DNA of 64,000 bases, taken from Acidobacteriota bacterium (GTDB lineage: Bacteria > Acidobacteriota > Thermoanaerobaculia > Gp7-AA8). The DNA is taken from positions 320,001 to 384,000 of the forward strand of contig JAFATB010000022.1 of assembly GCA_019244185.1 (NCBI GenBank), given 5' to 3'. A program made the translations under genes and the position numbers. How positions within the stretch are numbered: the first letter of the stretch is position 1; every line of letters starts with the position of its first letter. This document shows positions 1-64,000 of this stretch, piece after piece. A model generated the notes under the pieces. The model made no database searches. It worked only from the letters and a program-made list of their open reading frames with translations, and had not been told where the DNA came from.

Positions 1-346
1 GCCCGTGCTCGAACGCCAGGTGCGCGTCGAGGGCGCGGCGGTGAAGACGACCGAGGAAGAATCGGACGCGTACTTTGCGACGCGGCCGCGCGGCAGTCAG
101 CTCGGCGCGTGGGCGTCGATGCAGAGCTCCGTCATCCCCGGACGTGGCGATCTCGATCAGCGCTTCCGCGACATGGAGAGCGGCTATCGCGATCTCCCCG
201 TGCCGCGTCCGCCGCACTGGGGCGGCTTCCGCGTGATCCCGGTGGCGATCGAGTTCTGGCAGGGGAGAGCCGACCGTCTGCACGACCGCTTCGTCTACCG
301 GCTGCGCGAGCCGAAGGACTGGATCATCGAGAGGTTGTCGCCTTGA
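1..346 (+). CDS. pdxH: Pyridoxamine 5'-phosphate oxidase (5'-truncated by window)
   Basis: RQVRVEG, YFATRPRGSQLGAWAS, PRPPHWGGFRV, EFWQGRADRLHDRF and C-terminal ERLSP are PdxH motifs. Confidence 0.95.
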   Translation, partial: PVLERQVRVEGAAVKTTEEESDAYFATRPRGSQLGAWASMQSSVIPGRGDLDQRFRDMESGYRDLPVPRPPHWGGFRVIPVAIEFWQGRADRLHDRFVYRLREPKDWIIERLSP

Positions 347-786
347 CCGAGACATCTGAAACGGCCGCCGCGAAAAAGCGCGTGCTGTTTCTCTGCACCG
401 GCAACGCCGCGCGTTCGCAGATGGCCGAGGGACTGGCACGGGCGTACCACGGCGACGTGCTCGACGTCGTCTCGGCCGGCTCGCATCCCGCGGGTTGGGT
501 GCATCCGCTGGCCATTCGCGCGCTGGGCGAGCTCGGGATCGACATCAGCGGCGCGACGTCGAAATCCGCGGAGCCGTTTCTCAACGAGCCGTTCGACGTG
601 GTGGTGACGGTGTGCGATTTGGCGGCGCAGGATTGCCCGAACTGGCCGGGCGCAAAACGCGTCGAGCACTGGCCGATCAAGGATCCGTCGTGGGGCATCG
701 ACGATCCGAAGACGCGGATGGACCGCTTCATCGCGACGCGCGATGAGCTCGCGCGCCGCATCGAAGATCTGGTGCGGACGCTCTGA
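343..786 (+). CDS. arsC: Thioredoxin-coupled arsenate reductase / LMW-PTP family protein
   Basis: VLFLCTGNAARSQMAEG P-loop and VTVCD..AQDCP resolving cysteines; TTG start overlaps pdxH stop. Confidence 0.85.
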   Translation: MTETSETAAAKKRVLFLCTGNAARSQMAEGLARAYHGDVLDVVSAGSHPAGWVHPLAIRALGELGIDISGATSKSAEPFLNEPFDVVVTVCDLAAQDCPNWPGAKRVEHWPIKDPSWGIDDPKTRMDRFIATRDELARRIEDLVRTL

Positions 787-795
787 CGCGCCGCG

Positions 796-858
796 CTATT
801 TCTTGTCTTTCTTCGGCTTCTTCGTTTCTTTCTTGCGGGCGTTGTTGCCTTTGGCCAT
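796..858 (-). CDS. 20-aa Lys-rich small protein MAKGNNARKKETKKPKKDKK
   Basis: Strong RBS GGAGGAGG 5 nt before ATG, TACCAT -10-like box upstream, AAG/GAA codons distinct from the GC-rich flanks. Confidence 0.65.
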   Translation of the reverse strand: MAKGNNARKKETKKPKKDKK

Positions 859-887
859 GACGTCCTCCTCCACAAGATGGTAACGCA

Positions 888-1055
888 CTCGTGTCGCGTC
901 GAGCGCGAAACGGTGGGCGCTTTGCGACGCCGGCGACGCGGAAGCAAGCCGGCGCGACGCAGGCGATGCTGGGACATCGTCGAGGAGCGACGGCGCCGCA
1001 GGCGGGTTGCCGCCGCCGCAAAGCGCCCACCGTTTCGGGCCCGACGCGACACTAG
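888..1055. mobile_element. MITE-like element / long inverted repeat
   Basis: 45-bp terminal inverted repeats (888-932 vs 1011-1055, 5 mismatches) around a ~78-bp non-coding core; no transposase in window. Confidence 0.55.
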
Positions 1056-1930
1056 AGCGCGTGCGATGCATTCGGCACGAGCACGCGCAGCGACTGCGGT
1101 CGCACGCGGATGCGCAGTTCGGCGGGCAGCATCACCGGCTCGCCGTCGAGATGCGCCGCTCCCTCGCTCGCGCGGCGGATCGTGATCTCCGCGGCGCGCA
1201 CGTTCGTCACGCCGCGCGCGCGATGGAACGTGCCGCGGAAGAGTTGCGCGATCATCCAGGGCGCGCGCAGCAGCGACGGCGCGCGCACCACGACGACGTC
1301 CAGCAGGCCATCGCGCACGGACGCGAGCGGCGCCACGCGCGCGTTGTTGCCGTACTGTCCCGCATTCGCGATCGCGACGAGCAGCGCCTCGTCGCGCAGC
1401 GTTTCGCTGTTCCACGCGAGCTCGTAGGTCTCCGATTCAAACGAGCGAAACGCGCGCGCGCCTTCCTGCACGTACGTCCACAATCCGCGCACGTGACTCG
1501 CGGCGAAGCGATGCGCGACGAGCGCGTCGAAGCCGATGCCCATGATGCCGAGGAACGGCGTGCCGTTCACTTCGGCCGTGTCGATCGTGACGAGCGTGCC
1601 GGCGCTGCACGACGCGAGCGAGCGGCGCGGCTCGACCGGCAATCCGAGGTGGCGCGCGAAGCCGTTGCCGGAACCGATCGGCAGAATGCCGAGCGCGGGC
1701 TTGCGTCCGATGAGCCGCTTCGCGGTCTCGTGCACGGTGCCGTCGCCGCCGACGGCGTACACGACGTCGATGCCTTCCGCTTCGGCGCGGTCGACGATCG
1801 CATCGAGATCCGACTTCTCCCGCGACGGCACGACGTCGTGCGGCCAGACGCACGACGCGCGGATCAGCTCCGCGACGTCGAACTTGCGCCGCCGCCCGGA
1901 GCGTTCGTTGATGACGAAGAGTGCTCTCAC
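1052..1930 (-). CDS. Diacylglycerol/lipid kinase family protein (YegS/BmrU-like)
   Basis: FVINERSG, VGGDGTVHE, LPIGSGNGFAR, ANAGQYGNN, DGE motifs; GTG start overlaps upstream TGA. Confidence 0.9.
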   Translation of the reverse strand: MRALFVINERSGRRRKFDVAELIRASCVWPHDVVPSREKSDLDAIVDRAEAEGIDVVYAVGGDGTVHETAKRLIGRKPALGILPIGSGNGFARHLGLPVEPRRSLASCSAGTLVTIDTAEVNGTPFLGIMGIGFDALVAHRFAASHVRGLWTYVQEGARAFRSFESETYELAWNSETLRDEALLVAIANAGQYGNNARVAPLASVRDGLLDVVVVRAPSLLRAPWMIAQLFRGTFHRARGVTNVRAAEITIRRASEGAAHLDGEPVMLPAELRIRVRPQSLRVLVPNASHAL

Positions 1931-2577
1931 GCGCGCGCCTGGCGATGCTTGTCGATCCACCACGCCCACGGCACGAACAGCCACGCCGCGAGCGCGGCCG
2001 ACGCGACGGCCTGCCAGCTCGGCGGCGGCGGCGAGAGGACGTTCATCACGTAGATGATGCCGAGGAAGAGCACGAGCGCCCACAATGCGAGGCTGCCGAT
2101 CCGGTCGCGCGCGGTCGTCGCGCGGAGATAGAGCGCGAGTCCGCCGAGGAACAGCGCTGCTTCGACGACGACCGTCGCGGCGACGTGGTTCCAGAGTGCG
2201 AGCCCGACCTTCGGTCCGCCCGGCCAGAGCGCGAGATCGCGCGTATGCGTGACGAAGTCGAGCACCCAGTGGCTGAACACCGCCGCGCCGACGACCCATG
2301 CGTCGCGCCACGGCTTGCGGAACGCGCGATACAGCAGCGCGCCGAGGATCGACCAGCCGAGCGCACCGGCGGCGCTGTGCGTGATCGGGTAGTCGTAAAA
2401 GTCGAGCGGCGTGAACGCGGTGTTGTGCGGCGCAATGCGGAAGTGCTCGACGCCGGCGAGCGTCAGGATCGGCCACACGAGATCGAGCCCCATCGCCGCC
2501 GCGAAGAGCACGCCGAGCGACACGCGCGGCGCGACGCGTTTCGCGCCGAAGGCAGCGGCGTGATGGCCGATGAACAT
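1927..2577 (-). CDS. Membrane-bound metal-dependent hydrolase (YdjM-like)
   Basis: MFIGH, DLVWP, THS and SHWVLD motifs with several TM helices. Confidence 0.8.
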   Translation of the reverse strand: MFIGHHAAAFGAKRVAPRVSLGVLFAAAMGLDLVWPILTLAGVEHFRIAPHNTAFTPLDFYDYPITHSAAGALGWSILGALLYRAFRKPWRDAWVVGAAVFSHWVLDFVTHTRDLALWPGGPKVGLALWNHVAATVVVEAALFLGGLALYLRATTARDRIGSLALWALVLFLGIIYVMNVLSPPPPSWQAVASAALAAWLFVPWAWWIDKHRQARA

Positions 2578-2608
2578 GCGCCATTTTAGGCGCGCCGACA
2601 CGGGCGCG

Positions 2609-4096
2609 TCAGAACTGCGCGAAGCGCATGGCGCTCAGCAGCCAGACGCCGATGCCGGCGAGCGGCAGCCAGCGCGGCACGAGCCGCGCACGTGCGACGA
2701 GCCAGAGACAGCCGGTGAGCAGCGCGAGGACGAACAGTTGCGCGAAGATGATGTTGCCGAGCTGCTCGCGATGGAAACGGGCGGCGCCGAGGTCGCGCCA
2801 GACGAGGTAGGGATCGTCCTTCTGCAGCGTGCGCATCGAGCTCGTATCGAGGCGCAGCTGTTCGACGCGGATCGCCTCCTGCGGCGTCATGCGGATGGCT
2901 TGGCCCGTGTGCAGGTACGCGAGCACCGGCTGGCGGAGCAGCGTGTCGGCGAAGGCGAGGAAGCCGCAGATTGCGGCGACGGCGATGAACGCCGCGCGCC
3001 AGCGCCGATCGTCCCACAGGCGATGCGCGACGTAGCCGTAGGCGACGAGTGCCGCAAGCGCGACCGGCACCGCGCGGCGTGGATTGAGCTCCCAGTCCCA
3101 GCCATCGGCGAGACATTGTTCGAGGAAGTAGAAACACGGCACCAGCGCGACGAGGAGCCATGGCGTTCCGATGCGCGGCCGCAGGCGAAGCAGCAGAACG
3201 ATCGCGACGAGCAGCACCGGCCACGGCACCATCGCCAGGATCTGATGCACGCCGGCGTGCAGCCCGATGTGCGTGGCGACGAACGGCTGCAGCGCGTGCT
3301 CGATGGGATGTTTCACGAACTGGTACCACGCGGAGAGCACCGGACGGATGAAGCGCTGCCGCAGCTCCGTCGACATCGTGTCGTGACTCGCTTTGCGCAG
3401 CCACGCCGACCACACCAGCGTCGGCACGAGCGCGGCGATCGCGTAGAACGCGTAGTCGCGTTTGCGCGCGAAGCGCCGCACGGCGAGCACGTACGTCACG
3501 AGCGCGCCGAGCCAGACATACGGATCGTAGTTGAGGGTGAAGATCGCGGTGGCCAGGCCGAGGATCCACGGGTTGCGCGCGTCGTCGTCCTCCAATGCGA
3601 GCACGGCCAGGAACGTCAACCAGTTGACCATCGTGCCGAGGACGTACTGCATCGGCTGGCCGATGTACTCGACGTAGATCGGCAGCGTGAACGCGATCAT
3701 CAGCGTCAGCAGCGTCGCCGGACGTCGCACGCCGACGCGTTCGCCGAAGTTGACGCCCGCGTACGCGAAGAGCATCGCGAAGAGAAAGCCGGCGATGAAG
3801 CTGCCGATGAGATACGAGTGCGTGAACGCGCTCGCGAGCGACGACACGAACGAATGCAGCGGCAAACGCATGTTCTGCGCTTCCGTCCACGCCACCGGCG
3901 AGCCCTCGTAGAAGAAGAGCGTGATGCTCTTCACCATCTGCGCGTCGCCGTTCACCACCGCGCCGTTGATGCGCGACGACCAGCCGTCGAACATCGCCCA
4001 GCCGTACGAGTATGGCGAGCGGTCGGTGAGGTGCGTGAGCCCAATCGCGAGCAGCCACGCCCACAGCGCGGCCACCATTGCCCACTTCCGCCTCAC
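2609..4096 (-). CDS. Polytopic membrane protein, possible GT-C-fold glycosyltransferase
   Basis: 495 aa, about 12 hydrophobic segments, extracytoplasmic loop with Asp after TM1, late NPRR motif; function inferred only. Confidence 0.6.
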   Translation of the reverse strand: MRRKWAMVAALWAWLLAIGLTHLTDRSPYSYGWAMFDGWSSRINGAVVNGDAQMVKSITLFFYEGSPVAWTEAQNMRLPLHSFVSSLASAFTHSYLIGSFIAGFLFAMLFAYAGVNFGERVGVRRPATLLTLMIAFTLPIYVEYIGQPMQYVLGTMVNWLTFLAVLALEDDDARNPWILGLATAIFTLNYDPYVWLGALVTYVLAVRRFARKRDYAFYAIAALVPTLVWSAWLRKASHDTMSTELRQRFIRPVLSAWYQFVKHPIEHALQPFVATHIGLHAGVHQILAMVPWPVLLVAIVLLLRLRPRIGTPWLLVALVPCFYFLEQCLADGWDWELNPRRAVPVALAALVAYGYVAHRLWDDRRWRAAFIAVAAICGFLAFADTLLRQPVLAYLHTGQAIRMTPQEAIRVEQLRLDTSSMRTLQKDDPYLVWRDLGAARFHREQLGNIIFAQLFVLALLTGCLWLVARARLVPRWLPLAGIGVWLLSAMRFAQF

Positions 4097-4764
4097 GACG
4101 CTCCTCGGATGATCTCCACCAGCACCGGCTTCAAGCCATTGATCATGAATTGCACGCCGATCGCGCCGAGGAGCAGGGCCATGACTTTCGTGAAGACGGC
4201 GCGGCCGCGGTCGCCGATGAAGCGCGAGAGCGGCAGCGCCGCGAGCAGCGTCACGTACGACACCGCGCCGACGCCGACGATGGCCAGGATCACCGCGGCC
4301 TTGTGCTCCATGCGCGGGTAGAGGTTCACGAGCAGCATCGTCGACGTGATCGCCCCGGGCCCGGACAGCATCGGCACTGCCAGCGGCACGACGGCGATCG
4401 ACGACGGATCGATCTCCGCCTTCTCGACGTCGTGGTCTTCCATCCGCTTCTCGCCGCCGATGTTGTACGCGCGCCGCTCGTCGTGCTCGACCAGCGTGCG
4501 CAGCGCGTTCGTGAAGAAGATGATGCCGCCCATGATCTGGAACGCGGGAACCGTGATGCCGAAGAACTGGAAGACCCAGTTGCCGGCGACGAGGAAGATC
4601 GTCAGCACGGCGATGCAGGCCATCGACGCGACCAGCGCGACGCGCGCGCGGCCGGCGCGCGAGACGCCATCCGTCAGCGCCACGAACGACGGAATCACCG
4701 CGAGCGGGTTGACCATCGTGATCAGCGTGATGAAGGACAGCAGGACGACTTTCGACAGCGGCAT
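4093..4764 (-). CDS. MarC family integral membrane protein
   Basis: NPLAVIP, FFGITVPAFQIMGGII, AVVPLAVPMLSGPGAI, KVMALLLGAIGVQF. Confidence 0.92.
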   Translation of the reverse strand: MPLSKVVLLSFITLITMVNPLAVIPSFVALTDGVSRAGRARVALVASMACIAVLTIFLVAGNWVFQFFGITVPAFQIMGGIIFFTNALRTLVEHDERRAYNIGGEKRMEDHDVEKAEIDPSSIAVVPLAVPMLSGPGAITSTMLLVNLYPRMEHKAAVILAIVGVGAVSYVTLLAALPLSRFIGDRGRAVFTKVMALLLGAIGVQFMINGLKPVLVEIIRGAS

Positions 4765-4776
4765 CGGCGCGCGGGA

Positions 4777-7700
4777 TTATGGCACTTCGACGACTTCGTC
4801 ACGGTCGACGTCGACGTACCAGAGCATGCCGCTGCACGCGCGTCCGGTGAGCTCGCGGATGGCGCGGCAGTAGCGCGCCACCTGCTCGCGGTCGCGCGCG
4901 ACGCGGGCGGGCTCGGCGACGCCGCTCTTGTAGTCGACGACGACGTCGTTGCCGTTTTCTCGAATGAGCCGATCGACGCGCCGCTCGACGACGGCACCGT
5001 GCTCGACGAAGCGCAGCGGCAGCTCGCGTCCGACGGTCTCCGCGCGTGCGATGCGCAGCCACGTCGACGAGCGCGCGAGCGTGGTCAGACGCCGGCGTAC
5101 GCGCGCGACCGCGTCGTCGTCCGCCGCCGCCTCGAACGCGAGTTGGCGCAGCAGCGCGTCAACGTCGGACGTGCCGCCCCACAGCTCGAGCACGCGATGG
5201 AGGAGGATGCCGGTGGCGCGGTTGCGCGAGCCGGCGCGGCGCGCGGCGATCTCGCCGGTGCCGAGGCGCGGCGTGTCGGAGGTGAGGACCGGAAGCGTGA
5301 GCGGGACGATGTCGGACGTCGCGAGCGCATGCTCGTGCTGCGCGTCGCGCAGGCGGCGGCGCGTGCGCGCATCCGTCGGCGCGACGGTCATCTTCTCGAA
5401 CGCGACGGGGCCGAACGGCGTCGCGCGCACTTCGCGGCCTTGGTCCGGCCACGACGCGGCGAGGCTCTGGCGATCGCCCTGCAGCGCTTCGAGCAGGCAC
5501 TGATGGAAGCCGACGGAGCGCTTCTCTTCGACGTTGACGACGAAGACCACGTCGGTCATCGCGCGCGTCACGGCGACGTAGAACAGCCGCCGCATCTCCG
5601 CCTTCTCGCGTTGCGTGGCGATCTTCTTCAGCTCCTCGCCGCCGGCGTAGAGGAAGTTCGCGGAGAGCGAGTCCGCGCGCCCGGTGAGCACGAGGCTGCG
5701 CGGCTCCTCGACGGTGAAGAGCTGCATGGCCTCGCTACTGCCGACGCCGAAGGCGAGGTCGGGGAGGATCACCGTCTCGAACTCGAGTCCCTTCGCCGCA
5801 TGCACGGACAAAATGCGCACGGCGTTCTGCGTTTCGTCGAGCAGGCTCGGCTCCGCTTCTTCCACCTCGCCGCGGCGCCGCGCGATCTCGTCGACGAACT
5901 GCCGCACGGAGCCGCCGTAGCGCTGATCGTAGTCGAACGCAATCGCGCGGACGTGTTCGAGGTGGCTGAGGTGCCGCTCGCCGTCCGCCGCCGCGTCGTA
6001 TACGCGCTCGATGTGCGTCGTGGCGAGCACGAGGTCGATGAGCTGCGAGACGGTGAGGTGGCGCGCGCGTTCGCGCAGCGATGCGAGCGTGCGTTCGAAC
6101 GCGCTCCACTCTTCGCCGCGCGCCACGATCTCGACGTCCGTCAGCGCAAAGTACGGCGTGCGCGCCGCCGAGATCTGCGCGCCGCGATCGAACGGATACG
6201 CGATTGCGCGCAGCACCGCGAGCAGATCGACCGGCGCGCGGCGGTCGAGGAACAGCCGCGTCGGCGGCAGCACGTAGTCGATGCCGTGGCGGTCGAAGAC
6301 GTCGAGGTATTCGTCGATGCGCGTCAATCGCCGGAACAGGATCGCGAAGCGCTGCAGATCGCGCTCGCCGCCGTCGCGATGCGCACGGATCCACTCCGCG
6401 ATCGCCTCCGCTTCCGCCGGTCCGCGGTCGTCTTTCTCTTCGGCCGCTGCGTGCAGCAGCGTGACACGCGCATCGAGCTCGCGCCGCGACGCGGGCCGCG
6501 CCGCATGCAGCGCCTTGTACGCCGGGCGGAAGACATTCGGATCGTGCGCCTCCTCGGGGAACAGGCACTCGAACATCGCATTGATCGCGTCGAGCAGCGG
6601 CGGATCGCTGCGGTACTGCTCTTCGAGCCGCCGCCGTTCCGCGCCGCCCGTGACGAGGTCTTCCGTCATGCGGTAGTACGTCTCCGGATCGGCGCGGCGG
6701 AAGCCGTAGATCGACTGCTTCGGATCGCCGACGACGACCGTGCGGCCCGCGACGAAGGCGCCGCTTCCGTCGCGCGCGAGCCGATCGATGATCTGCGCCT
6801 GCGTGCGGTCCGTGTCCTGAAATTCGTCGACGAAGATGAAATCGAACTGCGCGCGCGCCCGCGCCAGCACGTGCTCGTCGTGCAGCACGGCGAGCGTGCG
6901 CAGCAGCAGATCGTCGAAGTCGACGACGCCGAGCTGGCGCTTCTGCGCGTCGAGGTATGCGAGGAAGCGCCGCGTCAGCGCGAGCAGCGCCATCGCCGCG
7001 CGATGACTGGCGAGGCGATCGACGATCGAGTCGCCGCGGTCGCCCGAGCGCAGCACGCGCATCGGCTCCTTGAGCGCGCCGGCCTGCACGAGGTTGATGT
7101 CGCGCATGCGCGCCGCGATCGGCAGCAGGTACTCGATCCAGTCGCCGAGCGTCGCGCCGTCGAACGGCGTTTCGCGCAGATATGCGGCCACGTCGCGGGC
7201 GGCAGGGTCTTTCGGCTGCGCGTCCTCGCGGCGGATCCACAGCACCGCATCCTCGAGCTTCTCGCGCACGAGCTCGAAGCTGCCGAAGTCGTAGCCGTCC
7301 TCCAGCAGCAGATCGCGGCGATTGATCAGCGTGAGGATCACCTCGCGGATCTGAAACAGATACCCGAAGTGCGTGAAGAGCAGCTCCCACTCCGCGACGA
7401 CTTCCGGCGGCGGATCGACGCGCGTTTCCTCGTCGAGCCACGCGTCGTACAGCTGGCCGTAGAGGAGCGAGCGCTCGAAGCCTTCGATGATCTTGAACTG
7501 CGGATCGAGTCCCGCTTCGATCGGGAACGTGCGCAGCAGCGACTGGCAGAACGAATGGATCGTCTGCGAGCGCAGCGCGTCGAGGTTCGCGAGGTGGTGC
7601 GCGATCGCCGCGCGTGCGCCCTCGTCGGCGGTGACGAGCGGATGCGCGGAGCCGACCGGCCACGCGATCGTGTCCGCGTCCGCGAGCTCTTCGAGCGCGC

Positions 7701-7914
7701 CGCGGATGCGGTCGGCGATCTCGCCCGCGGCCTTCTCCGTGAACGTCATCAGCACGATGCGCTCGGGATCGAGCTGCGCGTCGGCGAGGAGGAGCTTGAG
7801 CACTTCCGCGACGATCGCCGTCGTTTTGCCCGTGCCGGCGCCCGCCTCGATGACGAGATTGCGCCGCGCGTTCGTCACCGGCGCGAAGAGAAACGACTGC
7901 TGCTGCGCGCTCAT
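4777..7914 (-). CDS. addA: AddA-like UvrD/SF1A helicase-nuclease
   Basis: EAGAGTGKT, TFTEKAA, TIHSFC, VDEFQDT, VGDPKQSIYGFR, SVHAAKGLEF, YVAVTRA and C-terminal VDRL..VVDYKSG nuclease; start MSAQQQ overlaps addB stop. Confidence 0.88.
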   Translation of the reverse strand: MSAQQQSFLFAPVTNARRNLVIEAGAGTGKTTAIVAEVLKLLLADAQLDPERIVLMTFTEKAAGEIADRIRGALEELADADTIAWPVGSAHPLVTADEGARAAIAHHLANLDALRSQTIHSFCQSLLRTFPIEAGLDPQFKIIEGFERSLLYGQLYDAWLDEETRVDPPPEVVAEWELLFTHFGYLFQIREVILTLINRRDLLLEDGYDFGSFELVREKLEDAVLWIRREDAQPKDPAARDVAAYLRETPFDGATLGDWIEYLLPIAARMRDINLVQAGALKEPMRVLRSGDRGDSIVDRLASHRAAMALLALTRRFLAYLDAQKRQLGVVDFDDLLLRTLAVLHDEHVLARARAQFDFIFVDEFQDTDRTQAQIIDRLARDGSGAFVAGRTVVVGDPKQSIYGFRRADPETYYRMTEDLVTGGAERRRLEEQYRSDPPLLDAINAMFECLFPEEAHDPNVFRPAYKALHAARPASRRELDARVTLLHAAAEEKDDRGPAEAEAIAEWIRAHRDGGERDLQRFAILFRRLTRIDEYLDVFDRHGIDYVLPPTRLFLDRRAPVDLLAVLRAIAYPFDRGAQISAARTPYFALTDVEIVARGEEWSAFERTLASLRERARHLTVSQLIDLVLATTHIERVYDAAADGERHLSHLEHVRAIAFDYDQRYGGSVRQFVDEIARRRGEVEEAEPSLLDETQNAVRILSVHAAKGLEFETVILPDLAFGVGSSEAMQLFTVEEPRSLVLTGRADSLSANFLYAGGEELKKIATQREKAEMRRLFYVAVTRAMTDVVFVVNVEEKRSVGFHQCLLEALQGDRQSLAASWPDQGREVRATPFGPVAFEKMTVAPTDARTRRRLRDAQHEHALATSDIVPLTLPVLTSDTPRLGTGEIAARRAGSRNRATGILLHRVLELWGGTSDVDALLRQLAFEAAADDDAVARVRRRLTTLARSSTWLRIARAETVGRELPLRFVEHGAVVERRVDRLIRENGNDVVVDYKSGVAEPARVARDREQVARYCRAIRELTGRACSGMLWYVDVDRDEVVEVP

Positions 7915-10676
7915 GACGGCTCCTGCGCGCCTCCGCCGAGGAGTGTCCGCGGATCGTGAAACGGCTGCAGCGCGCGGCGCTCGTCCGCGTCGTGTTTCGT
8001 GCGGCACGAATGGTTCACCGGGCAGTACTTGCACGAGTTGAACTGATCGTCTTTCTCGTTCGGAAAGGCGGGGAACGCGCCGGCCGCGATCGCGCGCGCG
8101 AAGATGGCCAGCGTCTCGAGAATGCCGTCGCGTTTCTCGTGCAGCGCGAAGCCGAACTTCCCTTTGCCGTTGCCGGCGATCGGGCGGATCGTGCCGCTGA
8201 CCTGTTTCGCGTCGGCGCCGAAGAACTCCGCGACGGCCATCGCGTACAGCGCGAGCTGCAGCCGCACGCCGCGATCGATCTTCGTGGCGAGGTTGTCGTG
8301 GCGCAGCGCCTTGCCGGACTTGTAGTCGACGATGCGAAAGCGGCCGTCGTCCGCGGCGTCGATGCGGTCGATGGTCCCTTCGACGCGCAGCGGCGCGCCT
8401 CCAGTCTCGACGACGAACGCCTCGGTGCGATCGGCGCGCTCGCGATGCTTGCCGCCGAACTTGTACTCGAACCAGCGCGGCACGAGCCCCTGCGCGTCGA
8501 GGTCGGCGAGGTCGTACGTGAGGAACTGCCGCAGGATGCGCTTCGTGGCGCGGCGCTCGATGTCGCGAATGGCACGGTTGAACGGCGGCGTGGTGCGGTC
8601 GATCTCGTCGAACTGCGCGTCTACGACGCCGTCGAGCCGCTCCACGAACGCGCGCGGCAACTGCGGCAGCGACGCGGCCGCGTCGGCGATCTCGGCGGGC
8701 GGCGTGGCGCGGTAGAAACGCTCCAGGATGCGGTGATCGACGATGCCTTTCTCGCGGTGATGGATCTGCAGCTCGCGCTCGGGATGATCGATGTCTTCGA
8801 CGCCGAGGATGTGCTTGAGGAGGAACTTGTGCGGACACTCGCCGAAGTCTTCGAGCTGCGTCGGCGAGAGCGCCGCGAGCGGCGGCGGCGGAGGGACGTA
8901 GCCGTCGAAGGACGAGCGCGTCCCGGCTTTCGCGAGCAGCTGCAGTTGGCGCTCCGACGCGCGTTCGGAATGCGCGACGCTCGTGCGCGGACGCGTCTCA
9001 TTCGCGATGCCGCGCAGATAGCGCGAAGGCCGCAGCACTTTGCCGAATCCGTCGCCGGCGGCGAAGCTGAAGTGGAGGTCGTTCGCGGCGTCGTGCACGA
9101 GGCCGAAGAGCAGCGCTTCCTCGTCGCGGCCGTCGCCGATGAGGCGCAGTCCGAGCGTGCGGCGATCGGCATCGGGCAGCAGCGGATCTTCGGTGCGGCG
9201 CTGCGGGAAAACGTCGTCCTGCATGCGCACGACGAACAGGTGTTCGAATGAGCGGCCGCGGAAGCGCATCACGTCGCCGGCCCAGATGCCGTTGCGCGTT
9301 GACGTCCTCAACGTCTCGTGCTCGATGGCGTCGATGGCCGCCGCCGCGTCGATACCGCGCGTCCAGATCGCGGCGCGGCGGAAGAGTGCGGCCACGTCGT
9401 CGAGCTTCTGCGCGGCGGCGAGGTCGGACTCGGTCTCGATGCGAAAGAGGCTACCGAGGCTCGCGAGGTCGAGCGACGCGGTGAGCGTCTCCAGCTCCGC
9501 GACGAGCGTGATGTAGTCGTCGAGCTCGCGCGTGCGCCGTGCGATCGCGCGCAACTCATCGCTCGTGCCGCCGGCGATGCGCGCCTTGCGCGTGGCGGCG
9601 TCGACCGCGTCGACGTCGAGCTGCGTTTCGATGTGCAATCCGTCGCGCACGAGCTCGAGCACGTCCGCGCGCGGAAAGCCGCGCTCGCGCAGCTTGAGCA
9701 GCGTCACCGCGCCACGGCCGAGGCGATGCGCGATGAGCGGCGTCTCCTCGGCGATCGTCGTCGTGAAGCCGTGATCTTTCGCAAGACGCTGGATGAGCCG
9801 CGCGTCGTACGGTTCGAGCGAGCGCGCCACGATGCCGATCGCGTGTGGCGGCGTGCCGTTCGCGAGCAGCTCCGCGATCTGCGCGCAGACGTCGCGCAGC
9901 TCGTCGTACGGCGTGTCGTACTTCGTCGCGCGCGTGTGCGGCTGCGGGCGCGGCGGCATCGTCTCGTGCACGTCGAAGGCGCGGAGAAACGGCTGCGCGA
10001 AGGCGGCGTCGGTCGGGATGTAGACGTCGACGTCGATGTGGCTGCCGGCGATGCCGCGGACGAGCGCGAGCTGCGCGCCGGTCATGTCATAGAAGCCGGC
10101 CACGAGCTGTCGCGGCACGCGCGCGCCGCTCGCGAGGAGGCGCGTGGCGCTCATGAGCAAATCGGCGGGATCGATGGCGCGCAGCTGCGAAATGAGGCGC
10201 TCGTACTCGGTCCACGCGCGGACGATTGCGTCGGTGCGTCGCGCGTTGCGCAGCGCGCGCGTCGACTTGATGCGCGACTGCAGTTCGGCGAGCGTCACGC
10301 CGCCGTCGCGCACGTCGCGATAGGAGCGCTCGAGCATCGTCGCGACGCCGCGGCTCTCCATCAGCGGATGATCGACGGCCCGCACGGCCATGCGCATGGC
10401 CAGGCGCCGCTCCGCGTCGCTGGCCACGCGTGGGAACTGACCGTTTGCGTTCAGGATGCGCGCCGCGAGCTCGTCGATGCGTTGCAGGCGCAGCGCGGCG
10501 ATCCCGTGCGGAAAGTGTTCGAGGAGCGCCTCGGCGATCGCCTCGGCCATTCCGCGCGACGGCACGAGCACGTCCGCGGGCCACGGCGCGAGCGGATCGC
10601 TGCCGCGTTCCGCGGCGAGGCGGGCGGCGATCTCGAGAGCGATGGTGCGATAAGGGGCGAGCCGGACGACGGGCAT
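7911..10676 (-). CDS. addB: AddB-like inactive helicase with PD-(D/E)XK nuclease and Fe-S staple
   Basis: LSPTQLEDFGECP, GTIDRID, IVDYKSG, LQLALYA, CKYCPVNHSC (four Fe-S cysteines); coupled to addA. Confidence 0.85.
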   Translation of the reverse strand: MPVVRLAPYRTIALEIAARLAAERGSDPLAPWPADVLVPSRGMAEAIAEALLEHFPHGIAALRLQRIDELAARILNANGQFPRVASDAERRLAMRMAVRAVDHPLMESRGVATMLERSYRDVRDGGVTLAELQSRIKSTRALRNARRTDAIVRAWTEYERLISQLRAIDPADLLMSATRLLASGARVPRQLVAGFYDMTGAQLALVRGIAGSHIDVDVYIPTDAAFAQPFLRAFDVHETMPPRPQPHTRATKYDTPYDELRDVCAQIAELLANGTPPHAIGIVARSLEPYDARLIQRLAKDHGFTTTIAEETPLIAHRLGRGAVTLLKLRERGFPRADVLELVRDGLHIETQLDVDAVDAATRKARIAGGTSDELRAIARRTRELDDYITLVAELETLTASLDLASLGSLFRIETESDLAAAQKLDDVAALFRRAAIWTRGIDAAAAIDAIEHETLRTSTRNGIWAGDVMRFRGRSFEHLFVVRMQDDVFPQRRTEDPLLPDADRRTLGLRLIGDGRDEEALLFGLVHDAANDLHFSFAAGDGFGKVLRPSRYLRGIANETRPRTSVAHSERASERQLQLLAKAGTRSSFDGYVPPPPPLAALSPTQLEDFGECPHKFLLKHILGVEDIDHPERELQIHHREKGIVDHRILERFYRATPPAEIADAAASLPQLPRAFVERLDGVVDAQFDEIDRTTPPFNRAIRDIERRATKRILRQFLTYDLADLDAQGLVPRWFEYKFGGKHRERADRTEAFVVETGGAPLRVEGTIDRIDAADDGRFRIVDYKSGKALRHDNLATKIDRGVRLQLALYAMAVAEFFGADAKQVSGTIRPIAGNGKGKFGFALHEKRDGILETLAIFARAIAAGAFPAFPNEKDDQFNSCKYCPVNHSCRTKHDADERRALQPFHDPRTLLGGGAQEPS

Positions 10677-10772
10677 GAAGTTATTGCGATTCTAGCAGTT
10701 GAGCCGTCCGCGCCGGGCGTGCACGGAATTGGCAATCGGGCTCCGAAGTGGTTCATCAGATAATGCCCGCCG

Positions 10773-11252
10773 ATGGGAAAACGCCGCGTGCACGTGATCG
10801 TCGTGCGCAAGCCGGTCACGTTCGCCTTCCTCGCCGCCACCACGCTGGCGATGGCGGCGCTGCTCTGGTTTCTCTCGGGGAAGGCCTACGCGGCGGACGA
10901 GCATCCGGTGCGCGAGCTGCTGGGTCGCGCGTTCGGCTCGCGGCGCGCGCCGCTCTCGCGCGACGCGCTGCTGGCCTTTCTCATGCCCGTCATCGCGAAC
11001 ATGCTGCTGTTCGTCCCGTGGGGCTTCTTCTCGTTCCTGGCACTCGACCGCACCTCGCGATCGCGCGCGCGGACGTACGCGATGACGCTCGTCGCCGCGC
11101 TCGTGCTCGCGGCGGCGATGAATCTCTGGCAACAGTTTCTGCCGACGCGCGTGATCTCGCCGTTCGACCTCTTCGCGAACGGCGCGGGCGCGCTCGGCGG
11201 CGCGGCGCTGGGGCACGCGCGCAAGGGGCTGCGCGTCACCTTCGACTTCTGA
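10773..11252 (+). CDS. VanZ family membrane protein
   Basis: ANMLLFVPWGF and QQFLPTRVISPFDLFANGAG motifs. Confidence 0.85.
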   Translation: MGKRRVHVIVVRKPVTFAFLAATTLAMAALLWFLSGKAYAADEHPVRELLGRAFGSRRAPLSRDALLAFLMPVIANMLLFVPWGFFSFLALDRTSRSRARTYAMTLVAALVLAAAMNLWQQFLPTRVISPFDLFANGAGALGGAALGHARKGLRVTFDF

Positions 11253-11262
11253 GGGACCCTCG

Positions 11263-11634
11263 ATGATCCTGGTGGTGGAAGACGATCCGCAGGTCTCGCG
11301 TCTCATCTCGCTGGTCCTGCAGCGGAACGGATACGAGTCGCACGTCGTGGCCGACGGCCACAGCGCGCTGGCCGCCGCGCGCGAGTTGTGCCCGGTCATG
11401 ATCTTCGCCGACCTGACGATCAAGGGCATGGCCGGCGACGCGCTCTGCAGCACGCTCAAGTCGCTGCCGGAAACGAAAGAAATCCCATACGTGGTCGTCT
11501 CCGGCGACCGCGACATCGCTGAAAAGGCACGCATTTGCGGCGCCGACGACTACATGGGCAAACCTTTTGAATTCGAGGACCTGATTCGTCTCGTCAAAAA
11601 ATATGCAAGAGCTGAAAGCCGAAAAGCCGATTGA
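11263..11634 (+). CDS. Single-domain response regulator (REC)
   Basis: ILVVEDD, FADLT phospho-Asp, VSG, GADDYMGKPF. Confidence 0.9.
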   Translation: MILVVEDDPQVSRLISLVLQRNGYESHVVADGHSALAAARELCPVMIFADLTIKGMAGDALCSTLKSLPETKEIPYVVVSGDRDIAEKARICGADDYMGKPFEFEDLIRLVKKYARAESRKAD

Positions 11635-12220
11635 GTCTCCCGCGGGCACCGATCCCGTGCTGCGACTCCTCGAGCGCCTCTCCGAAGAAGGATTCACCAC
11701 CGAGCAAGGGCCGGAGTGGTGGGACGAGTACGGCGAGGTGATCTATCGCCGCGACGAACATCTGCCTCTCACCAAAGGCGAGACCGTCTTCATCTTCACG
11801 CGCATCCCCGAGCTGAACGAGCGCATCCTCCGCCAGACCTCGGAGTCGGTCGTGCAGACGTACCGCGCGAAGTCGGCCACGCAGATGGCGCTGTCCGTGC
11901 TGCAGTCGACGACCGTCTATCACTGCCTCGTCTGCACGAACGACGAGCCGCACAACGAGCCGCTCAGCGAGTACATCACCCGCAGCGGCGGCGCGACGTT
12001 CATCCCGGTCGTGATCGTGCCCGGCATCAACGAGGTTGTTTATCCCAATCTCGAGGACAAGGTCGGCGTGGTCCGGCCGCGCGTCGAGTACCTCCAGTAC
12101 CTCCTCGGCGAACGGCGCGAGCCGGTGAACATGCACAAGACCACCGTGCAGGCGCTCTGGATCTCGCTCGCCATCGTGGCGCTGCTGCTGGTTGCGGTGA
12201 TCTTCTCGTTCGTGACGTAG
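11603..12220 (+). CDS. Hypothetical protein with C-terminal TM anchor
   Basis: 205-aa ORF with typical codon usage, alpha/beta N-terminal part, hydrophobic C-terminus. Confidence 0.7.
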   Translation: MQELKAEKPIESPAGTDPVLRLLERLSEEGFTTEQGPEWWDEYGEVIYRRDEHLPLTKGETVFIFTRIPELNERILRQTSESVVQTYRAKSATQMALSVLQSTTVYHCLVCTNDEPHNEPLSEYITRSGGATFIPVVIVPGINEVVYPNLEDKVGVVRPRVEYLQYLLGERREPVNMHKTTVQALWISLAIVALLLVAVIFSFVT

Positions 12221-12230
12221 CATCTCCGGC

Positions 12231-13496
12231 GTGAGCGTCACGAACCGCTCCGCCGGTTTGCTGCTGTTGGGATGCGGCGTCGCGCTCGCGCTGTTCGCGT
12301 CGTGGACGGTCGATCGTCGCACCGACGCCGAGCTCGCCGCCGATTACGGCGCGCGCGCCAGCCGGTCGCTCGTCGAGTACTGGCTCGCGCACGGCTATTT
12401 CGATTCCGGCGGATTGCTGATCTTCACGGCGCCGAATGAGCCGGCCGTCGTCTACCGGAATTCGACCGGCGGCGAGCTCGTGACCGCGTTCGTCGCCGAG
12501 AAACTGCACGGCGGCTTCAGCGCGCGCCTCCTCGCGTGGCACAACCTCATCGTGCTGATGCTCGCGTCGACGTGCGTGGCGCTGCTCGGCTTTCGTCTGT
12601 CGCGCATGCTCGACACGCCGCCGCTCCACGCGCTCGCCCTCGCGGCGGCGTCGCAGGCCGTCTTCTTCACGTTCCCTGACAATCTCGCCACGTACTGGCA
12701 CATGTCGTCCTGGGTGTTCTGGATCGCATTCGTCTGTATGTTCTTCGCACTCGACGATCGCTCGCCGCTCTTGCAGGCCGTCGCGCTGTTCGTCGCCGCG
12801 TACATGGAATTCGTGGCCGGCATCTTCTTCGCGCTCGCATACGTCGGCGTCACACTGCTGCTCGATGGCCCGCGTACGTTGCGCCGCACGGTGACGACCG
12901 TCGTCGCGCCGACGTGCCTCGCGCTCGCGGTGTTCGGCGCGCAACTGTTGTGGATCCGCGCGCATCACCCCGAACTGCCGCGCAAGGGGAGCGGCTTCGC
13001 ATACCGCAGCGGACTCGATGGCGGCTCGCGCGACGTCTATCGCGATCAACGCGACATCGCCTTCGGCCGCGACCACGTGCGCGACGGCTTCCGCCGCGCC
13101 GGCTTCACGAACGTCGCGCAGCTCTTTCGCTGGCCCTGGCTCTTCGCCGGCGGCGTGCTCGCGTTCGTCGCCACGCTCATCGCCGCCACCCGCGGCCGCA
13201 TCCCGCGCCGCGCGCTCATCGTCCTGCTGTCGCTCGTCGCCTGCTACGTCCTCTACGCCGCCGTCTTCAGCCAGGCCGTCGCCCTGCATCCGTACTTTTT
13301 CGACCTGCTCCTCTTCACACCGCTGATGCTCGCGCTGTTCGTCCTCGTGCCGTCGGCGCTCGAGACGATGACCACGCAGCGCGGCATCGTCGTCATCGCC
13401 GTACTGCTGCTCGCGGTCTGGATCTCGATGCTGCAGGTGCGGCGCTACGCGCTGCAATATCCGGCGGCGGCGCCGGCGGTCCGTGCGCCTTCCTGA
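12231..13496 (+). CDS. Polytopic membrane protein (possible GT-C-like)
   Basis: 421 aa, about 10 TM segments, periplasmic loops, late HPY motif. Confidence 0.6.
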   Translation: MSVTNRSAGLLLLGCGVALALFASWTVDRRTDAELAADYGARASRSLVEYWLAHGYFDSGGLLIFTAPNEPAVVYRNSTGGELVTAFVAEKLHGGFSARLLAWHNLIVLMLASTCVALLGFRLSRMLDTPPLHALALAAASQAVFFTFPDNLATYWHMSSWVFWIAFVCMFFALDDRSPLLQAVALFVAAYMEFVAGIFFALAYVGVTLLLDGPRTLRRTVTTVVAPTCLALAVFGAQLLWIRAHHPELPRKGSGFAYRSGLDGGSRDVYRDQRDIAFGRDHVRDGFRRAGFTNVAQLFRWPWLFAGGVLAFVATLIAATRGRIPRRALIVLLSLVACYVLYAAVFSQAVALHPYFFDLLLFTPLMLALFVLVPSALETMTTQRGIVVIAVLLLAVWISMLQVRRYALQYPAAAPAVRAPS

Positions 13497-13519
13497 CAAC
13501 GGGTACAATCCGCCGCGCC

Positions 13520-14581
13520 ATGGCCTTTTCGCTTCGGCCGAAGGATGTTTTCGACGAGCTGCGCAAGACTGTCGTCGGACAGGATGACGCCATCCGCGAG
13601 ATTTCCGTCGCGCTGGTGAAGCATCTCGTCGGGCATCCGGCGCCGAACCTGCTCCTCGTCGGTAACTCGGGCTCGGGGAAGACGACGCTCATGCGCTCCG
13701 TCGAGCAGTTCCTCTCGCGGACGCCGGGGCTGCGCGAGTACGCGAACGTCGTGCGCCTCAACGCGAACGTGCTCGCCGAAGAACGCCAGGGCTACGGCAA
13801 AGTGGTCCTCGGGCGGCTCTACGCGAACGCGAAGAAGATGCTCGGCGCGAACGCGTCGCGCGACGACCTCGTGCGCGCCGTCGAGCGTGGCATCGTGTTC
13901 ATCGACGAAGTCGACAAGATCCGCGCGGACGTGCGCGGCGAGCCGAACGTGCGCGGCATCGTCGCGCAGGAAGCGCTGCTGACGCTGATGGAGAACGAGA
14001 ACGTCGACTTCGAGGCCGATGGCGACACCTTCCTCATCAACTCCGCGCACGTGCTCTTCGTCGCCGCTGGCGCGTTCGAAGAGCTGTACGAGTCCGTCCT
14101 CCGCCGCGCGACGCTCGGGCAGGATGTGACGCCGATGAAGCCGGTCGTCGTCGTCTCGGCGTCGGGCGAAGTGCGCGAGGAGTTGCCGTTCCATCTCGCC
14201 GACTACCTCAAGTACGACGACCTCTTTCGCTACGGCATGACCCCGCAGTTCGTTTCGCGCTTCGAGGCCATCGTCGTGCTCAACGATCTCGGCGAAGGCG
14301 ACCTCGCGCGCATCTTCGTCGAGCCCGAGGGCTCGATTTTTCGCACGTCGCGCGAATACTTCCGCCGCTTCGGCATCGACCTGCAGATCACGCGCAACGC
14401 GCTCATCGCCATCGCCTGGGATGCGTCGCGCCAGAAGCGCCTCGGCGCGCGCGCGTTGCGCGAGACGTTCCGCCGCGTCATCCGCGGACTCGAGTTCGAG
14501 CCGGCCGCCGCGGGCGTCCTCACCATCGACGAAGACATGGTCAAGCGCGCCATCGCCGCGCGCGAGTCCGGAACTCGCTAA
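13520..14581 (+). CDS. ClpX/HslU-family AAA+ ATPase, divergent
   Basis: VVGQDDA, Walker A GNSGSGKT, Walker B IVFIDEVDKI, QEALLTLME, YGMTPQFVSRF, LGARALR; no N-terminal C4 zinc domain. Confidence 0.85.
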   Translation: MAFSLRPKDVFDELRKTVVGQDDAIREISVALVKHLVGHPAPNLLLVGNSGSGKTTLMRSVEQFLSRTPGLREYANVVRLNANVLAEERQGYGKVVLGRLYANAKKMLGANASRDDLVRAVERGIVFIDEVDKIRADVRGEPNVRGIVAQEALLTLMENENVDFEADGDTFLINSAHVLFVAAGAFEELYESVLRRATLGQDVTPMKPVVVVSASGEVREELPFHLADYLKYDDLFRYGMTPQFVSRFEAIVVLNDLGEGDLARIFVEPEGSIFRTSREYFRRFGIDLQITRNALIAIAWDASRQKRLGARALRETFRRVIRGLEFEPAAAGVLTIDEDMVKRAIAARESGTR

Positions 14582-14589
14582 GACATCAC

Positions 14590-15519
14590 ATGGGTGAACC
14601 GAAAAAGGGCTTCTTCGACAAACTGAAACGTGGGCTCTTCATGACCCACACCGAGATCATCGAGAAGGTCAAGGACGCGATGACGCCCGACCTTCCGATC
14701 GATCAAGCCGCGCTCGACGGACTCGAGGAAGGTCTCCTCGGCGCCGACGTCGGCGCGGAACTCACGATGGCGCTCGTCGGCCGTCTCGAACAGCGCGTGC
14801 GCGACGAGAAGATCTCGAAGATGGATCGCCTCACGCAGGTCATCCGCGAGGAAACGCGCGCGCTCATCCCGCAGCGCAAGGCCGCGACGATCGAGATCGC
14901 GAAGGCGAAGCCGTTCGTCATCCTCGTCGTCGGCGTGAACGGCACCGGCAAGACCACCACCATCGCGAAGCTCGCGCAGCGCTGGAAGAACGAAGGCAAG
15001 AGCGTCGTCCTCGGCGCGGCCGACACGTTCCGCGCCGCCGCGATCGAGCAGCTCGGCATGTGGGCGGACCGCATCGGCGTGCCGCTCGTGAAGCACAAGG
15101 CCGGCTCCGATCCCGCGGCCGTCGCGCACGACACCGTTTCCGCAGCGAAGTCGCGCGGCGCCGACGTCGTGATCATCGATACCGCCGGCCGCCTGCACAA
15201 CAAGTCGCACCTCATGCAGGAGCTGTCGAAGATCCACCGCGTCATCGACAAGGAACTGCCCGGCGCGCCGCACGAGACGCTGCTCGTCATCGACGGCACG
15301 ACCGGCCAGAACGGCGTCAATCAGGCCGCGGCGTTTCTCGAGGCGGCGAAAGTCTCGGGCATGGTCGTGACGAAACTCGACGGCACGGCGAAAGGCGGCG
15401 TGATCCTCTCGATCATGCGGCAGTTCGACATCCCGGTGAAGTTCATCGGCGTCGGCGAAGGTGCCGACGATCTCATTCCGTTCGATCCGCAGGCCTACGT
15501 CGACACGCTCTTCGAATGA
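14590..15519 (+). CDS. ftsY: SRP receptor GTPase FtsY
   Basis: GVNGTGKTTTIAKLA, DTFRAAA, DTAGR, TKLDGTAKGG, GVGE. Confidence 0.97.
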   Translation: MGEPKKGFFDKLKRGLFMTHTEIIEKVKDAMTPDLPIDQAALDGLEEGLLGADVGAELTMALVGRLEQRVRDEKISKMDRLTQVIREETRALIPQRKAATIEIAKAKPFVILVVGVNGTGKTTTIAKLAQRWKNEGKSVVLGAADTFRAAAIEQLGMWADRIGVPLVKHKAGSDPAAVAHDTVSAAKSRGADVVIIDTAGRLHNKSHLMQELSKIHRVIDKELPGAPHETLLVIDGTTGQNGVNQAAAFLEAAKVSGMVVTKLDGTAKGGVILSIMRQFDIPVKFIGVGEGADDLIPFDPQAYVDTLFE

Positions 15520-16139
15520 TGCGCCGCGTTCTGCTCCTCGCGCTCGCACTCGCGCTGCCGCTGCAGGCGGCGGAGCTCGAAGTAGGCATCCGCCACGTCG
15601 TGATGCAGCCGATGGGGGATCAGTCGTTTCCCGGCGGCAAGCTCGATCTGCCGCTGGCGCGCGGCTTCGGCGCGAGCGCGGAAGTGTTCTGGACCGAGCG
15701 CGTGTCGACACAGCTCGCGGCGACGTTCGTCAATCCCGAGGCGATTCTTCGTCCCGCGACGCCGCCGCCGAACGACGTCGACCTCGGCACGCTCGGCATC
15801 GCGATGTACACGCTCAGCGCGCGCTATCACTTCCGGGCGGACGCGCGCTTCTCGCCGTTCGCCGGGGCGGGCGGCGCGCTCGTGACGCTCGGCGATCTCG
15901 ACGATCAATTCGGCGACGCGATCGAAGTGCGCTTCCCGCACGAGACCACGTTCCTCGCCGAAGCGGGCGTGCGCTATCGATTCCGGCCGAGCGTGCGCTT
16001 CGAGCTCGGCGCGTCGTACATGCCGCTCGAGGCGCGGGCGCGTGTCGAGCGCAACATGAACGTTCCACGCGTCGAGTTGCCGTCGCGCGTCGCCGTCGAT
16101 CCGCTGACGATCAGCGGCGCGGTGGCGTGGCGTTTCTGA
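15516..16139 (+). CDS. OmpW-like outer-membrane beta-barrel protein
   Basis: Signal peptide MRRVLLLALALALPLQA, YHF..FSPFAGAGG, VDPLTISGAVAWRF with terminal Phe. Confidence 0.75.
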   Translation: MMRRVLLLALALALPLQAAELEVGIRHVVMQPMGDQSFPGGKLDLPLARGFGASAEVFWTERVSTQLAATFVNPEAILRPATPPPNDVDLGTLGIAMYTLSARYHFRADARFSPFAGAGGALVTLGDLDDQFGDAIEVRFPHETTFLAEAGVRYRFRPSVRFELGASYMPLEARARVERNMNVPRVELPSRVAVDPLTISGAVAWRF

Positions 16140-16671
16140 ACTGCGCGCCGAGGGTGAGCGCGAAGACGTTCAGGCCGGGGTTGCGCGGCGCGTAGCCGCC
16201 GTTCGAAATGTGCACGAAGCGATAGCCGAGCATCAGCGGCACGCGCGCGCCGCGCAGCAGCAGGATGCCCGCTCCGGCCTGCGAGACGAAGTTGAAACGC
16301 GACGTCGACGCCGGCACGCGCTTCTCCGCCCACATCGGCCCGGTCGAGCCTTCGAGGTAGAAGCGGCCGAACGCGCGGCGCGCGAGCAGCGAGCCGGAGA
16401 GTGCGCGCACGCGCTCGTTGCCGTCGCCGAACTCCGCGCCGAACCAGCTGCGCGGCTGCCAGAGATTCATCGTCGCGCCGACGAACGCGACTTCCGTGCG
16501 CGGGGAAAGCGCGCGTGCGAGCTCGACGTTGACTGCCTGCAGGTCCGCCTGCCCGTGCCACGTGGTCGTGCTCTTGCCGCCGGTCGCGTAGACGCTGATG
16601 CGGTCGATGTTCTGCGCGCGTGCCGCGGTGGCGAGCAATGCGAACGCGACGGCCAGGACGCTTCTGCGCAT
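16111..16671 (-). CDS. Acyloxyacyl hydrolase / PagL-like lipid A deacylase
   Basis: Signal peptide, RFNFVSQAGAG, YRFVHISNGG..NPGLN catalytic His-Ser motif. Confidence 0.8.
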   Translation of the reverse strand: MRRSVLAVAFALLATAARAQNIDRISVYATGGKSTTTWHGQADLQAVNVELARALSPRTEVAFVGATMNLWQPRSWFGAEFGDGNERVRALSGSLLARRAFGRFYLEGSTGPMWAEKRVPASTSRFNFVSQAGAGILLLRGARVPLMLGYRFVHISNGGYAPRNPGLNVFALTLGAQFRNATPPRR

Positions 16672-16697
16672 GAGAGCCCCCGAGAAATCCGAAAGAC

Positions 16698-18128
16698 CTA
16701 CGAATGCGCGCGGAGATCGGATTGCGCGATGGGCGCCACGAACTTCCGCCCCGCGTCGAGCAAATGCTTGAGATCGCGCGGACTGCCGGCCTCCGCGTAC
16801 AGCCGCCCCACCGGCTCGGTGCCCGACAGGCGGAATAGCAGCCACGTGTTCTCGCCGAAGATCAGCTTCACGCCGTCGGTCGTGTTCACGTCGCGTACCG
16901 TGAAGCCGTCGATCTGGCGCGGCGGGTCGTCGAGCTTCGCCGCGAGCGTTTCCTTCAGCTGCTGCGTCAGCTTGAGGTCGACGCGCTTGGAGAGGAACGT
17001 CCCGAACTCGGCGTACAGCTCCTCGATCAGCTGGCTGAGCTTCTTGCCCGTGCGCGCGACCATCTCCGCCACGAGGAGGCACGCGAGCACGCCGTCCTTT
17101 TCCGGCAGATGGCCGTACATCGACATGCCGGCCGACTCTTCGCCGCCGAGGGCGATCCGGTTCTCGAGGATCAGCTCGCCGATGAACTTGAAGCCGACCG
17201 GCGTCTCGTAGACCGGCACGTCGAGCTTGCGCGCGATCGCGTCGATGAGGTGCGTGGTCGCGACCGAGCGCGCCAGGCCGCCGGCGATCTTGCGCTCGCG
17301 CTTGAGGTAGAGCGACAGCAGCGCGAGGATCGTGTTCGCGGGGACGAAGCGGTGGCGATCGTCGATGATGCCGAAGCGGTCCGCGTCGCCGTCGGTGGCC
17401 AGGCCGAGGTCGAAGTTCTCGGCGGCGGCGACCTCGCGCAGTTCGATGAGGTTCTTCTCGTTGCACTCCGGGGAAAATCCACCGAAGTACGGATCGCGAT
17501 AGTTATGGATGATCTTGGCTTCGATCCCTGCGTCGAGCAGGAAGTAATCGAGGTAGTCGCGGGCGGTGCCGTACAGCGAGTCGATGGCGATGCGCAGGCC
17601 GCTGCCGCGGATGATGTCGACGTCGACCTTCTGCCGCAGTTCGTCGAGATAGCGGTTCTTCGGGTCGATGGCTTCGATCAGCTCGGTCTTCTCGTAGACG
17701 TCGAGGCGCTCGTTGTTCTGCTGCACCGCGTGGATCTCGCGCTCGATCTGTTTCGTGATCTCCGGCAGCGCAGGCGCGCCGTTCGAGGTCGAGAACTTGA
17801 GGCCGTTGTATTCGGGCGGGTTGTGCGAGGCGGTGAAGTTGATCGCGCCCATGGCGCGGCGGCGGATGATCTCGAACGAGACCACCGGCGTCGGCACGTC
17901 GCGCACGCAGAGGAAGGCCTTGATGCCGTTGAAGGCGAGGATCTTGGCGGCTTCGGACGCGAACTTTTCGGAGAGGAAGCGCGTGTCGTAGGCGACGATG
18001 ACGCCCGAGCCGCGCTGCGCCGATTTCTTGAGATAGTTCGCGACTCCCTGGCTGGCGATCCGGACGTTCTCGAACGTAAAGTCTTCGCCGATGACGCCTC
18101 GCCACCCGGAAGTCCCAAATCTGATCAT
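16698..18128 (-). CDS. Phosphoglucomutase/phosphomannomutase family protein
   Basis: FGTSGWRG, TASHNP, DGDADR, GGEESAG, FRLSGTEP. Confidence 0.95.
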   Translation of the reverse strand: MIRFGTSGWRGVIGEDFTFENVRIASQGVANYLKKSAQRGSGVIVAYDTRFLSEKFASEAAKILAFNGIKAFLCVRDVPTPVVSFEIIRRRAMGAINFTASHNPPEYNGLKFSTSNGAPALPEITKQIEREIHAVQQNNERLDVYEKTELIEAIDPKNRYLDELRQKVDVDIIRGSGLRIAIDSLYGTARDYLDYFLLDAGIEAKIIHNYRDPYFGGFSPECNEKNLIELREVAAAENFDLGLATDGDADRFGIIDDRHRFVPANTILALLSLYLKRERKIAGGLARSVATTHLIDAIARKLDVPVYETPVGFKFIGELILENRIALGGEESAGMSMYGHLPEKDGVLACLLVAEMVARTGKKLSQLIEELYAEFGTFLSKRVDLKLTQQLKETLAAKLDDPPRQIDGFTVRDVNTTDGVKLIFGENTWLLFRLSGTEPVGRLYAEAGSPRDLKHLLDAGRKFVAPIAQSDLRAHS

Positions 18129-18299
18129 GAAAGACGTCGTCTCCTGCCCGAAGCGGGGCTGAACGTTAGCACAACCCCGGCTGCTGCGATGCAACGCCGA
18201 GGCCGCCCCGCCGCTCCGCGCGCCGCGGCGGCTGGGCGCGGGAGGACGGGCGAGTGTAACCGTTTCCGCGGCCGGCGTTTGGGCGAGGCGGATGATGCC

Positions 18300-19331
18300 T
18301 CACGTTCTGGCGGGCGCCGGAGAACGCGCGAGCGCGATGGACTCGGCAGCGAATGCGCCGACGAGATCGAGCAGCACCGCCTGCTGCACGTCGAGGAACA
18401 GTCCGTACGCCGGCGAGAGGACGAAGTAGGCGAGCTCGAACTCGAAGCCGCTGCCGTCGATGGCCACGAGATGCGCGCGCTCGAAGCGGGTCGACTTCTG
18501 CTTCTCCACGGCCGCGCGCAGCAGCAGCGGCACGCGTGCGAGCTTCGCCGTGTCCGTCGCCGGATCGACCGTGATGCGGAAGAGCGCGCGGCGCTCGGTC
18601 ATGCGCCGGAAGTTGCGGATGCGGCTGCGCAGCAGGTCGCCGTTCGCGAAGATCACTTCCTCGCCGGACGACGCGCGCAGCCGCGTGGTCTTGAGGCCGA
18701 TGTGCTCGACCGTGCCGCTTTGCGCGTCGACCGCGATCGAGTCGCCGAGGACGAACGGCTTGTCGATCACGATCGACAGCGACGCGAAGAGATCGGCGAG
18801 GATGTTCTGCGTCGCGAGCGCCACCGCCACGCCGCCGATGCCGAGTCCCGCGATCAGCGTCGTGACGTTGAAGCCGAGGTATTCGATGGCCACGAGCGCG
18901 GCGAGGATCCACACCGTCACGATCGCGGCGATGCGGAACACGTTCACCGTCATCGCCGCCGCCGGATCCTCGGCGCGCGTGCGGCGGTAGCGGCGCAGCC
19001 AGTAGTCGAGGAGTCCCGAGGTCCAGAGCGCCGTCTGCGCGATCAGCGCGAGCGTGGCCGTGAGCTTCAGCAGATGGCGCAGATCCGCGGGCAGCTGCAG
19101 CGCGCGTGCGCCGAGGAAGACCGCGGGAAGGAAGAGCAGGAAGAGCTTCGTGCGATGGGAGAGGTCGAGGAGGAAGTCGTCGACGTCGGTCGGCGTCGCG
19201 TGCGCGGTGCGCAGTTTCCTGCGCGCGATGAGCCGGGCCGCCGCGACGAGCAGCAGGACGCCCGCGGCGATCGCGGCGGCGATCAGCAACTCGGTGGGGG
19301 AGTTGCCCTCGAAGATGTCGCGGTAACGCAC
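18300..19331 (-). CDS. MscS-family mechanosensitive channel
   Basis: LIAGLGIGGVAVALATQNILADLFAS, DKPFVLGD, GTVEHIGLKTTRLR. Confidence 0.92.
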   Translation of the reverse strand: MRYRDIFEGNSPTELLIAAAIAAGVLLLVAAARLIARRKLRTAHATPTDVDDFLLDLSHRTKLFLLFLPAVFLGARALQLPADLRHLLKLTATLALIAQTALWTSGLLDYWLRRYRRTRAEDPAAAMTVNVFRIAAIVTVWILAALVAIEYLGFNVTTLIAGLGIGGVAVALATQNILADLFASLSIVIDKPFVLGDSIAVDAQSGTVEHIGLKTTRLRASSGEEVIFANGDLLRSRIRNFRRMTERRALFRITVDPATDTAKLARVPLLLRAAVEKQKSTRFERAHLVAIDGSGFEFELAYFVLSPAYGLFLDVQQAVLLDLVGAFAAESIALARSPAPART

Positions 19332-19417
19332 TGCGCGGGCGATCCTATCGCGGGATGTTGATTGCGGGATGTGCCTTGCCTGGCTGGCGTGTTTTCCGCA
19401 ATTATCCCGCTCACTGT

Positions 19418-21109
19418 ATGTCCCGCCCGGTAGTGCTGATCGCCGACGATGACCAGGAAGTCGCGATGTTGATGCGGACGTATCTCCGTCCGCTCGACTG
19501 CGACCTCATCACCGCGTCCGACGGCGAGGAGGCGCTCGCGCTCGCGCAGTCGCGCCTTCCCGACGCGGTGCTGCTCGACGTGGTGATGCCGAAGCGCAGC
19601 GGCTGGGAAGTCTGCCAGGCGCTGAAAGCGGTGCAGCGCACCTCGCACATCGGCGTGATCCTCGTCACCGGCCGCGGCGACGTGAAGGACCGCCTCACGG
19701 GCTTGCAGGTCGGCGCCGACGACTATCTCGTCAAGCCGTTCGATCGCAATGAAGTGGTGAAGCGCGTCGGCGCGGTGCTCGATCGCGCGCGCGGCCGCGG
19801 CGAGCTCGCGCAGGCCGGACGCTCCGCGCTCGAGGCGATGCTGCTCGATCGCGCCACCGCGCTGCCGAGCCTTCCGCTCGTCCTCGACCGCGTGAAAGAG
19901 ATGCTCATCGAGCACGGCGAGATCGGCATGGTCTACGTCGACATCGAACAGTTCGAGACCATCGAGGCGGAGTTCGGCTGGGCGCTCTTCGACGAGTTGC
20001 TCTGCAACGTCGGCTCGATCATCTCGGCCGAGGCGCGGCAGCGCTTCCGGAACGCGATTGTGACGTGCCACCGCACCGGCGGCTCGAGCTTCTACGTGTT
20101 CTACGAGACGCGCGGACAGGACCTCAGCGAAGAGAACGCATCGGAGCGCGTCGCGAACGAGCTGCGCGAGAAGCTGATCGCGGCGACGCGGCGGCGCTTC
20201 CCGAGCCTGCATTCCGAGCAGATGGGATTCTTCGTCGGCACCGCGCGCATCGATTACCGTCCGCAGATCCGCCTCGAACGGCAGGTGTACTCCGGCATGC
20301 GCGTCGCCGCCGACGCCGTGCGCGACGCGGAGCAGCAGCGCAAGAAACAGCTCACGCGCGAGCTGCGCGACATCATCCGCCGCAAGCGCGTGACGACGCT
20401 GTTCCAGCCGATCGTGCACGCGAAAGACGCGGCGGTGTTCGGCTACGAAATCCTCACGCGCGGGCCCGCCAACTCGTCGTTCCGCAATTCGGACATGCTG
20501 TTCACGTTCGCGCGCGAGGTGAAGCTGGCGTGGGCGCTCGAGGCCATCGCGCTCGAAGGCGCGCTCAAACGCCTGCGGCAGGTCGATCTGCTCGACCGCA
20601 AGTTCCTGCTGAATCTCGAAGCGGAGATGTTCGGCGAGTCGGAGTTCCGCATCCACGAGATGGTGTCGTTCTTCGCCGAGCATCGCGGACACTTCGTCTT
20701 CGAGCTCACCGAGCGTGCCGCGATCGAGGACTACGGGCAGTTCCGCGAGCTGCTGACCGAGTTCCGCGACAAGGGGATCGAGATCGCCATCGACGACGCG
20801 GGCTCCGGCTACGCGTCGCTCGAAGCGATCGCCGCGATCGCGCCCGATTACCTCAAGATCACGAAGAGTCTCGTGTCGACGCTCGCCGATGAGCCGATCA
20901 AGCAGGACCTCGTGAAGATGCTCGTGGAGCTCGGCGGGAAGATCAACGCGAAGACGCTGGCCGAGGGGATCGAGACGCAGGAGGAGTACGAGACCTGCCG
21001 CGACCTCGGCATCGATCTCATTCAGGGTTACTACTTCGCGCATCCGCAGGAAGACGTGCGCCTCGGCGACGCCGAAGTCGCGGAGTCGCTCGCCACGCGC
21101 GCGCTGTAG
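19418..21109 (+). CDS. REC + degenerate GGDEF + EAL c-di-GMP phosphodiesterase
   Basis: N-terminal REC (ADDD, LLDVVMP, KPF); GGSSF in place of GGDEF; EAL residues FQPIV, EILTR, FELTE, DDAGSGY, AEGIET, QGYY. Confidence 0.9.
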   Translation: MSRPVVLIADDDQEVAMLMRTYLRPLDCDLITASDGEEALALAQSRLPDAVLLDVVMPKRSGWEVCQALKAVQRTSHIGVILVTGRGDVKDRLTGLQVGADDYLVKPFDRNEVVKRVGAVLDRARGRGELAQAGRSALEAMLLDRATALPSLPLVLDRVKEMLIEHGEIGMVYVDIEQFETIEAEFGWALFDELLCNVGSIISAEARQRFRNAIVTCHRTGGSSFYVFYETRGQDLSEENASERVANELREKLIAATRRRFPSLHSEQMGFFVGTARIDYRPQIRLERQVYSGMRVAADAVRDAEQQRKKQLTRELRDIIRRKRVTTLFQPIVHAKDAAVFGYEILTRGPANSSFRNSDMLFTFAREVKLAWALEAIALEGALKRLRQVDLLDRKFLLNLEAEMFGESEFRIHEMVSFFAEHRGHFVFELTERAAIEDYGQFRELLTEFRDKGIEIAIDDAGSGYASLEAIAAIAPDYLKITKSLVSTLADEPIKQDLVKMLVELGGKINAKTLAEGIETQEEYETCRDLGIDLIQGYYFAHPQEDVRLGDAEVAESLATRAL

Positions 21110-21124
21110 CGACGTTCCACCGCG

Positions 21125-21997
21125 ATGCAGGATCTGCGCATCGTCCTCCTCGGCACGTCGTCCGGCACGCCGACGCGCACGCGCAACGTCTCGTCGCTGG
21201 CGATGATCCTCGACGGACGCGTGCTGCTCTTCGATTGCGGCGAAGGCACGCAGCATCAGCTGCTCCGCGCGCCCGTGCGCACTGGCGCGATCGAGGCGAT
21301 CTTCGTCAGCCATCTCCACGGCGATCATGTCTACGGTCTGCCGGGTTTGCTCGCGACGCTGTCGATGAACGGCCGCACGCGACCTCTCGATCTCGTCGGA
21401 CCGGAGTCGTTGCGCGCGTACGTCGAGACGACGCTCGCCACGAGCTTTCATCATCCGTCGTTCGAGATCCGCATCACGACGCCGCCATATCGCGGCCACG
21501 GCTTCACCGTGACTGCCGCGCCTCTCGAGCATTCCGTCGAATGCCTCGGCTACTGCGTCATCGAAGACGACCGCCCCGGCCACTTCGACGTCGCCCGCGC
21601 GCGAGCGCTCGGCATCCCGCCCGGCCCGCTCTACGGCGAGCTCGCCAGAGCCGGCGACCCGCGCGTCTGCGGCCCGCCCCGACGCGGCCGCCGCATCGCG
21701 TTCGTCACCGACACCCGCCCGTGCGCGAGCGCTGTCGCGCTCGCGCACGAAGCCGACGCGCTCATTCACGAGTCGACGTACGGCGAAGAGCTCCGTACCG
21801 AAGCCGCCGAGCGCTTTCATTCGACCGCACGCGAAGCCGCGCGCGTCGCCTCCGACGCGCGCGTGCAGCGACTCATCCTCACGCACTTTTCCGCGCGCTA
21901 CGGCGACGTCGCGCCGCTCGTGGAGGAGGCGAGAGAGGTGTTCCCGAACACGATCGCCGCGGACGACCTGCTCGAAGTCCACGTCGCTGCGCGCTGA
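21125..21997 (+). CDS. rnz: Ribonuclease Z
   Basis: LGTSSGTP, DCGEGTQ, SHLHGDH, exosite GIPPGPLYG, DTRPC, HEST, LTHFSARY. Confidence 0.93.
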   Translation: MQDLRIVLLGTSSGTPTRTRNVSSLAMILDGRVLLFDCGEGTQHQLLRAPVRTGAIEAIFVSHLHGDHVYGLPGLLATLSMNGRTRPLDLVGPESLRAYVETTLATSFHHPSFEIRITTPPYRGHGFTVTAAPLEHSVECLGYCVIEDDRPGHFDVARARALGIPPGPLYGELARAGDPRVCGPPRRGRRIAFVTDTRPCASAVALAHEADALIHESTYGEELRTEAAERFHSTAREAARVASDARVQRLILTHFSARYGDVAPLVEEAREVFPNTIAADDLLEVHVAAR

Positions 21998-21998
21998 G

Positions 21999-22027
21999 TT
22001 GCGCCCCGCCCACCCGTCCCCTATAAT
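21999..22027 (+). promoter_or_regulatory. Sigma70 promoter of tRNA-Ala
   Basis: TTGCGC-17 bp-TATAAT followed by GC-rich discriminator CCGCGC. Confidence 0.75.
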
Positions 22028-22096
22028 CCGCGCTCCCAACCGCGTGGAATGCTCATTCCACTCGGACCGTTAGCAGCGGTACTTCCCAACGAATGT

Positions 22097-22173
22097 GGGG
22101 CTGTAGCTCAGTTTGGGAGAGCGCCTGAATCGCACTCAGGAGGTCGTCGGTTCGATCCCGATCAGCTCCACCA
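22097..22173 (+). tRNA. tRNA-Ala(CGC)
   Basis: Acceptor GGGGCTG/CAGCTCC with G3:U70, anticodon stem CCTGA/TCAGG with loop ATCGCAC, T arm GGTTCGATCC, encoded CCA. Confidence 0.96.
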
Positions 22174-22224
22174 CCTTCCCGCCTCAAACCTGCGCCGATG
22201 CGTGGTACCCACGCGTCGTGATCA

Positions 22225-22749
22225 TCACCGCCGGGCCGAATCCGTGATCTCTGGTCCGAGGAAGCCGACCGGGATGCCGTACTTGCGGCACGCCTCCGTC
22301 GCGTTCGAACTGAGCATCGCCAGCACCAGCAGGTTGATGCATGGCACGAGCATCGCCGCCGACCATAACGCCGGCGACGGCGAGCCGAGTGCGCGGGCGG
22401 TGTGGAACGCGTAGTAGGCGATGGCGATGACGGTCGCGCCGAGGCTCGGCACCACGAGGATTGCTGCGGGGCCGAGAATCCAGAAGACGAGCGAGACGCC
22501 GAGCTGTGCGCCGACGGAGAGCACCAGCTTCCGGTAGTTCGTCGCCAGGTCGACGATGGTCTGTGGTGGATTGCCGAACGAGCCGAGCTCCGGCAGCGCG
22601 CGGGCCGGGAGCCATTCGCAGTGATGCGGATGAAAGACGAGACTCTCCGGCAGGATGCGGCCTTCGCTCACCCACAGCCGCAGCGTTTGCAGATCGCGCG
22701 GGCGAAACTCCGCGCCTCCTTGCTGGATGATGAAATCGCCGTCGTGCAT
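22225..22749 (-). CDS. GYF_2/DUF4339-like domain membrane protein
   Basis: LRLWVSEGRILPESLVF..WLPARALPEL resembles GYF_2; followed by 3-4 TM helices. Confidence 0.65.
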   Translation of the reverse strand: MHDGDFIIQQGGAEFRPRDLQTLRLWVSEGRILPESLVFHPHHCEWLPARALPELGSFGNPPQTIVDLATNYRKLVLSVGAQLGVSLVFWILGPAAILVVPSLGATVIAIAYYAFHTARALGSPSPALWSAAMLVPCINLLVLAMLSSNATEACRKYGIPVGFLGPEITDSARR

Positions 22750-22792
22750 GACGGGTCAGACACGATCCGGATCGATTCGTGGCGCCGCGAGC

Positions 22793-23479
22793 TCACCGCC
22801 GCACTTTGTAGCGCAGCCACACGATGTCGCCGGGGCGCTTTTCCATCGCGATGAGGCGCAGATGGCGCGGCGGGGTGCCGTCCTCGGCGTCGAACAGCGC
22901 GGGCGTGCCGATGCTGCCGTCGGCGACGGGGGCGACGAGCACGCTCAGTTCGTCGATGAGGTTCGCGGCGAGGAACGAGCCGTTGATCTTGCCGCCGCCT
23001 TCGAGGAGGAGCTTGCGGATCCGGAAGCGCGCACGCAGTTTCGCGAGGACGCTCGCGAGATCGATGCGCGACTTGCCGCCGAAGAGGTACGACACGCCTT
23101 TCGACTGGAGGAACGCGAGGTAATCGTCCGAGACCGCTTCGGTGAGGACGGTGATGACGTGCTCGCCGTCGATGTCGTTCGCGCGCCACGTCAGCTTGCC
23201 CGAGGGATCGATCGCGATCGCGTACGAGGTCGCGTCGTGCGGCGCGATGAAGTCTTCACGCGGAATGCGCTCGCGGTGTTTGCGCGATGGCACGCGCGCT
23301 TTGCCGGCATACGGCTCCATCGAGATACGGCCGATGATCCACGCGTCGGCGCCGAAGGTTGCGGCCGTACGTTCGTACTCGGGCGACGCGCGCGGGAGGT
23401 CCCAGTCGCGCGTCACGATGCGGCCGTCGACGGACGGCAGCATGTGGCAGATGACGTACGGCAGCGCGCGCTTCGGCAT
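22793..23479 (-). CDS. RibD C-terminal domain / dihydrofolate-reductase-like protein
   Basis: PYVICHMLPSVDGRI, LLLEGGGKINGSFLAANLIDELSVLVAP. Confidence 0.88.
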   Translation of the reverse strand: MPKRALPYVICHMLPSVDGRIVTRDWDLPRASPEYERTAATFGADAWIIGRISMEPYAGKARVPSRKHRERIPREDFIAPHDATSYAIAIDPSGKLTWRANDIDGEHVITVLTEAVSDDYLAFLQSKGVSYLFGGKSRIDLASVLAKLRARFRIRKLLLEGGGKINGSFLAANLIDELSVLVAPVADGSIGTPALFDAEDGTPPRHLRLIAMEKRPGDIVWLRYKVRR

Positions 23480-23525
23480 CGGCGGACGATAGCACGCGGT
23501 CTCGCCAGCGTTCGCCGCGGCGAGC

Positions 23526-25853
23526 TCACTTGCGGAACGTGATCCGTGCGTAGAACGCGGCGCCGCTCGGACCGGCGCCGGTGTTCATGTCCGAGACGAT
23601 GAGCTCATTCACCGCGCCGGGCTTCAAGAGCGCGGTGGTCTCGCGTCCTGCCGCGAACGCGACGTCGCCGAACTCGCTCACGGCGGTGTGCGAGAAGATC
23701 GAGCCGGTGAGCGGGCGTCCGTTGAGGAAGACGCGGCCGATGTCGTCGACGTTGGCGCGTCCGCGAAGCTCCACGCGCGAGAACTGTTTCGGCGCCACGA
23801 AGGTCACTTTGAAGTATCCGCTGCGGCCATCGCCCGGAGGGAGGTTGACGACGCGCGTGCCCGCGGGCGCTCCGCTCGGAATCGGCGTGAAGGTGTAGAA
23901 CGGTCCGACGGCGACGCGCTCGAACGCGGTGAAACCCGCCGGCGGTTGGTCGAGCTTCGCCAGCGTGACGTTGTCGGGTGTGCCGCCGATGACCGCGGCG
24001 CAGGTGTTGGCGTCGCTCTTCAGCGTCACCGTGTAGCTGCCGCCGCGTAGCTCCGGCGCGGGTCCGCCGGCGACGGCGCACCGCGGCGCGAGGATCGCCA
24101 GACTGGCCGCGGGCGTGTTGCAACGTTTGTTGATGAGGTTCGCGGGCAGCCGCGTCGTACAGTCGGTGAACGCTTCGTCGATCTGCGCCTGCGTGAGACC
24201 TCTTGCCGACGCGAGGTTGGCGGACCGCAGCTGTGCTCCGAACAGTTCGGCGTCGGTGAGATCGGCGTCGGAGAAGAGCGTTCGTGCGAGCTGCGCGAAG
24301 CTCAGATCCGCGCGATTGAGCTTCGCACCGACGAGAATCGCTCCTTCCATGGAGGCGCTGCGCAGATCGGCGCCCTCCAGTCGTGCCTCGCCGAGGTACG
24401 AACCTTCGAGGTGCGCGGCCTTCATCAAGGCGTTCTGCAGTTGCGCGTTCGCGAGATACGCGGCCGGCAGGTTGCTGTTTTCGAGATCGGCCTGCTGCAT
24501 GTACGTGAACGACAAATCCGCGCCTCGCCAGTTCGAATCCGTGAGATCCGCGGCGACGAGAAACGCCCCTCGGGCGTTCGCATACTTCAGATCCTTCCCG
24601 CGCAGACTGGCGCCGACCACCGACCGTACGACGTCGTCGGACGGCGTATCGCGCAACGACGTCCGGTCGCCCGTCCGCGAGAGCAGCTTCGGCGAAGGAA
24701 GAAAGCTCCAGTTCGGCGGCCGCTCCGAAACGGCGGTGTCCTGCATGTCGGCGAACGCGCGCAGCTGCAGGCGCGACAGCAGCGCCGGCACGTGCGTTCG
24801 GAGCCACCGCCCCGCGACCGGCGCTAGCGGCGGCGCCGTGGCCTGGCTGTGATCTTCCGCATGCTGGTCGATCCCCGCGATCGCGCCGAACGACACGATG
24901 GCGGCGGCAACCGTCGTCGTCAGCGCGATCGCGGTGCTCTTCGCGAGAAAGCGTGGCTTCTTGAAACGGAGCGAGTCGAACGTCGACTGATGCGACCACG
25001 CGCCGATGAAGACGGCGAATCCGAGGAGACCGACATGAAGCAACGACCCGATCCAGTCGTGGCGCGGCAGGTAACGCAACCAGAAGAGGATCAGCGTCGC
25101 CGGTGCCAGTCCCCACGCGAGGATCCACGAGATGAACGTCTGCACGGAGCCGCCGACGGAATGATGCGCATCACCGGGGCGCCGCTGCAGCAACGACGTC
25201 AGCAGCCACGGATGCACTTTCTTTCGGAGGGAACGACCGTCGGGAAAGACCGCGGGGAGCGTGGCGATTTCCTCCCACAAATCCTGCAGTTGCAGATGCA
25301 GATAGAGGTACAACGCCGCGAGCACGAACGGCGCGACGATGTAGAAGAGGAAGAGTGGAATCGGCGTCTGGATCACCGGCAGCGGTGACGAAACGTAGTT
25401 CGTGAGCAAGCGCGCGTCGGTGGTCGTGGCGATGGTGACCCAGCAATAGAGCACGGCGAGGCTGAGAAACGTGAAGGTCGCCGACGCTTTTTTCGAGAGC
25501 CGGCTGGCCTGCCACAGACCATCGAAGCCCGCGACTTTCTTCGGCAACTGAGCGCCCGAGAGATTCGCGCCGGCGAGCTGATGGTCGCAGAGTCCCGTGA
25601 CGTCCGAGAGGTCGGCACCCTGAAGATCCGCTTCCTGCAGCGAGGCATCGGAAAGGCTCGCGCCGCGCAAGTCGGCGCGCCGCAGATTTGCGCGGCGCAG
25701 GTCGGCCATCGCGAGCGGCGCGTTGCGAAGATCCGCGCCGCCGAGATTCGCGCGCGAGCCCTGCCGCCCATCGGTCGCCAGCCACTCTGCATGCGCGCGC
25801 AGGACGGCGGTCAGGCCGTCTTCGTCGTTCGCCGCAGAGCCCGCGCTGAACAT
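23526..25853 (-). CDS. Pentapeptide-repeat membrane protein with C-terminal beta-sandwich domain
   Basis: Two A(D/N)Lxx repeat blocks separated by about 5 TM helices; C-terminal ANVDDIGRVFLNG jelly-roll-like segment. Confidence 0.8.
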   Translation of the reverse strand: MFSAGSAANDEDGLTAVLRAHAEWLATDGRQGSRANLGGADLRNAPLAMADLRRANLRRADLRGASLSDASLQEADLQGADLSDVTGLCDHQLAGANLSGAQLPKKVAGFDGLWQASRLSKKASATFTFLSLAVLYCWVTIATTTDARLLTNYVSSPLPVIQTPIPLFLFYIVAPFVLAALYLYLHLQLQDLWEEIATLPAVFPDGRSLRKKVHPWLLTSLLQRRPGDAHHSVGGSVQTFISWILAWGLAPATLILFWLRYLPRHDWIGSLLHVGLLGFAVFIGAWSHQSTFDSLRFKKPRFLAKSTAIALTTTVAAAIVSFGAIAGIDQHAEDHSQATAPPLAPVAGRWLRTHVPALLSRLQLRAFADMQDTAVSERPPNWSFLPSPKLLSRTGDRTSLRDTPSDDVVRSVVGASLRGKDLKYANARGAFLVAADLTDSNWRGADLSFTYMQQADLENSNLPAAYLANAQLQNALMKAAHLEGSYLGEARLEGADLRSASMEGAILVGAKLNRADLSFAQLARTLFSDADLTDAELFGAQLRSANLASARGLTQAQIDEAFTDCTTRLPANLINKRCNTPAASLAILAPRCAVAGGPAPELRGGSYTVTLKSDANTCAAVIGGTPDNVTLAKLDQPPAGFTAFERVAVGPFYTFTPIPSGAPAGTRVVNLPPGDGRSGYFKVTFVAPKQFSRVELRGRANVDDIGRVFLNGRPLTGSIFSHTAVSEFGDVAFAAGRETTALLKPGAVNELIVSDMNTGAGPSGAAFYARITFRK

Positions 25854-25880
25854 GAACGCGTTGCGTCCCGATCGACCGCC

Positions 25881-27371
25881 TTACTTCGCCAGCTCGTACA
25901 GGTATTCGACGAACGAGAACACCGCGCCGTCGAGTCCCTGCACGTTCGGATTCGTCGAGTCGATCACGTAGTACTCGTCGGGCGCATGCGCGCCGCTGCC
26001 GTGGCCCAAACCGAAGTGGCCGGAGGCGAGACTCAGCGGCGGATTCGTGAAGACGTAGCCGGGATATGAGCCGGCGTTGCGCGGCCAGAGCACGGGGTCG
26101 ATGCCCGCGTGTTTCAGCACCGCGATCTGCGACTGGATGAGCTGCGCCGTCGACGAGGTGCTGGTCGGGTCGTAGCCGCCGGTCACGTTGATCTCGATGT
26201 CGCCGAAGCCGCGCTTCGCGAGATGCGCTTTCAGCGCGGCGACGGCCTCGTTCATCTTCATGTCGGGCACGAGGCGCATGTCGATCTTCGCGACCGCACG
26301 GTGCGGGAGGATGGTCTTGCCGCCCGGTCCCGTGTAGCCGCCGACGAGTCCTTCGATGTTCACCGTCGGCTGCGATTCGAGGCGCTCATTCGCCTGCTGC
26401 CACGGCAGGTCGTCGATCCAGTGCTGCGCGCCGAGCTGCTTCATCGACTGCGCTTCGCTGCGCCGCTTCGACGCCTCGGCGATCATCGACGTCTCGTCCG
26501 CACTGAGCGGCCGCGGCTTCGGATAGTTCTCGATGAGGATCGTGTTGCCGTCGTCGGAGACGAGCGTGTCGAGCGCTTTGATGAGATGCCACGCCGGGCT
26601 GTCGAGCATCGCCTTGAGCGACGAATGCACGTCCTTCGCGGGACCGCGGCCCCACTTCTCGCCGCTGGAGACGAGCTCGAGCTCGACGACGCCTTTCGCG
26701 CCGAGGCTCACGGTGACGACGCCGTCGAGATCCTGGGAGGCCGCGGGCATGAAGACGCCGATGCACTTGCGCAGCGCCGCTTCGACTTCGGGACGATGCA
26801 CGAGCTGGCCGATGTGCGGCGAGCCGATCTCCTCTTCGCCTTCCGCGACGAGCACGAGGTTCACCGGCAGCTTGCGGCCCGCGCCGCGGATCGCGTGCAG
26901 CGCGGCGAGGAACGCCGACTCCGGACCTTTCTGATTGACGGCGCCGCGTCCGACGATCACGCGGCCGAGGTTCGGGCGATCGACGAGACGCGCCTCGAGC
27001 GGAGGCGAGGTCCACTCGGAGGGATCGAACTGCTTCACGTCGTACATGAAGTAGAGGCCGACGGTCTTCGGCGCGCCGGCATCGAGCGTCGCGAAGACGC
27101 CCGGCTTACCGTCGGTGGTGAGCACGGCGGCCTGCTGGAAGCCCGCGTCGCGCGCGAGCTGGGCCATGAATTCGGCGCCCGCGGGATAGTTGCGGTTCTC
27201 GGCGGCGATGGACGGCAGCGCGATCCAGTCCTGCAGGCGTTTGACGGCTTCGTCGTGACGGCGCGCGATCTCGCGCTTGACGTCGGAGAAGTCGGCGCCG
27301 GCGGCGAGCGCCGCGTGCGCGCTGAAGAATGCGAAAGCGGAGAGGACGACCAGCGAAAGACGACGAACCAT
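25881..27371 (-). CDS. M20/M25/M40 family metallopeptidase (exported)
   Basis: Signal peptide, YDVKQ, GRGAVNQKG, EGEEEIGSP, AHAPDEY. Confidence 0.9.
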   Translation of the reverse strand: MVRRLSLVVLSAFAFFSAHAALAAGADFSDVKREIARRHDEAVKRLQDWIALPSIAAENRNYPAGAEFMAQLARDAGFQQAAVLTTDGKPGVFATLDAGAPKTVGLYFMYDVKQFDPSEWTSPPLEARLVDRPNLGRVIVGRGAVNQKGPESAFLAALHAIRGAGRKLPVNLVLVAEGEEEIGSPHIGQLVHRPEVEAALRKCIGVFMPAASQDLDGVVTVSLGAKGVVELELVSSGEKWGRGPAKDVHSSLKAMLDSPAWHLIKALDTLVSDDGNTILIENYPKPRPLSADETSMIAEASKRRSEAQSMKQLGAQHWIDDLPWQQANERLESQPTVNIEGLVGGYTGPGGKTILPHRAVAKIDMRLVPDMKMNEAVAALKAHLAKRGFGDIEINVTGGYDPTSTSSTAQLIQSQIAVLKHAGIDPVLWPRNAGSYPGYVFTNPPLSLASGHFGLGHGSGAHAPDEYYVIDSTNPNVQGLDGAVFSFVEYLYELAK

Positions 27372-27466
27372 GAAGTGCTCCGATCGTATCGAGGTGGTTG
27401 CTTCGGCGGCGGGATGTTACCAAAGTGCGATTCAACGAATTGCGGCCCGCGTCGTAGGCTGAAGAC

Positions 27467-28039
27467 ATGAGGCGCTCGTTCGCGTTGCTCGCTCTCGTTC
27501 TCGTCGCCGTCTCGTGTGCGTCGTCGTCCGACGACGAGCCGCGTCCGATGCCGCGCCGCGGCGGCGGCATGGGGATGCGCGGCGGCGCGCGGTTCGGTGA
27601 TGGCAGCGTGCTGGAGATGCTGCCGCCGCGCGACTGGTGGCACGATCCGCAGCTTGCGGCGCCGGTGAACCTTACGTCCGAGCAGATGGCGTCGCTCGAT
27701 CGGCTGTCAGCAGCGCAGGGCGACGACGCGGCGAAACTCGAGCGCGACAGCATGGTCGCCGTGCGCGACCTGCGCACGCAGCTCGACGCGGAGCAGCCCG
27801 CGAGCGCAGACATCCTCGCCGCGGCGAAACGCGTGGAGGCGCTGCACGACGCGCTGTTCGACAAACAGGCGGAGCTCCTCGCGGCGGAGCGGACGCTGCT
27901 CTCGCAACAGCAGTGGGCGTCGCTGCAGCGCGCGCTGGCGGGGACGCGCGATGACTCGTTCGATCGCGGCGGACGGGGAGACCGCGGCGGCATGCGCGGG
28001 CGGGGAGGAAGGGGAGGGCGGGGAAGGTTTCCCGGTTGA
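27467..28039 (+). CDS. Spy/CpxP/ZraP-like helical lipoprotein
   Basis: Lipobox-like VAVSC, LTSEQ and LSQQQW motifs, Gly/Arg-rich flanks. Confidence 0.7.
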   Translation: MRRSFALLALVLVAVSCASSSDDEPRPMPRRGGGMGMRGGARFGDGSVLEMLPPRDWWHDPQLAAPVNLTSEQMASLDRLSAAQGDDAAKLERDSMVAVRDLRTQLDAEQPASADILAAAKRVEALHDALFDKQAELLAAERTLLSQQQWASLQRALAGTRDDSFDRGGRGDRGGMRGRGGRGGRGRFPG

Positions 28040-28083
28040 TCTGACCCATCCTCGCGCGGATCGCTTCTTGCTCCCCGATCCGC

Positions 28084-29358
28084 GTGATGGCGCAACTCCC
28101 CAGGACCACGCGCGTCGAGTCGCTCGCGTTCGTTCGCCGCGTGCTGCTGCCGCCGGTGGCGAAAGGCGTGATCATCCGCCGTCCGCACGCGGTGCGCGCC
28201 GCGCAGCGCCTCGATCTCGATCGCCGCGGCGTGCGTTACCTCGAGCGTCTGCGCGATCGCTACGGTCCGGGGCCGCTCCTCGTCGGCGGACGCTACGCGG
28301 TCATCCTCGATCCCGCCCACGTGCGGCGCGTGCTCGCGGAGACACCCGAGCCGTTCGGGACGGAGACGCCGGAGAAGCGCGCCGCGCTCGCGCACTTCGA
28401 GCCGCGTAACGTGCTCATCTCGCACGGCCCCGAGCGCGCCGAGCGGCGGCGCTTTCACGAGCAGGCGCTCGACACCGGCCATCACGAGCCGCGCCTCGCC
28501 GGCAGTCTCGCCGGACGCGTGCGCGAGGAGACGGCGCGGCTGCTCGCGCATGCACACGAGACGCGCGCGCTGACCTGGACAGAGTTCGCGCGCGCATGGT
28601 CGCGCATCGTGCGGCTCACGATCTTCGGCGAGGTCGCGCGCGACGACGAGCATCTCTCCGCGCTGACGACGCGCCTGCGCCACCACGCGAACTGGGCGTT
28701 TCTCCACCGCCAGCGCAAGGCACTGCGCGCCGAGTTCCTGCAGCACATCGACGCGCTCCTCGGTCGCGCCGAAGCGGGGAGTCTCGCCGCCGTCGTGGCC
28801 ACGATTCCGCGCAGCGAGGCCACCGCCGTGGCCGATCAGGTCGCGCAGTGGCTCTTCGCGTTCGACCCCGCGGGCATCACGACGTACCGCACGCTGGCGT
28901 TGTTGTCGTCTCATACGACGTATGCCCGTGCGGACGATCGCGACCTCCTGCGCGCGTGCATGCACGACGCGGTGCGGCTCTATCCGACGACGCCTCTCCT
29001 GTTGCGCGCGACCACGGCCGAGACGGCGTGGGAGCACGGCACGCTGCCGGCGAAGAAGACGCTCATCGTCTTCACGCCGTTCTTTCATCGCGACGCGGAA
29101 CGGCTGCCGTTCGCCGACCGCTTCGCGCCGGAGCTGTGGCAGAGCGGCGAGGCGGATCGCTGGACGCTCGTTCCGTTCAGCGGCGGCCCCGCCGTTTGTC
29201 CGGGCCGCGAGCTCGTGCTGTTCCTCGGCAGCGAGATGCTGTCGACGCTCCTCGCGGGCGCCTCGTTCCGCATCACTTCGTCGCAGACGCTCGATCCCGC
29301 GCGGCCGCTGCCGGCCACGCTCGATCACTTCCGCCTGCAGTTCGCCGTGGAGTCCTGA
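28084..29358 (+). CDS. Cytochrome P450 (atypical motifs)
   Basis: Heme motif PFSGGPAVCPG, K-helix DAVRLYP, FAPELW meander. Confidence 0.88.
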   Translation: MMAQLPRTTRVESLAFVRRVLLPPVAKGVIIRRPHAVRAAQRLDLDRRGVRYLERLRDRYGPGPLLVGGRYAVILDPAHVRRVLAETPEPFGTETPEKRAALAHFEPRNVLISHGPERAERRRFHEQALDTGHHEPRLAGSLAGRVREETARLLAHAHETRALTWTEFARAWSRIVRLTIFGEVARDDEHLSALTTRLRHHANWAFLHRQRKALRAEFLQHIDALLGRAEAGSLAAVVATIPRSEATAVADQVAQWLFAFDPAGITTYRTLALLSSHTTYARADDRDLLRACMHDAVRLYPTTPLLLRATTAETAWEHGTLPAKKTLIVFTPFFHRDAERLPFADRFAPELWQSGEADRWTLVPFSGGPAVCPGRELVLFLGSEMLSTLLAGASFRITSSQTLDPARPLPATLDHFRLQFAVES

Positions 29359-31232
29359 TGTCGCGTCGTGTCGTCGTGTTGTTGCTGTTGGCTCTGCTGT
29401 TCGCCGCCTCGCATCCCGCGTTCGCGCAGCGTCGCCCGCATACGCCGTCGAATCCGCCGTCGCATCCGCCCGCGCCCGTCGACGGCGCGCGCATCCTCGC
29501 GTTTCTCAACCGCACGATCGCGTGGGACGAGCGGCTCGACGCACAGGCGCAATGGGCCGATCAGCCGACCGATGTTTTGTACGTCAACGACAACCGCCAG
29601 CTCGGCCGGCAGATCGTCGTGCTCTCGTTCGACGCCGCGAAAGCGCAGGTGCAGCTGCTCGCGAGCACCGCGCCGGTCGCGCAGGCGCCGGCGCCGGGAA
29701 TGGACGACGCGCGGCGAAACGACTCGCAGCGGATGCAGCGCCTCACGCAGCGCGCCACGACTGCCGCCGACCTGCTGCGCCGCGAGCACACGCGCCTAGA
29801 CGCGTTGCAGCAGCAGCTCGCATCCGCGACGCCGGACGATCGCGCGCGGCTCGAAGCAGCGGTCGCGGAAGCGCAGAGCCGCGTCGCCATCGCGCAGGCG
29901 CGCAACGACGCGGTGAGCGGCATCGTTGGCTTCATGAACGATGCGGCCGGCGGCGCCGCGGGTGCGGACATCAACTCGCAGATCAGCGCGCTCGAACAGG
30001 CCGTCTCCGCGTCCGCAACGGCACATCAGGCGCCGCTGCAGCAGGACGCGCGGAAAGCGCAGCCATCGAGCGTCGTGGGACTCATCAGCGATCTCATCGC
30101 GCTCAATCAGAAGGCGAGCGCGCTGCAGGGGGCGGCGCGCGACGCGGACTTTCTCCAGCGCGACGCGCGCGATCTGACCGCGCCGCTGACGAACCTCCTC
30201 TCGCAGACGCGGCAGCGCGCCGATCTGCTGATGAACGCGCCCGACACCGCCGATCCCGCGGAGCTGCTGCGCCGCAAGTCAGCGCTCGACGCGCTCACCG
30301 CGCGCTTCCGCCAGCTCTCCGCCGCGCTCCTGCCGCTCACGAAGCGCCGCATTCTCCTCAACGCCTACAAAGCGAACCTCGGCCGCTGGCGCGCGTCCGT
30401 CGACGAGCAGCACCGCGGCGAGCTGCGACGACTCACGTTCCGCGCCGTCGCCCTCGGCATCATGCTGCTGCTCGTCTTCACGCTCGCGGTCGTCTGGCGG
30501 CGCATGACCTTCCGCTACGTGCAGGATGTGAAGCGCCGCCATCACGTGCTGCTCGTGCGGCGCATCGTGTTGCTGCTGCTCGTGGCGGCGATTCTCGCGG
30601 CGACGTTCGCGTCCGACTTCAGTTCGCTGACGACGTTCGTCGGCCTGCTCACCGCCGGTATCGCCATCGCGCTGCAGGACGTCATCCTCTCGATGGCAGG
30701 CTACTTCGTCATCATCGGCAAGTACGGCATCCGTCCCGGCGATCGCGTGCGCATCGCCAGCGTCAACGGCGACGTGCTCGACGTCGGCCTGGTGTGGATC
30801 TATCTGATCGAGCTGGAGACGCGCGGCAGCGATCAGCTGCCGACCGGCCGCATCGTCGAGTTCCCCAACTCGGTCGTCTTCGATCACAGCGCCGGCATCT
30901 TCAAGCAGCTGCCCGGCACGCGGTTCTTGTGGCACGAGGTCGCGCGCGTCGTGGCGGGCGAGAGCGACTTCGCGACGACGCAGGCGCGGATGCTCGCGGC
31001 GGTGGAGAGCGTGTTCGAGGAGTACCGCGACGCGATCGACCGCCAGCATCGCGAGATGGAGCGGCTGCTGAACACGAAGACGCCGCCGCCGCGTCCGCAC
31101 AGCCGCCTGCGCGTCGCGCCCGCGGGCGTCGAGATCCGCGTGCGCTATCCGGTCGAGATCGCGAACGCGGGAACCATCGACGACCGCATCGCCGCGGCGG
31201 TGATGACGGTCACGCAGCTGCCCGCGGCGTGA
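29358..31232 (+). CDS. MscS-family channel with large periplasmic coiled-coil N-terminus
   Basis: Signal peptide, helical region, GLLTAGIAIALQD, IRPGDRVRI, TGRIVEFPNS; ATG overlaps P450 stop. Confidence 0.88.
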   Translation: MSRRVVVLLLLALLFAASHPAFAQRRPHTPSNPPSHPPAPVDGARILAFLNRTIAWDERLDAQAQWADQPTDVLYVNDNRQLGRQIVVLSFDAAKAQVQLLASTAPVAQAPAPGMDDARRNDSQRMQRLTQRATTAADLLRREHTRLDALQQQLASATPDDRARLEAAVAEAQSRVAIAQARNDAVSGIVGFMNDAAGGAAGADINSQISALEQAVSASATAHQAPLQQDARKAQPSSVVGLISDLIALNQKASALQGAARDADFLQRDARDLTAPLTNLLSQTRQRADLLMNAPDTADPAELLRRKSALDALTARFRQLSAALLPLTKRRILLNAYKANLGRWRASVDEQHRGELRRLTFRAVALGIMLLLVFTLAVVWRRMTFRYVQDVKRRHHVLLVRRIVLLLLVAAILAATFASDFSSLTTFVGLLTAGIAIALQDVILSMAGYFVIIGKYGIRPGDRVRIASVNGDVLDVGLVWIYLIELETRGSDQLPTGRIVEFPNSVVFDHSAGIFKQLPGTRFLWHEVARVVAGESDFATTQARMLAAVESVFEEYRDAIDRQHREMERLLNTKTPPPRPHSRLRVAPAGVEIRVRYPVEIANAGTIDDRIAAAVMTVTQLPAA

Positions 31233-31294
31233 CGCGCGACGCTCGCCGGAATCGCGAGCTCGTACGACGCCACCGCTATGATGACTGCCGGGCC

Positions 31295-32020
31295 ATGACC
31301 GCTCCGGAAACAGGATTTCTCGATCGCGACGTCGTGGTGGGCGGCACGCGCTATCCGTACGTCGCATACGTGCCGCGCGGCTTCGATCGTCGCGCGGCGC
31401 TGCCGGTGATTCTCTTCCTGCACGGCTCGGGCGAGCGCGGCACGGACGGCGTACGCGCCACGCAAATCGGTGCGGGTGCGGCGATCCGCGCCAATCCCGA
31501 GCGCGTGCCGGCGATCGTCGTTTTTCCGCAGGCGCCGCCGGGCTCGCGGTGGCTCGACGAGCCCAACGATGCGGCGATGCTCGCGCTCGATCGCACGCTC
31601 GCCGAGTTCGGCGGCGATCCGCGGCGCGTCTATCTCACCGGACTGTCGATGGGCGGCTACGGCGCGCTTCACCTCGTGCTCGCGCATCCGGAGCGATTCG
31701 CCGCGCTCGCGGTCGTCTGCGGCGGCTTGCTGCCGCATCGCACGACGACAGCGGTGCGCCAGTCGCCGCTCACGGTGCACGCCGCCGATCCCTACGCGTT
31801 CACCGCGCACGCGCTGCGCGCGTTGCCGATCTGGCTCTTTCACGGCGAAAAGGACGCGGTGATCCCCGTCGACGAATCGCGCCGCCTGGCCGCGGCGCTG
31901 CGCGACGCCGGCGCGGACGTTCGCTACACCGAATACGCGCGCACCGGCCACAACTCGTGGGATGCGGCGTACGGCGACGAAGAGCTGTGGCGGTGGCTGT
32001 TCGCGCAGCGGCGGGCGTGA
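31295..32020 (+). CDS. Alpha/beta hydrolase (esterase/peptidase, phospholipase-carboxylesterase type)
   Basis: LFLHGSGERG, GLSMGG nucleophile elbow, FHGEKDAV, GHNSW. Confidence 0.9.
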   Translation: MTAPETGFLDRDVVVGGTRYPYVAYVPRGFDRRAALPVILFLHGSGERGTDGVRATQIGAGAAIRANPERVPAIVVFPQAPPGSRWLDEPNDAAMLALDRTLAEFGGDPRRVYLTGLSMGGYGALHLVLAHPERFAALAVVCGGLLPHRTTTAVRQSPLTVHAADPYAFTAHALRALPIWLFHGEKDAVIPVDESRRLAAALRDAGADVRYTEYARTGHNSWDAAYGDEELWRWLFAQRRA

Positions 32021-32055
32021 CGCGCGCTGGCATCGCGCGAGCAACGCGTTCGCGC

Positions 32056-33057
32056 ATGGCCACGAAGAAAACAGCCGCCACCGTCGCGCGTCAGCGAAAG
32101 GTGCAACGCGAAGTCGACGCGGCGGAGAAGAAGAAGTCGTCGTCGAAGAAGAAGAAGTCCGAGAAGCCGGTGCAGGCGGGCTCGCGGAAGCATCACGAGA
32201 ATCCGCTGCCGAAGCAGCATCAGGTGAAGCCGGGCATCGAAGCCGAACTCGATCCGGCGCCGCAGTTCCGCAATCCCGATTACCGCGGCAGCGGCAAGCT
32301 CGAGGACAAGGTCGCGCTGATCACCGGCGGCGACTCGGGGATCGGGCGCGCGGTCGCGGTGCTGTTCGCGCGCGAGGGCGCCGACGTCGCGATCGTTTAT
32401 CTCGATGTCGAGCAGCGGGACGCGGACGAAACGCGGCGCGTCATCGAAGAGGACGAAGGGCGCCGCTGTTTGCTGATCCCCGGCGACGTGAAGGACGCGG
32501 AGTTCTGCCGCGAGGCGGTCGCGCGAACGGTCGACGAACTGGGCGGCCTCGACATCCTCGTCAACAACGCGGCGTTTCAGGAGCACTCGGAGTCGCTCGA
32601 AGACATCACCGAGGAGCACTTCGATCTCACGTTCCGCACGAACATCTACGGCTACTTCCACATGGTCAAAGCCGCGCTCCCGCACCTCGGCGAAGGCAGC
32701 GCGATCATCAACACCGGCTCCGAGACCGGGATCTTCGGGCAGCCGATCCTGCTCGACTACTCGGCGACGAAGGGCGCGATTCACGCGTTCACGAAATCGC
32801 TGGCGACGAATCTCGCGCCGCGCGGCATCCGCGTGAACGCCGTCGCGCCGGGACCGGTGTGGACGCCGCTCAATCCGGCCGATCAGCCGGAGACGAACAT
32901 CGCCGACTTCGGCAAGGGCACGTCGATGCATCGTCCCGCGCAACCGGAGGAGATCGCGCCGGCGTACGTCTTTCTCGCGGCGCCGGTGTGCGCGAGCTAC
33001 ATCACGGGAATCGTGCTGCCGGTGATGGGCGGTGTGATCGGCGCGACGGAGGCGTGA
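32056..33057 (+). CDS. SDR oxidoreductase (YghA/YhdF general-stress type)
   Basis: GSGKL, TGGDSGIGRA, NNAA, YSATK, VAPGPVWTP; Lys-rich N-terminal extension. Confidence 0.92.
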   Translation: MATKKTAATVARQRKVQREVDAAEKKKSSSKKKKSEKPVQAGSRKHHENPLPKQHQVKPGIEAELDPAPQFRNPDYRGSGKLEDKVALITGGDSGIGRAVAVLFAREGADVAIVYLDVEQRDADETRRVIEEDEGRRCLLIPGDVKDAEFCREAVARTVDELGGLDILVNNAAFQEHSESLEDITEEHFDLTFRTNIYGYFHMVKAALPHLGEGSAIINTGSETGIFGQPILLDYSATKGAIHAFTKSLATNLAPRGIRVNAVAPGPVWTPLNPADQPETNIADFGKGTSMHRPAQPEEIAPAYVFLAAPVCASYITGIVLPVMGGVIGATEA

Positions 33058-33063
33058 GCGGCG

Positions 33064-33101
33064 TCGCGCAGGTTCCGTTCGGAATTCGGACGGATGCGCG
33101 A
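33064..33101. terminator. Stem-loop downstream of SDR gene
   Basis: TCGCGCA-GGT-TCCGTTCG/GAATT/CGGACGGA-TGCGCGA inverted repeat; no U-tract. Confidence 0.35.
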
Positions 33102-33209
33102 AATGCAAACGCGGCGGTGTTTCGCGGATGTGCAGGCAACGCGTGATGGCTGAGGCAGTTACGGCGATCCGGCCGTACGGCATGCCGTTCGCGATCTGGA
33201 CGCGGCATC

Positions 33210-34052
33210 ATGAACCTCGACAGCCGCAACTTCACGCTCATCCACGCCGACGAAGACTCGTCCTGGATCCCCGCAAGCTCTGAATCGTCCGCGTCCTCGA
33301 CTATCGTCGTCGCGAACTGGAACGCGTTCACCGAGGCGATGCTGGTGGGAGCGCAGACGGACCATCGCGTCATCGAGCGGGCGATCATCGACCGCACGAT
33401 CGACTGCGCGACGTTCCTCGAGTTTCTCGCCGCGCTGCCGGTCGGCTTCGGCGGCGACGTGCTGTACATCGAGAACGACGCGCGCGCGTACCTCAGCGCG
33501 GGTCTGCCGCGCGAAGGGCGGACGATGTACGTACTGACCGCCGACGACGTGCAGTTCTATCGCGAGGTGCACCGTCTCGATTTCGGACGGCGTCCCGAAG
33601 CGGTGGTCGCGCCGATGCCGCAGGTCGTGCCGCTCGCGCCGCCGAGCCGCGCCGTCGACTGCGCGTCGCGCATCGTGCTGATCGGCGACGACGACCGCCG
33701 CGCGCGGGCCGTGCTCGCGGAGCTGGCGATCGAGGAAGGCTGCGAGGTCGTGTACGCGTGCGACGGAACGGAGGCGATCCGCCTCGCCGCGCAGCTGCGC
33801 CCGGCGCTCGTGTTTCTCGACGGCCTGATGCCGGCGATGCACGGCTTCGAGGTGGCGCGCTTCATCCGCAACTTCGATCCCGCGTACAGCCCGACCATCG
33901 CCGTCGTGAGCGGCGTCTACAAGTCGCTGCGCTACCGCAACGAGGCGCTGCTCAAGTACGGCGTGGACATGTACTTCACGAAGCCGATCGATCCGGAAAT
34001 GATCCGCACGACGATCCGCGACGTGTTCGGGAGCGTGGCGCTGGCGTCGTAG
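33210..34052 (+). CDS. Response regulator with unrecognised N-terminal domain and C-terminal REC
   Basis: C-terminal IGDDD, FLDGLMP, VSG, FTKP; N-terminal ~130 aa not recognised. Confidence 0.8.
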   Translation: MNLDSRNFTLIHADEDSSWIPASSESSASSTIVVANWNAFTEAMLVGAQTDHRVIERAIIDRTIDCATFLEFLAALPVGFGGDVLYIENDARAYLSAGLPREGRTMYVLTADDVQFYREVHRLDFGRRPEAVVAPMPQVVPLAPPSRAVDCASRIVLIGDDDRRARAVLAELAIEEGCEVVYACDGTEAIRLAAQLRPALVFLDGLMPAMHGFEVARFIRNFDPAYSPTIAVVSGVYKSLRYRNEALLKYGVDMYFTKPIDPEMIRTTIRDVFGSVALAS

Positions 34053-34108
34053 GCGGCACAGGGCGCTTCCTCGCGCGCGAGTACACTTGCGCGCGTGGAG
34101 GCGTCGAG

Positions 34109-34534
34109 ATGGCGGCACCGGTAGTCGTCCGTTCGCGCGGGACGTTTCGGAACGAGGTCGAGGCAGGCGCGCATCGGTTCGTGCTCGACGAGCCGGCCGG
34201 CGCGGGCGGGACGGACGAGGGACCGACGCCGTACGACATGCTGGCGTCGGCCCTCGGCGGGTGCACGTCGATGACGCTGGTCTTCTACGCGCGGCGCGAG
34301 AAGATGCCGCTCGAGGGCGTCGACGTCACGGTGACGCACGACCGACAATCCGCGAAGGACTGTATCGACTGCGCGACGCAGAACGGCTTCATTCATCGCT
34401 TCCACGTCGCGATCCGGCTGCATGGGCCGCTGACGGACGAGCAGCGCGAGCATCTCCTCGCCGTCGCGGCGCGTTGCCCGGTGCGGAAGACGCTCTCGTC
34501 CGAGATCCGCATCGACGAGGTGCTGGAGACGTGA
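34109..34534 (+). CDS. OsmC family protein
   Basis: DEP..GGTDEGPTPYDML..ALGGCT, RCPVRKTL; GGAGG RBS. Confidence 0.9.
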   Translation: MAAPVVVRSRGTFRNEVEAGAHRFVLDEPAGAGGTDEGPTPYDMLASALGGCTSMTLVFYARREKMPLEGVDVTVTHDRQSAKDCIDCATQNGFIHRFHVAIRLHGPLTDEQREHLLAVAARCPVRKTLSSEIRIDEVLET

Positions 34535-35145
34535 GGCTCGAGCCCGCGGATGCGGCCGCGATCACCGAGGCGGTGCGGACGCTGGAAGGGGGATCGTGTG
34601 CGGAGGTCGTGGTGGAAGTGCGCGGGCGTTCGGGCGCGTACGCGCAGGCCAGCGCGCGTTTCGCGGCGCTCGCGGCGTTCGTCGCGCTGCTCGTGCTGCT
34701 CTTCTCGCCGTGGTCGTTCCGCGCGGGGTGGGTGGCGGTGGACGTGGCGGCGGTATACGCGCTCGCGTTCTACGCCGCGCGGCGCAGCGACTCGGTGCGG
34801 CAGCTGATGACGACCGCGCGCGAGCGGACGGATGCGGTGCGTCATTTTGCGGCCGCGGCGTTTTACGAGCGCGGCGTCGCGAACACGGACGCCGAGACCG
34901 GCGTGCTGTTGTATCTCTCGCTCCTGGAGCGGCGGATGGAACTGCTCGCCGACCGCGGCGTGCTCGCGGCGGTGCCGTCGCGCGAATGGAACCAGATCGT
35001 CGCGGACGTGCGCACGCGCGACGCGACTCCCGCCACGCTTCTCGACGCCCTAGCATCCCTCGGCCCCTTGCTCGCGCAGCGCATGCCGGCGCGCGCCGGA
35101 GACCGCGACGAGTTGTGCAACGAGCCGCGGTTCCTCGCCGAATGA
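34531..35145 (+). CDS. TPM-domain (DUF477-like) membrane protein
   Basis: ITEAVRTLEGGSCAEVVV, two TM helices, ETGVLLYLSLLERRMELLADRG, DRDEL; GTG overlaps osmC stop. Confidence 0.8.
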   Translation: MRLEPADAAAITEAVRTLEGGSCAEVVVEVRGRSGAYAQASARFAALAAFVALLVLLFSPWSFRAGWVAVDVAAVYALAFYAARRSDSVRQLMTTARERTDAVRHFAAAAFYERGVANTDAETGVLLYLSLLERRMELLADRGVLAAVPSREWNQIVADVRTRDATPATLLDALASLGPLLAQRMPARAGDRDELCNEPRFLAE

Positions 35146-36614
35146 TGCAGCGCCGCAAGGTTTCGTTCATCCGCGCGCTCGCGTTGTTCGCGCTGCTGCT
35201 GGTTTTCGCGGCGCCGCTCTTCGCCCGCGTCGGTGGCGGCAGCTCGTACTCCGGCGGTGGCTCGGACTCGGGCGGCGGCGGGGGAGGGGGCGGCGGCGAG
35301 ATCGCGTATCTCGTGATTCGCCTTCTGTTCTGGCTGACGATCCACCATCCCGTCATCGGCGTGCCGGTCGACATCGTGGTCATCGTGATCGTCATCCGCT
35401 GGGGGAAGAGCAAGTCGGGCAATCCGGTGCTGCGCGTCTCGACGGCGGCGATTCCGGTCGCGTCCGCGCCGCGGTCGCTCGATCTCGTGCGCCGCTTCGA
35501 TCCGAACTTCTCCGAGATCACGTTTCGCGACTTCTGCTACTCGCTGTACGGACGCGCGCATGTCGCGCGCGGCGCGGGAGACCTCGACCGCTACGCGCCG
35601 TATCTCAGCACGGCCGCACGGCAGGCATTGCGGATGCGCAATCCGGCCGGACTGCAGGAAGTGCGCGGCGTGATCGTCGGGGCGATGCAGATCGACTCGG
35701 TGACCGGCGGCGACACGACCAGCATCGTGCTCGCGTTCGAGAGCAACTACACCGAGGTCGCAGGCGGCGCGGAGTCGAGCTGGTACGTGCGCGAGGAGTG
35801 GACGCTGCAGCGGCTGCGCAACGTCGTCTCGCCGCCGCCGGAGCAGTCGAAGGCGGATCACTGCCCGCGCTGCGGCGCGCCGCTGCAGACGCGCACGGAC
35901 GGCTCATGCTCGTACTGCGGCATCAAGATCGAGAGCGGCGCCTTCCAGTGGTACGTGCAGGCCATCGCGCTGCGCTCGCCGGAAGCGCGCGGGCCACTGC
36001 TGACGTCGAACGTCCCCGAGCGCGGCACCGAGCTCCCGACGATCGTCCAGCCGCGGTTCAGCGAGCGACAAGCGGCGTTCGTCGCGCAGCATCCCGACTT
36101 CCGCTGGCCGGAGTTCGAGGCACGCGTGCGCGACATCGCCACGACATTGCAGGACGCGTGGAGCGCGCGCGACTGGGAACGCGTGCGGCCGCTCGAGACC
36201 GAGAGCCTCTTCCAGATGCACCGCTACTGGATCGATGCGTACCGGCGCCAGAAGCTGCGCAACGTCGTCGCCGATTTCACGATCACGAGCGTCGTTCCCG
36301 CGCGCATCGACAGCGACGCGTTCTACGAGGCGATCACGGTGCGGCTGTACGCGCAGGGACGCGACGCGACGTTCGACGAGAGCGGCCGCGTCGTGGCCGG
36401 CTCCGCGACCTCGACGCGCACGTGGAGCGAGTACTGGACGCTGATTCGCACGCGCGCGGCGGGGCCGGGCGGCACGATGACGTGCCCCAACTGCGGCGCG
36501 AAAGTCGACGTCGGCGCGACCGGCATCTGCGCGTACTGCGGCGGCAAGCTCAGCGTCGGCGCGTTCGACTGGATCCTCTCGCGGATCGAACAGGACGAGG
36601 AATACCGCGGCTGA
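35142..36614 (+). CDS. Tandem Tim44-like domain / zinc-ribbon membrane protein
   Basis: Signal, RVGGGSSYSGG Gly linker, TM, then twice [DPNF/HPDF...EEW/EYWTL.R + CxxCGA..CxYCG...W]. Confidence 0.8.
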   Translation: MMQRRKVSFIRALALFALLLVFAAPLFARVGGGSSYSGGGSDSGGGGGGGGGEIAYLVIRLLFWLTIHHPVIGVPVDIVVIVIVIRWGKSKSGNPVLRVSTAAIPVASAPRSLDLVRRFDPNFSEITFRDFCYSLYGRAHVARGAGDLDRYAPYLSTAARQALRMRNPAGLQEVRGVIVGAMQIDSVTGGDTTSIVLAFESNYTEVAGGAESSWYVREEWTLQRLRNVVSPPPEQSKADHCPRCGAPLQTRTDGSCSYCGIKIESGAFQWYVQAIALRSPEARGPLLTSNVPERGTELPTIVQPRFSERQAAFVAQHPDFRWPEFEARVRDIATTLQDAWSARDWERVRPLETESLFQMHRYWIDAYRRQKLRNVVADFTITSVVPARIDSDAFYEAITVRLYAQGRDATFDESGRVVAGSATSTRTWSEYWTLIRTRAAGPGGTMTCPNCGAKVDVGATGICAYCGGKLSVGAFDWILSRIEQDEEYRG

Positions 36615-36748
36615 GGCCGCATCGCTGCGCGCGATTCGTCACCGGTTTCGGCGGTTTCGTCACGCGTTGGGGATCTGTGACAGCCGCGGCGCGCGCCGGT
36701 TCTTACGATGACGGCACAGACCCAACCTGATTCGATTCGGAGGCCGAG

Positions 36749-39700
36749 ATGCGCCGTGGAGCCGTGACCGTTCTCGCGTTGCTGTTCGCCCTTCCCGCAG
36801 TCGCCCAAACCATCAGCGAGCCGCTCGACATCGCCAAAGACGACGCCGTGGCCATGCGCGCGCGCGGCCGCGTGATCGTGGAGTTCGACGGCGTCCCCGC
36901 CGCGGTGCGCATGCCGCACGCGGCGGAGACGAACCGCTCGCTCTTCTCGCGCTTTCACGAAGACCTCGCGCGGATCAACGGCGGACTCGCCGCCGCGTCG
37001 GCGGGCGCCGCGCCGCGCGCGGTGATTCGCCGCGAGTACTCGGTCGCGTTCCTCGGCGCCGCGGTCGAAGCCTCGCCCGCGACCGCGAGCGCCCTCGCCG
37101 CGCTGCCGTACGTCCGCCGCGTCTATCGCGACAACGTCGTGCGCGCGCTCGTCACCGGTCCGCAGACGCCGGTCGCGCTCGACGGCGCCGTCGTCAACGC
37201 GCGCACGCGCGTCAACGCCGCCAGCCTGCCGACGCTCGGCGACGGCGTGCGCGTGGCCATCATCGACACCGGCATCGACTACACGCATCCCGCGCTCGGC
37301 GGCCACTTCGGCCCCGGCTACAAAGTCGCGGGCGGACACGACTTCGTCAACGACGACGACGATCCGTTCGACGACAACGGCCACGGCACGCACGTGGCCG
37401 GCATCATCGCGGCCGATTCCGACACGCTCATCGGCGTCGCGCCGCACGCGACGCTCTACGCGTTCAAGGTGCTCAACAGCGGCGGCGGCGGCACGACCGA
37501 CGACATCATCGCCGGCATCGAGCGCGCCGCCGATCCGAACGGCGACGGCGATCCCTCCGATCACGTCGACGTCGCGAACATGTCCCTCGGCGGCTTCGGC
37601 AACGCGGACGATCCGCAGAGCCGCGCCGTCGACAACGCCGTGGCCGCGGGCGTCGTGATGTGCATCGCCGCCGGTAACGCCGGCGGCTTCGCGGTCGTGC
37701 TCAGCCCGGGCAACGCGCACGATGCGCTCACCGTCGCCGCGATTCAGGACGACGGCGTGATGACGACCTTCAGCTCGCGCGGCCCGAGTCCGGGGACGCT
37801 CGCGTTCAAGCCGGACGTCGCGGCGCCGGGCTTCCAGATCGTCTCGTCGTTCCCCGGCGCGCGGACCGCGTCGCTCAACGGCACGTCGATGGCGTCGCCG
37901 CACGTGGCCGGCGTCGCGGCGCTCGTCAAGGCGCTGCATCCCGACTGGGACGCGCTGCACATCAAGGCCGCGATCATCTCGTCCGCGACGCCGCTCAGCG
38001 GCGCGGCGCGCGAGCGCGGCGCGGGGCGCGTCGACGCCGACCGCGCCAGCCGCGCGACGGCGCTGCTCGACACTGCCGGTCTCTCATTCGGCCTCGACGC
38101 CGCGTCCGGCGGCAGCTTCAACGCGCATCGCTCGTTCAGCGTGAGCAATCCTTCCGCGACGCCGCTGCATCTCAGCGTCTCGAAAGGCACGACGCCGAGC
38201 GGCACCTCGATCAGCGTCACGCCCACGACCGCAACCGTCGCGCCCGGCGCGTCGCAGACGTTTGACGCCGAGCTGACCGTGCAGAACGGCAACGTCAACT
38301 TCACCGAAGCGAAGACGGTCGAAGGCGAGCTCTCGGTCAGCGGCGACGGCGCGTCGCTGAAAGTGCCGTGGCTCGTCGTACGCTCGGCGCGGCTCACGAT
38401 CACGTACGACACCTTCATGCTCCAGCCGCGCGCAACCGCGAGCGACGGGCTCGTGATGTATCTCGCGCCGTACAGCGACACGGCGGCGGAGTTCTATCCC
38501 GCGCCGAACAAGTCGTGGGAGTTCCTGTTCGGCGGATCGAATCCGAACCGCGACTACAGCGTCACCCGCTTCGTGCACCTGCCCAGCCGCGCCGTGTCGG
38601 GCGACATGACCGTCGCCTCGACGGCGGACGATGCGCCGTACGCCGTCACGCTCGGCGCGCGCGACGAGAACGGCGTGCTGTTCGGCGACCTGCCGCACCA
38701 GGGCGCGCCGAATCCGGCCGCCTATCACACGCTCATCACGAACTTCGACAACGGCTCGCCGTGGTACATCATCATGGGCTTCGCGTCGCGCTTCTATCTC
38801 TCCGCCATGCCGTACCGCGTCACGGCGTACGAGTACTACTCCGACGTCGTCAACCTGCGCTACTTCGCGGTTCTCAACGACACGATCGACGCCAGCGCGC
38901 TGAACGGGCCGGTCACGCTGAACAAGAGCCTCGCCGACTACGCGCACGCGCGCCTGCAGTGGCGGAACGGGATCGGCGCCGTCGATGCCTGCACGATGAT
39001 GATGATGAAGGCGGGCGGGCTGATGCAGCCGTGGATCACGAGCTGCACGCACCACGCGGGCGACAGCGCCGGCGCCGACTACTACGCCACGCGCGACTCC
39101 GCGTCGGCGAACCTCTCGTACGGCTTCACCGTGACCTCCGACGGCGTGGCCACGCCGCCCGTGCGCGCCATCGACGACGAGGTGGTGATGTCGAACGACG
39201 TCAACCCCGGCCCGCTCGCGTACACGTTCGTACGCGACCACGCCGTCACGCTCGGCGCCGGTCCGCTACACGCGACCGGCTTGCAGAAGGCGCTGCGCGG
39301 CGACGCCGGCGCCACGATCGGCGGCGCGCTCGGCGAAACGCGGCCGGGATTCTTCAACGGGATGCGCTGGGAGACCTACGACGAGAACGGCGCGCTCGCC
39401 GATCGCGGCATCTTCCCGAACGCCACGCCGGCGAGCATCGGGGCCAAAGGGCGCGCGCATCTGTTCCGCGACGGCTTCTCCGTCGACGGACATCCGGCGC
39501 TCTTCGAGGCCGACCTCGTGCGCTCCCCGTCCATCCTCGACGGCGTGCTGCCGAATGTCGGCTCGCTGCGCGTGCTGAATGCGGCGGGCGATCCCGTCGA
39601 GGCGCTCGCGAACGGCGAGGCCGCGGTGCTGCAGTTCAGCGCCGCCGACGGTCAGAACGCCCTCGGCGACGTCGGTCCCGTGCAGTCCGACGCGACGGCG

Positions 39701-39973
39701 GTCGCGTATCGCGTGCACGGCACGGGCGAGTGGCATGCGCTCGCCAACGTCGTGACGTCGACGGAAACCGGCAACCCCGCGACCTACGGCCACATGCCGC
39801 CGGGCGACGTGAACCGCGTCGACCTGCGCGACGCCACCGCGCACGCCGACTCGCTCATCGACCTGCGCATCACCGTCGCCGACCGCTCCGGCAACACGCT
39901 CACGCTGACGCAGTCGCCGGCGTTCGTCGTCGGAGACGTGCCGGTGCCGCCGAAACGGCGTTCCGCGCGCTGA
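36749..39973 (+). CDS. S8 subtilisin-family serine peptidase (Vpr-like), secreted
   Basis: Signal peptide, propeptide, IIDTGID, NGHGTHVAG, AAGN, GTSMASPHVAG; long beta-rich C-terminus ending PVPPKRRSAR. Confidence 0.93.
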   Translation: MRRGAVTVLALLFALPAVAQTISEPLDIAKDDAVAMRARGRVIVEFDGVPAAVRMPHAAETNRSLFSRFHEDLARINGGLAAASAGAAPRAVIRREYSVAFLGAAVEASPATASALAALPYVRRVYRDNVVRALVTGPQTPVALDGAVVNARTRVNAASLPTLGDGVRVAIIDTGIDYTHPALGGHFGPGYKVAGGHDFVNDDDDPFDDNGHGTHVAGIIAADSDTLIGVAPHATLYAFKVLNSGGGGTTDDIIAGIERAADPNGDGDPSDHVDVANMSLGGFGNADDPQSRAVDNAVAAGVVMCIAAGNAGGFAVVLSPGNAHDALTVAAIQDDGVMTTFSSRGPSPGTLAFKPDVAAPGFQIVSSFPGARTASLNGTSMASPHVAGVAALVKALHPDWDALHIKAAIISSATPLSGAARERGAGRVDADRASRATALLDTAGLSFGLDAASGGSFNAHRSFSVSNPSATPLHLSVSKGTTPSGTSISVTPTTATVAPGASQTFDAELTVQNGNVNFTEAKTVEGELSVSGDGASLKVPWLVVRSARLTITYDTFMLQPRATASDGLVMYLAPYSDTAAEFYPAPNKSWEFLFGGSNPNRDYSVTRFVHLPSRAVSGDMTVASTADDAPYAVTLGARDENGVLFGDLPHQGAPNPAAYHTLITNFDNGSPWYIIMGFASRFYLSAMPYRVTAYEYYSDVVNLRYFAVLNDTIDASALNGPVTLNKSLADYAHARLQWRNGIGAVDACTMMMMKAGGLMQPWITSCTHHAGDSAGADYYATRDSASANLSYGFTVTSDGVATPPVRAIDDEVVMSNDVNPGPLAYTFVRDHAVTLGAGPLHATGLQKALRGDAGATIGGALGETRPGFFNGMRWETYDENGALADRGIFPNATPASIGAKGRAHLFRDGFSVDGHPALFEADLVRSPSILDGVLPNVGSLRVLNAAGDPVEALANGEAAVLQFSAADGQNALGDVGPVQSDATAVAYRVHGTGEWHALANVVTSTETGNPATYGHMPPGDVNRVDLRDATAHADSLIDLRITVADRSGNTLTLTQSPAFVVGDVPVPPKRRSAR

Positions 39974-40116
39974 GGAGGAGAGAGACTACTCGTCCGGGTT
40001 TTTGGTGACCGCGACGAAGATCAGGAGCAGGACCGCGACGATTCCGAAGCCTTCCATGTAACGATAGATACGCGGCGCGAGAACTTTCGGTTTTCCGCCG
40101 CGTATTCTTTTGCGTG

Positions 40117-40635
40117 ATGGACGGCCACGTTCGTTACTTCGAGCGACAGCAGTTCCGCCAGCGCTGGCTCTGGGCCGTGCTCCTCGGCACGATCCTGCCG
40201 GCGCTCGCACTGCTCGGCTACGGCGCGTGGCGGCAGCTCGTGCGGCGTCAGCCGTTCGGGAATCAGCCGATGAGCGACCGCGGCCTCGGCGTGTTCACGA
40301 TCTTCATGAGCCTCGTGCTCGCCGGCGTGCTGCTCCTGCTCTGGCGCATGCGGCTCGACATCCGCGTCACCGACGACACGCTCGTCCTCGACTTCATCCC
40401 CATGCGCCGCAAGCGCATTCCGCTGCGCGAGATCGTCGAGGCACGCGCGCGCACGTACGACCCGCTGCTCGAGTACGGCGGCTGGGGCATTCACTACGGC
40501 TTCATGAACGGCTGGGCGTACAACGTCTCCGGCCGCGAAGGCGTTCAGCTCGTGCTCGCCGACGGCCGCAAGCTGCTCGTCGGCTCGCAGCGCGCGGCCG
40601 AGCTCGAGCGCGCGCTCACTTCGCCTCGTCGATGA
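40117..40635 (+). CDS. Two-TM membrane protein with bacterial PH-like domain (DUF6141-like)
   Basis: [10 protein letters not shown], two TM helices, [31 protein letters not shown]. Confidence 0.75.
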
Positions 40636-41866
40636 GCACGTCGCTCGCCGGCCGCTCCTTCTGCAGCCGCGCCGCGACTGCTTCCGCCTGACGCAGCACG
40701 CGCAGCACGTTCAGCCCCGCGAGCTTCTTCAGCTGATCGTCGCTGTGACCGCGGCGGATCAGCTCCGCGAAGACCGCCGGATAATCGGCCACGCTCGACA
40801 ACCCTTCCGGCGTCGTGGTGATGCCGTCGAGGTCGGCGCCGATGCCGACGTGATCTTCGCCCGCGACGTCCATCACGTGCTCGATGTGATCGGCGACGTC
40901 TTTCAGCGTCGCATGCGGCCGCGGATGCGCGATGTCCCACGCCGCGAGCTCGTCCTTCACCTTCGCCGGCTGTCCCTGATCCATCTCCTTGAGCCGCGCC
41001 TCGGCGGCCGCGCGCTCGCCGTAATGCGCGCGCACGGTCTCGTTGACGAACGTCGGCACGAAGGTGCACATCACCACGCCGCCGTTCTCCTTCACGCGGC
41101 GCAGGATCTCGTCCGGCACGTTGCGCGGATGGTTCGTGAGCGCGCGCGCGGAGGAGTGCGAGAAGATCACCGGCGCGGCGGTGACGTCGAGCGCGTCGCT
41201 CATCGTCTTCGGCGAGACGTGCGAGAGATCGACGAGCATGCCCAGGCGATTCATCTCCATCACGACGTCCTTGCCGAACGGCGTCAGGCCGTCGTGCGCG
41301 GGATCGGCGGTGGCGGAGTCGGCCCAGTCGTCGTTCGACGAATGCGTCAGCGTCATGTAGCGCGCGCCGAGGGCGTAGAGCTCGCGCAGCGCGGCGAGCG
41401 AGTTGTTGATCGAGTGCCCGCCTTCGACGCCGATGAGCGACGCGACCTTGCCCGACTTGTGGATGCGCACGATGTCGTCGGCGGTGCGCGCGAGCTCGAG
41501 GACGTCGGGATACGTCGCGGCGAGGCGATGCACGACGTCGATCTGCTCGATCGTCGCCTGCAGCGCGTCCGCGCCTTTCAGCTCGACCGGGACGTACACG
41601 GACCAGAACTGTCCGCCGAGGTGGCCGGCGCGGAGGCGGGCGATGTCGGTGTGCAGCGGCTTGTCGAGATGCGACTGGTCCTGGCGGAGGTCGAGCTGCG
41701 CGAGATGGTTCTTGACGCGCTCGCGGTACTGCCACGGCAGATCGTTGTGGCCGTCGATGAGCGGGACGTCGCGGAGGATTTTCTCGACGCGCGCGTTGAT
41801 GGCGGCATCAGGCGTCTGCGCGAAGAGCGTCGTGGCGGTGAGCAGCAGTGCGGCGAGCAGCTTCAT
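40616..41866 (-). CDS. Membrane dipeptidase (peptidase M19)
   Basis: Signal peptide, [43 protein letters not shown]. Confidence 0.93.
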
Positions 41867-41902
41867 GCGCGCATTGTAGTTTCGACTACCATACGCGCGC
41901 CG

Positions 41903-43222
41903 ATGGCCCTGGCGTTTCTCCCCGACGAGTCGCATCCGATGGTCGACGCGCTGTTGCGCACGCGCGTGCCGCGCTGGCGCGAGCTGAACCGCGCCATCGA
42001 CGAGCGCGACGACATGCTCGACTTCGCGCTGACGCTGCTCGACCACGACCGCGACGCCGCGCTGACGAACTACTTCCAGAACGGCCTCGAACAGTACGAG
42101 CTCGTGAAGCACATCGCCGCGTGGCGCGCGTCGCGGCCGGCGCGCATGCTCGACTTCGCGAGCGGCTACGGGAGGCTCACGCGCTTTCTCGTGCACGAGC
42201 ACCTCGCGGATTCCGTGACCGTCTCGGACATCCTCGAGGGCGGGATGGAGTTTCAGGCGGGGCAGTTCGGCGTGCGAACGATTCTCTCGACGCAGAACCC
42301 CGAGGAGTTCGCGGCGCCGGAGACGTACGACGTCATCTTCGTCGCGTCGCTCTTCACGCATCTGCCGCCGGCGACGTTCACGCGCTGGCTGCGGCGGCTC
42401 GCGCAGTTCCTCACGAAAGACGGCCTGCTGCTCTTCAGCGTGCATGACGAATCGATCGCGCCGGAAGGAGTGGCGGACGGAATCGCGTTCGCGAGCTACA
42501 GCGAGAGCCGCGTGCTCGACGCGAACGACTACGGCTCGACGTGGGTCACGGAGTCGTTCGTGCGCGAGCAGGTGCGCGGCATCGGCGCGGAGTGGGCATG
42601 CGTGCGGTTGCCGCGCGCGCTGAGCGACTGGCAGGACGTCTACGTCGTCTCGCCATCGGCGATCGAGCATCCGCAGCCGCGCCGCGTGCCGAAAGGATTC
42701 ATCGAGCGCGCGGAAGTGGAGAAGGACGGGATTCACTTCGACGGCTGGGCAACGGCGGGGGATGAGGCGCCGGAGCGCGTCGACGTGTGCGTCGACGACG
42801 AGGTCGTCGCGAGCGTCCGGACGTTTCACGCGCGCGCGGACGTCGCGCAGTGGCTCGGCAACGAGACCGCGTCGCATTCGGGCTGGTCGTGCGTCGTGCC
42901 GCATACCGCGGTGCGCTCGTTCCGCTTCCAGACCGCGACGGTGTCGGCGTACTCGCGCGCCGGCGTCGAACGCATCCTCTTTCACGGCACGCTCGACGCG
43001 GCGACCGCGTTCGTCGCGAAGGAACGGGCTCGCGCGCGCGACCAGCAGATCCTCGCGTGCGTGGCCGAGCTCGCGGAGCTGCGCGAGCGGCTCGCGGTGA
43101 CGGCGCACGAACGCGACACGCTTGCCGTCCGCATCGACGCCATGCGCCAGAGCCGCTTCTGGAAAGCGCGCGAGCGGTGGTTCGCGCTCAAGCGCGCGGC
43201 GCGCCTCACCGACGAGGAGTGA
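41903..43222 (+). CDS. Class I SAM-dependent methyltransferase with Ig-like domain and coiled-coil tail
   Basis: [32 protein letters not shown] segment, coiled coil ending [10 protein letters not shown]. Confidence 0.85.
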
Positions 43223-43270
43223 GGCGCAACATTCGCGGCGTGCGGCCGTAGACTCGTGTACGGAGCGGCC

Positions 43271-43621
43271 ATGACCTTTCAGGATGCGATTCGAGTCTGC
43301 CTCACCAAGTACGCGGACTTTTCCGGCACGGCGTCGCGCGCGGAGTACTGGTGGTTCGTGCTGTTCCTGCTCCTCGCGGGATGCGCGGCCTCGGTGCTCG
43401 GCCCGAGCTACTGCTCGATCTTCCTGATCGGGATGCTGCTGCCGCTGCTCGCCGCCGGCACGCGCCGTCTGCGCGAGACGGGGCGCAGCGGCTGGTGGCA
43501 GCTGATGGGACTCGTGCCGTTCGCGGGGCTGATCATCCTCGCGGTGCTGCTGGCGGAGGCGCCGCGGCCTTTCCCCGCGCTCGAGCAGGCGACGCCGGAT
43601 CAGCCGGCGGCGAGCGTCTGA
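43271..43621 (+). CDS. DUF805 family membrane protein
   Basis: [29 protein letters not shown]. Confidence 0.88.
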
Positions 43622-44436
43622 CGTTCGCGCGGGCGGCCGTGCGGCAACGCGTCGCGCATCCGCGCCATCGCGTGGACGTAGTCGTCGTACGTCGTGATCT
43701 CGTTCGCGAGCACGACGCGGCGCGCGATCGCGACCGCGCGGGCATTGTCCTTCGACACGCGGCTTTCCAGCCGGTCGAACAGCGCCACCAGACGCGCTTT
43801 CATCGCGCGGATGTGCAGCAGCTGCGCGGAAAGCCCGCGATCGTGGAGGCGCCATTCCGCCACGACGTCGCTGACGCTCCACACGCGCGGATGCCGATCG
43901 GCGATGCGCAGCCAGGCCGACCAGTCGTCGAAGTGGCTCGCCTCCGCGTCGAAGCCGCCGATCGCGCGCAACAGTTCCGTGCGCGCGAGCACCGCGTTCA
44001 CGTGCGGGTTGCACGTCAGCACATCGCTGAAGCTGACCGGCCCGTCTGATACGATGTGCGTCGGTACGGCATCCAATGTCGCCGGCGCTCTGCCCACGAC
44101 GCGTCGCGTCATGCCGAAACAAAGAGCGGCGCCGGAACGGCGCGCCGCGCGGAGCAGGGTCGCGATCCGATGCGGCAACGCGACGTCGTCGTCATCGAGG
44201 AAGATGATGAACGTGCCGCGGGCCGCCGCGAGTCCGGCATTGCGCGCGTATGCGACGCCGCGCGATTCGCCTCGCACGATGCGGAGATCGGCTCCGGCTC
44301 CCGCGAAATCGCCGCCGTCGTCGACGATCACGATTTCGAGATCGCGATGCGTCTCCGCGCGCAGCGACGCCACGGCCTCGTGCACGTGGAGCGGACGCAC
44401 GTGGGTCGTGATGACGGCTGTGACTTCGGGAGGCAA
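43600..44436 (-). CDS. GT2 family glycosyltransferase
   Basis: VITTHVR, IVIVDDG, ARNAG, FLDDDD, IGGFD, DDW. Confidence 0.9.
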
Positions 44437-44476
44437 GCGGCGCGGTCACGATAGCAGATCGCACTAGAATGCCCGC

Positions 44477-44914
44477 ATGCGCCCGCACTTCGTGCTGCTC
44501 CCGCTGCTGCTCTCGCTCTTCGCGTGCAAGTCGGCGCCGGTCGCGACGAACGCCAGTCGTCCCGAGATCGTGATGCAGGCGCAGAACACGCTCTTCTTCG
44601 GCAGCGGGAACACGGCGGCGCTCAGCGTCGCGGTCGGCTTCACGAACCGCGCGAAGGACGCGATCAAGGTCAACGCGGTCCGCCTCGATCCGGGCCTCAT
44701 GACCGAATACAGCGTCTATCCGCTCGAGCGCTTCGTGAACGTCACGCTGCAGCCGGGCGAATCGCAGGCGGTCGTGCTGAACATGACCGCGTACACGAAC
44801 CAGCGCCGGCTGATGCACGACGAGCCGCTCTCGCTGCGCGCCACCGTCGACTACACGCAGGGCGGGAAGCGCTACCGCGAGCGCTACTACGACGTGAATG
44901 TGAGCTCGCGGTGA
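44477..44914 (+). CDS. Hypothetical lipoprotein
   Basis: Lipobox LFAC, beta-rich Ig-like body. Confidence 0.7.
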   Translation: MRPHFVLLPLLLSLFACKSAPVATNASRPEIVMQAQNTLFFGSGNTAALSVAVGFTNRAKDAIKVNAVRLDPGLMTEYSVYPLERFVNVTLQPGESQAVVLNMTAYTNQRRLMHDEPLSLRATVDYTQGGKRYRERYYDVNVSSR

Positions 44915-44972
44915 CGCGATCCGCGACCCGAACCGCGAACCTGCCGCCGCATCCTCCGTATCAACGTCCGAC

Positions 44973-46205
44973 ATGAAGCGCCGCACGAAGATCCTCATCA
45001 CCGTCGCCGTCGTCATCCTTCTCGGCGGCATCACCGCCGCCTCACTGCTCAGCCGCGGCAAGGAAGGCACGCCCGTGGCCTTCGGCAAGACCGCGACGAT
45101 GGACCTCGTCAGCAAGGTCACGGCGAACGGCCGCATCGACGCGAAGCGCAAGGTCGATCTCTCCGCGAACGTGATGGGGCAGATCGTCAACCTCGCCGTG
45201 CGCGAGGGCGACGTCGTGAAGAAGGACGACTTCCTCCTGCAGATCGACCAGAAGCAGCTCGCCGCGTCGGCCGAAGGCGCGGCCGCGTCGATGCGCGCCC
45301 TCTTCTCCGACCGCGACGCCGCGCGCACGACGCTCGACATCACCCAGCGCGACTACGACCGCGCGCGGCGCAACTACGACGAGAAGATCATCCCGCTGGC
45401 CGACCTCGAGCGCGCGCGCAGCTCCGTCGACACCGCCCGCGCCAACGTCACCGCCATCGAGCAGCGCATCCAGCAGTCGCGCGCGAACCTCACCGCCGCG
45501 CGCGACACGCTCTCGAAGACCACCATGCGCGCGCCGATGGCCGGCATCATCACCGCCCTGCCGGTCGAGGAAGGGGAGGTGGCCGTCATCGGCACGATGA
45601 ACAACGCCGGCACGAAGCTCCTCACCATCGCCGACATGAGCGTCGTCGAGGCGGTCATGGAAGTCGACGAGACCGACATCCCGTCCGTGCGCGTCGGTCA
45701 GCGCGCCACCGTGACGATCGATGCATATCCAAACAAAACGTGGTCCGGCATCGTCACCGAAGTCGGCTCCAGCCCGATCACGCGCACGGGACTCTCGACG
45801 AGCAGCGAGGCCGTCAACTTCGAGGTGAAGATCCAGCTCGAACATCCGCCCGCCGACGTGCGCCCCGGCTTTTCCGCGAGCGCCGACATCATCACCGGCA
45901 CGCGCGCGAAGACGCTGGCCATCCCGATCCAGGCGCTGGTCGTGCGCGAGAAGCCGGGCAGCACGCCCGGCAAGTCGCAGGACGAAGAAGGCGTCTTCGT
46001 CGTGAAAGACGGCAAGGCGCAGTTCGTCCCCGTGACCACCGGCCTCGCCGGCGAGTCCGACATCGAGATCACCAGCGGCCTGAAGGCGGGCACGACGATC
46101 ATCACCGGCCCGTTCCGCGCGCTGCGCGAGCTCAAAGACGGCGAGAAGGTGCGCGAGCAGAAGGAAGAGAAGACGACGGGCGACAAGAGCGCGGAGAAGA
46201 AATAG
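44973..46205 (+). CDS. MacA-like periplasmic adaptor (membrane fusion protein)
   Basis: N-terminal TM, VREGDVVKKDDFLLQID, helical hairpin, RAPMAG, VDETDI. Confidence 0.92.
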   Translation: MKRRTKILITVAVVILLGGITAASLLSRGKEGTPVAFGKTATMDLVSKVTANGRIDAKRKVDLSANVMGQIVNLAVREGDVVKKDDFLLQIDQKQLAASAEGAAASMRALFSDRDAARTTLDITQRDYDRARRNYDEKIIPLADLERARSSVDTARANVTAIEQRIQQSRANLTAARDTLSKTTMRAPMAGIITALPVEEGEVAVIGTMNNAGTKLLTIADMSVVEAVMEVDETDIPSVRVGQRATVTIDAYPNKTWSGIVTEVGSSPITRTGLSTSSEAVNFEVKIQLEHPPADVRPGFSASADIITGTRAKTLAIPIQALVVREKPGSTPGKSQDEEGVFVVKDGKAQFVPVTTGLAGESDIEITSGLKAGTTIITGPFRALRELKDGEKVREQKEEKTTGDKSAEKK

Positions 46206-47416
46206 TGGAGACGCTCCGCATCGCCGCCACCGCCCTGCGCGCGCATACGCTGCGCAGCTTCCTCACGCTCCTCGGCGTGATCATCGGCGTGATGACGGTG
46301 GTCACCGTCGTGGCCATCATCTCGGGGCTCAACGACTACATCTCCGAGAAAGTCTTCCAGCTCAACCCCGACGTCTACGCCGTGACGCAGTACGGCATCA
46401 TCATGAGCCGCGAGCAGTGGCTCGAGGCGCTGAAGCGGAAGAAGATCACGGTCAGCGACTTCAACGCGGTGCGTGCGCGCTGCTCGCGCTGCGATGCGGT
46501 CGGCGCGTCGAACTCGACGCAGACGACGGTCAAGCGCGGCGCGCACCGGCTCGACGGCGTGCGCGTCAACGGCGCGACCGAGAACATGGCCGAGATTAAC
46601 AATCTCGACCTCGAGGCGGGCCGCTTCTACACGGCATCCGAGGAGCAGCGGTCGGCGCTGGTGACGGTCATTGGATCGGACGTGCGCGATGAGCTCTTCG
46701 GCAAGCTCGATCCGATCGGACGCACGATCTGGATCGCCAATCAGCCGATGCGCGTCATCGGCCTGCTCGCGAAGCAAGGCTCGGTGCTCGGACGCAGCCG
46801 CGACAACCAGCTGTACATCCCTTTGTCGTCGTGGCGGAAGCGCTTCGGCTCGCGCGACAGCATGGACCTCTTCGTGCGCGCGCGCGGCGGCATCGGCGGA
46901 CTCGAAGCCTCCATGGATGAAGTGCGGCTGATCATCCGCGGGCGGCGCAGAACCGCGTTCCGCGGCGACGATCCGTTCGCGGTCGTGACCGCGGAGGCGC
47001 TGCAGATGGTGTGGAAGAGCATCTCCGCGGGACTCTTCTCGCTGATGATCTTCATCTCCGGGATCTCGCTCGTCGTCGGCGGCATCGTGATCATGAACAT
47101 CATGCTGGTCTCCGTCGTCGAGCGGACGCGCGAGATCGGCGTGCGCCGCGCGATCGGCGCGACTCGCCGCAACATCCAACTGCAGTTTCTCAGCGAGGCC
47201 ATCCTCCTCTCCCTCGGCGGCGGCATTCTCGGCGTGCTCCTCGGCGTCGGGATCGCCAAGAGCATCTCCACGTTCGGCCCGCTGCCGACGCTCGTGCGCC
47301 CGATGCTGGTCGTGGCCGGCCTCGGCATCGCCGTCGTCACCGGCGCGCTCGCGGGCTTCGTCCCGGCGCTGCGCGCCGCAAAGCTGCCGCCGATCGAAGC
47401 GCTGAGGTTCGAATGA
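46205..47416 (+). CDS. MacB/FtsX-like ABC transporter permease
   Basis: LRSFLTLLGVIIGV, VGGIVIMNIMLVSVVERTREIGVRRAIGA, PIEALRFE; GTG overlaps adaptor stop. Confidence 0.92.
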   Translation: METLRIAATALRAHTLRSFLTLLGVIIGVMTVVTVVAIISGLNDYISEKVFQLNPDVYAVTQYGIIMSREQWLEALKRKKITVSDFNAVRARCSRCDAVGASNSTQTTVKRGAHRLDGVRVNGATENMAEINNLDLEAGRFYTASEEQRSALVTVIGSDVRDELFGKLDPIGRTIWIANQPMRVIGLLAKQGSVLGRSRDNQLYIPLSSWRKRFGSRDSMDLFVRARGGIGGLEASMDEVRLIIRGRRRTAFRGDDPFAVVTAEALQMVWKSISAGLFSLMIFISGISLVVGGIVIMNIMLVSVVERTREIGVRRAIGATRRNIQLQFLSEAILLSLGGGILGVLLGVGIAKSISTFGPLPTLVRPMLVVAGLGIAVVTGALAGFVPALRAAKLPPIEALRFE

Positions 47417-48681
47417 TGCGACGTGAGGCACTGGCATCCACCGTCGAGAACGTGCGCTTCGCGCGCATCGCCCTCGCCGCGCACAAACTGCGCTCGTCGC
47501 TGACCGTGCTCGGCATCGTCATCGGCGTGACCACCGTCATCGCGATGGTGTCGATCATCGAAGGCTTCAACAACAACGTCGTGAAGAATTTCCAGTCGTT
47601 CGGCGCGACGCTCGTGCAGTTCCAGAAATACGACCCGCGCTTCGTCAACCCCTCGCGCGACGAGTCGCAGCGGCTGCGCAAGAACCTCACGTACGAAGAC
47701 GCGCTCGCGCTCAAGCGCCTCTGCCCGTCGATGCTCGCGGTCTCGGCCGAGCGCTACATCTGGTCCGGCGAGGAGACCTCGATCGACATCGGCTACGGCG
47801 GCGAGGTGGCCACGCCCGACGGCCTGATCGGGACGACGCAGGACTATCCGATCGCGAACAACCACTTCGTCGGCGAGGGGCGCTTTTTCGGCGAGGCGGA
47901 CGTGCGCCGCTCCGGCGCGGTGCTGGTGCTCGGACGCGGGCTCGCGGACACGCTCTTTCCGCGCACCGATCCCCTCGGCAAAGTGGTCAGCATCTACGGC
48001 CGCAAATACCTCGTCATCGGCGTGATGGAGAAGCAGGGCGCGACGATGTTCGAGTCCACCGACTCGCACGCGTACATCCCGCTGACGACGTTCGACAACC
48101 ACTTCCCGTGGGTGAAGCGCGACCGCGGCGTGAACATCGCCACCGTGCCGCGCAAGCCGGAGTGGGTCGACCGCGTCATCGACGAAGGCACCGCGGTGCT
48201 GCGCGCGCGCCGCCGCGTGCCGTTCAACAAGCCGAACGACTTCGGGATCATGACGCCCGACAAGCTGATCGGAAACTTCCGCGCGATCACCGGCGGCATC
48301 ACGCTGGCCATGATCTTCATCTCGTCGATCGCGCTGCTCGTCGGCGGCGTCGGCGTGATGAACATCATGCTGGTCTCGGTGACCGAGCGCACGCGCGAGA
48401 TCGGCCTGCGCAAAGCGATCGGCGCCGTGCGCCGCGACATCGTGCAGCAGTTTCTCACCGAGGCGATGACGCTGTCGGGCGTGGGCGGCGTGATCGGGAT
48501 CCTGCTCGGACTGGCCATCGCCGCGATCGTGCGCGCGATCAGTCCGTTGCCGACGACGACGCCGGTGTGGTCGATCGTGGTCGGCCTCGTGGTGTCGATC
48601 TCGATCGGGCTGTTCTTCGGGATTTATCCCGCGTACAAGGCCGCGCGGCTCGATCCGGTCGACGCGTTGCGCTACGAATAG
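47413..48681 (+). CDS. MacB/FtsX-like ABC transporter permease
   Basis: KLRSSLTVLGIVIGV, GGVGVMNIMLVSVTERTREIGLRKAIGA, DPVDALRYE. Confidence 0.92.
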   Translation: MMRREALASTVENVRFARIALAAHKLRSSLTVLGIVIGVTTVIAMVSIIEGFNNNVVKNFQSFGATLVQFQKYDPRFVNPSRDESQRLRKNLTYEDALALKRLCPSMLAVSAERYIWSGEETSIDIGYGGEVATPDGLIGTTQDYPIANNHFVGEGRFFGEADVRRSGAVLVLGRGLADTLFPRTDPLGKVVSIYGRKYLVIGVMEKQGATMFESTDSHAYIPLTTFDNHFPWVKRDRGVNIATVPRKPEWVDRVIDEGTAVLRARRRVPFNKPNDFGIMTPDKLIGNFRAITGGITLAMIFISSIALLVGGVGVMNIMLVSVTERTREIGLRKAIGAVRRDIVQQFLTEAMTLSGVGGVIGILLGLAIAAIVRAISPLPTTTPVWSIVVGLVVSISIGLFFGIYPAYKAARLDPVDALRYE

Positions 48682-48694
48682 CCGGGCCCGGTCG

Positions 48695-48700
48695 TATAAT
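48695..48700 (+). promoter_or_regulatory. -10 box, probable leaderless promoter of the GNAT-aminotransferase operon
   Basis: Perfect TATAAT 7 nt before ATG 48708, no Shine-Dalgarno sequence. Confidence 0.6.
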
Positions 48701-48707
48701 CTCCTTC

Positions 48708-50273
48708 ATGCCACAATTCCGGTTCAAGATCGCGAGCGATCCTCGCGAGCTGGAGCAGATTCATGCGCTGAATTACCGCACGTTCGTCGAGGAGATCCCG
48801 CAGCATTCGCCGAACTCCGACGGACGACTCGTCGATCGCTTCCACGACGAGAACGTGTACGCGATCTCGCTGAGCGGCGAGCGCGTCGTGGGCATGCTCG
48901 CCATCCGCGAGCAGCGCCCGTTCTCGCTCGATCAGAAGCTCGGCAACATCGATGACTTTCTGCCCGCCGTCCGCAAGCCGTGCGAGGTGCGGCTGCTCGC
49001 GGTGGAGAAGGAACATCGCACCGGGCCGGTGCTGCCGGGGCTTCTGTCGGTGCTCTGGGAGCACGCGCACGCGCGGCAGTTCGACTGCGCGGTGATCTCG
49101 GCGACGACGCGCCAGCTGAAGCTCTACGGCCACCTCGGGTTCGTCCCGTTCGGACAGCTCGTCGGCACGGAGGAGGCGGCGTTCCAGCCGATGTACATCA
49201 CGCGCGAGCGGTTCCTGGAGAACGCGCGTGCGCTGCAGCTCGCGCCGGCGGCGCGCGAGGCGACGGTCAACCTGTTGACCGGTCCGGTGGCGTTGCACGC
49301 GGACGTCGCCGCGGCGCTGCGCCGCGCGCCGGAAGGACATCGCTCGCAGGCGTTCCTCGCGGACATGGACGCGCTGCGCACCAGCCTCCGCGCGCTGACG
49401 CGCGCGCCGCACGTGGCCGTGCTCCTCGGTAGCGGCACGCTCGCGAACGACGTCGTCGCCGCGCAGCTCTCGCGGCTCGACACGCGCGGCCTCGTCGTCA
49501 GCAACGGCGAGTTCGGCGAGCGGCTCGCGGATCAGGCGCGCCGGGCGCGGCTCGACTGCGAGCACCTGCGCTTCGACTGGAGCGTGCCGCTCGATCTCGA
49601 CGCCATCGCGAAACGCGACTTCGACTGGCTGTGGATGACGGCCTGCGAGACGTCGACGGCGATGCTGAACGATGTCGCCGCGCTCGGCGCCCTGTGCCGC
49701 GCGCGCGGCGCGAAGCTCTGCCTCGACGCGGTCAGCGCGATCGGCGCGGTGCCGCTCGATCTCTCGCATGTCTATCTCGCCAGCGGCACGAGCGGCAAAG
49801 CGTTCGCGTCCGCGCCCGGACTCGCGCTCGTCTTCCACGACCACGACGTCGAGCCGGCGCAGGAGCTCCCGCGCTATCTCGACCTCGGGCTCTATGTCCG
49901 CGAAGACAGCGTGCCGTTCACGCATTCGTCGAATCTCGTGCGCGCGCTGCGCGTCGCCGTCGAGCGCGTCGACTGGCCGCGTCGTTACGCGGAGCTCGCG
50001 TCGATGGGCCGCTGGCTGCGCTCGCGGGTCGCGGCAAGCGGCTGGAGGGTTCTCGGTAAGGACGCCGCCGCCGCGCCGCACGTCGTCACGCTCGCGCTGC
50101 CGCCGGAGGTCGACGCCGCGCGGTTCGCGCGCGTGCTCGAGGCGCGCGGCTTTCTCATCGGCCACGCCAGCGGCTATCTCCGCGCGCGCAACTGGATCCA
50201 GCTCGCGTGGATGGGGGAGGTCACGCGCGACGACCTGCAACGCGCGCTGCGCGAGCTCCGGCGCGTGTCATGA
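48708..50273 (+). CDS. GNAT N-acyltransferase / PLP-dependent class-V aminotransferase fusion
   Basis: N-terminal LNYRTFVEEIPQH..CEVRLLAVEKEHR GNAT; C-terminal LTGPV, GSGTLAND, NGEFGER, CETST, DAVS, SGK (PLP Lys). Confidence 0.85.
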   Translation: MPQFRFKIASDPRELEQIHALNYRTFVEEIPQHSPNSDGRLVDRFHDENVYAISLSGERVVGMLAIREQRPFSLDQKLGNIDDFLPAVRKPCEVRLLAVEKEHRTGPVLPGLLSVLWEHAHARQFDCAVISATTRQLKLYGHLGFVPFGQLVGTEEAAFQPMYITRERFLENARALQLAPAAREATVNLLTGPVALHADVAAALRRAPEGHRSQAFLADMDALRTSLRALTRAPHVAVLLGSGTLANDVVAAQLSRLDTRGLVVSNGEFGERLADQARRARLDCEHLRFDWSVPLDLDAIAKRDFDWLWMTACETSTAMLNDVAALGALCRARGAKLCLDAVSAIGAVPLDLSHVYLASGTSGKAFASAPGLALVFHDHDVEPAQELPRYLDLGLYVREDSVPFTHSSNLVRALRVAVERVDWPRRYAELASMGRWLRSRVAASGWRVLGKDAAAAPHVVTLALPPEVDAARFARVLEARGFLIGHASGYLRARNWIQLAWMGEVTRDDLQRALRELRRVS

Positions 50274-51091
50274 GCGCCGCGCTTCTGCGCAGTCGCCACG
50301 CGGCGTGGCTCACGCACGGCAGCGCCGCCGTGATGACCGTCGCGCTCTTCGCGCTGCTGCTGCGCGTGCCGTTCGCGTACGCGTTCGTGCCGGCGGTGCT
50401 CCTGACGCACCGCATCGGCGTGATGATGCACGAGTACATCCACGGCATCCCGTTCCGCCGCTACGCGAACTGCCTGCGCGTGCTGGCGTTCTTCGACGGC
50501 GTCATGCTGATGTTCGGCCTGCTCGAGCTCTTCCGCGCCACGCATCTCTCGCATCACCGCTGGCTCAACGGCGAAGGCGACTCGGCCTTCGACAACGCGC
50601 GCGTGAAGCGCCATCCGAACCGCGTGCTCGGCGCGCTGCTCGCGCTCGAGGTCACGCAGCATCTGAAGTTCTACTGGGAAGCGCTGCACGGCAAGCATCC
50701 CTTCGCGCGCCCGCGCCGCATCGCGTTCTGCTTCGCCTGGAGCTGCTGCTGCATCGCCGCGTGGTGTCTCATCGGACGCGCGGATATCGTCTGGAAGCTG
50801 CTGTTGCTGACCGCGTTCACGACCAGCGTGCCGGTCTCGCTGCGCGGTGCCGTCGAGCATCACGCCGAGCCGGGACACGACGGATTCGCGAACGAGTACC
50901 GCACGCTCATCCCGCTCTTCAACCTCAACCGCCACATCCACCATCACGAGCAGCCGGCGCTGCCGTGGTACCTGCTCGAGTTCCGCACGCCGGAGCCGCT
51001 GCATCCGAGGCACTACTACACGTATTGGTTCCGGACGTATGTGCGCAAGGAGCTCGTGCTGATGCAGCCGATGCAACGCGCGCGGAGGTAG
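50270..51091 (+). CDS. Membrane fatty acid desaturase family protein
   Basis: Three His boxes HEYIH, HLSHH, HIHHH; ATGA overlap with upstream gene. Confidence 0.88.
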   Translation: MSAALLRSRHAAWLTHGSAAVMTVALFALLLRVPFAYAFVPAVLLTHRIGVMMHEYIHGIPFRRYANCLRVLAFFDGVMLMFGLLELFRATHLSHHRWLNGEGDSAFDNARVKRHPNRVLGALLALEVTQHLKFYWEALHGKHPFARPRRIAFCFAWSCCCIAAWCLIGRADIVWKLLLLTAFTTSVPVSLRGAVEHHAEPGHDGFANEYRTLIPLFNLNRHIHHHEQPALPWYLLEFRTPEPLHPRHYYTYWFRTYVRKELVLMQPMQRARR

Positions 51092-51121
51092 GGAAACGGC
51101 GCGAATCCCACTCTCCTCAGC

Positions 51122-52342
51122 ATGGGACTCGCGCTCGCCGTCGACGCGCCGCCGCCATCCACCGTGCCGGTGGAGGTGGCGGGATACTTCATCGATACCA
51201 CCAGCGGCTCGCCGCTCCACCGCATCACGCACTTTCAGACGGGGCAGACGTTCGTGCTCGTCCGCGCGTACCTCATCGCCGTCGCTGTGACGTACGTGCC
51301 GCTCGCGCTCGCGGCGCTGCTCGGCCCCGCGCCGATCGGCGCGCCGAGTGCCAGCGTGCGCCTGCCGTTTCTCTACGACTGGAACATCATCTTCACGTTC
51401 CTCGTGTCGTTCCCGGCGGTGATCGTCTACACGATCTCCGATCACGCCGCGCTGTCGGCGGCGCTCTCGAGCATCCAGCAGGACGGCATCCTGATCGTGC
51501 CTGAGGCGGAGGCGCGGAAGCTCAGCCGCGTGTGGGGGCCGCGCTTCCGGCGCATCAACCAGCTCTCGCTCGTCGCCGGCGCGCTGGTCGGCCTCGCGCT
51601 GATCGTCGGCAACATCCACGCGTACAGCCAGCCCGGCGTCGGCTTCTGGGTCGACTTCAGCGACCGCCGCCCCGGCGCGCTGCTCGTCGGCTGCGCGTTC
51701 CTCTACTGCATCGTGACGGTCTACTTCTCGATGATCGTCTTCGTCTTCCGCAGCATCGCCATCGCGTTCTTCCTCAACGACGTCGTCGACGACGCGCAGC
51801 TGCGCATGGTGCCGTTCCATCCCGATCACTGCGGCGGCCTGCGCCCGGTCGGCCGCTTCGGACTGCGCAACCAGTACGTCCTCAGCATCCTCGGCTTCAA
51901 CGTGGTGCTGCTCCTCGGCGTGACGGTCAGCTACTTGACCATTCCGTCGTCGCTCTTCGCGCTCATCACCGGCGCCGCGCTGGCGTACCTGATCCTCGGC
52001 CCGCTCGTCTTCATGGGGCCGCTGCTGTCGTTCCGCACCGGCATGGTGCGCACGAAGGGCGAGCTGATGGGGGAGATCGCACAGCGCCTCCGCCGCGAGC
52101 TGCAGCGCCTGCGCAAGGAGCTGCCGTCCGGCGAGATCACGCGCGACGACGAGGAGCTCATCGACCGCCTGCGCAAGGTGGGCGGGGTGATCGACGAGCT
52201 GCCGGTCTGGCCGTTCGATGCGAACACGCTGCGCCGCTTTCTCACCGCGTACGTCACGCCGCTTCTCGGCGCGCTCGCCGTGCCGCTGCTCGACAAAGCT
52301 TGGGACGTCGTGCTGTCCGTCGTGAAGATCAGCGCCTCGTGA
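51122..52342 (+). CDS. Uncharacterised polytopic membrane protein
   Basis: About 7 TM helices, PFHPDHCGGLRPVG and LPVWPFD motifs. Confidence 0.7.
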   Translation: MGLALAVDAPPPSTVPVEVAGYFIDTTSGSPLHRITHFQTGQTFVLVRAYLIAVAVTYVPLALAALLGPAPIGAPSASVRLPFLYDWNIIFTFLVSFPAVIVYTISDHAALSAALSSIQQDGILIVPEAEARKLSRVWGPRFRRINQLSLVAGALVGLALIVGNIHAYSQPGVGFWVDFSDRRPGALLVGCAFLYCIVTVYFSMIVFVFRSIAIAFFLNDVVDDAQLRMVPFHPDHCGGLRPVGRFGLRNQYVLSILGFNVVLLLGVTVSYLTIPSSLFALITGAALAYLILGPLVFMGPLLSFRTGMVRTKGELMGEIAQRLRRELQRLRKELPSGEITRDDEELIDRLRKVGGVIDELPVWPFDANTLRRFLTAYVTPLLGALAVPLLDKAWDVVLSVVKISAS

Positions 52343-53999
52343 ACGCGACGCCTCCAACAGTGACGCTGTTGCCCGCGAACGTCAACGGCAGTGCGGCGTG
52401 CGCGCCGAAGTCGTAAGCCGTCAGCGTTCCGTCGGACGTGGCGGCGAAGACGCGCGCGAGCGGCGGCGCCTCGCCGGGCGAGCTGCCCACGAGACGTCCT
52501 TCGCCTTTGTCGCGCCAGAGAAACGACATGCCGTTCGCGCCGCGCTCCCACTGATAGGCGACGAACACGCGCGCGGCGCCGCGCCTCATCGGCAACGCGC
52601 CGCGGACGTCGAACGCGCGCAACGCGCCGTACTTGCCCGTCAGCGTCGTCCATTCGGTGATGTAGTCGGGAACGTATTCGGCGCCGTCGCCGTACAGGGC
52701 GGCGGTGTACGCGTCTTTCGCGTTGCCCGCGCGCAAACCCTCGAGCAGCGCGTTCGTCTTCGCGACCGCTTTCGCGAGCGACGCCGCGTCGGCACTCGCG
52801 TTCCACAACGCGATCGCCGCGTTCGGATCCAGCGCGTCAGCGACCAGCTGCCGTCCGACGCGATGGAACTGCAGCCGCGCGCCATTCGCCGCGGTGTAGA
52901 TGCCGTCGCGCGGAGCGGCGCCGGCATCGCGGACGTCCGGCAGCGGCTCGAGTTTCGCGGGTGCGCCCGCGAGCGCCGTGATCGCGTCCTGCACGCCCCA
53001 GCGCAGCCAGATGCCGTTGAGCTCCGTGCGGTTGCTCGTGAGGATGATCGCGATCTTTTCCTTCGGGTAGTAGCGCATCGTGCAGCTGAAGCCCGGCTCC
53101 GTGTCGCCGCCGTGCTCGAGCAGCGTGTCGCCGACGAACCACGCGTAGCCGTACGAGTCGTCACCCTTCGGCATCTTCACGTGGCGCGCGGTCATCTTGG
53201 CGAACTGCGCGGGCGGAATGACGCGCCCTTCGCGCAAGGCGCGCGCGAACGTCGCCAGATCTTCGGCGGTCGAGAAGACGCTGCCCGCGCCCCACGTGCG
53301 CGGGTTGTCCGGCCACGACGCGACGGAGCCCTGCGGTGCGAAGCCGCGATACGCGGTCGCCGCGTCGCGAAAGCGCGCGGAGTCGACGCCGTACACGCCG
53401 CTGTGCTTCATGCGCAGTGGATCGAAGATCGCTTTGTGCAGATATGCCGCGTACGACATGCCGGATGCGCGCTCGATGATCGCGGCGAGCAGGTTGTAGC
53501 CCGCGTTCGCGTAGCGCCACGTGCCGGGCGTCTTGCGCGGCTGCGCGAGGATCTTTGCGATGAGCGCGCGATGCTCGATCGGCGCGAAGTCGTCGACGAC
53601 GTCGCCCGGTGGCAAGCCGGACGTGTGCGTCAGCAGCTGATGGATGGTGATGTCGCGCCGGTCGTCGGGCACGTTGTCGATGTAGCGGTCGATCGTATCG
53701 GTGACGTGCAGCTTGCCGTCCGCCTCGAGGCGCAGGATCGCCGCGGCGGTGAACTGCTTCGATTCCGAGGCGATGTTGAAGATCGTGTTGCGCGTGACAC
53801 GTGCGGCGCGCGCGCGGTCGGCGAAGCCGTATGCGCCGTCGTGAATGACGACGCCATCGCGCTCGACGACGACCTGTCCGTCGAAGCCGAGCGCCTCGGC
53901 GCGCGCGAGGTAATCGGCGATGGCGCGATGCGAGGGAGCGGCGACGGCGATGACGGCGGTGAGGAGAGAGCAGAGCAGCACAACGATTCGACGAAACAT
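52329..53999 (-). CDS. Beta-lactamase-family (class C-like) serine hydrolase
   Basis: Signal peptide, SxxK (ASESK), LLTHTSG, YAN, HGG, C-terminal extension. Confidence 0.9.
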   Translation of the reverse strand: MFRRIVVLLCSLLTAVIAVAAPSHRAIADYLARAEALGFDGQVVVERDGVVIHDGAYGFADRARAARVTRNTIFNIASESKQFTAAAILRLEADGKLHVTDTIDRYIDNVPDDRRDITIHQLLTHTSGLPPGDVVDDFAPIEHRALIAKILAQPRKTPGTWRYANAGYNLLAAIIERASGMSYAAYLHKAIFDPLRMKHSGVYGVDSARFRDAATAYRGFAPQGSVASWPDNPRTWGAGSVFSTAEDLATFARALREGRVIPPAQFAKMTARHVKMPKGDDSYGYAWFVGDTLLEHGGDTEPGFSCTMRYYPKEKIAIILTSNRTELNGIWLRWGVQDAITALAGAPAKLEPLPDVRDAGAAPRDGIYTAANGARLQFHRVGRQLVADALDPNAAIALWNASADAASLAKAVAKTNALLEGLRAGNAKDAYTAALYGDGAEYVPDYITEWTTLTGKYGALRAFDVRGALPMRRGAARVFVAYQWERGANGMSFLWRDKGEGRLVGSSPGEAPPLARVFAATSDGTLTAYDFGAHAALPLTFAGNSVTVGGVAFTRR

Positions 54000-54028
54000 T
54001 TCGTAGGCGATACTACGAAATGTTTCGT
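53991..54028. promoter_or_regulatory. Double palindromic operator overlapping serine hydrolase start
   Basis: ACGAAACATTTCGTAG-GCGATA-CTACGAAATGTTTCGT: perfect 16-bp inverted repeat, each arm containing its own palindrome. Confidence 0.7.
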
Positions 54029-54065
54029 GGAAAGTCGACGCCGCGCTTCGCGTAGGCTCTGCGCC

Positions 54066-54734
54066 GTGAAACGGTTGCATGACGACGAGGTGCATCTGCA
54101 CCTGGCGGCGGTGACAGCGCCGCGCGGCTTCGAGGCGTTGCTCGCCGGCGCGCGCGCGCATCTCAGCGAGGCCGAAGTCGCGGCGGCGCTGCGGTTCCGC
54201 TTCGAGCGCCATCGCATCCTCTACGCGTTCGCCCATTCGTTCCTGCGCGTGACGCTCGCGTCGTATCTCGACGTCGCGCCGGCGTCGCTCGCGTTCGAGC
54301 AGCTCGAGCACGGGCGGCCCGAGCTCGCCGACCGCGCGCTGCGCTTCAACCTCTCGCATACGGAAGGCATGGTGATGGTCGGCGTGACGCCGCGCGCGGA
54401 CATCGGCGTCGATGTCGAGCGCATCGACGCCGAGCGTGCGGACGAAGCGCTCGCGCGGCGCGTCTTCACGCCGGACGAGCTACGCGATTGGCGGGGCGAT
54501 GCGGAGTGGTTCTTCGACCACTGGACGCTCAAGGAGTCCTACATGAAAGCCCGCGGCGTCGGCCTCTCCCTCGGCCTGCAGTCGTTCGGCTTCGACGGTA
54601 CGCAACTCGTCTGCGAGCCGTCCTTCGATGCGCCCGCGCGCTGGCAGTTCCTCTCCCTCGCCGCATCGCCGTCGCACCGCGCCGCGGCGTGCGTGGCGTC
54701 CGCCGGGCCGGTGCGCTGGCGGCTCTTCAGTTAA
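54066..54734 (+). CDS. Sfp-type 4'-phosphopantetheinyl transferase
   Basis: HGRP, FNLSHT, IGVDVE, WTLKESYMKARGVGL. Confidence 0.92.
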   Translation: MKRLHDDEVHLHLAAVTAPRGFEALLAGARAHLSEAEVAAALRFRFERHRILYAFAHSFLRVTLASYLDVAPASLAFEQLEHGRPELADRALRFNLSHTEGMVMVGVTPRADIGVDVERIDAERADEALARRVFTPDELRDWRGDAEWFFDHWTLKESYMKARGVGLSLGLQSFGFDGTQLVCEPSFDAPARWQFLSLAASPSHRAAACVASAGPVRWRLFS

Positions 54735-54850
54735 CGGCGTTAGCGTCCGAAGTTAACGCTGTTCACCAAGCCGTTGCGGTTTCCGGGAAACCTCTCCGCG
54801 CTTTCGCGATTGAAGGCGGCTACGGCGGTGAAGTTAACAGTGTTGACTTC
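54729..54850. promoter_or_regulatory. Repeated AGTTAACnnnGTT boxes upstream of TonB-dependent receptor
   Basis: Three copies at 54729, 54751 and 54832; the third lies in near-palindrome GAAGTTAACAGTGTTGACTTC. Confidence 0.5.
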
Positions 54851-54910
54851 GCCGGCCGGTGCTGCATCGCTCTTTCCCGCCCGCATTTGCCCATCGATGG
54901 AGGAGAGTCC

Positions 54911-57871
54911 ATGAAGTCTCGTTTCCCGGCAGTCGCTGCCGTTCTCCTGCTCGCGGCCCTCTCGGCCTTCGCGCAGGGAACGATCACGGGTGCTCTGACG
55001 GGTACGGTGACATCGGACGGCGCCCCGCTTCCCGGCGCGCTGGTCACGGTCACCTCACCGAACCTGCAGGGAACCCGCACGGCGTACACGGACGCCAGCG
55101 GCAACTACAACATGGTCGGGCTTCCGCCCGGCCAGTACTCCGTGAACATCACCCTCGAAGGCCTCACGCCCGTGACGCGCGCGACGAACGTCACGCTCTC
55201 GGGCACGGCACGCGTCGACGCGGACCTGCGCGTCGCGGCGGTCGCCGAGGCCATCACCGTCACAGCGTCCGCCCCGGCGGTCATGGAGACGACCGAAGTG
55301 CAGGCCAACTTCCAGAAGCGCCAGATCGACGATCTGCCGCTGCAGAAGAACGTGAACGACGTCGCGAACCTCGCACCGGGCGTCACGAACAACGGTCCCG
55401 GCGGCACGATGCAGATCTCCGGCGCCATGGCCAGCGACAACCTGGTGCTCGTCAACGGCGCCACGATCCAGGACAACGTGCGCGGCACCACGCGCCCGCT
55501 GTACATCCAGGACGCGATTCAGGAGACGACGGTGCTCTCCGGCGCGATCTCGGCCGAGTTCGGACGCTTCACCGGCGGCGTGGTCAACACGATCACGAAG
55601 TCGGGCGGCAACGACTTCTCCGGCTCCGTCCGCGACTCGCTGCAGAACGCGCGCTGGACTGCGCAGAGCGCCGCGGGCGAGACGCGCCCCGACGACAAGA
55701 TCACGAACATCTACGAAGGTACCTTCGGCGGACGCATCATCCGCGATCGTTTGTGGTTCTTCGGCGCGGGCCGTCTCGACAAGTCGACCCAGCCGTCGCG
55801 TTACTCCACGATCCTCGGCAGCAGCGACGAGATCTTCTCGCAGCGCAAGAACCCGCGTTACGAGTTCAAGCTCACCGGACAGCTGGCCAGGAATCACACC
55901 CTCGTCCTCGATTACCTCAACAACCCGTTCACGAGCACCAACGACACGCAGCTGCCGGTGTGGGAAGCCTCCGGCATCGATCCGACGATCGAGCAGAACG
56001 AGGATTTCGCAGCGCTGCACTACAACGGAATTCTCAGCAACAACCTCCTCGCCGAAGTGCACGTCAGCCGCCGCAACTTCACGTTCGTCGGCCTCGGCGG
56101 CGACACGGATGACGTCTATGCCGGCACGCCGCTGCGCACGTATTACGGCAGCAACAATGCGAACAACGGCATTGCCAACTCGCCGTGGTTCTGCGGCGTC
56201 TGCGACGATGAAACGCGCGATGCGCGCTATTACACCGGCAAGCTGACGTACTTCCTGGGCACGAAGAATTTCGGTACGCACAACATCGTCGGCGGCGCCG
56301 AGCGTTACACCGAGCTGCTGCAGGCGAACAATTACCAGTCCGCGTCGGGCCTCACGGTCTGGATTTACGATCAGGTTCCGCAGCGCACGGCCGACGGCAA
56401 CGTGCTCTTCACGTGGGGCCCCGGCGATTCCGTCGAGAGCTACCGCGTCGAGAATCCGTCGCTCGGTTCCGATCTGACCACCGACTCGCTGTTCCTCAAT
56501 GACAAGTGGGATCTCAATGGCAAGCTGTCGTTCAACATCGGCGGCCGGTTCGATCGCACCAAGGCGGTCGACCAGGCCGGCAACGACACCGCGAACGAGA
56601 GCTCGTTCTCGCCGCGACTCGGCGTCACGTACGATCCGCTTGGCAACGGCCGTCTGCGTCTGAGCGGTACGTACGGCCGTTATGTGGGTCGTTTGTCGGA
56701 AGGCGTGCAGGGCGCAGCGTCGAATGCCGGTGAGCCGAACTGGTATGGCTGGTTCTATGAAGGCGACGACGCGTTCACCGGCACGGCCTCGCAGGTCGTG
56801 CAGCACGCGGTCGACTGGTGGCTCGCCAACGGCGGCTTCGATCCGGCCTCCAATCCGCCGACGGAAGTCGATCTCGGCGGCGTGACCACGCAGATCCGCG
56901 GCCGCATCAAAGCGCCCGGCATGAATGAATGGACCGTTGGCGCGGGCTTTCAGTTCTCGCCGAACGGCTACGTCCGTGCCGATTACATCAACCGCGACTG
57001 GAACAATTTCTACGCGAATTTCACGAACGCGCAGACGGGACAGATCGAATTGCCGAACGGCACCGTCGGCGATCTGACGCTCGTCGGCAACACGGACGCG
57101 TTCACGCGCAATTACCGCGCGATTCAGCTGCAGGCGAGCGATCGTTTCCTCAACAGCCGTCTGCAGGTCGGCGGCTCGTACACGTACGCGAAGCTGCGCG
57201 GCAACGTCGAAGGCGAGACGTCGGACAGCGGTCCCGTTTCGACCGGCGGCTGGACGTTCACGTATCCCGAGTATCAGGGCTTCACCGCGAACGCGCCGGT
57301 CGGTTACCTCGACGGCGATCAGCGCCACAAGCTACGCGCGTGGGCCGGCTACGATCTGCCGATCGGTCCCGCGGGCACGCTGAATTTCAGCGTTCTCGAG
57401 CGCTATGACTCGGGACGTCCGTACTCCGCGGTCTCCACGATTCCGGCCGTGTTCGATGCGTCGGCCGGCAGCGTCGATTACGCGACGCCGCCGACGACGG
57501 TGACGTATTACTTCAGCAAGCGCGGCGAGTTCCGCTGGGACGACGTCACGCGCACCGATTTCTCGGTGAATTACCGGCTGCCGGTCTTCCATGGCTCCGA
57601 GTTCTTCGTCGAGGCCGAGGTGTTCAACCTGTTCAACGAGCAGGCGCAGATCGGCGGCAGCACGTCGATCTTCACGGCGCGCAACACCACCGCCGCCTGC
57701 ACGAACGGGAGCGGCGCCGCCGTCCGCTGCGCCGCGTTCAACCCCTTCACCGACACGCCGGTCGAAGGCGTGAACTGGGCCAAGTCGTCCACGTTCGGCC
57801 AGGCCACCGGCCTCTCGTCGCAGTACCAGCTCCCGCGCATGTACCAGTTCTCGCTGGGGCTGCGGTTCTAA
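54911..57871 (+). CDS. Oar-like TonB-dependent receptor with carboxypeptidase-regulatory-like N-terminal domain
   Basis: GGAGGAG RBS, signal peptide, LPGALVTVTSPNL, AEFGRFTGGVVNTITKSGGN, GGRIIRDRLWFF, C-terminal LGLRF. Confidence 0.92.
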   Translation: MKSRFPAVAAVLLLAALSAFAQGTITGALTGTVTSDGAPLPGALVTVTSPNLQGTRTAYTDASGNYNMVGLPPGQYSVNITLEGLTPVTRATNVTLSGTARVDADLRVAAVAEAITVTASAPAVMETTEVQANFQKRQIDDLPLQKNVNDVANLAPGVTNNGPGGTMQISGAMASDNLVLVNGATIQDNVRGTTRPLYIQDAIQETTVLSGAISAEFGRFTGGVVNTITKSGGNDFSGSVRDSLQNARWTAQSAAGETRPDDKITNIYEGTFGGRIIRDRLWFFGAGRLDKSTQPSRYSTILGSSDEIFSQRKNPRYEFKLTGQLARNHTLVLDYLNNPFTSTNDTQLPVWEASGIDPTIEQNEDFAALHYNGILSNNLLAEVHVSRRNFTFVGLGGDTDDVYAGTPLRTYYGSNNANNGIANSPWFCGVCDDETRDARYYTGKLTYFLGTKNFGTHNIVGGAERYTELLQANNYQSASGLTVWIYDQVPQRTADGNVLFTWGPGDSVESYRVENPSLGSDLTTDSLFLNDKWDLNGKLSFNIGGRFDRTKAVDQAGNDTANESSFSPRLGVTYDPLGNGRLRLSGTYGRYVGRLSEGVQGAASNAGEPNWYGWFYEGDDAFTGTASQVVQHAVDWWLANGGFDPASNPPTEVDLGGVTTQIRGRIKAPGMNEWTVGAGFQFSPNGYVRADYINRDWNNFYANFTNAQTGQIELPNGTVGDLTLVGNTDAFTRNYRAIQLQASDRFLNSRLQVGGSYTYAKLRGNVEGETSDSGPVSTGGWTFTYPEYQGFTANAPVGYLDGDQRHKLRAWAGYDLPIGPAGTLNFSVLERYDSGRPYSAVSTIPAVFDASAGSVDYATPPTTVTYYFSKRGEFRWDDVTRTDFSVNYRLPVFHGSEFFVEAEVFNLFNEQAQIGGSTSIFTARNTTAACTNGSGAAVRCAAFNPFTDTPVEGVNWAKSSTFGQATGLSSQYQLPRMYQFSLGLRF

Positions 57872-57893
57872 GCAGTTCGTTTCGTTCGTAGTG

Positions 57894-57929
57894 AAAAGCC
57901 CCGGTCGCAAGGCCGGGGCTTTTTGTTTT
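57894..57929 (+). terminator. Rho-independent terminator
   Basis: AAAAGCCCCGGTC-GCAA-GGCCGGGGCTTTTTGTTTT. Confidence 0.9.
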
Positions 57930-57972
57930 CGTGCGAGAGAACGTAACGCCGCGCGTGCGGTAGCATCAGCGC

Positions 57973-58632
57973 ATGGCCGACAAGTGGGTCTGGGCTCCCG
58001 TGGCGTGCGTTGCGCTGCTGGCGATTGCGTTCGCGTGCATGTCGAAGTTCGTGCCGGCGCCGACGCCGCATCCGCCGAAGAAGCCGGTGCTGGCGCTGGA
58101 GGTGCCGGCGAGCGATGCCGAAGTCGCGGCGTTGCTGGCGACGAAGGACGCACAGGCGTCCGCGCTCGCGAACACGCGCTGGGATTACTGGTTCATCGCC
58201 GCGTACACGCTGCTCTTTCTGGCGATGGCGTGGCAGCAGCGCGATCTCGGCCTGCGCATCGCGGCGATGGTGCTCGCGCTCGCGGCGGCGGCGTTCGACG
58301 TCTGGGAAGATCTCATCATCGAGCGTTTCATCCGCGCGCCGGACCACGCGCACGCGAGCGAGGTCTGGTTTCCGGCGCAGGCGAAATGGTTCTGCATCTT
58401 CGCCGGCGTGGCGCTGACGGCGCTGCTGTTCGCGCGGCTCGGGCGGTGGTGGTGGATCGCGTTCGCGATCGTGCTGATCGTGCCCGCGCTCGTCGGCGCC
58501 GCGGCGGCAATCGCACGCATCCGCCCGTTGCTGGAACTGACGATCGATCCGACGATGGAGCTGTTCGCGCTCGCGGCGCTGGTCTGGCCGTTCGCGGCGA
58601 AGCTGGCGCGGGCGATCAGGCCCGCAGCGTGA
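57973..58632 (+). CDS. Hypothetical membrane protein
   Basis: About 6 TM helices, WDYWFIAAY and FDVWED motifs; TAGCAT box 6 nt before ATG. Confidence 0.75.
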   Translation: MADKWVWAPVACVALLAIAFACMSKFVPAPTPHPPKKPVLALEVPASDAEVAALLATKDAQASALANTRWDYWFIAAYTLLFLAMAWQQRDLGLRIAAMVLALAAAAFDVWEDLIIERFIRAPDHAHASEVWFPAQAKWFCIFAGVALTALLFARLGRWWWIAFAIVLIVPALVGAAAAIARIRPLLELTIDPTMELFALAALVWPFAAKLARAIRPAA

Positions 58633-58788
58633 CGCGCTCGCCGAACCGTTCCGTCACCGCCGCCATCATCGCTTCCGTCGCCGCGCGGGCTCCACACCAA
58701 TGCGGAGCGCGTCCTGCACGACCTCCTGCACGCGAATCTCACGCCTGTAGTTGATGAGAGCTCTGTTCTAAGGGACAGGAGCACTCCA

Positions 58789-61700
58789 ATGTCGGTAGCA
58801 GCCGCAACGGTTGACGGGCCGATTCGCATGCCGTACCGTGGTTCCTTCGCCATACAAGCAACAGTCGTTACGCTGAGATTATCAGCGCCGGAGGGCATCC
58901 TGTCTTTTCTCGATCGTCGTGCCGTTTCGCTGCTTTTTTTCGTTGGCATTGCGAGTATTGCGAGCGCGCCGCGCGCAAGCGCGTGTGATGTTTCGCTCAC
59001 CGCAAGCGCCGATCCCGCCACGGCGACCGCGACGTTCTCCGCAACGCGAAGCGGCGCAACCTGCAGCGGCGGCGGGGTGGGGATGATCGTTCCGGATACG
59101 GATCACCAGCACTCAAGGGTAGTCTCTACGCCGTGCGGGGGAGATCCCTGCACCGTCGACTTCACCGTGTCCACTGAGTGCTGGGAGCCGGGGTCCTATA
59201 CCGTCACGGCCAGCGCGACTTGCCATACCGTCGGCAGCGGCTCGTGCGACGGTGAGGAGACGGCGAATGCCTCGACGAGCGTCAGTATTCTGCAAAGCGA
59301 GGTGACTTCGTTCGGCGTATCGGCCACACCGACTACGACGCCGGGCTTGTTCGAACTCGATTTTTCCTACGCTTTGCAAAACCTCTCCGTGCCGCGTGGA
59401 ATCGAGTGGACGTTCGAGGATCCCAACGGAACTCCCTTCGGTACGTCATGGCATTCCTCACTGACGCAGCCGAGCGGCGTCTATACCGACTATATCGATG
59501 CTTCATGCTGGGTGCCGGGGCATCATAAGGTGATCGCGAAAACCAGTGCGTGTAGCGTTCCGGTCACTGCCGAAGGCGGTCTGGACGTGCCATCGCATTC
59601 GGTCTCGCTGGAGATCAAGCCGCCGGACGGAACGCATCCGACGCAGACAGCCTATATTCATTACGATTTTCCCGGTACAAATTCGCCTACGGACCGCCGT
59701 CTGTTGCTCGACTGGCTACCGTCGCCGGGAAGAGCGGGCGGGAACATCTACAACGAGCAGGCTCCCAATGCATCGGGCGTGGTCGGTCCGATCGCCATTG
59801 AGGGAAGTCTCAGTCAGCGCGTCCTTCGCGCCACGGCATCCGCCTGTGGCAGGCCGGTGAAGGGCGACGCGGGGGTGTCACCGTGCTGCAAGGACTGTAG
59901 CGTGCCGTGTCAGGTCGGCAGTCCGATCCGTCTTTGGGATGGTGCGGTGACCTACGACGAGCGTGATCCGCTGCCGGCCGCTGGACCGATTGCGTTCACA
60001 CGAGCTTACGACTCCGCGAACGAGACGACCGGCCGTTTCGGGAACGGGTGGACCTCGTTGTTCGACACCGGGATGGTGCGCGCAACCGTCGCCGTGGATA
60101 CCGTCGTCGTGCGGCTGGAGAACAACGTTCAGACAGTCTTTGAGAAACAAGGCTCGGTCTGGATCCAGAGTTGGCCGAAAGGCGCCGAGATGTTGGACGA
60201 ACTGACCGACGAGACCGGCGGCGGCTGGCGCTATCGGCAATCGAATTCCAGTCTCGCCTACCACTTCAGTGGCGGGCGCCTGGTTCGTCTCGTGGACGAA
60301 CGCTCCAATCACGCCGTCGTCATCACCTGGGATGACGTGACGGGGCAGCCGCTGTCGATCGCCGATGAACGTGGGAATTGGTCCTGCTCCATTACCACCA
60401 CGGGCGGCTTGATCACCCAGATTGCAGTTGACGGCGAGCCTGATTTGACGTGGAACTATTCGTATTCCGGCAACCTTCTCGAGAGCGTGGCGCTCGATGG
60501 CGAGACCGCCTGGCGCACGTATGACTACACGAGCGGCCGGCTGTCGGCCGTCCATGATGCCGCGGGCAATCTCGTGGAAAGCCATGCGTACGATTCGTCG
60601 GGTCGCGGAACCTCATCGGTCGCCGCCAGCGACGACATCACCAGCGTGCAGTACGTCGCCGGCACCGACGGATTGACCACTCACGTTACGTACGCGACCG
60701 GCCGTGAGGAAACGTACGCGCAGTCGTTCACCACCGGCCGTCCGCGGACGCTGGCGTCCGACGGTGGCTGCACATCCTGCGGCGCGCGCGACAGCGTTTA
60801 CGCATACGACCTCGATGGGCGCCTGCTGCGGCAGCAAACCGCCGACGGCTACATCACGACGCGCACATACGATACGGCAGGCCGCGTCACCCGCGAAGAT
60901 CGCTTCCTGCGGCCGGCGGCCTGCAACCCGGCCACCGATTCGGTCCATTGCCGCATGACGAGCGCCGCGCTCGCGACCGTGTCCCTCAGTGCGACCTCCG
61001 CGACCACCTATGTCGAGTCGGATTACACCGATTCCCACTGGCCCGACAAGCCGACGGTCGTCCGGCAGCCGAGCGTCGAAGTGAGCAATGGCGTTCGGAC
61101 CGATTCGATGACATACGACATCGTCAGCGGAAACGTCCTGACGCGGACGATGACCTCGGCCTCTGCCGCGTCCATTACCCGAACCGATGCGCTCTATGAC
61201 GGCGTCGAAACCGCGGCCTTCGATCCGGGAGGGGCATTCGACTCGGGATGGCTCGCTCTGCCGCAGCCTCCTCGAATGACGCGACTGACTGACGGCCCTC
61301 GCACAGACGTTACCGATACCACGGAGTTCGTTTATTACCCGATCGACTCGTCCGTGCCCGCCGTGCTGCGCGGGCATCTCGCCGCAGTTCGTAATGCGGC
61401 CGGCCATATTACCCGCTATGAGGATTACGACGTGTTCGGCCATGCCACCCGCGTCGTCGATCCGAACGAGATCGCGCAGACCACCACTTACGACGCGCTC
61501 GGCCGTCTGCTCACGAGCACGATCGCAGGAGTGTCCGGTTGCAACACGGCGACCGATCCGCTGTGCGCGACGGACCTCACCGTCTCCCGTACGTACGATC
61601 CGGTGAGTGGCCCGTTGGCGTCCGTCACCGACGCGAAGGGGAATGTGACCGCGTACGAGTACGACGGACGCGGGCGCATGAGCGCCATGACGCGAGGCCC

Positions 61701-64000
61701 ATCCGCCGCCGTCCAGCAGGAGCGCATCGAGTACACATACGACGCCGACACGGGACGCCGGAGCCAGGAGAAGTACCTCGCAAAGGTGGGCTCCTCGTGG
61801 GTCGAAAAACATCGAGAGTCGTTTTCCTACGACGAACTAGCGCAACTCTCCTCGCATACGCATGCAGACAATACGAGTGTTGCCTATACCTATGACGACA
61901 TGGGCGGGATCGCATCGATCCGTGACGAAAACCACTCCAGTGCGAACACGCATTACGAATATGACACCGCGCATCGCCTCGCAGCCGTTATTCAGACGCT
62001 GAGCACGGCGCCGGGTGGATCGATCAGCACGACTTATGACTACGATGTTACGGGCAATCTGATCAGTGTCACCGATCCCAACGGCAACGAGACAATGTAT
62101 GTTTACGACGACTTGGGCCGCATGTCCTCGAATACGAGCCCGGTGACGGGCATCACGAGCTATGTGTACGATCCGGCGGGCAACCTGACCTCTGCCACCG
62201 ACGCCAACGACGCTACGACAGTGAGGACGTACGACGAGCTCGGCCGGCTCTTGACCGCCGAATCGTCACGCGCGGGTGCCGATACCGAGACGATTACGTA
62301 TGTGTATGATCAGGACTATTGCGGAACCGGCAATACGATCGGCCGGGTCACGGCGATGAGCGATCCGACCGGCGACACGCTTTACGGTTATGAACGGCGC
62401 GGACTTCTCACGACGGAATCGTCGGCGATGCCCGTGACGTACACCTACGACGCCAACGGAAATCGAGACTCGATCCTGTATCCATCCGGTCGGACGGTGA
62501 CATACACCTACGACTTCGGCAATCGGCCGGTGACCGTCACGGCCGACTCAACCGCGATCGTCTCCGGCGCTTCGTATCTGCCGTTCGGTCCAGCGGCGCA
62601 ATTGACGTTCGGGAATGGTACGACGAAAACGGTGACGTTCGACACCCGCTATCGCCCCACGGAGAACAAACTCGTCGGGACCTCAGGAACCGTCGCCGAC
62701 TACACATATCAGGAAGACGCCGTCGGCAATATTACCGAAATTCACGACGCCGTCAGTGCCACGTACAATCGCGATTTTAGCTACGACGATCTGAACCGCC
62801 TGGTTACGGCCAATAGCGGCACAGCGCTGTGGGGAAGCGGCAGTTATACCTATGATTCGATGGGCAATATGACCGCGCTCGCCCTCGGTACCCGGTCGCT
62901 GACCTTTTCGCACGATGGCTCGACGCCTAATCTGACGTCGGTGGGCGGTACTTCACCCAAAATCGTCACATACGATGCCGCCGGAAGCGAAACGTCCGCC
63001 GGTTTATACAGCGCACGGAACCTATACACGGGTTTCTTGACGTCTGGAACCCTGCAAACGACTACTGGGTTCGAAAATGGCTACGATGGGCGCGGCGTTC
63101 GTGTGACGGAAGCCACTCCCAAATCTGGCGCTCTGAGAGTGACGCGGTTTCTTTATTCGCCGGAACTCCACCTTCTGGCTCGACTCGATGAAACGACGTT
63201 CGATGGCACCGATTACATTTGGTTCGGCGGCGAACCGGTCGCGCAGGGATCCGCAGACACCCTCGCTCCCTTGCGTTTCACCTTCACCGATCATCTGGGT
63301 ACTCCCATTCTACAGACCGATCCGGACGCGACCGTCGTCTGGAGGGTGGAATACGAGCCATTTGGCTCCGTCTTCGCCTATCGCGCGGGCAACGCAACCG
63401 ACCCCCAAATTCTGCGGCTGCCCGGCCAGGAACGAGCATTCGTCGCCGAGGACGGAACCGAACTGTCGTACAACATTTTCAGGTGGTATCGGAGCGGGTG
63501 GGGGCGGTATACGCAGGCGGATCCAATCAGTTTGCTTGGGAGCTTACGCGTACGGCAGTACCCCGGTACACTTCCTTTGCCACAAGGCGGTATGGAATCA
63601 ATCCAAAGATTATTGGCGCGGCTTCAAGGTGACTACTTCAAGTCAGCCGGTGCTGTGCCCGCGAATACCTACGCGTACGGTGATGACAACCCGATCGCTC
63701 TAGCGGACGCATTTGGCTTGGAACCCGTTCTTTGCACAGTCTTTCGATTGAGGTCTAAACCGACGCCCAGCCCGATGGGATCTTTGCCGGGAAACGTTTG
63801 TCAATTCTCAGGCCACTGCGGCGGCGGTCCTTCCGGTCAGGTATATGACGTACCGGAGAACGATCCGTTCACGTATCGATTCATCCCTCCGTGCAAGGAG
63901 TGTCCAATTGCGTGTATCTACACTTGGGAAACGAGCATCGGTGGTCTTACTGCTGGTCCCCTTTGTTATGGTCAAGTGCCGGTTAACAACCACGGAGGCT
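58789..64000 (+). CDS. RHS/YD-repeat protein (3'-truncated by window), polymorphic-toxin-like
   Basis: Frame +1 stays open to the window end, so it is absent from the ORF track; signal peptide, DUF6531-like VGSPIRLWDG..FTRAYDS..FGNGW, many YD repeats, core TDHLGTP, LRLPGQ, YTQADPI, YAYGDDNPIALADAFGL; start may be ATG 58789 or CTG 58900. Confidence 0.9.
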   Translation, partial: MSVAAATVDGPIRMPYRGSFAIQATVVTLRLSAPEGILSFLDRRAVSLLFFVGIASIASAPRASACDVSLTASADPATATATFSATRSGATCSGGGVGMIVPDTDHQHSRVVSTPCGGDPCTVDFTVSTECWEPGSYTVTASATCHTVGSGSCDGEETANASTSVSILQSEVTSFGVSATPTTTPGLFELDFSYALQNLSVPRGIEWTFEDPNGTPFGTSWHSSLTQPSGVYTDYIDASCWVPGHHKVIAKTSACSVPVTAEGGLDVPSHSVSLEIKPPDGTHPTQTAYIHYDFPGTNSPTDRRLLLDWLPSPGRAGGNIYNEQAPNASGVVGPIAIEGSLSQRVLRATASACGRPVKGDAGVSPCCKDCSVPCQVGSPIRLWDGAVTYDERDPLPAAGPIAFTRAYDSANETTGRFGNGWTSLFDTGMVRATVAVDTVVVRLENNVQTVFEKQGSVWIQSWPKGAEMLDELTDETGGGWRYRQSNSSLAYHFSGGRLVRLVDERSNHAVVITWDDVTGQPLSIADERGNWSCSITTTGGLITQIAVDGEPDLTWNYSYSGNLLESVALDGETAWRTYDYTSGRLSAVHDAAGNLVESHAYDSSGRGTSSVAASDDITSVQYVAGTDGLTTHVTYATGREETYAQSFTTGRPRTLASDGGCTSCGARDSVYAYDLDGRLLRQQTADGYITTRTYDTAGRVTREDRFLRPAACNPATDSVHCRMTSAALATVSLSATSATTYVESDYTDSHWPDKPTVVRQPSVEVSNGVRTDSMTYDIVSGNVLTRTMTSASAASITRTDALYDGVETAAFDPGGAFDSGWLALPQPPRMTRLTDGPRTDVTDTTEFVYYPIDSSVPAVLRGHLAAVRNAAGHITRYEDYDVFGHATRVVDPNEIAQTTTYDALGRLLTSTIAGVSGCNTATDPLCATDLTVSRTYDPVSGPLASVTDAKGNVTAYEYDGRGRMSAMTRGPSAAVQQERIEYTYDADTGRRSQEKYLAKVGSSWVEKHRESFSYDELAQLSSHTHADNTSVAYTYDDMGGIASIRDENHSSANTHYEYDTAHRLAAVIQTLSTAPGGSISTTYDYDVTGNLISVTDPNGNETMYVYDDLGRMSSNTSPVTGITSYVYDPAGNLTSATDANDATTVRTYDELGRLLTAESSRAGADTETITYVYDQDYCGTGNTIGRVTAMSDPTGDTLYGYERRGLLTTESSAMPVTYTYDANGNRDSILYPSGRTVTYTYDFGNRPVTVTADSTAIVSGASYLPFGPAAQLTFGNGTTKTVTFDTRYRPTENKLVGTSGTVADYTYQEDAVGNITEIHDAVSATYNRDFSYDDLNRLVTANSGTALWGSGSYTYDSMGNMTALALGTRSLTFSHDGSTPNLTSVGGTSPKIVTYDAAGSETSAGLYSARNLYTGFLTSGTLQTTTGFENGYDGRGVRVTEATPKSGALRVTRFLYSPELHLLARLDETTFDGTDYIWFGGEPVAQGSADTLAPLRFTFTDHLGTPILQTDPDATVVWRVEYEPFGSVFAYRAGNATDPQILRLPGQERAFVAEDGTELSYNIFRWYRSGWGRYTQADPISLLGSLRVRQYPGTLPLPQGGMESIQRLLARLQGDYFKSAGAVPANTYAYGDDNPIALADAFGLEPVLCTVFRLRSKPTPSPMGSLPGNVCQFSGHCGGGPSGQVYDVPENDPFTYRFIPPCKECPIACIYTWETSIGGLTAGPLCYGQVPVNNHGG

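What the first reader, a model, noticed from the sequence alone, without database searches (positions are those of the whole stretch)
48708..51091. GNAT-aminotransferase fusion coupled to a desaturase: candidate new N-acyl-amide lipid pathway
Seen: one 521-aa protein joins an acyl-ACP-type GNAT domain to a complete class-V PLP aminotransferase (DAVS..SGK). It overlaps (ATGA) a three-His-box desaturase and has its own TATAAT box. Established: two-domain N-acyltransferase/aminotransferase enzymes from human-associated Firmicutes make N-acyl-serinols. Inference: here the aminotransferase makes an amine head group, the GNAT domain acylates it, and the desaturase tailors the chain or forms an enamide. 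I do not know this two-gene combination as a described pathway.
Basis: partly seen in the sequence, partly recalled or inferred. Interest (0 to 1): 0.8.

Follow-up and report, generated by a model that had tools for sequence, protein, structure and literature searches.

The report
N-acyl-serinol-type lipid synthase with desaturase partner
A soil acidobacterium carries a two-part enzyme that probably makes an amide-linked lipid from a sugar-phosphate-derived amino alcohol, joined here to a rare membrane iron enzyme that probably modifies that lipid.

Summary
The gene at 48708-50273 encodes 521 aa: a FeeM/NAS-type long-chain N-acyltransferase joined to a class-V PLP aminotransferase. It overlaps by ATGA a 273-aa three-His-box membrane desaturase-family gene (DES).

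The fusion is not rare. At least 571 stretches in species genomes of Verrucomicrobiota, Acidobacteriota and other phyla encode a relative, and it is common in the Bacillus cereus group. Its usual partner is a second, divergent PlsY-like acyltransferase, fused to it in one genome.

DES is rare: 2 of 401 Acidobacteriota genomes sampled. Where it occurs it usually sits beside the fusion. This holds for both of those genomes and for 10 of 25 metagenome DES loci, in five gene arrangements.

The aminotransferase keeps a phosphoserine-aminotransferase-like His-Arg pair but has Gln in place of the carboxylate-binding Arg. No PEP mutase gene was found. The best reading is DHAP to serinol phosphate, then N-acylation, then DES tailoring (desaturation or hydroxylation).

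I class it as a new variant of a known kind. The link to the Gemella N-acyl-serinol synthase rests on recall. This scan already noted the PlsY-coupled form on other DNA (e1-2256632). No structure prediction could be run.

The parts
48708..50273 (+). FUS: 521-aa two-domain enzyme, the predicted N-acyl amino-alcohol (serinol phosphate) synthase
   Evidence: Translation. Pfam and NCBIfam. 116 of the 120 listed homologues cover at least 95% of it at 51-100% identity. It is 39% identical over 520 aa to a Bacillus toyonensis plasmid gene.
48759..49160 (+). N-terminal FeeM/NAS-type GNAT N-acyltransferase domain (about residues 18-151)
   Evidence: PF21926 at 34.5 bits and PF13444 at 28.0 bits, both above their cut-offs. 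Both families match 20 of 20 family members.
49260..50270 (+). C-terminal class-V PLP aminotransferase domain (about residues 185-521), with PLP Lys364, Asp340, the His211-Arg212 pair, Arg492 and Gln498
   Evidence: TIGR03301 PhnW-AepZ scores 139.7 bits over residues 191-518, below its cut-off of 360.8. PDB matches 2yri, 1vjo, 1iug, 2dr1 and 1m32 all place their conserved Arg opposite Gln498. The alignment with E. coli SerC puts H211/R212 on SerC H41/R42, R492 on R329 and Q498 on R335.
50270..51091 (+). DES: 273-aa membrane di-iron desaturase/hydroxylase-family protein, translationally coupled to FUS by an ATGA overlap
   Evidence: Four hydrophobic segments. FUS lies next to DES in 10 of 25 metagenome DES loci and in G098.
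51122..52342 (+). MEM406: 406-aa membrane protein with at least 6 hydrophobic segments and no known family, 30 nt after DES. Probable third member of the module.
   Evidence: No Pfam or NCBIfam match. The Atlas returns only unnamed clusters. Found in 1 of 41 relatives, G000 only. A homologue lies beside FUS in L013 and between DES and FUS in L099.
48695..48700 (+). TATAAT hexamer 7 nt upstream of the FUS ATG. Status as a promoter element not shown.
44973..48681 (+). Upstream same-strand string: HlyD-family adaptor (44973-46205) and two MacB-like FtsX permeases (46205-47416, 47413-48681), coupled by overlapping stop/start codons. Possibly co-transcribed; membership in the module is uncertain.
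   Evidence: Pfam. Start positions. The same HlyD-MacB-MacB-FUS order occurs in G007 (L093), where the MacB genes are 73-79% identical and DES is absent. It was not seen at the other FUS loci.

Best explanation
FUS is a soluble two-domain lipid-head-group synthase.

1. Its PLP domain transfers an amino group to a small phosphorylated ketone, most likely dihydroxyacetone phosphate, giving serinol phosphate.
2. Its FeeM-type GNAT domain then N-acylates that amine with a long acyl chain, giving N-acyl serinol phosphate. This is later dephosphorylated to N-acyl serinol or built further into a membrane lipid.
3. In this genome the gene is translationally coupled to DES, a rare membrane di-iron enzyme, and followed by an uncharacterised membrane protein (MEM406). 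DES most likely desaturates or hydroxylates the FUS product in the membrane.

Shown: the domain architecture, the wide family, the recurrent FUS-DES adjacency and the PlsY-like partner elsewhere. Inferred: the substrate (DHAP), the acyl donor, the reaction DES performs and any role of MEM406 or of the upstream MacAB-like genes.
For: Architecture and NAS-type GNAT domain.

Phosphorylated substrate without a carboxylate:
- The AT domain is closest to the AEP and phosphoserine transaminase families (TIGR03301 at 139.7 bits; SerC models also match).
- It keeps the His-Arg pair and an Arg that align with E. coli SerC H41/R42 and R329.
- The Arg that five solved class-V enzymes and SerC R335 place at the substrate carboxylate or phosphonate site is Gln498, invariant in 20 of 20.
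- No PEP mutase scores over its cut-off in G000 (0 of 1) or in five other FUS genomes (0 of 5). The head group is therefore unlikely to be 2-aminoethylphosphonate.

Glycerol-phosphate-like intermediate:
- A PlsY-family gene abuts FUS in 60 of 97 rows (96 of them different).
- In 4 of 4 Verrucomicrobiota genomes checked it is the second, lower-scoring PlsY copy.
- The same unit is found in Bacillus and Cytobacillus.
- PlsY, GNAT and AT form one 739-aa open frame in G472.

FUS-DES coupling:
- FUS lies next to DES in the window, in G098, and in 10 of 25 metagenome DES loci.
- Five arrangements occur: FUS>DES; DES>FUS; DES> <FUS; DES>MEM406> <FUS; PlsY>FUS>DES.
- In an even sample of 401 Acidobacteriota genomes DES is found in 2, and both are among the 11 with full-length FUS.
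- L015 has the same flanking genes as L101, L102 and L106 but no DES. L120 has those flanks, a truncated DES and no FUS.
- G000 holds four other FA_desaturase-family genes, so DES is an extra copy.

Literature: passages of PMC13012048 state that the Gemella haemolysans nas gene alone makes E. coli produce N-oleoyl serinol.
Against: - No product was measured, and no sequence comparison with the characterised Gemella enzyme could be made. It was not among the 120 listed.
- The aminotransferase lacks the Arg that normally binds the amino-acid donor, so it may not be an ordinary transaminase.
- The residue roles in SerC are recalled, not checked here. The SerC alignment rests on 17% identity.
- This genome has only one PlsY, elsewhere in the genome, so the PlsY argument is borrowed from relatives.
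- Four DES loci with at least 700 nt on both sides (L103, L109, L113, L120) show no FUS. L114, with 5.9 kb downstream, also shows none.
- Most FUS genes have no DES.
- The DES-bearing FUS rows other than L130 sit in one clade, so the recurrent adjacency is partly shared ancestry.
- In G098 DES reads in three frames.
- No structure model could be made.
Confidence: 0.5

Rival explanations
1. FUS makes a different N-acyl amine: N-acyl-2-aminoethylphosphonate, N-acyl phosphoethanolamine, or an N-acyl amino acid whose amino acid the PLP domain supplies.
For: The best NCBIfam match is the AEP aminotransferase family TIGR03301. PDB AEP transaminases match at E 1e-13 to 1e-15. FeeM-type enzymes usually acylate amino acids, as the family description says.
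Against: - The TIGR03301 score is far below its cut-off (139.7 against 360.8).
- No PEP mutase scores over its cut-off in 6 of 6 FUS genomes checked.
- Gln498 replaces the Arg that binds the carboxylate or phosphonate, which argues against amino-acid products.
- The PlsY-like partner needs a free hydroxyl on a phosphate-bearing acceptor. N-acyl phosphoethanolamine and N-acyl-AEP lack one (inference).
Confidence: 0.2
2. DES is an ordinary acyl-lipid desaturase or hydroxylase of bulk membrane lipids. It lies next to FUS through shared descent of a gene neighbourhood, without acting on the FUS product.
For: DES has only the generic PF00487 signature. Four or five DES loci with enough flank lack FUS. 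Most DES-linked FUS genes belong to one clade, so adjacency could be inherited.
Against: - The adjacency survives five different gene orders and both orientations, with unrelated flanking genes.
- It also holds for FUS copies only 37% (G098) and 49% (L119) identical to the window's.
- In the 401-genome sample DES is found only in genomes with FUS.
- DES is truncated where FUS is missing from an otherwise identical neighbourhood, L120.
- G000 has four other FA_desaturase genes.
Confidence: 0.12
3. The PLP domain is not a transaminase at all but a lyase, a decarboxylase or a regulatory pseudo-enzyme. FUS then acylates an amine made elsewhere.
For: The canonical substrate Arg is lost (Gln498). 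Every NCBIfam aminotransferase model scores below its cut-off.
Against: - The PLP Lys364 and Asp340 are invariant, as are about 100 other positions across phyla.
- The domain stays linked to the GNAT domain even where the two are separate overlapping genes (G301).
- Passages of PMC13012048 report that the Gemella gene alone suffices for N-acyl serinol in E. coli. That serinol is not a normal E. coli metabolite, so that the enzyme must make the amine itself, is my recall and inference, and it assumes the Gemella enzyme is homologous.
Confidence: 0.08

Closest known systems
Gemella haemolysans N-acyl synthase (nas), the N-acyl serinol family of human-microbiome NAS genes (Cohen et al. 2017, Nature 549:48; not held here, so recalled. 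Passages of PMC13012048 and PMC7899087 were read.)
   Same: By recall, a PF13444-type N-acyl synthase domain fused to an aminotransferase domain. The single gene suffices for N-oleoyl serinol in E. coli (PMC13012048, passages). Full-length homologues of the window's protein occur in Bacillota at 39-43% identity.
   Different: - No sequence comparison with the Gemella protein was possible (one search did not list it).
- The window's gene is from a soil acidobacterium.
- It is coupled to a desaturase-family gene and an unknown membrane protein. I found neither described with nas in searches.
PlsY-coupled NAS-aminotransferase module noted earlier by this scan on other DNA (e1-2256632)
   Same: Same two-domain family. 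I saw the same PlsY coupling independently and one PlsY-GNAT-AT fusion.
   Different: This window has no PlsY-like neighbour, and the genome has only one PlsY gene. The partners here are DES and MEM406.
Phosphoserine aminotransferase SerC and AEP transaminase PhnW/AepZ (class-V PLP enzymes)
   Same: Same fold family. The PLP Lys and Asp are kept. The His-Arg pair and Arg492 align with SerC H41/R42 and R329.
   Different: All curated models score below their cut-offs. The Arg that binds the substrate carboxylate or phosphonate (SerC R335, and the Arg in the fRignig motif of 1m32) is Gln498. The domain is fused to a GNAT domain.
Rhizobitoxine genes rtxA and rtxC of Bradyrhizobium elkanii (PMC3222319 and PMC6304460, passages)
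   Same: A DHAP aminotransferase that makes serinol phosphate works in one pathway with a desaturase (RtxC, dihydrorhizobitoxine desaturase). The logic is the same: a serinol-forming transaminase plus a desaturase.
   Different: - Homology of DES to RtxC, and of the AT domain to RtxA, was not tested because no sequence was reachable.
- That RtxC belongs to the fatty-acid desaturase family is recalled.
- The rtx product is a secreted amino acid, not a lipid.
- There is no GNAT domain.
Membrane fatty-acid desaturase / sphingolipid delta-4 desaturase / alkane hydroxylase superfamily (PF00487)
   Same: Three His boxes, four hydrophobic segments and a Pfam score above the cut-off. An Atlas feature search places clusters carrying the sphingolipid-desaturase N-terminal domain at score 0.94 (a lead only).
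   Different: No NCBIfam family matches and there is no solved relative by sequence. It is short (273 aa), with extra invariant EHH and NEY motifs. Substrate and reaction are unknown.
FeeM / OlsB-type N-acyl amino acid and ornithine-lipid synthases
   Same: The same GNAT subfamilies (PF21926, PF13444) match.
   Different: Those enzymes take ready-made amino acids and have no PLP domain. Tailoring of ornithine lipids uses other hydroxylase families (recalled).

Membership tests
N-acyl serinol synthase (Gemella nas type, two-domain NAS-aminotransferase) | PF13444/FeeM-type N-acyl synthase domain | tested here: met
   (both above cut-off). (20 of 20 family members).
N-acyl serinol synthase (Gemella nas type, two-domain NAS-aminotransferase) | Aminotransferase domain fused C-terminally in the same polypeptide | tested here: met
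   That the Gemella enzyme has this feature is recalled.
N-acyl serinol synthase (Gemella nas type, two-domain NAS-aminotransferase) | Sequence homology to the characterised Gemella protein | not testable with these tools
   No Gemella sequence could be reached. A search seeded with the Bacillus toyonensis homologue listed 120 proteins, none named Gemella.
N-acyl serinol synthase (Gemella nas type, two-domain NAS-aminotransferase) | N-acyl serinol produced on expression | not testable with these tools
   Needs an experiment.
PlsY-coupled NAS-aminotransferase module | A PlsY-family gene adjacent or fused to the two-domain gene | tested here: not met
   The window has none. G000 has a single PF02660 gene, on contig C14.
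2-aminoethylphosphonate aminotransferase (TIGR03301 / PhnW) | Score above the curated cut-off | tested here: not met
   139.7 bits against 360.8.
2-aminoethylphosphonate aminotransferase (TIGR03301 / PhnW) | PEP mutase in the genome to supply phosphonoacetaldehyde | tested here: not met
   No match to TIGR02320 at E up to 0.001 in G000, which is 98.9% complete.
2-aminoethylphosphonate aminotransferase (TIGR03301 / PhnW) | Conserved Arg in the C-terminal xRxGxxG motif | tested here: not met
   It aligns with Gln498 (the 1m32 alignment).
Phosphoserine aminotransferase (SerC) | Curated model cut-off; phosphate-binding His-Arg; carboxylate-binding Arg335 | tested here: not met
   TIGR01366 scores 28.8 against 401.65 and NF003764 scores 20.5 against 253. 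The His-Arg pair is kept, but Arg335 is Gln. The residue roles are recalled.
Membrane fatty-acid desaturase superfamily (PF00487) | Pfam score above cut-off and three His boxes (HX3H, HX2HH, HX2HH) | tested here: met
   (58.6 against 29.7). (invariant His in 18 of 18).
Membrane fatty-acid desaturase superfamily (PF00487) | Desaturation rather than hydroxylation; identity of the substrate | not testable with these tools
   No diagnostic motif is known to me. Needs an assay.
Rhizobitoxine RtxA/RtxC pair | Sequence homology of the AT domain to RtxA and of DES to RtxC | not tested
   No rtx sequence was reachable. The plasmid collection gave no DES match.

The most novel reading that the evidence does not exclude
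The FUS family, with its dedicated PlsY paralogue, builds a so far undescribed membrane-lipid backbone: 1-O-acyl-2-N-acyl-serinol 3-phosphate. This is an amide-linked analogue of phosphatidic acid made from DHAP instead of glycerol 3-phosphate. It would occur in scattered Verrucomicrobiota, Acidobacteriota, the Bacillus cereus group and others. In the window's clade the acyl chain or head region of this ceramide-like lipid would be further desaturated or hydroxylated by a dedicated di-iron enzyme (DES), or by a P450 in sister genomes. That would amount to a bacterial, sphingoid-base-free parallel to ceramide tailoring.
Probability: 0.28. Interest if true: 0.8.

Novelty: new variant of a known kind. 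Interest (0 to 1): 0.55.

Why it matters
- N-acyl serinols are reported as bacterial ligands of human GPR119 (PMC13012048 and PMC7899087, passages). To my knowledge only one enzyme source has been studied.
- This work shows that relatives of the two-domain architecture are spread over at least three phyla, including the well-studied Bacillus cereus group. There they carry only generic annotation.
- The family comes in modules with a second PlsY, a P450 with a PAP2 phosphatase, or, as here, a rare desaturase-family enzyme.
- If the module makes an amide-linked phosphatidic-acid analogue, that would add a new backbone to bacterial membrane lipids. It might also account for unidentified aminolipids or aminophospholipids, if these bacteria have them.
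- The FUS-DES pair offers a simple two-gene test system for a new lipid-tailoring activity.

Tried and rejected
- **Structure prediction of FUS.** No fold comparison was made.
- **Reaching the Gemella nas sequence.** A protein search seeded with the Bacillus toyonensis homologue listed only Bacillaceae and unnamed proteins. Cohen 2017 is not held, and Okazaki 2004 on rtxC is not held.
- **AEP (phosphonate) head group.** Rejected because no PEP mutase was found.
- **First synteny pass.** Among the best-scoring FUS loci it found no DES and suggested the pair was unique. DES-centred searches reversed this.
- **DES against plasmids.** No match.
- **DES against PDB sequences.** Nothing useful.
- **MEM406.** No family by Pfam, NCBIfam or the Atlas.
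- **MacAB-like genes as exporter of the lipid.** Kept only as context, since the link is seen in 2 of 6 same-genus FUS loci.
- **The Sfp-type PPTase and the beta-lactamase-family gene downstream.** Not conserved next to FUS elsewhere.
- **Literature searches**. They found no paper on a NAS-aminotransferase with a desaturase or with PlsY. The library lacks most subscription journals, and supplements were closed.
Full report
**What is in the window**

On the + strand there is a tight string of six genes.
- A HlyD-family adaptor lies at 44973-46205.
- Two MacB-like FtsX permeases follow at 46205-47416 and 47413-48681, each overlapping the stop codon of the gene before it.
- After a 26-nt gap comes FUS (48708-50273, 521 aa).
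- DES (50270-51091, 273 aa) overlaps FUS by ATGA.
- After a 30-nt gap comes MEM406 (51122-52342, 406 aa).
- Downstream lie a beta-lactamase-family gene on the other strand, an Sfp-type phosphopantetheinyl transferase and a TonB-dependent receptor.

The window is about 68% G+C throughout, with no compositional break at the locus.

The TATAAT hexamer (48695-48700) is real, but it is one of two in the window, and 23 of 100 shuffles give at least two. The promoter scan found no -35/-10 pair in 44000-53000.

**The fusion protein**

The N-terminal 170 residues match FeeM (PF21926) and Acetyltransf_5 (PF13444) above their cut-offs. Both families match all 20 of 20 diverse homologues. The best, though weak, solved-structure sequence match is an acyl-homoserine-lactone synthase at E 0.012. 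This is the long-chain N-acyl synthase branch of the GNAT fold, not the small-molecule acetyltransferase branch.

Residues 185-521 form a class-V PLP domain. The Schiff-base Lys364 and Asp340 are invariant. The best curated family is the 2-aminoethylphosphonate aminotransferase model TIGR03301, at 139.7 bits against a cut-off of 360.8. Alanine-glyoxylate-type and phosphoserine aminotransferase models score lower.

**An unusual active site**

In HMMER alignments with five solved class-V enzymes (2yri, 1vjo, 1iug, 2dr1 and the AEP transaminase 1m32), the conserved Arg of the C-terminal xRxGxxG motif lies opposite Gln498. Gln498 is invariant in the family and is also present in the Bacillus homologue.

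In an alignment with E. coli SerC taken from the K-12 record:
- the family's invariant His211-Arg212 falls on SerC His41-Arg42;
- Arg492 falls on Arg329;
- Gln498 falls on Arg335.

From memory of the SerC structure papers, the first three SerC residues hold the phosphate and Arg335 holds the carboxylate. I did not verify those roles here, and the SerC alignment is at 17% identity.

Read this way, the pocket suits a substrate with a phosphate but no carboxylate. Dihydroxyacetone phosphate going to serinol phosphate fits. Phosphoserine does not.

2-aminoethylphosphonate is unlikely for another reason. No PEP mutase reaches its cut-off in this 98.9%-complete genome or in five other genomes that carry FUS.

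**How wide the family is**

- A protein search returned 5440 proteins at E up to 0.001 among 8000 scored candidates. Of the 120 listed, 116 cover at least 95% of the query at 51-100% identity.
Most are Verrucomicrobiota and Thermoanaerobaculia, going by the record titles, some of which look mislabelled.
- In even samples, FUS at E up to 1e-60 is found in 12 of 401 Acidobacteriota genomes. Eleven are full-length. One, G301, has the two domains as separate overlapping genes.
- It is found in 8 of 201 Verrucomicrobiota genomes, counting the centre genome.
- In the window's own genus it is found in 6 of 25 genomes, and in 0 of 16 sampled genomes outside the genus. The unpublished genomes G002 and G024 count there as negatives.
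- Full-length homologues (39-43% identity) occur on Bacillus toyonensis and Cytobacillus spongiae plasmids and in a Bacillus chromosome.
- A search seeded with the B. toyonensis protein shows the family throughout the Bacillus cereus group. It is annotated only as 'aminotransferase class V-fold' or 'GNAT family'.

FUS is therefore a patchy but cross-phylum accessory enzyme.

**Usual partner**

De novo clustering of neighbours in 86 FUS loci (85 distinct, since L004 and L014 are the same contig) found one dominant partner. It is a gene of about 220 aa directly upstream on the same strand in 55 loci. It belongs to the PlsY family, PF02660, at 147.5 bits.

With a more sensitive search the figure is 60 of 97 rows, of which 96 are different.

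In 4 of 4 Verrucomicrobiota genomes examined there are two PlsY genes. The one next to FUS is the lower-scoring copy, at 129-139 bits against 175-192 (adjacency worked out from the coordinates).

These partner proteins keep the PlsY motifs but differ from canonical PlsY at nine alignment columns.

The same PlsY-FUS unit is present in the three Bacillota records and in two further Acidobacteriota genomes, G325 and G421. In genome G472, PlsY, GNAT and AT lie in a single 739-aa open frame.

An earlier report of this scan (e1-2256632) reached the same reading on another genome. I treat that as a lead which my own calls partly confirm.

A dedicated PlsY implies an acceptor that resembles glycerol 3-phosphate. 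Serinol phosphate or its N-acyl derivative does.

**The desaturase partner**

DES is rare.
- It is found in 1 of 41 relatives.
- It is found in 2 of 401 genomes of the phylum sample.
- The protein search gave 333 homologues among 2883 candidates scored.

My first pass found no DES at any of the best-scoring FUS loci, which suggested the pair was unique. Searching from DES reversed that.

Of 25 metagenome contigs with a DES homologue, 10 have FUS within 1.3 kb:
- L100, L101, L102, L104, L105, L106 and L116 are convergent;
- L099 has a MEM406 homologue between the two genes;
- L118 and L119 are co-directional, as in the window, and L119 also has a PlsY-family gene in front.

Of the other 15 contigs:
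- eleven have less than 700 nt on at least one side, among them L114, whose 5.9 kb downstream of DES holds no FUS;
- four have at least 700 nt on both sides and no FUS (L103, L109, L113, L120).

The second DES genome of the phylum sample, G098, has DES directly upstream of a FUS that is only 37% identical. Its DES reads in three frames. I cannot tell a broken gene from assembly error.

Two natural comparisons are informative:
- L015 has the same flanking genes as L101, L102 and L106 but no DES.
- L120 has those flanks, a DES cut off after about residue 200, and no FUS.

In the FUS tree (97 rows; quick IQ-TREE with SH-aLRT support) all DES-linked rows except G098 fall in one clade of 20 rows with support 95. 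That clade also holds DES-free members and a subclade of 4 rows (3 distinct loci) in which a cytochrome P450 sits 37 nt upstream of FUS. The nearest solved relatives of that P450 are CYP175A1, CYP97 and CYP4 hydroxylases. In two of those loci a PAP2-family phosphatase gene lies next to it.

G000 has four other FA_desaturase-family genes, so DES is not its only desaturase. MEM406, like DES, is found only in G000 among 41 relatives. It recurs beside FUS in L013 and L099.

**Interpretation**

*Shown*
- FUS is a NAS-type acyltransferase fused to a PLP domain.
- It belongs to a large family.
- That family is repeatedly joined or fused to a PlsY paralogue.
- In one acidobacterial clade and two distant cases it is joined to DES.

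*Inferred*
- The PLP domain makes serinol phosphate from DHAP.
- The GNAT domain N-acylates it.
- DES then desaturates or hydroxylates the lipid.

A P450 takes the place of DES in sister genomes, which makes hydroxylation at least as likely as desaturation. Nothing points to an enamide.

*From the literature*
Passages of PMC13012048 say that the Gemella haemolysans nas gene alone makes E. coli produce N-oleoyl serinol. Passages of PMC7899087 list serinol among six product families of 143 human-microbiome NAS genes. That the Gemella enzyme has an aminotransferase domain is my recollection of Cohen et al. 2017, which the library does not hold. I could not align the two proteins.

A parallel pairing of a DHAP aminotransferase (RtxA) with a desaturase (RtxC) exists in rhizobitoxine synthesis (PMC3222319 and PMC6304460, passages). 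Homology to these proteins was not tested.

**Limits**
- No structure model could be made.
- No expression data were sought.
- Supplements of papers were closed and may hold the NAS gene lists.
- Adjacent loci from related genomes are not independent observations.
- Literature searches found nothing on a NAS-aminotransferase with a desaturase or with PlsY. The library omits most subscription journals.

**Verdict**

The core novelty lies in the widespread FUS family and its PlsY partner, which this scan has already flagged elsewhere. The window contributes a rare, recurrent tailoring variant made of FUS, DES and MEM406.

Noticed in passing
L139 1086-3305 (G472:C1): One 739-aa open frame joins a PlsY-like domain, the GNAT domain and the aminotransferase domain. 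This is a triple fusion of the module found as two genes elsewhere.
   Followed up: partly
L138 2767-3492 and 3489-4586 (G301:C38): A split form. A FeeM-type GNAT gene and a class-V aminotransferase gene (49% identical to the window's AT domain) are separate genes that overlap by four bases. A true split was not told apart from a frameshift.
   Followed up: partly
L014 5731-6834 (-), 6819-7964 (+), 8001-9584 (+); also L016, L094, L095: In a sister clade of the same genus a cytochrome P450 lies 37 nt upstream of FUS. Its nearest solved relatives are CYP175A1, CYP97 and CYP4. In L014 (the same contig as L095) and L016 a PAP2_3 phosphatase-family gene is divergent from it.
   Followed up: partly
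L125 4097-8921 (Cytobacillus spongiae plasmid NZ_CP089998.1): Four same-strand genes in a row: a TMEM164-family membrane protein, a PlsY-like gene, FUS and an LTA-synthase-family (sulfatase-fold) protein. A glycerophosphodiesterase gene lies nearby. This may be a larger lipid or teichoic-acid-anchor module.
   Followed up: no
L120 5890-6492: A DES homologue is cut off after about residue 200 in a neighbourhood otherwise the same as L101, L102 and L106, and FUS is missing. This looks like joint decay of the pair.
   Followed up: partly
window 48695-48708: The TATAAT hexamer ends 7 nt before the FUS ATG. If it is a -10 box, the transcript would start at or next to the start codon (leaderless). 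No -35 match was found.
   Followed up: partly
window 44973-48681: The HlyD adaptor and the two MacB-like permeases are translationally coupled, but the string holds no ABC ATPase gene. The same three genes precede FUS in G007 (L093).
   Followed up: partly
L130 9090-9872 (G098:C9): The DES homologue upstream of FUS reads in three frames, with two frame changes. Either the gene is broken or the assembly has errors.
   Followed up: partly
L102 4236-4772; also L101, L106, L015: An Mpo1-like gene (PF06127, 2-hydroxy fatty acid dioxygenase family) lies two genes from the DES/FUS pair in one conserved neighbourhood.
   Followed up: no
G000:C6:550749-551057: The genome has a second, stronger Acetyltransf_5 match (82.8 bits) in a long open frame. 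It is probably a separate aminolipid (OlsB/OlsF-like) synthase.
   Followed up: no
window 54066-54734 (+) and 52329-53999 (-): An Sfp-type 4'-phosphopantetheinyl transferase and a beta-lactamase-family protein lie just downstream of the module. Neither is conserved next to FUS elsewhere.
   Followed up: partly
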